Source: Wolbachia endosymbiont of Dirofilaria (Dirofilaria) immitis (GTDB taxonomy: Bacteria; Pseudomonadota; Alphaproteobacteria; Rickettsiales; Anaplasmataceae). Taken from it: a stretch of 32,000 bases of DNA. The translations under genes were made by a program, and so were the position numbers. The stretch spans positions 240,001-272,000 of the forward strand of contig NZ_CP046578.1 in assembly GCF_013365455.1 (NCBI RefSeq), in the 5' to 3' direction. Shown in pieces: positions 1-32,000 of this stretch (positions are counted from its first letter, which is position 1; the number at the start of each line of letters is the position of its first letter). Below the pieces are notes generated by a model, which worked only from the letters and a program-made list of their open reading frames with translations, did no database searches and had not been told where the DNA came from.

Positions 1-363
1 ATTCTTTTCTTTTTCTAATTTCTCTTGCTCTTCAATACAATATATAGCTAGCGGATTGGCTTTAAGTCTTTCAGCTCCTATTTCTTCTCCTGTTCCTTCA
101 CAATAGCCGTAGGTACCCAACTTTATTTTTTTTAATGCCTCCTTGATTCTTTCTTTTCTCTCTTTTCTGCGCTTAATTAATTTTTCGTTTCCACTATCTT
201 CATCAGTATGGTATACACTTTCTTCTAATTCTTGCTTCTCCATTTCAGCAAGCATTGATTGTAACTTTAAACTGAAATATTCCAACTGCTTCACGTTCAT
301 GTATTCTTCGTCCTCTGAAGGAATATAATCTTCTGGTAATTTTATTTTTGGTAACTCTTTCAT
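1..363 (-). CDS. dksA: DksA/TraR-family RNA polymerase-binding transcription factor (C-terminal end runs off the left edge)
   Basis: Minus-strand ORF open from ATG at 363-361 to position 1; it is absent from the ORF track because no stop lies in the window. Translation: MKELPKIKLPEDYIPSEDEEYMNVKQLEYF...KLIKRRKERKERIKEALKKIKLGTYGYCEGTGEEIGAERLKANPLAIYCIEEQEKLE. This matches the DksA C-terminal layout (E. coli ...[29 protein letters not shown]...). Confidence 0.7.
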   Translation of the reverse strand, partial: MKELPKIKLPEDYIPSEDEEYMNVKQLEYFSLKLQSMLAEMEKQELEESVYHTDEDSGNEKLIKRRKERKERIKEALKKIKLGTYGYCEGTGEEIGAERLKANPLAIYCIEEQEKLEKEKN

Positions 364-469
364 AATTATATTATTTATTAAATAATAAAATTTGTATAAT
401 TTATGAATAAGAAATTATACTATCTCAAAGTAAACATCATAATTTATAATAAATATTTAAAAGCCTAAT

Positions 470-1117
470 ATGATCAGTTCAATAAAAAAGTTGGTGATAA
501 GTAATAGTGATTTTATCTATATAATATGTACATTTATTGTTATGTTAAGCTTATCTTCATTTACACTTGGAAATAACAGTGAACAAGAAATCATGTTGGC
601 ATTAATATGGATATGTGCTACATTTGCTCTGCAAATTTCTACAGGTAATTTATTTGCTTCTGATTACCATGATGGAATATTGGAACAAATTTTCATACAG
701 CCACTTTCCTCTAAGTTTATCATTGCTTATAAGATTTTTGCTCACTGGATATTGTTTGGGGTACCGATTTCAGTAATTTCCTCCATATTTAATTTTGTAA
801 TTCTAGATAATGGTATTGAATATTCAATAATAACTGGTTTATCTTTATTACTCAATATGTTAATAGTAATTAACATTTCAGCTACTGGAAGTGCATTAAT
901 GATTGGTCGAAATAACTTAACATCAGGAATGCCACAAATTCTTGTTTTGCCAGTTATAATGCCAGCTTTTGTGTACTTTAAATTACTGATTCAGTTTGAA
1001 GGTTTATCTTTGAATGCTCATATATTACTTATTACTGCTTTAGTTTTTACCATTCTGTTGGTTAATAGTGCTATAGCTACCCATATGGCATTAAAATTTG
1101 CTGTAGAGCAGGATTAG
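470..1117 (+). CDS. ccmB: heme exporter permease CcmB (cytochrome c maturation ABC transporter)
   Basis: 215-aa polytopic membrane ORF carrying the CcmB hallmark LFASDYHDGILEQIFIQPL (E. coli LFRDDLQDGSLEQLMLLPL). Size and hydrophobicity pattern match CcmB. Confidence 0.75.
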   Translation: MISSIKKLVISNSDFIYIICTFIVMLSLSSFTLGNNSEQEIMLALIWICATFALQISTGNLFASDYHDGILEQIFIQPLSSKFIIAYKIFAHWILFGVPISVISSIFNFVILDNGIEYSIITGLSLLLNMLIVINISATGSALMIGRNNLTSGMPQILVLPVIMPAFVYFKLLIQFEGLSLNAHILLITALVFTILLVNSAIATHMALKFAVEQD

Positions 1118-1128
1118 GAAGCTTGTTG

Positions 1129-1776
1129 TTACTCTATAGAAGGTCCACTACTGGTAAAGTCTAAACTTATTAAATATATTTCTGTAGATTCAGATCTGCT
1201 TGATCTTGGTTTGAAGTATTTTGCTGTTTTAAACATTTTTTTTAACTCATTACAAAAATCCCTATCAGATTCTCCTTGGAAGATTTTTACTACAAACTTA
1301 CCACCATAATTTAGGAAATGCTTTGCAAGGTTCAGTGCTGCTTTGCATAAAAGCATAATTCTGATATGGTCCAATGATTTTATGCCACAAGATTTTGGAG
1401 CCATATCAGATAAAATTACGTCAAACTTCTGACCTTTAAATTTTTCCTTTAAAATTTCAAGATCGTTTATAATATCGTATTGCATATGTTCCACTCCATT
1501 GATTAAATTTACTGGCCTTATGTCAATTGCAACTACATTAGCTCCTTTCTGAGATGCAACTTGTGACCACCCACCAGGAGAAGCACCAAGATCAATAATT
1601 TTTTGCCCTTTTTGGAATAATTTAAACTTATTATCTATTTCTATCAACTTATATGCTGAGCGCGACCTGTAACCATCCTTACTAGTTTTTTGTACATACT
1701 TATCATTTAAATGACGATATAACCACCTAGTTGAAGATAATTTTCGACCTCTAGCTGTCTTTATTCTAGTTTTTAT
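1129..1776 (-). CDS. rlmE: 23S rRNA (uridine2552-2'-O)-methyltransferase RlmE/FtsJ; start codon unresolved
   Basis: Has the SAM-binding motif IIDLGASPGGWSQVAS, plus DVILSDMAP and FVVKIFQG. The track ORF starts at TTG 1647. The same frame stays open up to 1794 and encodes the conserved RlmE N-terminus LSSTRWLYRHLNDKYVQKTSKDGYRSRSAYKL, so the gene must extend upstream. The end at 1776 assumes an ATA start. Confidence 0.8.
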   Translation of the reverse strand: MKTRIKTARGRKLSSTRWLYRHLNDKYVQKTSKDGYRSRSAYKLIEIDNKFKLFQKGQKIIDLGASPGGWSQVASQKGANVVAIDIRPVNLINGVEHMQYDIINDLEILKEKFKGQKFDVILSDMAPKSCGIKSLDHIRIMLLCKAALNLAKHFLNYGGKFVVKIFQGESDRDFCNELKKMFKTAKYFKPRSSRSESTEIYLISLDFTSSGPSIE

Positions 1777-2357
1777 TGTTGATACCTGTAAGAATCACTT
1801 TATTGATTATAACTTTTAGCTCTTTTTTGACTACTTCTTTCGCTAGTGTATACAAGTACTTATTTAGTTATTCTAGTAACTTGGGTTTTAGAAGAGATAT
1901 AACTTATAACTCTTTAATGTTAGGTTTGTTTTGCTACTTTTTAAGTAGCTCTTTAATCTCTTCTATATTAAAACTAACCAGTTATTATTTTGTGCTTGTG
2001 AATTTTTGTTATCTATTTCATTATTACTAATTTTAGTATTATACTGCAGGCAAACGTCTTTTCCTTTTTTAAATCGTGATTATACTCATTGAGTTTAGTA
2101 TTATTATAAATATTTCTTTGCTCTAGTTGTCATTATCGATATCTTTTCTCCTGTCATTTTCCTATTTTCCTCTTTGCTACCTTCTTCTAAATTTTCTGAA
2201 TGTTTTTCTTAAAGGTGCAGAAAACATCATTATCTTCTTTCTCTAATTCTACTTTATTATCACATGCATTTTTATTAGGTGTAACTTTTTTTATGTTTCC
2301 CAGAATATCTTTTCAGACTGTTTTTCATTCACCGTCATAATGCTAATGCCATTAAAT

Positions 2358-3596
2358 TTAGAGATTTATGCTGTTTATTGCAAAAAGCAACTTGTAAATG
2401 CTGATTATATAATTACCTTTTGCTTCAACTAAATCCGAACGTGCTTTTAATAATGTATCCTTAGTGTTCAAAAATTCAGTTGTGCTTTTTAAATTTAGGT
2501 TAACTTCTTGCTCGACCCCTTCCAGTGCTAGAGCTGCTGCTTTTTCAGCTTTTTGACTTGCTTTGATCATAGCTTTTGCTGTTAGAACGTTATTCCAAGC
2601 GTTTGTAACTTCTCTTTCTATATTTTTTACTGTCTCATAATAATCATAAACAGATTTTTTTGCATTCATTCTAGCTTTGCTTATATTAAAAGTATTAATT
2701 CCTCTTTTAAAGATTGGGACATCGAGAGTAAAGGTAATACTGGTAGTACCTAAAAGTGTATCAAGACTAACGCTTTCATTTAAATTTTTACTTGCATTGA
2801 GATTTAAGGAGGGTAGCCACTTAGAAGTTTCAGCAATTGCTGCCATTCTGGCTGCCCTTTTTTTATAAACTGCTGCTTTTAAAGATAAGTTATTGGTTTT
2901 TGCTAGCTGTAAACATTCGTTTAGTTCCGGAACATAGGGTAATTTATCATTAGCTTCAGAGAGTTCATTAGGATTCTCGCCAATTAAGTGAAAGTAAGCA
3001 ATATTTGCTAATTTTAGCTTACCTTCAGCATCAACTCTTTCCAGCACTGAAGATGAAAATTTTGCTTTTGCTAGCAGAACTTCAGCGTTGGTAACCTCTC
3101 CAAGAGAAAGGCGCTTTTTTATTGAAGACAAGTTTTCTAAAGAAACACGTTCTTTATGCTCTTTCAATTTTAATATTGCTGTCCTTCTTAGGACATCAAC
3201 GTATACTTTTACGGCGTTAAGTGCGACCTCTTGCTTTGATTGTTGAAACTGTATCTTTTCTGCTTTGAGAAGATGACTTGATTGGCTGAATGTGGCAAAA
3301 GCACTGCCACCGCCTATTATTCTTTGACTCAATGTTAGGCGTTTTCCAGGTAAATTATGTTTATTGTTATAAAGATTAAAATTACTATCAAAGTTATACT
3401 GCAAATTAATATCTGGCAAGAAACCAGCTAATCCGGAAGACTTTAGTTGTTTTTCTGCGCTTTTATATTGGTAGAATTGAGATTTTAGCTTTGAACTATT
3501 TTTAATGGCTTTACTTATAGCTTCTTCAATATCGATTGCATAGCAACTTGTAGTATTAAAAACGGCCATAAGTGTAATAATAATAAACTGAAACAT
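2358..3596 (-). CDS. tolC: TolC-family outer-membrane efflux / type I secretion channel protein
   Basis: 412 aa with an N-terminal signal-like sequence (MFQFIIITLMAVFNTTSCYA). Two repeated long coiled alpha-helical segments alternate with beta segments, and the start IDIEEAISKAIKNSSKLKS resembles the usual TolC/OEP opening. Confidence 0.75.
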   Translation of the reverse strand: MFQFIIITLMAVFNTTSCYAIDIEEAISKAIKNSSKLKSQFYQYKSAEKQLKSSGLAGFLPDINLQYNFDSNFNLYNNKHNLPGKRLTLSQRIIGGGSAFATFSQSSHLLKAEKIQFQQSKQEVALNAVKVYVDVLRRTAILKLKEHKERVSLENLSSIKKRLSLGEVTNAEVLLAKAKFSSSVLERVDAEGKLKLANIAYFHLIGENPNELSEANDKLPYVPELNECLQLAKTNNLSLKAAVYKKRAARMAAIAETSKWLPSLNLNASKNLNESVSLDTLLGTTSITFTLDVPIFKRGINTFNISKARMNAKKSVYDYYETVKNIEREVTNAWNNVLTAKAMIKASQKAEKAAALALEGVEQEVNLNLKSTTEFLNTKDTLLKARSDLVEAKGNYIISIYKLLFAINSINL

Positions 3597-3728
3597 TCTA
3601 CTCCTATATCTGATATTAGGCTATGCAGCTAAGTTGTTAGCACAGATTGCTTTGATAATCAATAACTAATGTTGTTGACTTTGTTTCAGGGTTAGATATA
3701 TCATGACATACTATTGTGAGTTAGAGTT

Positions 3729-4187
3729 ATGAAGACTTTTTTTTTAAAAGAAAAACAAATCAATAAAAAGTGGTTTATTATAGATGCAGATAGGTTAACA
3801 GTAGGAAGACTTGCGGCATTTGTAGCAACACTATTGCGTGGAAAACATAAACCTGAATATACACCTCATATGGATTGTGGTGATAATATAATTATTATTA
3901 ATGCAGAAAAGGTGTGTTTTACTGGAAAGAAGCTTAAAGAGAAAATTTACTATAAATATACAGGTTATCCTGGTGGTTTGAAAAAAACTACTCCAGATAA
4001 TATTCTGAATGGTAAATTTCCTGAGCGTGTAATAGAAGTAGCAGTAAGAAGGATGCTTGATGATGGTCCCATGGCACGCAAACGTTTTAGAAATTTATAT
4101 GTCTACTCTGGTCCAAAACATAAGCATCAAGGACAGCAACCTGAGAAGATAGATTTTGCTTCTTTAAATCGAAAGAATAGAAAATAA
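3729..4187 (+). CDS. rplM: 50S ribosomal protein L13
   Basis: Translation [48 protein letters not shown] is canonical L13, and rpsI follows as in the conserved rplM-rpsI operon. Confidence 0.95.
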
Positions 4188-4197
4188 TGGAGTAAAG

Positions 4198-4644
4198 ATG
4201 CAAAATCGTGTGATAAATAAATCAAAAGGAGTAATTAAGCCAGTAATTGATTCACTAGGACGTTTATATGCTACGGGGCGAAGGAAGGAATCTGTAGCAA
4301 GAGTATGGGTAAAGCCAGGTAATGGAAAGTTTAGTGTTAATCGGAAAAATGAGTTATTCTCTTACTTTAAGAGGGAATCAGTATGCAAAACGGTAAGGAT
4401 GCCACTTATTATAACGTCTGTGTTGGATAAATATGATATATTTGCAACTGTGAAAGGTGGAGGATTATCTAGTCAAGCTGGTGCTTTATCCCATGGGATA
4501 AGTAGAGCTTTAAGCAAAATAAGCCAAGGCTTACATTCCATGTTACGTAGTAAGGGGTTCTTGACGCGAGATTCACGTGTTGTTGAACGTAAGAAGTATG
4601 GTCAGCACAAAGCTCGTAAAAAATGCCAATTTTCTAAGAGGTAG
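4198..4644 (+). CDS. rpsI: 30S ribosomal protein S9
   Basis: GRRKESVARVWVKPGNGKFSVN...GGGLSSQAGALSHGISRAL...LTRDSRVVERKKYGQHKARKKCQFSKR is the canonical S9 sequence and C-terminus. Confidence 0.95.
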   Translation: MQNRVINKSKGVIKPVIDSLGRLYATGRRKESVARVWVKPGNGKFSVNRKNELFSYFKRESVCKTVRMPLIITSVLDKYDIFATVKGGGLSSQAGALSHGISRALSKISQGLHSMLRSKGFLTRDSRVVERKKYGQHKARKKCQFSKR

Positions 4645-4790
4645 TTATTCTTTAGCGATGCTTTTTGTAAGCGTTATACAAGTATTTGAGAAAGTGTATG
4701 ATATACCCTAATTTCCGCGATAAATTTGGTTGACTATCAGTGTGAACTGAATATGCTGTTTGTGTAATTTTTTCAATATTAAGGTAATTT

Positions 4791-5102
4791 ATGAGCAAGG
4801 AAAGTATAGTAAAACAAATGCATGAGGATTTGTCTAATCAGGGTATAGACATAACAATGTTAAATTTAGGCAAAATTTATGACGCGTGGATAAAAAGAAT
4901 AAAAGGTGACTTAAAGAGGATAGGTAAGGTACGTCTACATAAGTTAGGTACATTATCTACTGCTGTAAGTCGGAAGAAACAATGTCGTAATCCTCAAAAT
5001 GGTAGGATTATGACTGTTCCTGAGAAGATAAGAGTAAGATTTAAAGCAAGTCAGACCCTTTTAGGTCTTTTAAATGAAAAGGAAGAAGGAGTAGTTAGTT
5101 AG
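4791..5102 (+). CDS. divergent HU/IHF-family DNA-binding protein
   Basis: 103 aa. The beta-arm region [46 protein letters not shown] fits the HU/IHF pattern (V.l.gFG.F.v..R..R.gRNP.TGe.i.i....v.FK.s..L). The N-terminal helices are divergent. Confidence 0.7.
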
Positions 5103-5802
5103 ATATTATCATTTTCATTGTTTTTACTGTGCTGTGTAAGCTGTAAAATATAGCTTCACTGATTAAAAAGTGACCTATGTTGAGAGCTAAGATGTGAGGT
5201 ATTTCTTTTATTCTTTTAGCATGTGTGCAGGTTATGCCATGTCCTGCATGGCACTCTATTTTTAGCTTATTTATATACTCTGCAGCGTGAGTGATTAATT
5301 GTAATTTTTCCTCTGATGAATTGTCGCAATAGTCTCCTGTGTGAATTTCTATTATATCAGGCTTTTTTTCTAGTTTCTCAAGGTATTTTAATTGATTGAT
5401 GCTTGGATTGATAAACAGTGAAACCTTTATACCAGTGCTATGCATCTCTTTTATTATGCTAGAAAGTTTGTTATACATGTTAATTATATTTAGACCACCT
5501 TCTGTTGTTAATTCTTCTCTTTTTTCTGGTACAATATTAATTGAGTAGGGTTTTACCTTTTTTGCTATTTCAAGCATTTCTTCTGTGGCTGCAATTTCAA
5601 GATTGAGTTCAGTTTTAATGTTTTTTTTTAGGTTAAATACATCTTCATCCTTAATGTGTCTTCTGTCTTCTCGTAAGTGAACAGTGATAAAGTCTGCTCC
5701 AGCGTCAATAGCTATTTCTGCTGCTTTTAATAAATCTGGATAAGAAGTTCCTCGTACATTGCGAAGAGTTGCAACATGGTCGATGTTAACACCTAGTTTC
5801 AT
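5095..5802 (-). CDS. pdxJ: pyridoxine 5'-phosphate synthase
   Basis: [23 protein letters not shown]...[15 protein letters not shown]...[10 protein letters not shown]...IEIHTG...HAGHG are typical PdxJ motifs. Its 3' end overlaps the convergent HU-like gene by 8 bp. Confidence 0.9.
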
Positions 5803-6521
5803 ATCACCTCAAAAATTATTTATAGATTATACATAGTATTAGGTCTTTTACATAGTCATTATCTAACTGAGCAATGTCTAAGCTATTTAGTAATCTGTAT
5901 AAGATTTGAGTAATATAAGTATTATGTAATTAACGTCTTATATTTAGTTTTTATATATTTACTTTATATTTTTATTAATTTTATCTAGGTTTCTAGCTTT
6001 TTTTAAGCTGAAGCACGCTTATGAAGGGCAGTGTAAATACAAATTACAGGGTCAGGGTAAATAATTATCTACTTCGTGTTTTTTTATTTTTTTCTGCTAA
6101 TAAGTTTTCTAGCACTTAAGCTAAGGACCTCTGTTTATATTTTAAGAGTTGCGCTTGAATTGCAGCGTTTAGCCTAAAAAGGCACCAATACTAAAAATAG
6201 ATACTGACAAGGTTTCTTTTGCCTTTTTTCACTTAGTAAACTTCTTGATATTTATGATCAAAGATCAGGTTTTAGGAGATCTAATAGATGGTATTATTTA
6301 ATAATAAAGGATTATTTTCATTTTTTGAAAATAACATAAGTTAGAGTGACTGAGTTTATCAATAACTTTAAATTAGTTGTTATTCTGTTGTGTTAGGAGT
6401 GTTTTTATGTGAAAGATAATGTTTCTTTCATAAGTTAATTCTTATAAAATACAGTGAAAAACATTTTCGTTGTGATTAGAGTTTCTAGTATGTATATTAA
6501 TAAACTTTTATTCAATAAGTA

Positions 6522-7637
6522 ATGAAAATAGTGATTATCGTAGTGGTATTGTTGTGTAGCAGTTACACAATAGCGAGTGAACGAATAGATATAGTAGATA
6601 AAAGATTATCCCAAGGATGTGTGGCTCCAGTACTTGTAGAAAGTAGCATTGTTTTAGTAGATAAGCACGGTACTTTATATTCTTTTGATGTTAATAATTC
6701 AAGGGTTGTAAATTGGAAATTGCACCTTTCACGCAAGGAAAAAATTGGTAACATGAGCCTATCGCATCATGGAGGAAATATTTTTTTTATAGTAAATAAC
6801 ATTCTGTACGTAATAGATGCGAAAACTGGTGAGATTCAATGGAAAAAGGAACTGAGGGCTCCAGTAAGAGGGAAAGCAGTAGTAGTACATAACAAATTGA
6901 TAGTGTTAACCATTGATAATTATCTATATGCTATTAATATGAAAGACGGTAGCCTAATTTGGGCCCACCAAAATGGAGTTAATGAGATTCGGGGTTTATA
7001 CTCTATATCACCTGCAGTTTCTGATGATAAAATAATAGCACCGTTTTCAAATGGTGAACTAATAGCTTTCGATGAAGGTGGTAAAAAGTTATGGAGTCAG
7101 AAATTGGCTGCAAGCTTTTTAGATACACAGCTTACAGATGTAACTACCACACCAGGAATACTTGGTGATATTTTAATTGCTACAAATAGTTCTTATATTT
7201 ATGGTATTGATGTAAAATCAGGAAATATTTTATGGTCAAAGCCGCTGCAAATAAAAAGTATATCAAATATTATATCATATTGTAATTCTCCTGTCTCTGC
7301 AAAGGAACGAGGAGCCAGTGGTAGGATTTTTATGATTACTCGAGATAATAGAATAATTGGTATTAATATCCAAAATGGAGAAACAGTCTGGACATTTGAT
7401 TCAATAAAAAATACACAATTGTTTGCTTTAGTTATGCACGCCCATATGTTATGGGTAATAGGCAATAAAGGCTTAATGTTTGCTTTTTCTGAGTCTGAAA
7501 GTACAGGGAAGACAATTAAAATACCTGGTAATGTGTTTCATGCTCCAGTATTCGTTCGTGATAAGATATATATAACAACTGAAGGAAGTGGTGTTTTTTC
7601 TTTAGAAAATAGGTTTATTTTTTATGATGAATCATGA
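6522..7637 (+). CDS. bamB: PQQ-like beta-propeller repeat protein, BamB-like outer-membrane assembly factor
   Basis: 371 aa with a signal-like N-terminus and repeated G.lyA.d..tG...W units (LYVIDAKTGEIQWKK, LYAINMKDGSLIWAH, IYGIDVKSGNILWSK, IIGINIQNGETVWTF), typical of BamB/YfgL propellers. Confidence 0.55.
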   Translation: MKIVIIVVVLLCSSYTIASERIDIVDKRLSQGCVAPVLVESSIVLVDKHGTLYSFDVNNSRVVNWKLHLSRKEKIGNMSLSHHGGNIFFIVNNILYVIDAKTGEIQWKKELRAPVRGKAVVVHNKLIVLTIDNYLYAINMKDGSLIWAHQNGVNEIRGLYSISPAVSDDKIIAPFSNGELIAFDEGGKKLWSQKLAASFLDTQLTDVTTTPGILGDILIATNSSYIYGIDVKSGNILWSKPLQIKSISNIISYCNSPVSAKERGASGRIFMITRDNRIIGINIQNGETVWTFDSIKNTQLFALVMHAHMLWVIGNKGLMFAFSESESTGKTIKIPGNVFHAPVFVRDKIYITTEGSGVFSLENRFIFYDES

Positions 7638-9012
7638 TTTAATTGTTATAGGTGGTGGTCCAGGCGGTTATAAATGTGCCATTGTGGCTGCAAAGCTTGG
7701 GTTAAAGGTTGCCTGTATAGATAAAAATAGCATTTTTGGTGGCACATGTTTGCGAGTTGGGTGTATACCTTCTAAGGCATTGCTTTATTCTTCTTACCAA
7801 TATGCCCACGCGAAAAACGATTTGTCAAAACTTGGCATAAAAGTCAAGGATGTGAGCTTTAATCTAGAAAAAATGTTAAAGTATAAGGATTTTAGAGTTG
7901 AGGAATTGGGGCAAGGGATAGGGTATCTTTTTAACCTTCATAAAATTACTAAAATCAATGGACTTGCGAAAATTACTTCTTTTGATCAAGGCAGCCTTGA
8001 AGTTTCGGTTGAAGGCAAGACGCTGAAAACAAAAAATATAGTAATTGCAACCGGTTCTGATGTTAATTCCTTGCCAAGAATTAGTATTGATGAGAAAAAC
8101 ATTATTTCATCTGCTGGTGCATTGTCTCTAACTGAAGTGCCAAGAAGGCTTGTTATAGTTGGAGCCGGAGCAATAGGACTTGAAATGTCTTCTATATGGA
8201 AAAGACTAGGGTCTGAAGTTACTATAGTGGAGTCTCTTGATAGGATTGCTACAGTGATGGATGTGGAATTGAGCAAGTCTCTATTTTTCAGTTTACAAAA
8301 ACAGGGAATAGAGTTTTTACTTAGCACTAAAGTTGAGGAGATAAACCAAAGTAGTAATTCTTTAAGTTTGAAAATTTGTTCTATTCAAAATAGCCAAATA
8401 AGTACTATAGAGGCAGATAAGGTGCTTATTGCAGTAGGTCGTAAACCATATACTGATGGTCTTAATATTGACGGTAGAATAGAGAAGGATAGCCGTGGCT
8501 TTATTCGAGTTAACAATAGATATGAAACCAATATAAAAGGAATATTTGCTATTGGTGATGTAATTGGTGGGACAATGCTTGCTCATAAGGCGGAAGAGGA
8601 AGGAATGGCGGTTGCAGAAATAATAGCAGGTCAGTCACCTCATGTTGATTATGAAATTATGCCATCTGTCATTTATACCCATCCTGCAGTTTCTTCAATC
8701 GGCAAAACTGAAGAGGAACTCAAAAGAGCTGGTCAAAAGTATAAAATTGGTAAATGTCAATTTGCTGCAAACGGCAGGGCGAAAATTATTGATGATGCTG
8801 AAGGATTTGTAAAAGTACTAACTTGCAGTAGGACAGATACAATATTAGGTGTGCATATCATAGGGGCATATGCTGATACACTAATTAATGAAGCAGCAGT
8901 TGCAATGGCATATGGTGCAGCAGCAGAGGATATATATAGAATTTGTCACTCTCATCCTGATGTGAATGAAGCTTTCCGGGACGCATGCACTGATGCCTTC
9001 TTTAAGAAGTGA
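7624..9012 (+). CDS. lpdA: dihydrolipoyl dehydrogenase (E3)
   Basis: FAD motif VIGGGPGGY, redox-active disulfide GGTCLRVGCIPSKALL, NAD motif VGAGAIGLE, and C-terminal interface HSHPDVNEA (the H.HP..sE motif). The start overlaps the bamB-like stop by 14 nt. Confidence 0.9.
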   Translation: MMNHDLIVIGGGPGGYKCAIVAAKLGLKVACIDKNSIFGGTCLRVGCIPSKALLYSSYQYAHAKNDLSKLGIKVKDVSFNLEKMLKYKDFRVEELGQGIGYLFNLHKITKINGLAKITSFDQGSLEVSVEGKTLKTKNIVIATGSDVNSLPRISIDEKNIISSAGALSLTEVPRRLVIVGAGAIGLEMSSIWKRLGSEVTIVESLDRIATVMDVELSKSLFFSLQKQGIEFLLSTKVEEINQSSNSLSLKICSIQNSQISTIEADKVLIAVGRKPYTDGLNIDGRIEKDSRGFIRVNNRYETNIKGIFAIGDVIGGTMLAHKAEEEGMAVAEIIAGQSPHVDYEIMPSVIYTHPAVSSIGKTEEELKRAGQKYKIGKCQFAANGRAKIIDDAEGFVKVLTCSRTDTILGVHIIGAYADTLINEAAVAMAYGAAAEDIYRICHSHPDVNEAFRDACTDAFFKK

Positions 9013-9935
9013 CTGTGAACTTAGGTTCAATCATTAAGAATTGGCATGAGTGGCTGAAATGCAATAGGTCTTATTCACTTAACACCTTGGAATCGTATGT
9101 GAGAGACCTAAAAGATATGATGAATTTTCTTAGCACTCACATTGGAGGAGAAGCTAACATTGGCTCTTTGGAAAGATTGAGTGTGTTTGAGCTTAGAAGT
9201 TGGCTTAGCTTTCGTTATGCAAGAGGTGTGAATGCTAGGTCGAACGCTCGTGCATTGTCAGTAATCAGAAATTTTTTCAGGTACATAAAAAACAATTATG
9301 GAGTAAATAATGAGGACGTATTCTCCTTATCTAGACCAATTCAGAAAAGGACTTTACCAAAAGCATTATCAATATCTGACATAAAAACTTTAATAAAAGG
9401 AACGAGATTGTCTAATCTAGGTGAACCTTGGGTGGTAAAAAGAGAAATTGCGATTATTGTTCTACTGTATGGTGCAGGGTTAAGAATTAGTGAAGCATTG
9501 GATCTTAAGGTTGGTGATATCAATAGTAAAAGTTTAACAATTATAGGTAAAGGGAATAAACAAAGGCAGTTATTTATTCTTCCAGTAATAAAAAAGTGTA
9601 TACAAGAGTATATGGAAGCTTGTCCTTATCTTAGTGTTAATAATGAAACGCAATATCTCTTTATGGGAATAAGAGGAAAAAAATTGAAAAGAACTTATTT
9701 CGCTAATCGTCTGCAAAAAATAAGAAGAATGTTAAGTTTGCCAGAAATCTTGTCCCCACATGCATTTCGCCATAGTTGTGCTACTCATTTGCTTCAAGAG
9801 AGCATTGACATAAGGTTAATACAGCAACTCCTTGGCCATTCAAATCTTGGAACTACTCAAATCTATACTTACCTAAATTATCAGGATATTTTTAATATGT
9901 ATAAAGATACTCGGTGGAGTTTGGAAAAGAAATAA
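9009..9935 (+). CDS. xerC: site-specific tyrosine recombinase XerC
   Basis: GTG start overlapping the lpdA stop (GTGA). Catalytic-domain motifs are GLRISEAL, HAFRHSCATHLL and LGHSNLGTTQIYTYL. The tail YLNYQDIFNMY resembles XerC (HLDFQHLASVY) more than XerD. Confidence 0.8.
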   Translation: MTVNLGSIIKNWHEWLKCNRSYSLNTLESYVRDLKDMMNFLSTHIGGEANIGSLERLSVFELRSWLSFRYARGVNARSNARALSVIRNFFRYIKNNYGVNNEDVFSLSRPIQKRTLPKALSISDIKTLIKGTRLSNLGEPWVVKREIAIIVLLYGAGLRISEALDLKVGDINSKSLTIIGKGNKQRQLFILPVIKKCIQEYMEACPYLSVNNETQYLFMGIRGKKLKRTYFANRLQKIRRMLSLPEILSPHAFRHSCATHLLQESIDIRLIQQLLGHSNLGTTQIYTYLNYQDIFNMYKDTRWSLEKK

Positions 9936-9989
9936 AAGAAACCTTGTAGCTCAAAAACTGTCAGTGGCACTGCTAGGTCTTACGTTTAC

Positions 9990-10755
9990 TCATTTTATAT
10001 AAAAAAGCATTCTATTTTAGAAAAAGAACCAATGCCAATGCTGTTAAGAGAGGTACTTATTTCTAGATAATTATTTTATGTTAAACATACACCAATAGTG
10101 CGTTCTTCACCTATAGCCCTTGCCTGCCAAATGTTTGTTCTATAGCATCTTCTTATGCACTAAGAGTTTAATACGCCTTTACTTATCAAAGCTCAGGTCG
10201 AGCAAGATTTTTCCAATGAACTCCTGCTCAATAAACTTTTTCCTAAATAACACTTTTGCTAGGCTAATCTTTCTATTGGGAAGAGTAGACAATAATTTTT
10301 CCCTTCTTGTTTAAATTCTAATTTTATTTGTGCTTAAATCCTCTTACAGTATAACTTTTAGAGCTTTCATTTTTGCAGTTTCTAATACCAGTTTTAATAT
10401 CTGAGATGTATAAGTAATGTTTTTGCTATCTCTAGCTTTAGTTTGGTAGGCAATACATAAAAGCTGTATCTTCACATATGCTAGCTATTGGCCTGAACAC
10501 TAAAAATATAATGTTGTGAAAGCCGTTAGTGTAACGTAGTGCTCTACAATATGTAACTTATTTACCTTTAGTACTAATATTGGATATCCTTTTCTCCAAT
10601 GTAATAATTCGTCACTTACTACTGATGGTAATAGACGTTAAAAATGATTTCACATCTTCTAGTCAAACATGTTGTATTAGTAGTGCTTGGCCCTGCTCCT
10701 TTCATATGATTCTGTTTCTCTGATTGAAAAAAAGGATATTTTTTATATTAAGCAT
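9990..10755 (-). pseudogene. eroded ABC-transporter ATP-binding protein gene
   Basis: Minus-strand fragments in shifting frames follow the correct ABC order. MLNIKNILFFNQRNRII is the N-terminus. KGAGPSTT is a Walker A relic (compare NGAGKSTL). LSTLPNRKISLAKVL is a relic of the signature LSGGQ.QRISLARAL. GKILLDLSF is a Walker B relic. TIGVCLT-stop-NNYLE is the H-loop region. Several stops and frameshifts break it; boundaries are approximate. Confidence 0.5.
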
Positions 10756-10860
10756 GTTGAGTCCCTCAATAATTTATTACTACTATACAGTAAAAAAAGA
10801 AAATAGTGATAAACTCCTCTTTCTTTTTAATGAAGAACTGCTTCTCACATTTCCTGTTTT

Positions 10861-11820
10861 TTAACTCTTTACGCTTATGCATTCTAGGAATTTTTCTGCA
10901 TCAAGCGCAGCCATACACCCTGTGCCTGCTGCGACTACTGCCTGCCGGTACACCTTGTCTTGGACATCACCTGCAGCAAACACCCCTGCTCTGCTAGTTA
11001 TAGTTGTACCAGGCCTTGTGATTACGTAGCCCTGCTGATCCATTTCAACAAAGCCTTTTAAAATACCTGTATTTGGTGTATGCCCAATTGCAATAAACAC
11101 TCCATCTACTTTCAATTTTTGTATTTTGTTAGTCTCTGTTGATTTTATTATAATACCAGTAACTTTTTTTGGGTTTTCTTCTCCAAGAATTTGTTCTACA
11201 GTATGATTCCACATTACTTTTACCTTATCTTTTTTGAAGAGCCTGTCTTGCATTATCTTTTCTGCTCTTAATTTATTGCGCCTGTGTATTATTATAACTT
11301 CTTTGGCAAATTGGGTTAAAAATATTGCTTCTTCAGCAGAGGTATTCCCGCCACCAATCACAGCTACGACTTTATTTCTAAAGAATGCACCATCACAAGT
11401 TGCACAGGCTGAAACTCCATACCCTTGAAAATCTTTTTCACTCTTGAGACCAAGCCATTTAGCTTGTGCGCCAGATGCAATTATAACTGTACCTGAATAG
11501 TAACTATTAGTGTTACCAAAGGACTTAAATCTATATTCATTAGAGCCTTCAAGTTGTTCAATACTCTTTATTTCATCGTCTACTATTTTCGCACCAACTT
11601 TCTCTGCATGTAATCTTTTTTGCTCCATGAGCTTTGGTCCTTGTATTGAAATAAAGCCAGGATAATTTTCAACACCTGTAGTAATCATAAGCTGACCACC
11701 AGGTTGCATCCCTGTTACTACAATTGGCTCTAGATTTGCACGCGCTGCATATATAGCAGCAGCGTAACCAGCTACTCCAGATCCGATAATAAGAACTTTT
11801 GTATTAAATGGCTTCATCAT
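10861..11820 (-). CDS. trxB: thioredoxin-disulfide reductase
   Basis: IIGSGVAGYAAAIYAARA, redox centre CATCDGAFF, VIGGGNTSAEEA and GVFAAGDV are canonical TrxB motifs. Its ATG overlaps the stop of the upstream peroxiredoxin (ATGA). Confidence 0.9.
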   Translation of the reverse strand: MMKPFNTKVLIIGSGVAGYAAAIYAARANLEPIVVTGMQPGGQLMITTGVENYPGFISIQGPKLMEQKRLHAEKVGAKIVDDEIKSIEQLEGSNEYRFKSFGNTNSYYSGTVIIASGAQAKWLGLKSEKDFQGYGVSACATCDGAFFRNKVVAVIGGGNTSAEEAIFLTQFAKEVIIIHRRNKLRAEKIMQDRLFKKDKVKVMWNHTVEQILGEENPKKVTGIIIKSTETNKIQKLKVDGVFIAIGHTPNTGILKGFVEMDQQGYVITRPGTTITSRAGVFAAGDVQDKVYRQAVVAAGTGCMAALDAEKFLECISVKS

Positions 11821-12416
11821 AATTCTTCACTGTATGAATTTAAGTAGTCAGCTATACCTTCGTTACTTGCTTGTATTGCTGGCTTGCCTTTCTTCCACCC
11901 AGCTGGACATACTTCACCGTACTCTTTGTTATGCTTGACTGCGTCAATGATTCTAATGAATTCATTGATATTGCGTCCTAAAGGTAGATCATTTACAGAT
12001 TGATGACGTATAATAAACTCATCATCAATAATAAAGGTAGCTCTCAGTGCAATTGAGTTATCGTATAATACTCCATAGTCTCTTGATATAGACTTTTTGA
12101 TATCAGAAACCAAAGTATAGCTAACCTCTCCGATACCACCATCATTGACTAAAGTCTCTCGCCATTTACAATGTGAGAATTTTGAATCTACACTTACTCC
12201 TATGACTTCGGCACCACGTTTTGAAAAGTCCTCTATTTTATTACTAAATGATATCAATTCAGTTGGACAAACAAAAGTAAAATCGAGTGGATAGAAAAAA
12301 AGGACAGCGTATTTATCTTTTACATGCTTGCTTAGACAGAAATCATCAACTATTTCCCCATCAGAGAGAACAGCAGGGGCGATAAAATCAACAGCAGATT
12401 TTGTTACAAGATTCAT
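11817..12416 (-). CDS. typical 2-Cys peroxiredoxin (AhpC/Tsa family)
   Basis: Peroxidatic Cys in FFYPLDFTFVCPTE and resolving Cys in GEVCPAGW. I chose the ATG at 12416 (MNLVTKSAV...) over the TTG at 12440 used by the track. Confidence 0.85.
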   Translation of the reverse strand: MNLVTKSAVDFIAPAVLSDGEIVDDFCLSKHVKDKYAVLFFYPLDFTFVCPTELISFSNKIEDFSKRGAEVIGVSVDSKFSHCKWRETLVNDGGIGEVSYTLVSDIKKSISRDYGVLYDNSIALRATFIIDDEFIIRHQSVNDLPLGRNINEFIRIIDAVKHNKEYGEVCPAGWKKGKPAIQASNEGIADYLNSYSEEL

Positions 12417-12531
12417 AACTAACCTCTTTATTTTAAACAACTATAACTTTATAGCATGATGAATTTACATGCAAGTCTTCTTTTCTTAAGGATTTTTCTA
12501 ATTAGTTATTCCTACTGGCCTGAAGTACACT

Positions 12532-13737
12532 TTAAGCTAATAATGGACCATCAGGCATATTACTAATTACATTGATTTGATTTAATATCTTGTTAGTAGG
12601 GTAAAAATAGTTTTTTATGAACTCTTTATATATAGCTGTCAGTTTATATATATCGTCTACTGACGCACATTCATTTACCTGGTGTGTAGTTTTATTAATC
12701 ATACCAAATTCAATCACTGGACACACATTTTTGATAAACGCAGCATCAGACGTACCGCCGCTTGTGCTCATTACAGCATTAATATTGGTGACTTTATTTA
12801 TTGCGTCAAGCATAATATCAGTGTTCCTATCAGGCATGGAAAGGAAAGCTCCCCTACTAATGTGAATAGAGAGTTTATAATCGTTAGTCACGCTAGAGCA
12901 TATTTCATCGATTAATTTAAATAAAGTGTTAGGTGTTTGTATATCGTTATATCGAATATTGAAATTTGCAACTATTACATCGGGTATTATATTATTATTG
13001 TTGTTTCCGACATCAATAGTAGTAACCTCGCAGTTTGAAGGCTGAAAGTGTTTATTACCATTGTCAAAAGTAGTATTTCTTATTCTATTTAATATTGATA
13101 TCATCTTATATATTGGATTATCAGCTAAATCTGGGTAAGCAACATGTCCTTGTTTTCCATAACAAATTAATTTGAATATTGCAGATCCTCTTCTGCCTAT
13201 TTTTATGGTATCGCCTAGTTTTTCACTACTAGTTGGTTCGGCAATTACACAATAGTCTATCTTCTTTTGCTTACTTTCCATCCATTCTAAAACTGCTTTT
13301 GTTCCATATTCTTCCATACTTTCTTCAGCACTGGTAATCAATGTACTTATCGAACCATTAAACTGAAATTTTTCTACAACAAAATTTACCATAGCAGCAA
13401 TAAATGCAGCTACTCCGCTTTTCATATCAGCTGCTCCTCTTCCATACAATATTCCGCCTCTGACTTTTGGATTAAATGGATCAGATATCCAATCTTTTAA
13501 TTGACCTGGTGGTACAACATCAATATGTCCAGCAAAACATAAATTTGGTACTCCATTTATATATTTTGCATAGAGACTTTTAACTTTAGCTTTGTTATTA
13601 CCGAACTCTAAAATCTTACACTTAAAGCCACTTTTCTTGAGAATTGCTGCTATATACTCTATTGCTCCATCGTCTTTTGGTGTTATACTCTTGAAAGAAA
13701 TCAACTTCTTAGTTAGCTCTACAGGGTCAATCTTCAT
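12532..13737 (-). CDS. dapE: succinyl-diaminopimelate desuccinylase
   Basis: M20 peptidase layout: LISFKSITPKDDGA, FAGHIDVVPPG, YGRGAADMKSG, EESMEEYG, and a dimerisation domain. The length (401 aa) is slightly long for DapE. Confidence 0.85.
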   Translation of the reverse strand: MKIDPVELTKKLISFKSITPKDDGAIEYIAAILKKSGFKCKILEFGNNKAKVKSLYAKYINGVPNLCFAGHIDVVPPGQLKDWISDPFNPKVRGGILYGRGAADMKSGVAAFIAAMVNFVVEKFQFNGSISTLITSAEESMEEYGTKAVLEWMESKQKKIDYCVIAEPTSSEKLGDTIKIGRRGSAIFKLICYGKQGHVAYPDLADNPIYKMISILNRIRNTTFDNGNKHFQPSNCEVTTIDVGNNNNNIIPDVIVANFNIRYNDIQTPNTLFKLIDEICSSVTNDYKLSIHISRGAFLSMPDRNTDIMLDAINKVTNINAVMSTSGGTSDAAFIKNVCPVIEFGMINKTTHQVNECASVDDIYKLTAIYKEFIKNYFYPTNKILNQINVISNMPDGPLLA

Positions 13738-13755
13738 GTCAATCTTGAAATACTG

Positions 13756-15204
13756 ATGTTGCTATATTGTAAACATTCTATGCATTATTTAAAACAAATA
13801 TTACACCAAGCTAAACAAACTCTTATAAGGGAGGTAATAGTAGATCGTCATCTTGTTGATAGTATACATGAAATATGTACACAATATGGAAATGACATTT
13901 TTCTGGTTGCAGATGAAAATACAGCAGAATTTTTGAGCAAAAACACATTTAATAAAATTTCTCACTTAATTATTCCTAGTAGTATTATTAGGCCTCTTGC
14001 AAAACCATATGTCATTTTAAATGCTTCTGAAATTTTGTCATCTCAGTATTCTGACATTGGGATCCAGAAAAAAGGAGTATGGATCCCAATGTCAAGCACT
14101 AGAATGATACCAAGCGGAGAAATGATACTAAACAGAGCTGCTTCTCTTGAAACTGTCAACTTAGTTAGAGATAGGGCAAAAGATAGTGATTTAATAGTTG
14201 CACTTGGTAGTGGCACTATTAACGATATCTGTAAGTATGCAAGTTACCTAGAGGGCAAAAACTACATATCCTTTCCAACAGCTGCTTCTATGAATGGATA
14301 TACCTCTGCAAACGCTTCTATCTTAGTAGACGGATATAAAAGGTCTTTCGTAGCACACCTTCCCAAGGCAATATATATTGATACCAATATAATTGCTAAT
14401 GCACCACTTCGCCTGACATTAAGCGGATTTGCAGATTTCATTTGTCGTTCAACAGTGCAAGCTGATTGGCTATTATCTCATCTATTGCTTGGCACAGAAT
14501 ATAATGAATTACCTTTCACACTTGTTCGTGATCTAGAGGAAATTTTACTCAGAGAGTATCTTGCGCTCTCAGAAAGAAGCAAAAAAGTGGTCTTATTACT
14601 TATGGAAGCCTTGCTGATTTCAGGACTTGGGATGGTAATATCGAAAGGCAGCTACTCTGCAAGTCAAGGAGAACATATAATAGCTCATACAATGGAGATG
14701 GTAACAAAAGATTATTTTTCTGCATTACATGGTGAAAAAATTGCTGTTGCGATGATCACTATGGCTAATTTGCAGGAAAAGATATTGTCAATACAAAATC
14801 CCATCGTTAAACCAATAAGCTGCTTCAGTGTTATTCCAATGTCAAACGCTAAAATTCAAAAAGTGAATCAGTGTTATACTGCTTGGATGACAGAGGGCTT
14901 AACAGGGTGCTTTGATGGTACTGAATTTATAAAAATCCTAAAGCAAAAGCAAATTTTGCAGCAGAAGATTAAAGAGATCCTTTATAAGGAATGGAATAAT
15001 ATTTCTAACTTAATTAAGCAAAATTTGTTACCTGCGAAGCGCCTGCAAAAAATGTTTGAAGATTTATCAATTCCACATTTACCAGAACACCTTGGTTGGA
15101 ACAAAGAGCAGTATTGCAAAGTGGTTAGCTTTGCATTTACAGCAAGGGATAGATTCACCTTTCTTGATCTAGCTCACTGTATAGGAGAAAGTAAAGTGTT
15201 GTAG
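13756..15204 (+). CDS. glycerol-1-phosphate dehydrogenase-like / iron-containing alcohol dehydrogenase family protein (DHQS-like superfamily)
   Basis: Motifs LGSGTINDICKYA, FPTAASMNGYTSANAS, AIYIDTNIIANAPLRLTLSGFADF, QADWLLSH, SQGEHIIAH and LHGEKIAV follow the EgsA/AraM/GldA layout. At 482 aa the ORF is longer than typical members and carries two repeat-derived segments. An alternative ATG lies at 13780. Confidence 0.6.
   Translation: MLLYCKHSMHYLKQILHQAKQTLIREVIVDRHLVDSIHEICTQYGNDIFLVADENTAEFLSKNTFNKISHLIIPSSIIRPLAKPYVILNASEILSSQYSDIGIQKKGVWIPMSSTRMIPSGEMILNRAASLETVNLVRDRAKDSDLIVALGSGTINDICKYASYLEGKNYISFPTAASMNGYTSANASILVDGYKRSFVAHLPKAIYIDTNIIANAPLRLTLSGFADFICRSTVQADWLLSHLLLGTEYNELPFTLVRDLEEILLREYLALSERSKKVVLLLMEALLISGLGMVISKGSYSASQGEHIIAHTMEMVTKDYFSALHGEKIAVAMITMANLQEKILSIQNPIVKPISCFSVIPMSNAKIQKVNQCYTAWMTEGLTGCFDGTEFIKILKQKQILQQKIKEILYKEWNNISNLIKQNLLPAKRLQKMFEDLSIPHLPEHLGWNKEQYCKVVSFAFTARDRFTFLDLAHCIGESKVL
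14037..14111. repeat. palindromic repeat element inserted in-frame in a CDS (RPE-like)
   Basis: The perfect 15-bp arms TGACATTGGGATCCA (14053-14067) and TGGATCCCAATGTCA (14081-14095) are separated by a 13-nt loop. The arms extend imperfectly to about 31 nt each. The total is 75 nt, or 25 codons, with the frame preserved. Confidence 0.7.
14825..14893. repeat. second, degenerate copy of the same repeat family inside the same CDS
   Basis: TCCAATGTCAAACGCTAAAATTCAA matches the right arm of element 1 (CCCAATGTCAAGCACTAGAATGATA) at 18 of 25 positions and encodes VIPMSNAKI (versus WIPMSSTRMI). The 10-mer TCAGTGTTAT is repeated at 14825 and 14868, and the stretch ends in TTGGATGACA. Confidence 0.45.
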
Positions 15205-15288
15205 CTAAAGATAATTTAAGAAATTGTTGATGTTTTTATTTCCTAGTAATTGCTCTATATTTGCTTAGGTAAAAGTTGATATAACTCA

Positions 15289-16178
15289 CTATAACGGACT
15301 TTGCTTGTTGTAATTTTTATGCTTTCGGGTAACAGTGCAATACTTGACATCAATAGACTTTTTTGTCGAGTGGGTGAACTTGATATCCTCTATTATGTTA
15401 TTAGTAGGTTTAATAAATTTACTACTATTCTTAAATAGATAATTATTCCTACTACAGCGTATAGTTTTAGAAGAAAATTGGAAGCTTAAAGTGCTTTTCT
15501 TTTTGTTATTAAGCGAAATTGCTAGTGTTAAAATCAGGACATTTTCAATGCTTCAATTACCACAATATCCAGCAATTGACTAGATATAATTTGATTTCTT
15601 TGAGGGAGAAAGAATATTAAAGTTTTAGCTATAGCAAACGGAAAGCTCAGTAATCCTTCTATATGGGTCAAAGTTTTCTTTTGGGTATATATTATATTAA
15701 TTCTTTTGCTGCAGCAACAATGATTAGGTAATTTCTATATATTATACAATATTTGCTGCAATGTTTATTCTCTTGTAAATCCGGAGACAACGATGAAACC
15801 GGCTTTGATCAAATCAAATACCAGCTTACTGGCAGGATCTTCCTTATTTACTGAAGAGTTAAGCTTATTGATTATTATAATCATCTCATGACTTAATGAT
15901 GACATACAGCTAAGTGTAGCTGTACAGAGGAGGTAATCTTATATGCTTCTTTTAAAGTGCTGGATAACCTGAAATGACATACAGGTATGATTTTAGCTTC
16001 GGTTTTCTTTGCACTATTGGTTCTTTTCATGTATCTTGAACACTATATAACTTTTTGTTGAGTTCTTTGTCTACAACTCACACGCTCTCTTAGTCATGGA
16101 AGGCTTAGTTAGCCTAAAGCTTTTAGCTAAACTCAACTATGTCTCTAGTTCCTTATTATTTAATTTACTTGTCTTCAT
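15289..16178 (-). pseudogene. dprA: eroded DNA processing protein A gene (dprA/smf)
   Basis: Minus-strand fragments in DprA order across frameshifts and stops. HEMIIIINKLNSS...ASKLVFDLIKAGFIVVSGFTR corresponds to iaIVGsR...la..L...G..vVSGlArGID. RINIIYTQKK corresponds to GIDiiYP.eN. FLPQRNQIISSQLLDIVVIEALKMS corresponds to FP.RNRIISGLS.gvlVVEA..kSG. LILTLAISL...SRNNYLFKNSSKFIKPTNNIIEDI corresponds to SLITA..Al...S.G.N.LIk.GA.lv....DI. Confidence 0.65.
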
Positions 16179-16307
16179 GAAGAAGTTTTCTTCTAACTAC
16201 TTGGAAGTGACTTAATGTTTGTTAGCATTTAAACTATAATAATAATGAAAAAGTTTGAATTTCTTGTCAATTTAGTGTACCAAAGATGGGTAAATATACA
16301 TTGTTTT

Positions 16308-16682
16308 ATGACACATTTTATTACGGATAAATGTATAAAATGTAAATATACAGATTGTGTAGAGGTGTGTCCTGTTGACTGCTTCTATGAAGGTAAAAAC
16401 ATGCTTGTAATTAATCCAGATGAATGTATTGATTGCGGGGTATGCATACCTGAATGTCCAGTGGATGCAATCGTAACTGATGATTCTATAAAAGATATTT
16501 TAGAATTAAATGAAGAGTTACTGAGTAAAGAACAAAAAAATTTTAAGTTATTTTACGATATAAATGTAGAATATTCGCGGAAATGGCCAAATATTACGGC
16601 TAAAAAACAACCTTTGAATACTGCAGAAGAGTATAAGGAAAGAAAAGACAAAACAGCTTATTTTGATGAGAACCTAGAATAA
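16308..16682 (+). CDS. fdxA: 7Fe ferredoxin (FdxA type)
   Basis: [55 protein letters not shown] is the canonical [3Fe-4S][4Fe-4S] ferredoxin. I placed the start at ATG 16308 rather than the track ATG at 16245. Confidence 0.85.
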
Positions 16683-17101
16683 TATCATTCATTGAGGAAA
16701 AGAAAAGCTTCTCTTAGTGTCTTATGCTGGTTATTTTGTTTGCATTTAACAGCATGTAATTTAGCTAATTTACTTAGAAATAAGTTAATCTAAATAGTAA
16801 CATAATAGTTTTATTACTGTTTAATTATTAATAGATAATGTATTTAAAATAGCCATATTAGCGCGGGACATGAGTTACAGCAAACCGTGTAAAAACTACT
16901 AAAGGTGCTATAGTGTATTTAATTGACTAAGTTATATTTTTAGTCTATTACTCATTGTTTTATTTATATTATTAGTATTAGGGGAGAGGTGAACCTCCTT
17001 TACTGGTATTTTTAATCATGTCTTTCCTAATGTTGATATAGCTATTGAAAGTTACTTATAAGCAAGTGGTAAGTATATAATAGTAGGGTAGTAAGTAAGA
17101 A

Positions 17102-17680
17102 ATGAGGAAGAAACATCTAATAGATTTGTAAAAGGGAATGGGTTAGAATAAAAGAATATTTCAGAGTTCAGTGGTATAGGAAAAGAAAGTAAGTCATCAA
17201 AATATGGAAAAGAAGAATATTAAATTCAATTCTATACATATTACATACAGAATACTTAATAAAGGTACTTATTACACAATTTTCTGTTATGAAAAGCAGT
17301 GAATGAACAATTCAAAAAGTTGAAGAAGCATGGAATCTGTCTATTTAAATTGCAGAAAAATGGGAGTTAAAGGCTATGATGGGAGTGGAAAAGTAAAGGG
17401 TGAGAAAAAAGACATAATAGACTTTGGATGTACAGAAATCATTACCTAAGTTGCTATCAACTAAAAAGTAAGGATCTAAATGTAGCTCAGTAAATGGGTT
17501 ACTAAAAGGGTTTCTATTTATTGAATCAACAGGATAGAAAGCACCAAAGAAACAAAATTTATTTGTAACATTCACTGATGGTTTTATATGCCTTGCTGTA
17601 AATGTGATTGTGGTAGAAAGGAATTTCCCACAATTTTACTGATTGGTGAATGATATCTAGGAGAATACTTTTAAACATCA
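17102..17680 (+). mobile_element. IS5-family transposase relic (frameshifted, stop-riddled)
   Basis: Plus-strand fragments: KREWVRIKEYF (D.EW..Ik..lP), RRILNSILYILHTEY (R..LNaILYvLrTG), YYTIFCYEK + NEQFKKLKKHGI (tvy.RF.rW.k.G), and KGYDGSGKVKGEKKDII (GYDagKKvKGRKRHi.vD), a characteristic IS5-group block. I identified no terminal inverted repeats. Confidence 0.55.
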
Positions 17681-17683
17681 ATA

Positions 17684-17707
17684 AAAGAACAGGATATCCT
17701 GTTCTTT
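17684..17707 (-). terminator. possible intrinsic terminator hairpin
   Basis: AAAGAACAGG-ATAT-CCTGTTCTTT forms a perfect 10-bp stem with a 4-nt loop. On the minus strand it is followed by TATTGATGTTT, and it sits at the 3' end of the minus-strand relic 17708-18204. Confidence 0.3.
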
Positions 17708-18204
17708 AAGAGAACACCGGTTGCTAATAGTGCCTTTACTGCAAAAGCTTCAATGTTCTGATACTAAATTGTACAACTTTTCATTGTAATATCAGCAAGT
17801 GATCTAAAGTCTTTTTCTGCTCTAGATAACTTTCTATGTTCTCCCTTTAATGTTTTTATTTCTTTAAAAATTTTTGCACGAAGGTAGCGAATTTCTTATT
17901 ATTTACGGTATGACTATAAAGCTCTTATAATGGATCTTCAAAGATATCATTTCGGTTATTACTAGCATAAATATTTACTGCATGTTTATAAAGAAGTTTA
18001 TTAAATCAGGAAGTTGTTCTTTAAAATTGACCATCTACCTAGTTCATTGATGATTGACGAACAATCGCTGATGTAAAATAGTATTTCTTCTCTATTATCT
18101 CTTATCTCTACTTTATTAACGCTTGTTTCACTTTCTAGTAGAAGTCTTGTTATTTTTATATCTAATAATAACTTTACTGCTTCTTTATTCTTATTTTTTC
18201 TCAT
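17708..18204 (-). pseudogene. unidentified small gene relic with in-frame stops
   Basis: One minus-strand frame reads MRKNKNKEAVKLLLDIKITRLLLESETSVNKVEIRDNREEILFYISDCSSIINELGRWSILKNNFLI. A cluster of stops follows, then EIRYLRAKIFKEIKTLKGEHRKLSRAEKDFRSLADITMKSCTI-stop-YQNIEAFAVKALLATGVLLK, ending at the hairpin. I recognised no family. Confidence 0.3.
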
Positions 18205-18417
18205 ATAAATAGTGCTATGAGTTTTAGTATAGCTATCTCTTATATAAAGTTAGTTAACTTCTTTAGTAAAGATTTAATTAGTAGTACACGTGTAGCTTCT
18301 TTTCTCTGCGATCAATTGCGCTATGCAAGAACGTTTATTTCTGATCTGATACTATAACTATTGTGTAACTTGAACCTAAAACTTAGATTGACTTATATTC
18401 TTTTTACTTTATTATAT

Positions 18418-19790
18418 ATGAAAATCTTTCCTTGGCTAATTTTTTATTTCTTCGTAAATTTGGTATGATTAATCTTACTATGGTCAATATATCACTTATC
18501 CTTGCAAATATGTTGATCAACTTTTTGAAATGGGGCTCATTTTTTTGTACTGTATTATTAAGATAAAGCTGTTTAATGATATATGGTAAACCTGAAGAAG
18601 GTTAGGATTTTTGTTTTCGATGCTTATACCTATTACCGTAAAACATAGTTGCCTATAGTTTTGAAAGAGAGTTAGTATCAAGTTATCAATAAACTACTTA
18701 TGAGATAAGTTTTATGGAAAGTAGAGCTAAAACTTGGTCTATTTAGCCGATTGGTGACCAAGTTATTATATTTAGTAAAATACTGATAATCTATACTTTT
18801 ACAAGTGTGAGTTTTAAAAAAAGAGCTTAGACCTACAATTATGTAAGTTGTATTGGCAAGTTTAGCATGTGCTTGAACTTTTGCCATCTCACGATTTTTC
18901 AGTGGTGATTGCAATTGGAGCTCATTTGGTTTTATTTGAACTACTCATTTGAACGTGCCTGTTTTCCTCTTACCTGATTTGAACTGATATTTTCAATTAA
19001 TACAGACAATTTCAAGCCTTCCTATGTTGGTGATTTGAGCGTTTTTTTATAGTTTGTTTGCTAAGGTTATATGTTGGAAAACCTGATTGTATACATAATG
19101 CTATTTTATGTGTTGATGCTTGCATTCATGTTTTTATCTAAACATGTTTTCAGAGAGCTATTTTAAAAGTACTTAATAAAGAGCTTAATTAATAAGAACG
19201 GTAATGTATTCTATACTTGTGGTGCTGGGATTAAGGGGTATCTAGGTAACCTTAACAGTAGGTGCTATTACTTCTGGAGTATTTCTGATCTTTAACATCT
19301 CAAGAGTTTTGGGATTATTGAGCAACTCAGAGTTTTATGTAAGGGAATCAGATGAAGCAATTGCGATTGTTGGTTTGGTCTTGTAATCAGTGCTCCCTAA
19401 TTGCAGGTTGAACCTAAAATTTATCTAGAATGGAAGGTACACAATCTCTTCTCTATTATATAGAGTGTTTCAATTATCATTTTGCTATGTGGCTATTTAA
19501 AAGTTTATATTATATGCTTTTATATGTTGACGTTTGGTCTTCTTGCAGGGCACATGTGCTTGATTTTACTTGTTGGAAGCGAAATTGTGGAATGGTGATA
19601 TAAGCATATTATTGTCTATTATTAACAGATTTGTGTTTAAAATGAGGTAGAGAATTAGAGCGTTAATTCTAGCACTTCTTACAAGTTATCAAATAGTGTT
19701 TTTTGATATTTGGAGTGTTAGCAACTGCTAGTATTTTAAATTATGCTGTAAAAAAGGAATATCGTAAAATAAAGTAGCTGGGTCTAGAGT
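18418..19790 (+). pseudogene. eroded polytopic membrane (transporter-like) gene
   Basis: A chain of hydrophobic, TM-like plus-strand fragments in shifting frames: MKIFPWLIFYFFVNLV, FSVVIAIGAHLVLFELLI, MLENLIVYIMLFYVLMLAFMFLSKHVF, MYSILVVLGLRGI/VTLTVGAITSGVFLIFNISRVLGLL, EAIAIVGLVL and RALILALLTSYQIVFFDIW. Family not identified; boundaries approximate. Confidence 0.35.
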
Positions 19791-19826
19791 TAATTATTAT
19801 TTTATATTTGCATATTGTAATAAATT

Positions 19827-20126
19827 ATGGATTACGTTGTGACAAAAGACATAACAGTAATTAAAGCAACAATAGCTGAAGGTATCAAGAAATTGGATTG
19901 TCAAAAGAAGACTCCACTGCAATAATAGACGATATATTGGATAAAATAAAGATAAGCTTAGCAAAGGAAGGAATAATGAAAATATCATTATTTATTTGGG
20001 GCGTTCTTAGTTAAAAAAAGAAAGACCAGGGAATATACCAAAAACATCAGGAAGAATGGTGATTCAAGCGAGAAATTCGGTTTTTTTAGACCTTCAAAAG
20101 TAATAAAGAAATTAATTAATAAATAA
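19827..20126 (+). pseudogene. HU/IHF-family DNA-binding protein pseudogene
   Basis: MDYVVTKDITVIKATIAEGIKKLDCQKKTPLQ is followed by two stops. Then comes DDILDKIKISLAKEGIMKISLFIWGVLS-stop-KKK. After a frameshift the sequence reads RKTREYTKNIRKNGDSSEKFGFFRPSKVIKKLIN. This follows the HU/IHF pattern (...v..il..i...L.~G..V.i.gFG.F.vkkR.aR.gRNPkTGe.i.i.a...v.FrPsk.lk..in). Confidence 0.65.
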
Positions 20127-20189
20127 GAAAGTTACTCTACATGAAGAGAAGTTGCTAAAGAGCATACTTGAATAATGTATTTAAGGTAC

Positions 20190-20560
20190 TGGGGAAATCA
20201 ATTCTGTCAAGTAAAATCTATAGAGAATGAGGAAAAAGGTTATATAGTTATAAGTGTGTAGGTTATAAAAAATAAAGCATATGTTATATGGTAAAATATG
20301 TATGATAGAAAGAGTGTAAAGAGAATTTGATGATGGTGTAAAAAGTTAATCGCAGTTCGAAGGATTTGTTGCAAGAACTTACCCACAGGGATTATTTGAT
20401 CAGCAAAATAAATAGTAAAGGAAATGGTCAGTAACCATAAGTGTATGGCATGTAAATTGTGTGTGTATAATTAAAAAGGTAATCAAGAAAAGTGGTGAAC
20501 TTATATTTAAAAACGTCTGTGTCGTTAAGTGGTAAAGTAAGAATTTAGTTAATATTTACC
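20190..20560 (+). pseudogene. infC: tentative translation initiation factor IF-3 (infC) relic
   Basis: One plus-strand frame, with in-frame stops, gives three IF-3-like pieces. VKSIENEEKGYIVISV resembles the IF-3 N-domain VRLID..Ge.lGv.s. 42 codons later, WCKKLIAVRRI resembles PVCKimDygKf.Y. 27 codons after that Cys, VKEM sits where the C-domain KEi(R/K) begins. Another frame gives VIKKSGELIFKNV (FLe.GdKVKv). The position upstream of rpmI-rplT fits the conserved infC-rpmI-rplT order. The similarity is weak. Confidence 0.3.
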
Positions 20561-20605
20561 CTTGCGATTAAGAAAAAATCAATACATTCACAATAGATTT
20601 AGTTT

Positions 20606-21073
20606 ATGTTTTGTGTGTGGATGTTAGAAATGAAATTTTACATAGGTAAAGAAAGAAGAATAGCAAATATAGTAACTCAATACTGGAGTGAGGTAAAAGG
20701 GCCAAATAGAAATTGGCCAGGAAGGCATGAGATAGATGTTGCCGAAATAGTGGAATCTTGGCAGCACTGTTTTATTATTGAAGTTAATGATTGTGGTTAT
20801 ATTTGTGAAAACGCAGGAAGAAAGGCTATTGAGTTCTATGGGTTTGAAAAAAGTATGCGTATTGATAGCAAATATGCAATTGATGCACTATTTTTGCACC
20901 TATATAAAATAGATGTAATTATTGATAAATTTGATGCTGTGGTAGATGGTAAGTGCTTGATCAACGAAGAGGAAGAGAGTGAAAGTGTTAAGATGAGGCA
21001 GGTTTTGTTGCCACTTGGAAACAAAAAAGATATAACACACATACTGGGCTTAGTTACATTTAAGCTTCTTTAA
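20606..21073 (+). CDS. small stand-alone PAS-like protein (PAS_5/PF07310-like), function unknown
   Basis: 155 aa. YWSEVKGPNRNWPGRHEIDVAEIVESWQHCFIIEV...CENAGRKAIEFYG...RQVLLPLGNKKDITHILGLV fits my recollection of the alphaproteobacterial PAS_5 family pattern (yW..lrg.r.mP.r.diDp.ei...l.~~.llev...f..r..G..i....G...~~~..llLPL...g.v..ilG). The true start may be an internal Met (MLEMKF or MKFYIG). Confidence 0.5.
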   Translation: MFCVWMLEMKFYIGKERRIANIVTQYWSEVKGPNRNWPGRHEIDVAEIVESWQHCFIIEVNDCGYICENAGRKAIEFYGFEKSMRIDSKYAIDALFLHLYKIDVIIDKFDAVVDGKCLINEEEESESVKMRQVLLPLGNKKDITHILGLVTFKLL

Positions 21074-21214
21074 TATACAATTTTAGCTTGTACTATAGCT
21101 TTAGGTTGTATATTATAGCATTATAAGTTACAATGCTGCTCTATTCTTTAATAGAGTTAATTAAGTAGTTTCTTTTGAAAGAATTGGGGTGATAATCTTT
21201 ATATGTAAATTTAT

Positions 21215-21421
21215 ATGAAAAAAATGAAATTGAAAACGAAATCTTCTGTTAAAAAACGTTTCAATCTTACAGCTAAGGGTAAAGTTATTTCTACTCAATC
21301 AGGTAAAAGGCATGGTATGATAAAAAGGAGTAAATCTAGCATTCGTAATCAACGTGGTACAGTGATTCTTGGCAAGTCTGACTCGCGTATAATTAAGCTT
21401 TATATGCCTTATGGTATTTAA
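21215..21421 (+). CDS. rpmI: 50S ribosomal protein L35
   Basis: [45 protein letters not shown] is canonical L35. The start could be ATG 21215 or ATG 21224. Confidence 0.9.
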
Positions 21422-21441
21422 TAAAATGGAGGTAAGATAGA

Positions 21442-21807
21442 ATGGCTAGAGTAAAACGTGGAATTACCACTCACGCTCGTCATAAAAAAATATTGAAGTT
21501 AGCGAAAAGCTATAGGGGACGTGCAAAAAATTGTTACAGAATTGCTCTACAAAGGGTTGAAAAAGCATTACAGTACGCTTACAGGGACAGAAGAAATCGT
21601 AAGCGTGATTTTCGTAGTCTGTGGATAATACGTATTAACGCAGCAGTAAGGGAACATGGGCTTACTTATGGTAAATTTATACATGGACTCACCCTTGCTA
21701 AAATTTGCTTAAATAGAAAAGTTCTTGCTGAAATGGCTGTTAATTATAAAGATGATTTTAAAAGATTAATAAAAACTGTCAACAGCAAATTAGTAGAAAA
21801 TTCTTGA
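21442..21807 (+). CDS. rplT: 50S ribosomal protein L20
   Basis: [35 protein letters not shown]...[23 protein letters not shown] is canonical L20, directly after rpmI. Confidence 0.95.
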
Positions 21808-21826
21808 TCTCCTTAAACGAAGCAGC

Positions 21827-22735
21827 ATGAGAGTTATTTTTATGGGGTCACCTGAATTTGCTGTTAGTACACTAAACCTATTATTAAAGTCAAAAAATGA
21901 GGTAGTAGCAATATATACCAAGGCTCCCAAGCCCTCAGGGCGTGGGCAAAGGCTAACGAAATCTCCTATACATGCTGTCGCTGAAAAAAATGATATAGAG
22001 GTGTGTGCTCCTACATCGCTTAAATCTTTAGTAGAGCAAGAAAAGTTTAAGAGTTTCAAACCAGATGTTGCGGTGATTGTTTCATATGGATTGATTCTTC
22101 CAAAAGAAATTTTGAATATTCCTAAGTATGGTTGTATTAATATTCATCCTTCACTGCTGCCTAGATGGCGCGGTGCAGCTCCCATACAACATGCAATTTT
22201 AGCAGGAGACCGAGAAACTGGAATTAGCATTATGCAGTTGAGTGAGGGATTAGATTCTGGTCCTATTTTAAAGCAGAAAAAATTTGTGATTGAAAAAGAT
22301 GATAATTACAAGACATTGCACGATAAATTGTCTATATTAGGCAGTAATTTGCTGATGGAGGTATTAAATGAAATTGAAAAACAGGTTCCTTTGGAGCAGG
22401 GAGATGATAATATATGCTATGCTGATAAAGTGGAAGACTATAGGATATATGCAAATAATGCTTGTGAAATTGCCTATAGGAAAGTTAAGGCATTTTACCC
22501 TAAAGCGTTTGTCAAGATAGGGAACAAACGTCTCAAAGTACTAGATGCTGATTTCGAAATAAATCTCTCTTTAACTTCAGCGCAAGGTGAGATTATTAAT
22601 GATAATATGCATATAAGCTTAGAAAACGGCGTTTTGATTCCTAAAGTGGTCCAAATGGAAGGAAGAAACCCTTGCAAAGTTGCGGATTTTGTCCGTGGCC
22701 TAAAATTAAACATAGTGAAAAAGTTTATAGAGTGA
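21827..22735 (+). CDS. fmt: methionyl-tRNA formyltransferase
   Basis: [60 protein letters not shown] and GLDSGPIL are the canonical Fmt motifs. Confidence 0.9.
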
Positions 22736-22797
22736 GCAACTCTCCTTGTATAGTCAATTTACTTGATTGATATGTCAAAGCAAGTGTCAGAGCAGGG

Positions 22798-23301
22798 CTA
22801 CACCTGGCGGTTTTGTGATGAAATAAATTTCTCAACACTACTAATAACAAAATTAGTTGTACTATCAGCTGCCTCATCTAGTTTGTCGTTTATGCTTTTC
22901 CCTATTTCTTCACCCTTAAAACACTCACGTAGAGCTAAAGCAGCTATAGCTGCATATGCTGCTGCAGTTGACCAAGTTTGTGCTGCAATAAGCAGTGATA
23001 GCCAGCCTACAAATGTGGATATTAGCCCAATAGCTAGATTTGTGATTTCGTCTTGTGTTGTTTTTTGTGTTATTTGGTTTTGATATGCCTGTTTACCCTT
23101 TAAGATGTTTAACGCTGCTTTGGAAGTGATTTTTATTGCTATTGCTATAATCGAGGCTATAATTAGCCTTGCAGCTATTCTTGCTAAAAGGAAAATCGAT
23201 GATAGCATTGTTATGAATAATAATGAGCTGGATAATGAGCTGGCTGCTATAATGTGCCACTTTTTATTTATTTGCTTAGTTTGATTTTCATTATTGCACA
23301 T
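22798..23301 (-). CDS. hypothetical membrane protein with two paired hydrophobic hairpins (orphan)
   Basis: Longest ORF at this locus. ATG at 23301 (MCNNENQTKQINKKW...); the track version starts at TTG 23364. Two roughly 40-aa Ala/Ile-rich hydrophobic blocks (HIIAASSLSSSLLFITMLSSIFLLARIAARLIIASIIAIAIKI and LAIGLISTFVGWLSLLIAAQTWSTAAAYAAIAALAL) are separated by a polar Q/T-rich linker, followed by an acidic/polar C-terminal tail. I recognised no family. Confidence 0.5.
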   Translation of the reverse strand: MCNNENQTKQINKKWHIIAASSLSSSLLFITMLSSIFLLARIAARLIIASIIAIAIKITSKAALNILKGKQAYQNQITQKTTQDEITNLAIGLISTFVGWLSLLIAAQTWSTAAAYAAIAALALRECFKGEEIGKSINDKLDEAADSTTNFVISSVEKFISSQNRQV

Positions 23302-23517
23302 AATAAGCCTTATACTTTGCTTAAATGACTTATTTAAGTTAACATGAGATATGAGAGTAGTCAAGGTATGTCTATATATAGGGAATATATTAAAAGTATT
23401 TTCTGTATTATTCTTTGCTTATTTATGGTTAGGTTTAGAATTTTAGAAAGAACTTTTTACCTATTATGTTATTTAAAACTCTTATATACTACTTTAAGAT
23501 CAGTTAGAAAGAATGAA

Positions 23518-24690
23518 GTGCAAGATGCAGTTTTAGTTTTACAAAGTGGTAAATCCTTTTTAGGGAAGTCAATAGGTAAAAAGGGTAAGTGTGTAGGTGA
23601 GATTTGTTTTACCACTTGTGCTACTGGTTACCAGCATACTATAACTGATCCTTCCTTTGCTGATCAAATTATAATGTTTACTTTCCCTCATATCGGTAAC
23701 ATTGGAATAAACAGCAAAGATAGTGAAGGAGAAAAAGTTTTTGCAAGTGGTGTAATTATACGCGAACTTTCTCCTGCATCTCATCCTTCTTCATATATTA
23801 GTTTAAATGATTGGTTAGAGAAAAATGATGTAGTTGGAATATCAGGAGTTGATACTAGAGCCTTAACTAGATATTTAAGAAAGCATGGATATCAAAATGG
23901 AATGATATGTTCATTGACCTATCCTTTAGGGTGTAATGCTGGTGCCTATAGCAATCAAGCTATTCAAGTGATAGAAGATTTATCAAATGAGTTAGGTGAA
24001 TACAAATTTATAAATGGAATGGAAATAATTAATGTAGTTAGTTTGAGTAATGATATTGATACGCCTGTCGTTCAAATAGCTGACACTAGAGCTCAGAGTA
24101 TTGAAAAGTATAAAGTCATAATAGTTGATTTCGGCGTAAAGTCTAGTATAGTTTCACGCTTAGTAGAGCTTGGATGCATAATTAAACTAATTAGGCCAGA
24201 TAAAGGTTTTTCTCAGAGAATATTAAATATGTGTCCGGATGGCATAGTACTTTCAAATGGTCCAGGTGATCCACAAAAAATAGGAGAGAACATAATCTCA
24301 GAAATAAATGTTATTATAAAGTCCAAAATACCAATTCTTGGAATATGTATGGGTCATCAATTGCTTGCGATTGCCTTAGGAGCAAAAACTACTAAGATGA
24401 GTGTTGGTCATCGAGGGAGTAATCATCCAGTTTATAATGTAAATAGTAAGAAAGTTGAGATTACTAGCCAGAATCATGGCTTTGTTGTCGATCCATATTT
24501 TTTACCAAGAAATGTGGAGGTTACTCACGTTTCTCTATTTGATAACAGTATAGAAGGAATAATGATGAAAAATTATCCAGTTTTCTCTGTGCAATACCAC
24601 CCGGAAGAAGCGCCAGGTACTCATGATTCACATTACTTATTTAAGTACTTTATTAATAATATTAAATTATATAAGACGAAATCTATATAA
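23518..24690 (+). CDS. carA: carbamoyl-phosphate synthase small (glutaminase) subunit
   Basis: From GTG 23518: (M)QDAVLVLQSGKSFLGKSIG...GEICFTTCATGYQHTITDPSFADQIIMFTFPHIGNIGIN. The GATase triad context is ILGICMGHQLLA, NHGF and VQYHPEEAPGTHD. The 58 upstream codons of the track ORF are low-complexity and overlap the divergent gene. Confidence 0.9.
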   Translation: MQDAVLVLQSGKSFLGKSIGKKGKCVGEICFTTCATGYQHTITDPSFADQIIMFTFPHIGNIGINSKDSEGEKVFASGVIIRELSPASHPSSYISLNDWLEKNDVVGISGVDTRALTRYLRKHGYQNGMICSLTYPLGCNAGAYSNQAIQVIEDLSNELGEYKFINGMEIINVVSLSNDIDTPVVQIADTRAQSIEKYKVIIVDFGVKSSIVSRLVELGCIIKLIRPDKGFSQRILNMCPDGIVLSNGPGDPQKIGENIISEINVIIKSKIPILGICMGHQLLAIALGAKTTKMSVGHRGSNHPVYNVNSKKVEITSQNHGFVVDPYFLPRNVEVTHVSLFDNSIEGIMMKNYPVFSVQYHPEEAPGTHDSHYLFKYFINNIKLYKTKSI

Positions 24691-24803
24691 TTAAAATTAT
24701 TAAAGATTTTACTGCTTGATTTTTTACTTTTAGGTATTTATTATAAATATAATAAGAGATTAAGTTGAAATGCTGAGGTAATACTTTCTTAATAAATTTT
24801 TGT

Positions 24804-24886
24804 GGAGGGGTGACCGAGTGGTTAAAGGTAACAGACTGTAAATCTGTCCGCGAAAGCGTACATAGGTTCAAATCCTATCTCCTCCA
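24804..24886 (+). tRNA. tRNA-Tyr (anticodon GTA), class II with long variable arm; CCA not encoded
   Basis: Manual cloverleaf: acceptor GGAGGGG/CTCCTCC, D stem ACC/GGT, anticodon stem ACAGA/TCTGT with loop CTGTAAA, variable arm CGC-GAAA-GCG, T arm ATAGG-TTCAAAT-CCTAT, discriminator A. Confidence 0.9.
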
Positions 24887-24890
24887 TTGT

Positions 24891-24962
24891 GCGGGTATAG
24901 CTTAATTGGTAGAGCTCTAGCCTTCCAAGCTAGTGGAGTGGGTTCAAATCCCACTATCCGCT
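24891..24962 (+). tRNA. tRNA-Gly (anticodon TCC); CCA not encoded
   Basis: Manual cloverleaf: acceptor GCGGGTA/TATCCGC, D stem GCTT/GAGC, anticodon stem CTAGC/GCTAG with loop CTTCCAA, T arm GTGGG-TTCAAAT-CCCAC. A T-run follows (24964-24972). Confidence 0.9.
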
Positions 24963-24970
24963 CTTTTTTT

Positions 24971-24999
24971 TTGTTGTATTTTTGTAAAATCAATATATT
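24971..24999 (+). promoter_or_regulatory. candidate sigma-70-type promoter upstream of tuf
   Basis: TTGTTG (24971-24976), a 17-nt spacer, then TATATT (24994-24999), about 40 nt upstream of the tuf ATG. Such matches are common by chance in AT-rich DNA. Confidence 0.25.
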
Positions 25000-25041
25000 A
25001 CTATTGATGTATTTTGCATTTTAGGTAGAAAAGTTTAGGTT

Positions 25042-26214
25042 ATGGGACAAATAGTAGAGGCATTTGGTAAGCCACATGTGAATGTGGGAACAATAGGACA
25101 TGTAGATCATGGGAAGACAACGTTGACAGCAGCAATAACGAAGTACTATGGACATTTCGTAGCATATGACCAAATAGATAAAGCACCCGAAGAGAGAAAA
25201 AGGGGAATAACAATAGCAACAGCACATGTCGAGTATGAAACAGATAAGAGACACTATGCACATGTTGACTGTCCCGGGCATGCTGATTACGTAAAAAATA
25301 TGATAGTAGGTGCAGCACAAATGGATGCAGCAATATTGGTAGTGTCCGGAGTCGATGGGCCAATGCCGCAAACAAGAGAGCATATATTACTAGCAAAGCA
25401 AGTTGGTGTTAAGTATATTGTTGTGTATATAAATAAAGCTGATGTAGCTGATCATGATATGATTGGTTTAGTGGAGATGGAGGTCAGGGAATTGTTGAGC
25501 AAGTATGAATTTCCTGGTGATGATGTTCCTGTAGTGATTGGGTCTGCATTAAAAGCGCTAGAAGATGAAGACAGTGAATATGGAAAGAAGTCAATAGAAA
25601 GATTGATGGAAAAATTAGATGAATATGTAGCAGTTCCACCAAGGCCTGTGGATTTACCATTTTTGATGCCAATTGAAGATGTATTTTCAATACCGGGACG
25701 TGGGACAGTAGTAACAGGAAGAATAGAAAGAGGAGAAATAAAAACAGGTGAAGAGATAGAGATAGTAGGTTTGAAAGCAACGCGGAAGACAATATGTACA
25801 GGAGTAGAAATGTTTAAAAAGTGCTTAGATAAGGGGTGTGCTGGGTTGAATGTAGGAGTATTGCTAAGGGGAACAAAAAGAGAAGAAGTAGAAAGGGGTC
25901 AAGTATTAGCAAAGCCAAATTCAATAACACCGCATAAGAAGTTTAAAGCAGAGGTATATGTATTGAAGAAAGAAGAGGGAGGAAGACATACACCATTTTT
26001 TGAAAATTATCAGCCGCAGTTTTATATAAGAACTACGGATGTGACAGGAAGTATAAAATTGTTAGAGGGAAAAGAGATGGTAATGCCAGGGGATAATGTG
26101 AGTATAGAAATAGAATTACAGGTACCAATAGCAATGGATAAGGGGTTGCGTTTTGCAATAAGAGAAGGTGGTAGAACTGTTGGTTCTGGTGTTGTTTCTG
26201 AAATTTTGGAGTAA
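25042..26214 (+). CDS. tuf: translation elongation factor Tu
   Basis: [42 protein letters not shown] and GRHTPFF...[16 protein letters not shown] confirm EF-Tu over the full length. The coding strand is strongly purine-rich. Confidence 0.97.
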
Positions 26215-26219
26215 AGTGT

Positions 26220-26588
26220 GTGGTAACTGAGATAGAGCAAGAGATACATATTAAGATAGAAGCTTTTGATTGTTCAAGGCTAGAGGAGTATATTAGAAAA
26301 TTTGTGCGTGAATTTAAGGATAAATTAAAACATTCTGGTACAAGGTTGTCTGGTCCAGTTGCTTTGCCAAGGAGGAATCTTAAGTTTAACGTCAATAGAT
26401 CACCTCACGTTGATAAAAAATCTCGTGAGCAGCTTGAACGGAGGACTTCTAAGCGTTTGATTGTTTTATATAATCCTACCTCTGCTATAGTGCAGATGCT
26501 TGGGAGCTCATCTTTCCCTTCTCCTCTTCCTGGAGTAGAAGTTGATTCAAAAATTAAGAAGGTCATAAAATTTAAGAAGAAGGGATGA
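26220..26588 (+). CDS. rpsJ: 30S ribosomal protein S10
   Basis: GTG start 5 nt after the tuf stop. IHIKIEAFDCSRLEE...LSGPVALPRRNLKFNVNRSPHVDKKSREQLERRTSKRLIVL matches S10. It has a Lys-rich C-terminal tail (KKVIKFKKKG) beyond the usual end, and the stop overlaps the rplC ATG (ATGA). Confidence 0.9.
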   Translation: MVTEIEQEIHIKIEAFDCSRLEEYIRKFVREFKDKLKHSGTRLSGPVALPRRNLKFNVNRSPHVDKKSREQLERRTSKRLIVLYNPTSAIVQMLGSSSFPSPLPGVEVDSKIKKVIKFKKKG

Positions 26589-27310
26589 AAAGAATAAATT
26601 CATTAAAAAGAATTGGTTTATTAATGAAAAATGTTGGTCATACTACTATATATTCTAGCAGTGGTTGTGTAGCTGTAACTTTATTGCATCTCAGCGAGAC
26701 TTATATTGTTGATGTAAAGGAGCAAAGTAAGTGTGGGTATAATTCAGTTATTTTAGGTACTGGAGATTTTAAAAATATTGCGAAGCCTCAGTTGGAATAT
26801 TTGAAAAAAAGGGGAATAAAAAATAGATGTAAGTTATATGAAAGTAAATTAAATAACCTCTCGGGGATAAGATGTGGTAAGAAAGTAGGTGTTAGCCATT
26901 TTGTAGTTGGTCAATATCTTGATATTACAGGGTATTCGATTGGTAAAGGATTTGCTGGTGTAATGAAGCGACATAATTTCAGTGGGCTTAGAGCGTCTCA
27001 TGGTGTTTCTATTGCTCATAGGTCGCAAGGTTCTACAGGTCAATGTCAGGATCCTGGTAAAGTATTTAAAGGCAAGAAAATGGCTGGTCATTTAGGCAGT
27101 AGTAGAGTAACTGTACAAAATATGAAGGTGTTATTTATTGATTATGAAGATAGTATAATTGCTATAAAGGGTAATAATGTTCCTGGGTTTAGAAATTCTT
27201 ATGTTTTTGTAAGGGATGCGATTAAAAAGCCTTTGCATAAAGATGCTCTTTTTTCGGCAGGTTTGCTATTAGATACAAGTAATGTTAATACTAGTAATTT
27301 GGTAAGTTAG
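26585..27310 (+). CDS. rplC: 50S ribosomal protein L3
   Basis: GKGFAGVMKRHNFSGLRASHGVSIAHRSQGSTGQCQDPGKVFKGKKMAGHLG is canonical L3, in the S10-operon position. Confidence 0.9.
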   Translation: MKRINSLKRIGLLMKNVGHTTIYSSSGCVAVTLLHLSETYIVDVKEQSKCGYNSVILGTGDFKNIAKPQLEYLKKRGIKNRCKLYESKLNNLSGIRCGKKVGVSHFVVGQYLDITGYSIGKGFAGVMKRHNFSGLRASHGVSIAHRSQGSTGQCQDPGKVFKGKKMAGHLGSSRVTVQNMKVLFIDYEDSIIAIKGNNVPGFRNSYVFVRDAIKKPLHKDALFSAGLLLDTSNVNTSNLVS

Positions 27311-27312
27311 TT

Positions 27313-27927
27313 ATGGAATGTAAATTAGTTGATTTATCCAGTGGTGATGTAGGTGTTGTTCAGCTTAACCCTTTGATGTTTTTTGTTAAACAGAAATTGA
27401 ATATTTTACATGATATAGTTATGTGGCAATTGGCAAAAAGAAGGGCTGGTACTCATAAAACAAGAGGTATCAGTGATATTTCTGGTACAACAGCTAAGCC
27501 TTATAGTCAGAAACGTACTGGTAGAGCAAGGCAAGGTAGTCTACGATCTCCTCAATTTAGGGGTGGGGAAATTATTTTTGGTCCTGTTGTAAGAAGTCAT
27601 GCTTATTCTCTTAATAAGAAGGTGCGTGAGCTTGGTTTAAGAATTGCTTTATCTCTAAAGTATTTTAATAATCAAATAATTATTCTTGATAGTTTAGATA
27701 TTAATGTAAGGAAGACATCTGAAATGTGTAGATATGTTAAAAAATTTAAATTTTCTTCCTTCTTGATAGTTGGTGATTATGGAGATAATTTGCTGCGGGC
27801 TACTAGAAATTTGCGCTATGTAAATTTGATCAAGCCTATTGGATTAAATGTCTTTGATATGTTAAATCATGAGTGTATAATGCTGACAAATGATGCTTTA
27901 AAGAGTCTTGAAGATAGGTTATTATGA
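27313..27927 (+). CDS. rplD: 50S ribosomal protein L4
   Basis: HKTRGISDISGTTAKPYSQKRTGRARQGSLRSPQFRGGEIIFGP is canonical L4, in operon order. Confidence 0.9.
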   Translation: MECKLVDLSSGDVGVVQLNPLMFFVKQKLNILHDIVMWQLAKRRAGTHKTRGISDISGTTAKPYSQKRTGRARQGSLRSPQFRGGEIIFGPVVRSHAYSLNKKVRELGLRIALSLKYFNNQIIILDSLDINVRKTSEMCRYVKKFKFSSFLIVGDYGDNLLRATRNLRYVNLIKPIGLNVFDMLNHECIMLTNDALKSLEDRLL

Positions 27928-28211
27928 TAAAATATGATAGTATAATAAAGTGTCCTATAATTACAGAGAAAGCTTCTTTTTTAAAAGAGAAATTTAATAA
28001 ATATTCTTTTTATGTTTTTGTAAATGTAAATAAGCATAAAATAAAGCTGGCAATAGAGTCTCTATTTAGAGTTAAAGTTTCATCTATAAATGTTGTTATG
28101 GTTAACCCTAAACGTAGATGCTTTAGGGGTGTAGTTGGTTATGAAAAACGAAAAAAGAAGGTTTATTTTTCTTTGGTAAATGGTCAAAAATTAAATATAA
28201 TGAGTATTTAA
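27924..28211 (+). CDS. rplW: 50S ribosomal protein L23
   Basis: 95 aa. [12 protein letters not shown]...[22 protein letters not shown] fits L23, and it lies between rplD and rplB. Confidence 0.88.
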
Positions 28212-28212
28212 T

Positions 28213-29037
28213 ATGGGAATAAAGTTTCTTAGTCCTGTTACCCCTTCTTCTCGTGGAACTGTATTAGTAAGTAGGATTGGGTTGTCAAAAGATAGACCAG
28301 AGAAATCCCTTACATTTGGTAAAAAATCTAGTGGTGGAAGAAATAATTGTGGTAGAATTACAACTCGTCATAAGGGTGGTGGTCATAAAAGGAAGTATAG
28401 GGTTGTAGATTTTAAGCGTAATAGAGGTGATCAAGGTATAGTTGAAAAAATAGAGTATGATCCGAATAGAGGTGGATTTCTAGCATTAATATCATATAGA
28501 AGCGATAATGTTAAGTCTTATATATTGGCTCCACAAAATATAAAACCTGGTGATCTTGTAATGTCAGGTGATGGTGTTGATATAGTAACAGGTAATTGTT
28601 TACCGTTAAAATATATACCTGTTGGTTCTTTTGTTCATGGTGTTGAATTGAAGCCAGGTAATGGTGCTGTAATTGCTCGGGCTGCTGGTTGTTATGCGCA
28701 AATTGTCGGTTATGATGGTAACTATGTTTTATTACGATTAAGGTCTGGTCAAGTTAGGCTGATTTTATCTTCTTGCAAGGCTACTGTTGGTGTAGTATCT
28801 AATCCTGATCGTAAAAACAGGAAATTTGGTAAAGCTGGAAGAAGTAGGTGGTTGGGGATTAGACCTACTGTTCGTGGAGTTGCTATGAACCCAGTTGATC
28901 ATCCTCATGGAGGTGGAGAAGGGAAAACTTCTGGTGGGCGCCATCCTGTTACTCCTTGGGGTATTGCAACAAAAGGGAAAAAGACTCGTAAGAAAAATAA
29001 ATTTAGTGACAAGTATATAAAACAGTTAAAGGGTTAG
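28213..29037 (+). CDS. rplB: 50S ribosomal protein L2
   Basis: [35 protein letters not shown], and [29 protein letters not shown] are canonical L2. Confidence 0.95.
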
Positions 29038-29040
29038 TTT

Positions 29041-29325
29041 ATGAGTAGATCTGCATGGAAATCACCTTTTTGTCATCCTTCTGTACTGAAATTAGTGAAT
29101 AGGGCTTTAAAAGAGGGTACTATTAATAAAATAATAAGAATTCATTCTAGAGCTTCTGTAATTCTTCCTAATTGTTTAGGCTTAAGATTTGCTGTTTATA
29201 ACGGTAAGGATTATGTTCCTGTTAATGTTAATGATCAAAATATGATAGGTCATAAATTTGGTGAATTTTCACCTACTCGTAAATTTAATGGACATAGTGG
29301 TGATAAAAAGGCAGTGAGAAGGTAA
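29041..29325 (+). CDS. rpsS: 30S ribosomal protein S19
   Basis: [13 protein letters not shown]...[54 protein letters not shown] is canonical S19. Confidence 0.93.
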
Positions 29326-29330
29326 TTAGT

Positions 29331-29681
29331 ATGAAGGATAGATGTGTAGTGATTAAAGCTAGTTCTAGGGTTTTAAAGTCAACTCCTCGTAAATTGAATT
29401 TGGTTGCCAGTTTAGTGCGTAATAAAAAGGTTTCTTTTGCTACTATGCAATTGAGATTTTGTGAGAAGAAAGTTGCTAGCCTTATAGCAAAAGTATTGAA
29501 TTCTGCAGTTGCTAATGCTCAACATAATTATGGGTTAGATATTGATGGTTTATATATAAAGGAGATTTTAGTAGGTAAGTCTTTTACTTTGCGTAGAGTA
29601 TACCCAAAGGCTATGGGTAGGGCTAATAGGGTTAATAAGTATTATAGTAGTATAACTATAAAATTAGAGGAAGTTATATAA
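29331..29681 (+). CDS. rplV: 50S ribosomal protein L22
   Basis: [38 protein letters not shown]...[39 protein letters not shown] fits L22. Confidence 0.92.
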
Positions 29682-29718
29682 TTTTAAGAGTGTAAAATTG
29701 GTGAGGAAAGTATAAAAT

Positions 29719-30339
29719 ATGGGGCAAAAGGTTAATCCTATAGGATTAAGGTTAAAGATCAATGCTAATACTTGGGATTCTGTTTGGTATGCTAGTAAAG
29801 ATTATAAAGAGAAATTGCATCAGGATTTATCTATTCGCAGTTACATAAATAAATCTTTTAAGCATGCAGGTCTTTCCAGAATAATTATAGAGCGTAAAGG
29901 TGATTTGATGTCTGTGACAATACACTCTTCTAGACCTGGGGTGATAATAGGTAAGAAAGGCTTAGATATTGAAAAGATAAAACAGAAAATAGCTAGAAAA
30001 GTAAAAGATAATGTAGAAGTGAATGTGGTAGGAGTAAAGAGACCTGAGATAGATGCGGCCTTGATATCAAACAGCATAGCACAGCAATTAGAAAAACGGG
30101 TTTCATTTAGGAGAGCAATGAAAAAAGCTATTCAAAGTTGTTTGAGAATGGGGGGAAGAGGTATTAAAGTAAGTTGTTCTGGACGTCTTGGTGGAGCTGA
30201 AATAGCTCGCACTGAATGGTATAAGGAAGGTCGTTTACCTTTACACACTTTGCGTGCTAATATAGATTATGCTTTATGTGAAGCAAAGACTATATATGGT
30301 ATTATAGGAGTTAGAGTTTGGGTTTATATTAGTAATTGA
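29719..30339 (+). CDS. rpsC: 30S ribosomal protein S3
   Basis: [25 protein letters not shown], the KH-domain sequence [10 protein letters not shown], and [30 protein letters not shown] are canonical S3. Confidence 0.95.
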
Positions 30340-30350
30340 GGTATATTGAA

Positions 30351-30764
30351 ATGTTTGTCCCTAAAAAGAGTAAATATAGAAAGGTATTTAAAGGGAGAAT
30401 TAAGGGTAGTACAAAAGCTGGTGGTACATTATCTTTTGGAGATTATGGTTTAAAAGCTATAGAGGCAGGTAGGATTCAGTCTAAGCATATTGAAGCTGTA
30501 AGGCGTGTAATATCTAGAACGTTGAAACGTTCTGGTAAAGTGTGGGTAAGGATTTTTCCTAATATTCCTGTTAGTAAAAAACCTGCTGATGTACGGATGG
30601 GTAAAGGAAAAGGTAGCGTTGAGTTTTGGGTATTTAAAATTAGGCCTGGTAGAGTGTTATTTGAAATTAGCGGTGGTGTTTCTATATATTTGGCAAAATT
30701 GGCATTTGAAAAAGCAGTTGCTAAGCTTCCTGTAAAATGTAAATTTGTATCTAATCATAGTTGA
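30351..30764 (+). CDS. rplP: 50S ribosomal protein L16
   Basis: [19 protein letters not shown]...[27 protein letters not shown]...[16 protein letters not shown] is canonical L16. I preferred the ATG at 30351 to the TTG at 30336. Confidence 0.93.
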
Positions 30765-30775
30765 ATGGAGTTACT

Positions 30776-30979
30776 ATGGGTATAGTTGAGATTAGATCAA
30801 AATCATCGCAAGAGTTGTGTCAATTTCTTATAAGCTTGAGGAAAGAGTTTGTTAATTTAGCTTTTCAAAAGAAATTGGGGCAGTGTAACAATATTGCGCG
30901 TTTTAGTTTGATAAGGAAAAGCATAGCTCGTGTTTTGACTGTATTAAATGAAAGAAGAATAGAGGAAAAGAATGCCTAA
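30776..30979 (+). CDS. rpmC: 50S ribosomal protein L29
   Basis: IRSKSSQELCQFLISLRKEFVNLAFQKKLGQCNNIARFSLIRKSIARVLTVLNER fits L29. ATG 30776 is preceded by GGAG at 30767-30770; the track uses TTG 30761. Confidence 0.88.
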   Translation: MGIVEIRSKSSQELCQFLISLRKEFVNLAFQKKLGQCNNIARFSLIRKSIARVLTVLNERRIEEKNA

Positions 30980-31205
30980 GAAGATTTTGCGTGGTGTTGT
31001 AATTAAAGCTGAGTGTGATAAAACTGTAAAGGTTTTGGTGTTGCAGGTATATAAAGATAAGCTGTATAAAAAAGTTGTAAAAAAATACAGAAAATATACG
31101 GCACATAATGAAAGTAATAATTGTAAAACAGGGGATAGAGTTTTTATACAGGAACATAAACCTATTTCTACTACTAAAAAGTGGATTGTTATTCAAGTCT
31201 GGTAA
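30972..31205 (+). CDS. rpsQ: 30S ribosomal protein S17
   Basis: MPKKILRGVVIKAECDKTVKVLVLQVYKDKLYKKVVKKYRKYTAHNE...GDRVFIQEHKPISTTKKW is canonical S17. Confidence 0.92.
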   Translation: MPKKILRGVVIKAECDKTVKVLVLQVYKDKLYKKVVKKYRKYTAHNESNNCKTGDRVFIQEHKPISTTKKWIVIQVW

Positions 31206-31214
31206 AGTGTTTGT

Positions 31215-31574
31215 ATGATTCAGAAAAATACATTGTTAGAAGTGGCTGATAATTCTGGTGCACGTAAAGTGCTTTGCATTGGTTTATTAGGTGGCAAGAA
31301 ATCTGCATCTGTAGGTGATACAGTTATTGTATCTGCTAAGTCCATTAACCCAAAGGGAAAAGTTGAGAAGGGGAAAGTATACAGAGCGGTTGTTGTTAGG
31401 GTGAAAAGTTGTGTTAGAAAGTCTGATAATTCTGTAATTCGTTTTTCTAGTAATGCTGTAGTTTTAATTAGTAATCAAGGTGAGCCATTTGGTACTCGAG
31501 TATTTGGTCCAATAAAGAAGTTACCGTCTGGTTCTTTTATGAAAATAATGTCATTAGCTATTGAGGTTTTATGA
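31215..31574 (+). CDS. rplN: 50S ribosomal protein L14
   Basis: [27 protein letters not shown]...[10 protein letters not shown]...AVVVRVK...[11 protein letters not shown]...[10 protein letters not shown] is canonical L14. Confidence 0.95.
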
Positions 31575-31891
31575 TGAGTGCGAAAATAAGGAGTGGTGAT
31601 GACGTTATAGTTTTAGCTGGCAGAGATAGAGGAAAAATTGGTAAGGTGATTAAAGTTTTAACATATGATACTAAGAAAAGGGCAATTGTCTCTGGGGTAA
31701 ATATATATAAAAAACATGTTAAGCCGAAATCTGGTAATAGTGGTGGTATATTGGATAAGGAGTTGGCTATTGATATATCTAACATTGCAGTGTTAGATCC
31801 TAAGTGTAAAGCTCCAACTAGAGTGGGATTTAAGGTTGTAGATGGTAAAAAAGTACGTTTTGCAAAAGTTTCTGGGGAAGTAATAGATTAA
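31571..31891 (+). CDS. rplX: 50S ribosomal protein L24
   Basis: [25 protein letters not shown]...[13 protein letters not shown] is the KOW-motif L24 sequence. The start overlaps the rplN stop. Confidence 0.93.
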
Positions 31892-31897
31892 GATGAT

Positions 31898-32000
31898 ATG
31901 TTCAAAGAATTATATAGAGATAGCATAATAAAATCCTTAAAGGATAAGTTTAACTATAGCAATGTAATGCAAGTACCCAGGCTTATTAAGGTATGTATTA
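31898..32000 (+). CDS. rplE: 50S ribosomal protein L5 (5' part only; continues beyond the window)
   Basis: ATG at 31898 gives MFKELYRDSIIKSLKDKFNYSNVMQVPRLIKVCI, matching the L5 N-terminus (..Y......L...f.y.N.MqvPrl.Kv.iN), in the expected position after rplX. Confidence 0.85.
   Translation, partial: MFKELYRDSIIKSLKDKFNYSNVMQVPRLIKVCI

Follow-up and report, generated by a model that had tools for sequence, protein, structure and literature searches.

An in-frame palindromic repeat in an AraM/G1PDH-like gene of the Wolbachia endosymbiont of Dirofilaria immitis, a probable fossil WPE copy

A short palindromic repeat was found inserted in frame in an AraM/G1PDH-like gene of the Wolbachia endosymbiont of Dirofilaria immitis. 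The analysis was carried out on a 32-kb stretch of DNA, which is called the window here. The hairpin formed by this repeat is very probably a fossil WPE copy, which lies in a surface loop of the encoded protein and is tolerated and decaying. The core of the gene is conserved and the constraint on the insert is relaxed. An in-frame WPE copy of this kind is ordinary for Wolbachia, and the family is already known.

The hairpin and its host gene

The host protein matches Pfam Fe-ADH_2, and its best match in both fold and sequence is AraM 9h4x. The true start codon is located at 13780, which gives a protein of 474 aa instead of the 482 aa of the earlier reading. Orthologues without inserts have 399-406 aa, and the excess of the host protein is about 71-74 aa. 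The original prediction had noticed that this reading frame is longer than its family. Its estimate of an 80-100 aa excess was too high, and a second copy in the gene had been missed. The excess arises from two inserts, at site 1 and site 2, and not from one. The features are as follows, all on the forward strand.

13780-15204, forward: host gene, 474-aa AraM/G1PDH-like iron-containing alcohol dehydrogenase (open reading frame and exact match to the deposited protein QKX02147.1)
13990-14139, forward: site-1 insert block, 150 nt or 50 codons, ends within about 3-9 nt (DNA alignment against the empty allele in L004)
14010-14035, forward: putative degenerate half-unit (TGTCATTTTAAATGCTTCTGAAATTT), a sub-repeat of arm head and 5' stem (direct repeat, 24-nt spacing)
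14037-14108, forward: core element, read as a short-form WPE of 72 nt in which two CGTC-4-type stem-loop units are joined tail to tail (nhmmer)
14052-14066, forward: left perfect stem arm TGACATTGGGATCCA, with a CCA tail at its end (inverted-repeat search)
14067-14079, forward: A-rich spacer and hairpin loop GAAAAAAGGAGTA, 13 nt (similar spacer in short forms elsewhere)
14080-14094, forward: right perfect stem arm TGGATCCCAATGTCA, with two lineage-unique changes (T to C, G to A), both matching the left arm (repeat search and allele alignment)
14103-14137, forward: 18-nt tandem pair (AATGATACCAAGCGGAG and AATGATACTAAACAGAG), a repeated arm-end module of ATGAC type (direct repeat)
14830-14891, forward: site-2 element, a second, strongly degraded family copy with a 9-nt internal deletion (aligned to the wCfeJ copy)

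The repeat search confirmed that the two arms make a perfect 15-nt inverted repeat separated by 13 nt. The previously given arm positions (14053-14067 and 14081-14095) were one base too high. It is the sole perfect inverted repeat of at least 14 nt in the window, and a first-order Markov simulation gave a chance expectation of 0.01 inverted repeats (at least 15 nt, spacer of at most 60 nt) per window. Beyond the 15-nt core, the arms do extend with mismatches as had been described, to a measured 29-30 nt rather than about 31 nt. The proposed unit of 75 nt (25 codons) is replaced by a family unit of 72 nt within a full insert of 150 nt. The RNA of 14037-14108 was folded at -30.1 kcal/mol, far better than shuffled sequence (z = -6.2), and the whole site-1 block folds as a single extended imperfect hairpin (z = -3.6). 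The Rfam search at gathering thresholds returned two tRNAs only, both far from the element, and no family match on the hairpin. A terminator scan of 13700-15300 gave no site; therefore, the hairpin is not an intrinsic terminator.

The reading frame runs uninterrupted across the element, and the peptide is ...SSQYSDIGIQKKGVWIPMSSTRMIP..., exactly as claimed before. The element is placed between strand 69-73 and the helix preceding the GSGT loop, in agreement with the original assignment to the region between the N-terminal strands and that loop. In the structure model, pLDDT is below 50 at residues 77-126 and 357-383 and above 90 in the flanks, so that each insert is modelled as a low-confidence loop on a well-folded core. 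The inserts are probably disordered loops hanging from this core. AraM shows a 12-residue length difference at site 1. The dN/dS values of the gene core, 0.08-0.10, indicated strong purifying selection, and those of the insert, 0.35-0.67, indicated relaxed constraint. Judged from its sequence, the gene is still functional.

The protein alignment sets the site-1 insert at 13981-14130, compared with 13990-14139 from the DNA alignment. A target-site duplication was considered and rejected. The likeness between the insert's left end and the downstream target (CTCTTG..AAAC) is weak, with p = 0.036 for the window, 0.47 for wCfeJ and 0.11 when the empty site is used. The segment at 14010-14035 may be read as a degenerate half-unit, and many family copies are flanked by comparable GTCATCCAAGTRC... 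sub-repeats. The 18-nt tandem pair is common to the type-I alleles of site 1 (described below), with one of its copies missing from the Gerris allele.

The site-2 copy is located about 750 nt downstream of the site-1 element. Its gain against empty alleles is about 72 nt (about 14815-14886). The copy at the same site in wCfeJ is well preserved, with a fold of -45.6 kcal/mol. In the window, the fold of the site-2 copy has been lost (z = -0.8) and its nhmmer matches are weak. Self-BLAST and two HMMs run over the 32-kb window showed no family copies beyond sites 1 and 2.

Family membership and relation to known repeats

An nhmmer profile was built from seven short forms, all from other Wolbachia genomes. 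This profile matches 14037-14107 over positions 1-70 of 71, practically its full length, with an E value of 1.4e-13, and a single-unit HMM matches the right arm with an E value of 4e-6. At least 120 stretches of DNA carry the arm motif, and nearly all of these are from Wolbachia; the three apparent matches elsewhere (Hyphomicrobiales, Longimicrobiales and Pontimonas) are around the estimated chance level. The arm pattern gave 146 matches in the DNA examined, and 37% of the arms (68 of 183) lie inside stop-free stretches of at least 300 codons. The earlier remark that GGGATCC-centred palindromes are dispersed in Wolbachia genomes proved to be correct. Phage carriage was rejected, the pattern being present in only one of 2.9 million viral contigs. 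In other Wolbachia, a family copy is also carried by ddl, a gene absent from the window.

These results also dispose of the explanation that the stretch is ancestral coding sequence with a palindrome formed by chance. The open reading frame is the only observation in its favour. It is refuted by the empty outgroups, the many stretches that carry the motif and the match of a profile made from other genomes, and about 0.01 such palindromes were expected per window. Its probability is considered practically negligible.

The family unit is composed of a (C/T)GTC head, a 9-bp stem (ATCCCAGTG and CACTGGGAT), a 5-nt loop (5-6 nt across the family) and a CCA tail. Across the family, pairing in the intra-arm stem amounts to 94.7%, and three of the nine pairs show compensatory changes. 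The consensus head of the collected units is TGTC, and CGTC is in the minority. The pristine copy is open in four of six frames, and its frame 1 reads VIPVLDTGI. In the window, both CCA tails are intact (14064-14066 and 14080-14082) and the intra-arm stems are partly eroded. The head at 14036-14039 is TGTC and the mirror head is degraded to GATA. In the window, where the arm has gained 1 nt by insertion, the translation is ...SDIGIQ.

WPE was reportedly described by Ogata, Suhre and Claverie in 2005, and is represented in NCBIfam by the curated domain TIGR02697 (WPE_wolbac). The present element is found in the same genus, has the same terminal arms, and is likewise palindromic, multi-copy and in frame in housekeeping genes that are left intact. 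Its right arm translates to the WIPVSSTGMT-type end of the WPE domain, and the domain is present in full at this site in orthologues. Long forms sharing the arms scored 82.5 and 73.1 bits on TIGR02697 against a cut-off of 27.55, and the same-site insert of the orthologue P0020 scored 49.4 bits. The window copy differs in being a decayed short form with a 13-nt spacer, whereas the domain model covers a conserved spacer of about 45 nt. Short forms do not have the central part of the domain. The only family match of the window peptide is to TIGR02697, at 13.5 bits (E = 0.055), under the cut-off, and it covers the last 10 of 36 profile positions. This shortfall is attributed to the short spacer and the decay of the copy, not to membership of a different family.

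The second related system is the CGTC-4 REP class, which includes RPE-4 of Rickettsia conorii (Di Nocera et al. 2013, PMC3733652). The CGTC-4 REP peptide of wRi, VIPVLDTGI, corresponds to residues 151-159 of WRi_011360 (PMC3733652 supplement), and the arm consensus collected here translates to the same peptide. The build of the unit, from head through stem and 5-nt loop to CCA tail, is also the same. Both occur as dimers and clusters with intragenic copies, and neither has a known dedicated transposase. CGTC-4 elements were stated to be unrelated to WPE (PMC3733652). Contrary to that statement, WPE and CGTC-4 REPs carry the same arms in the sequences compared here. The two units of the window element are joined tail to tail, and in this they differ from the dimers reported for Wolbachia, which are mainly head-to-head with 1-2 bp spacing (PMC3733652). 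The collected heads, mostly TGTC and not CGTC, are a further difference.

Rickettsia palindromic elements had been the model of the original prediction. Ogata and co-workers (2000, 2002) are said to have described RPE-1 to RPE-7 as palindromic repeats that colonise open reading frames in frame at protein surface positions. The behaviour assumed on this basis, that of an RPE-like selfish element, was found, namely in-frame colonisation at surface positions and, for RPE-4, also the unit type. The name does not hold: the element is a WPE or a CGTC-4 REP dimer and not an RPE proper, its host genus is Wolbachia, the WPE arms are distinct sequences, and it is no member of the RPE families. ATGAC-rich arms are common to RPE-4, RPE-6, RPE-7 and WPE (PMC3767692). 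The GTAG-type REP/BIME repeats mobilised by RAYT are similar in being short stem-loop dimers with variable spacers, which probably form single-stranded hairpins. They differ in their GTAG tag, which is missing here, and in RAYT: CGTC-type repeats are not known to be flanked by this transposase, and it was not observed in the present analysis.

Insertion and alleles at site 1

Both sites are empty in the outgroups and in basal Wolbachia. At site 1, only four residues (GNSI-like) are present in Ehrlichia, Anaplasma, Neoehrlichia, Mesenet and basal Wolbachia, which bears out the earlier remark that relatives have no such stretch. About ten length alleles were distinguished at this site across Wolbachia. 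Type I spans 48-54 aa and type II 23-37 aa, and there are also a long form of 71 aa and another form of 60 aa. In a neighbour-joining tree built without support values, the empty alleles and the several kinds of filled ones are dispersed over crown Wolbachia.

The alleles would go back to one insertion in the crown-Wolbachia ancestor, and later remodelling of the palindrome may have produced the many length alleles. It is also conceivable, at a rather low probability, that site 1 is an insertion hot spot, where several independent insertions of the family at one codon gave rise to the alleles. Great differences in length and spacer content among alleles that are interleaved with empty ones on the gene tree point in this direction, as does the allele of P0006, in which the right arm belongs to another subtype. 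Hot spots for RPE and WPE have been raised as a possibility (PMC3767692), and recurrent insertion could be reflected in the patchy pattern of filled and empty sites. On the other hand, the right junction (...GMTPxxxA|ASLE) and the orientation of the arms are shared by all filled alleles. This speaks for a common origin and later change by internal deletion, duplication and conversion. Recombination occurs between Wolbachia strains, and the scattering of alleles could also have arisen in this way.

For the spread of the family, a non-autonomous mode is proposed. The hairpin-forming repeats would have moved through Wolbachia genomes by transposition with a single-stranded hairpin intermediate. 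The present copy very probably entered between two codons, where the protein has a surface loop of variable length, and in a frame free of stop codons. Such an entry left the gene intact, and the protein carries the added peptide as a loop that is tolerated and probably disordered. The family may now be inactive in the reduced genome of the D. immitis Wolbachia.

Decay of the copy and its perfect stem

The fold energies of related copies range from -59.1 kcal/mol for the pristine copy through -40.3 for wCfeJ and -30.1 for the window to -6.7 for wCtub. The window copy is decayed in its outer arms, by about seven changes and one indel. Its inner stem is perfect, and among eight orthologous type-I alleles this is the case in the window allele only. 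Two substitutions in the right arm are unique to the lineage. They removed the only two mismatches between the arms, each by bringing in the complementary base. The T to C change runs against the AT mutational bias, and the estimated chance probability of two arm-matching changes is 0.001-0.004.

Correction of quasi-palindromes from a template is a known mutational process. The perfect 15-bp stem may have been restored in this manner rather than by selection, and the arm-matching changes need no selection since templated correction explains them. An improbable alternative is that the hairpin has been co-opted and that selection keeps the 15-bp stem perfect because its RNA or DNA structure has a function within the gene. 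Such a structure might, for instance, stabilise the mRNA, bind a protein or make translation pause after the N-terminal strands and before the nucleotide-binding helix. This would agree with the restriction of the perfect stem to the window allele, with the two substitutions, one of them against the bias, and with the synonymous divergence, which is lower in the insert (0.42-0.53) than in the core (0.77-1.0). However, L126, wDcau and wCtub, the three closest relatives, have eroded stems, although the gene is intact in two of them. In the window copy, decay has reached the outer arms, and neither the Rfam search nor the terminator scan assigned the hairpin to a known element. Moreover, the argument is built on two substitutions, for which templated correction accounts without selection. 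If selection and not templated repair were responsible, a selfish repeat would here have been recruited as a functional structure within a coding sequence. With templated correction as the preferred reading, the arm-matching substitutions would be a small natural case of concerted evolution in a quasi-palindrome.

The about 70 extra residues of the dehydrogenase are derived from repeats and are not a new domain. It is advisable to mask them in alignments, in phylogenies and in scans for selection. WPE-like in-frame inserts in addA, addB and priA have been reported and masked in the same way (PMC4224334). The shared arms link two literatures in which WPE and CGTC-4 REPs are treated as unrelated. 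The hypervariable site 1 could serve as a strain marker, and its alleles provide a natural series for the remodelling and loss of palindromes inside genes.

The palindromic repeat and its host gene

The element is a palindromic repeat that lies inside an AraM/G1PDH-like gene (13780..15204, + strand). Its core is a perfect 15-nt inverted repeat, TGACATTGGGATCCA at 14052-14066 and TGGATCCCAATGTCA at 14080-14094, with 13-nt spacing. Such arms were present in the original prediction, with coordinates one base too high. No other perfect inverted repeat of at least 14 nt was found in the 32-kb window, and the expected count, simulated with a first-order Markov model of the window, is 0.01 per 32 kb. 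The arms extend imperfectly, reaching 29-30 nt. RNA folding supported the hairpin: the fold of the 72-nt segment 14037-14108 is -30.1 kcal/mol, compared with -13.6 ± 2.7 kcal/mol in shuffles (z = -6.2). The Rfam search gave no family at the element, and the terminator scan gave no terminator-like site there. The frame through the element is open and encodes the peptide that had been predicted. The observation of a palindromic repeat in frame within a gene is real.

Five proteins encoded in the window have exact counterparts in the Wolbachia endosymbiont of Dirofilaria immitis. Among them, the host protein exactly matches QKX02147.1, an "iron-containing alcohol dehydrogenase" of 474 aa whose deposited start is at 13780. 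Therefore, the mechanical ORF, which starts eight codons upstream at 13756, is over-extended by window 13756-13779. MHYLKQ is the N-terminal start in all orthologues. The Pfam Fe-ADH_2 match covers only residue 126 onward, and the best solved relatives are Bacillus subtilis G1P dehydrogenase AraM (9h4x) and archaeal G1PDH. The representative of the host protein (window 13780-15201) in the 90% protein clustering was P0129, a 43-aa 'hypothetical protein' fragment, and therefore the homology search did not return the host protein itself.

The AlphaFold2 model has a mean pLDDT of 75.8. Values fall below 50 at residues 77-126 and 357-383 (482-aa numbering) and exceed 90 in the flanks. The input alignment was shallow (27 sequences), and low values in the inserts are in part to be expected for this reason. 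In the model, the insertion site of the element (site 1) is placed between strand 69-73 and helix 131-140, the helix preceding the GSGT loop. Therefore, as predicted from the sequence, the insert is modelled before this loop, as a low-pLDDT region between confident flanks. AraM has a 12-residue length difference at this position, which is thus a length-variable loop in the family of enzymes.

Directly downstream of the host gene, a degraded dprA relic is seen at window 15275-16178 (- strand), with 33% identity over 278 aa to wCfeJ DprA by tblastn and its pieces in different frames. The Wolbachia strains wCfeJ and wTis have intact dprA at that position. Across about 3.9 kb (window 16700-20600), neither strand has an ORF of at least 80 aa. 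Such a gap is unusual in a compact genome, and the stretch may be a graveyard of pseudogenes. The wCfeJ proteins Ddl, FtsQ, Lon, and ClpX, encoded downstream in that strain, had no match anywhere in the window.

Insertion, probable remodelling and decay

Orthologue alignments were made with 27 and later 57 sequences. The interval from HLIIP to ASLE comprises 54 residues in the window versus four (GNSI-like) in empty orthologues, namely those of Ehrlichia, Anaplasma, Neoehrlichia, Mesenet, and all basal Wolbachia-like lineages. DNA alignment against an empty Wolbachia allele defined the site-1 insert as 150 nt or 50 codons (about 13990-14139). After NPIVKP comes a second insert (site 2, about 72 nt), common only to the window, wCtub, wDcau, wCfeJ, and one MAG. 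By alignment, the stretch is an insertion, as had been suspected, and the gene has two. Together they account for the length of 474 aa versus 399-406 aa in uninserted orthologues. Pairwise dN/dS among the window, wCtub, and wCfeJ was 0.08-0.10 over 403 core codons and 0.35-0.67 over the 50-codon insert. These ratios indicate purifying selection on the host gene and only weak constraint on the insert.

In a neighbour-joining tree of the gene core, built without support values, both sites are empty in the basal lineages. Crown Wolbachia show a patchwork at site 1: type-I (48-54 aa, window included), type-II (23-37 aa), a long form of 71 aa, a 60-aa form, and empty alleles. Since the right junction ...GMTPxxxA|ASLE is common to all filled alleles, a single ancient insertion followed by remodelling is favoured, and recurrent insertion at a site-1 hot spot is the less likely alternative. 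After the one insertion, deletion, duplication, and conversion within the palindrome would have followed, and recombination or precise loss would have produced the scatter of alleles. The site-1 allele of the orthologue P0006 (L131 480-685) has a 9-nt deletion and a right arm of another subtype, CAGCGTCACGCGCTGGAATGAC, which suggests conversion by another family copy. No convincing target-site duplication was found at the insert.

Among the orthologous 72-nt copies, the RNA fold weakens from wCfeJ (-40.3 kcal/mol) to the window (-30.1) and wCtub (-6.7, z = +0.3); a pristine copy folds at -59.1 kcal/mol. The site-2 copy of the window has lost 9 nt and its folding (z = -0.8). L126 (GCA_902646645.1) is the closest relative by DapE (88% identity), and its orthologue of the host gene (2400-3965) is a pseudogene. 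The left half of its site 2 is deleted, and another lesion is an extra A (+1) in the A-run of the element's spacer. The homopolymer of the repeat may have helped to inactivate this orthologue.

Eight type-I alleles were aligned as DNA. In the ancestral state, the right arm is TGGATTCCAGTGTCA and the left arm is GACACTGGGATCCA, and they pair with a single G.T mismatch. A left-arm C -> T change (CACTGG -> CATTGG) is common to the window, L126, and wCtub. Among the eight alleles, the window alone has the right arm TGGATCCCAATGTCA, with two unique substitutions, T -> C and G -> A. Both are at the only two mismatched positions, each to the complementary base; by our own count, the chance probability of both is about 0.001-0.004. 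Templated correction within quasi-palindromes is a known mutational process and is the simplest explanation. Selection for the stem could also have restored perfect pairing, but it is disfavoured because the three closest relatives all have an eroded stem and the window copy itself has decayed outer arms.

Identity of the repeat family

The arm consensus GTCATYCCAGTGCTTGACACTGGRATCCA was derived from well-preserved orthologous wCfeJ copies. The pattern CCAGTGCNNGAYACTGGRATCC was found in at least 120 stretches when one genome per bacterial species was scanned. Among the matches listed, nearly all are from Wolbachia or Rickettsiales/Alphaproteobacteria MAGs, and three apparent outsiders are about the number estimated by chance. 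The DNA examined contained 146 pattern matches; viral contigs had almost no copies of the family. Short forms are 71-72 nt with an A-rich or T-rich spacer of 13-14 nt, and long forms have 60-110 nt between the arms. An HMM from seven short forms of other genomes matched window 14037-14107 (positions 1-70 of 71, E = 1.4e-13). Therefore, the boundaries of the predicted 75-nt unit were nearly right, although the form is of 72 nt. Its other match in the window was the site-2 remnant 14833-14850 alone, and very weak.

In the DNA examined, 68 of 183 arms (37%) lie where no stop codon interrupts 300 codons or more; several of them have a window-like architecture, such as ...HDTGIQKKDVWIPVSCTGMT... 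in a 1172-codon ORF. Four of the six frames are open in the pristine 72-nt form; in the window copy, only the used frame is. A family copy also occurs in the D-alanine-D-alanine ligase gene of several Wolbachia (L003 13794-13822; L026, L053). This gene, ddl, looks like another recurrently occupied gene and is not present in the window.

Long-form copies with the same arms encode TIGR02697, the NCBIfam "WPE palindromic element" (82.5 and 73.1 bits; cut-off 27.55 bits). The site-1 inserts of the orthologue P0020 and wCfeJ score 49.4 and 23.2 bits, respectively. The window insert scores 13.5 bits (E = 0.055), which is under the cut-off, yet this is its sole match. Ogata, Suhre and Claverie reportedly described the Wolbachia palindromic element (WPE) in 2005. 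In-frame WPE-like inserts in addA, addB, and priA (PMC4224334) and WPE copy counts for the wUni and wVitA genomes (PMC4898810) have been published.

Each arm is itself a stem-loop with a (C/T)GTC head, stem ATCCCAGTG, loop CTTGA, stem CACTGGGAT, and a CCA tail. The "CGTC" REPs described by Di Nocera et al. (PMC3733652) are built in the same way, and the wRi CGTC-4 peptide VIPVLDTGI (PMC3733652 supplement) is exactly frame 1 of our arm consensus. Across 25 units (the family consensus unit, both window arms, and 22 copies not matching the search pattern), pairing in the intra-arm stem reaches 94.7%. Compensatory double changes occur in three of nine stem pairs, with 17 double-change cells versus 5.1 in shuffles, and none of 500 shuffles reached 17. 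From the stem-loop anatomy of each arm, the window element is a dimer in which two such units are joined tail to tail. The remainder of the 150-nt block is made up of:

14010-14035, putative degenerate half-unit (left part of the block)
14103-14137, duplicated arm-end module (right part of the block)

Comparable sub-repeats flank many family copies elsewhere, and the block in its entirety still forms a single hairpin, extended but imperfect.

Wolbachia CGTC-4 REPs were stated to be unrelated to WPE (PMC3733652). In the present data, the full TIGR02697 domain is encoded by elements whose arms are of the CGTC-4 type (VIPVLDTGI), which suggests an overlap between the two descriptions. In R. conorii, RPE-4 is the counterpart of CGTC-4 (PMC3733652), and the Wolbachia element resembles Rickettsia palindromic elements (RPEs) in behaviour, which supports its original reading as an RPE-like selfish element. 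The window element adds one more copy, now decaying, to an already known Wolbachia repeat family (WPE, or CGTC-4 REP dimer). Smaller points are also worth noting: the gene carries a second copy, the insertion site is hypervariable, the descriptions of WPE and CGTC-4 are linked, and two substitutions match one arm to the other.
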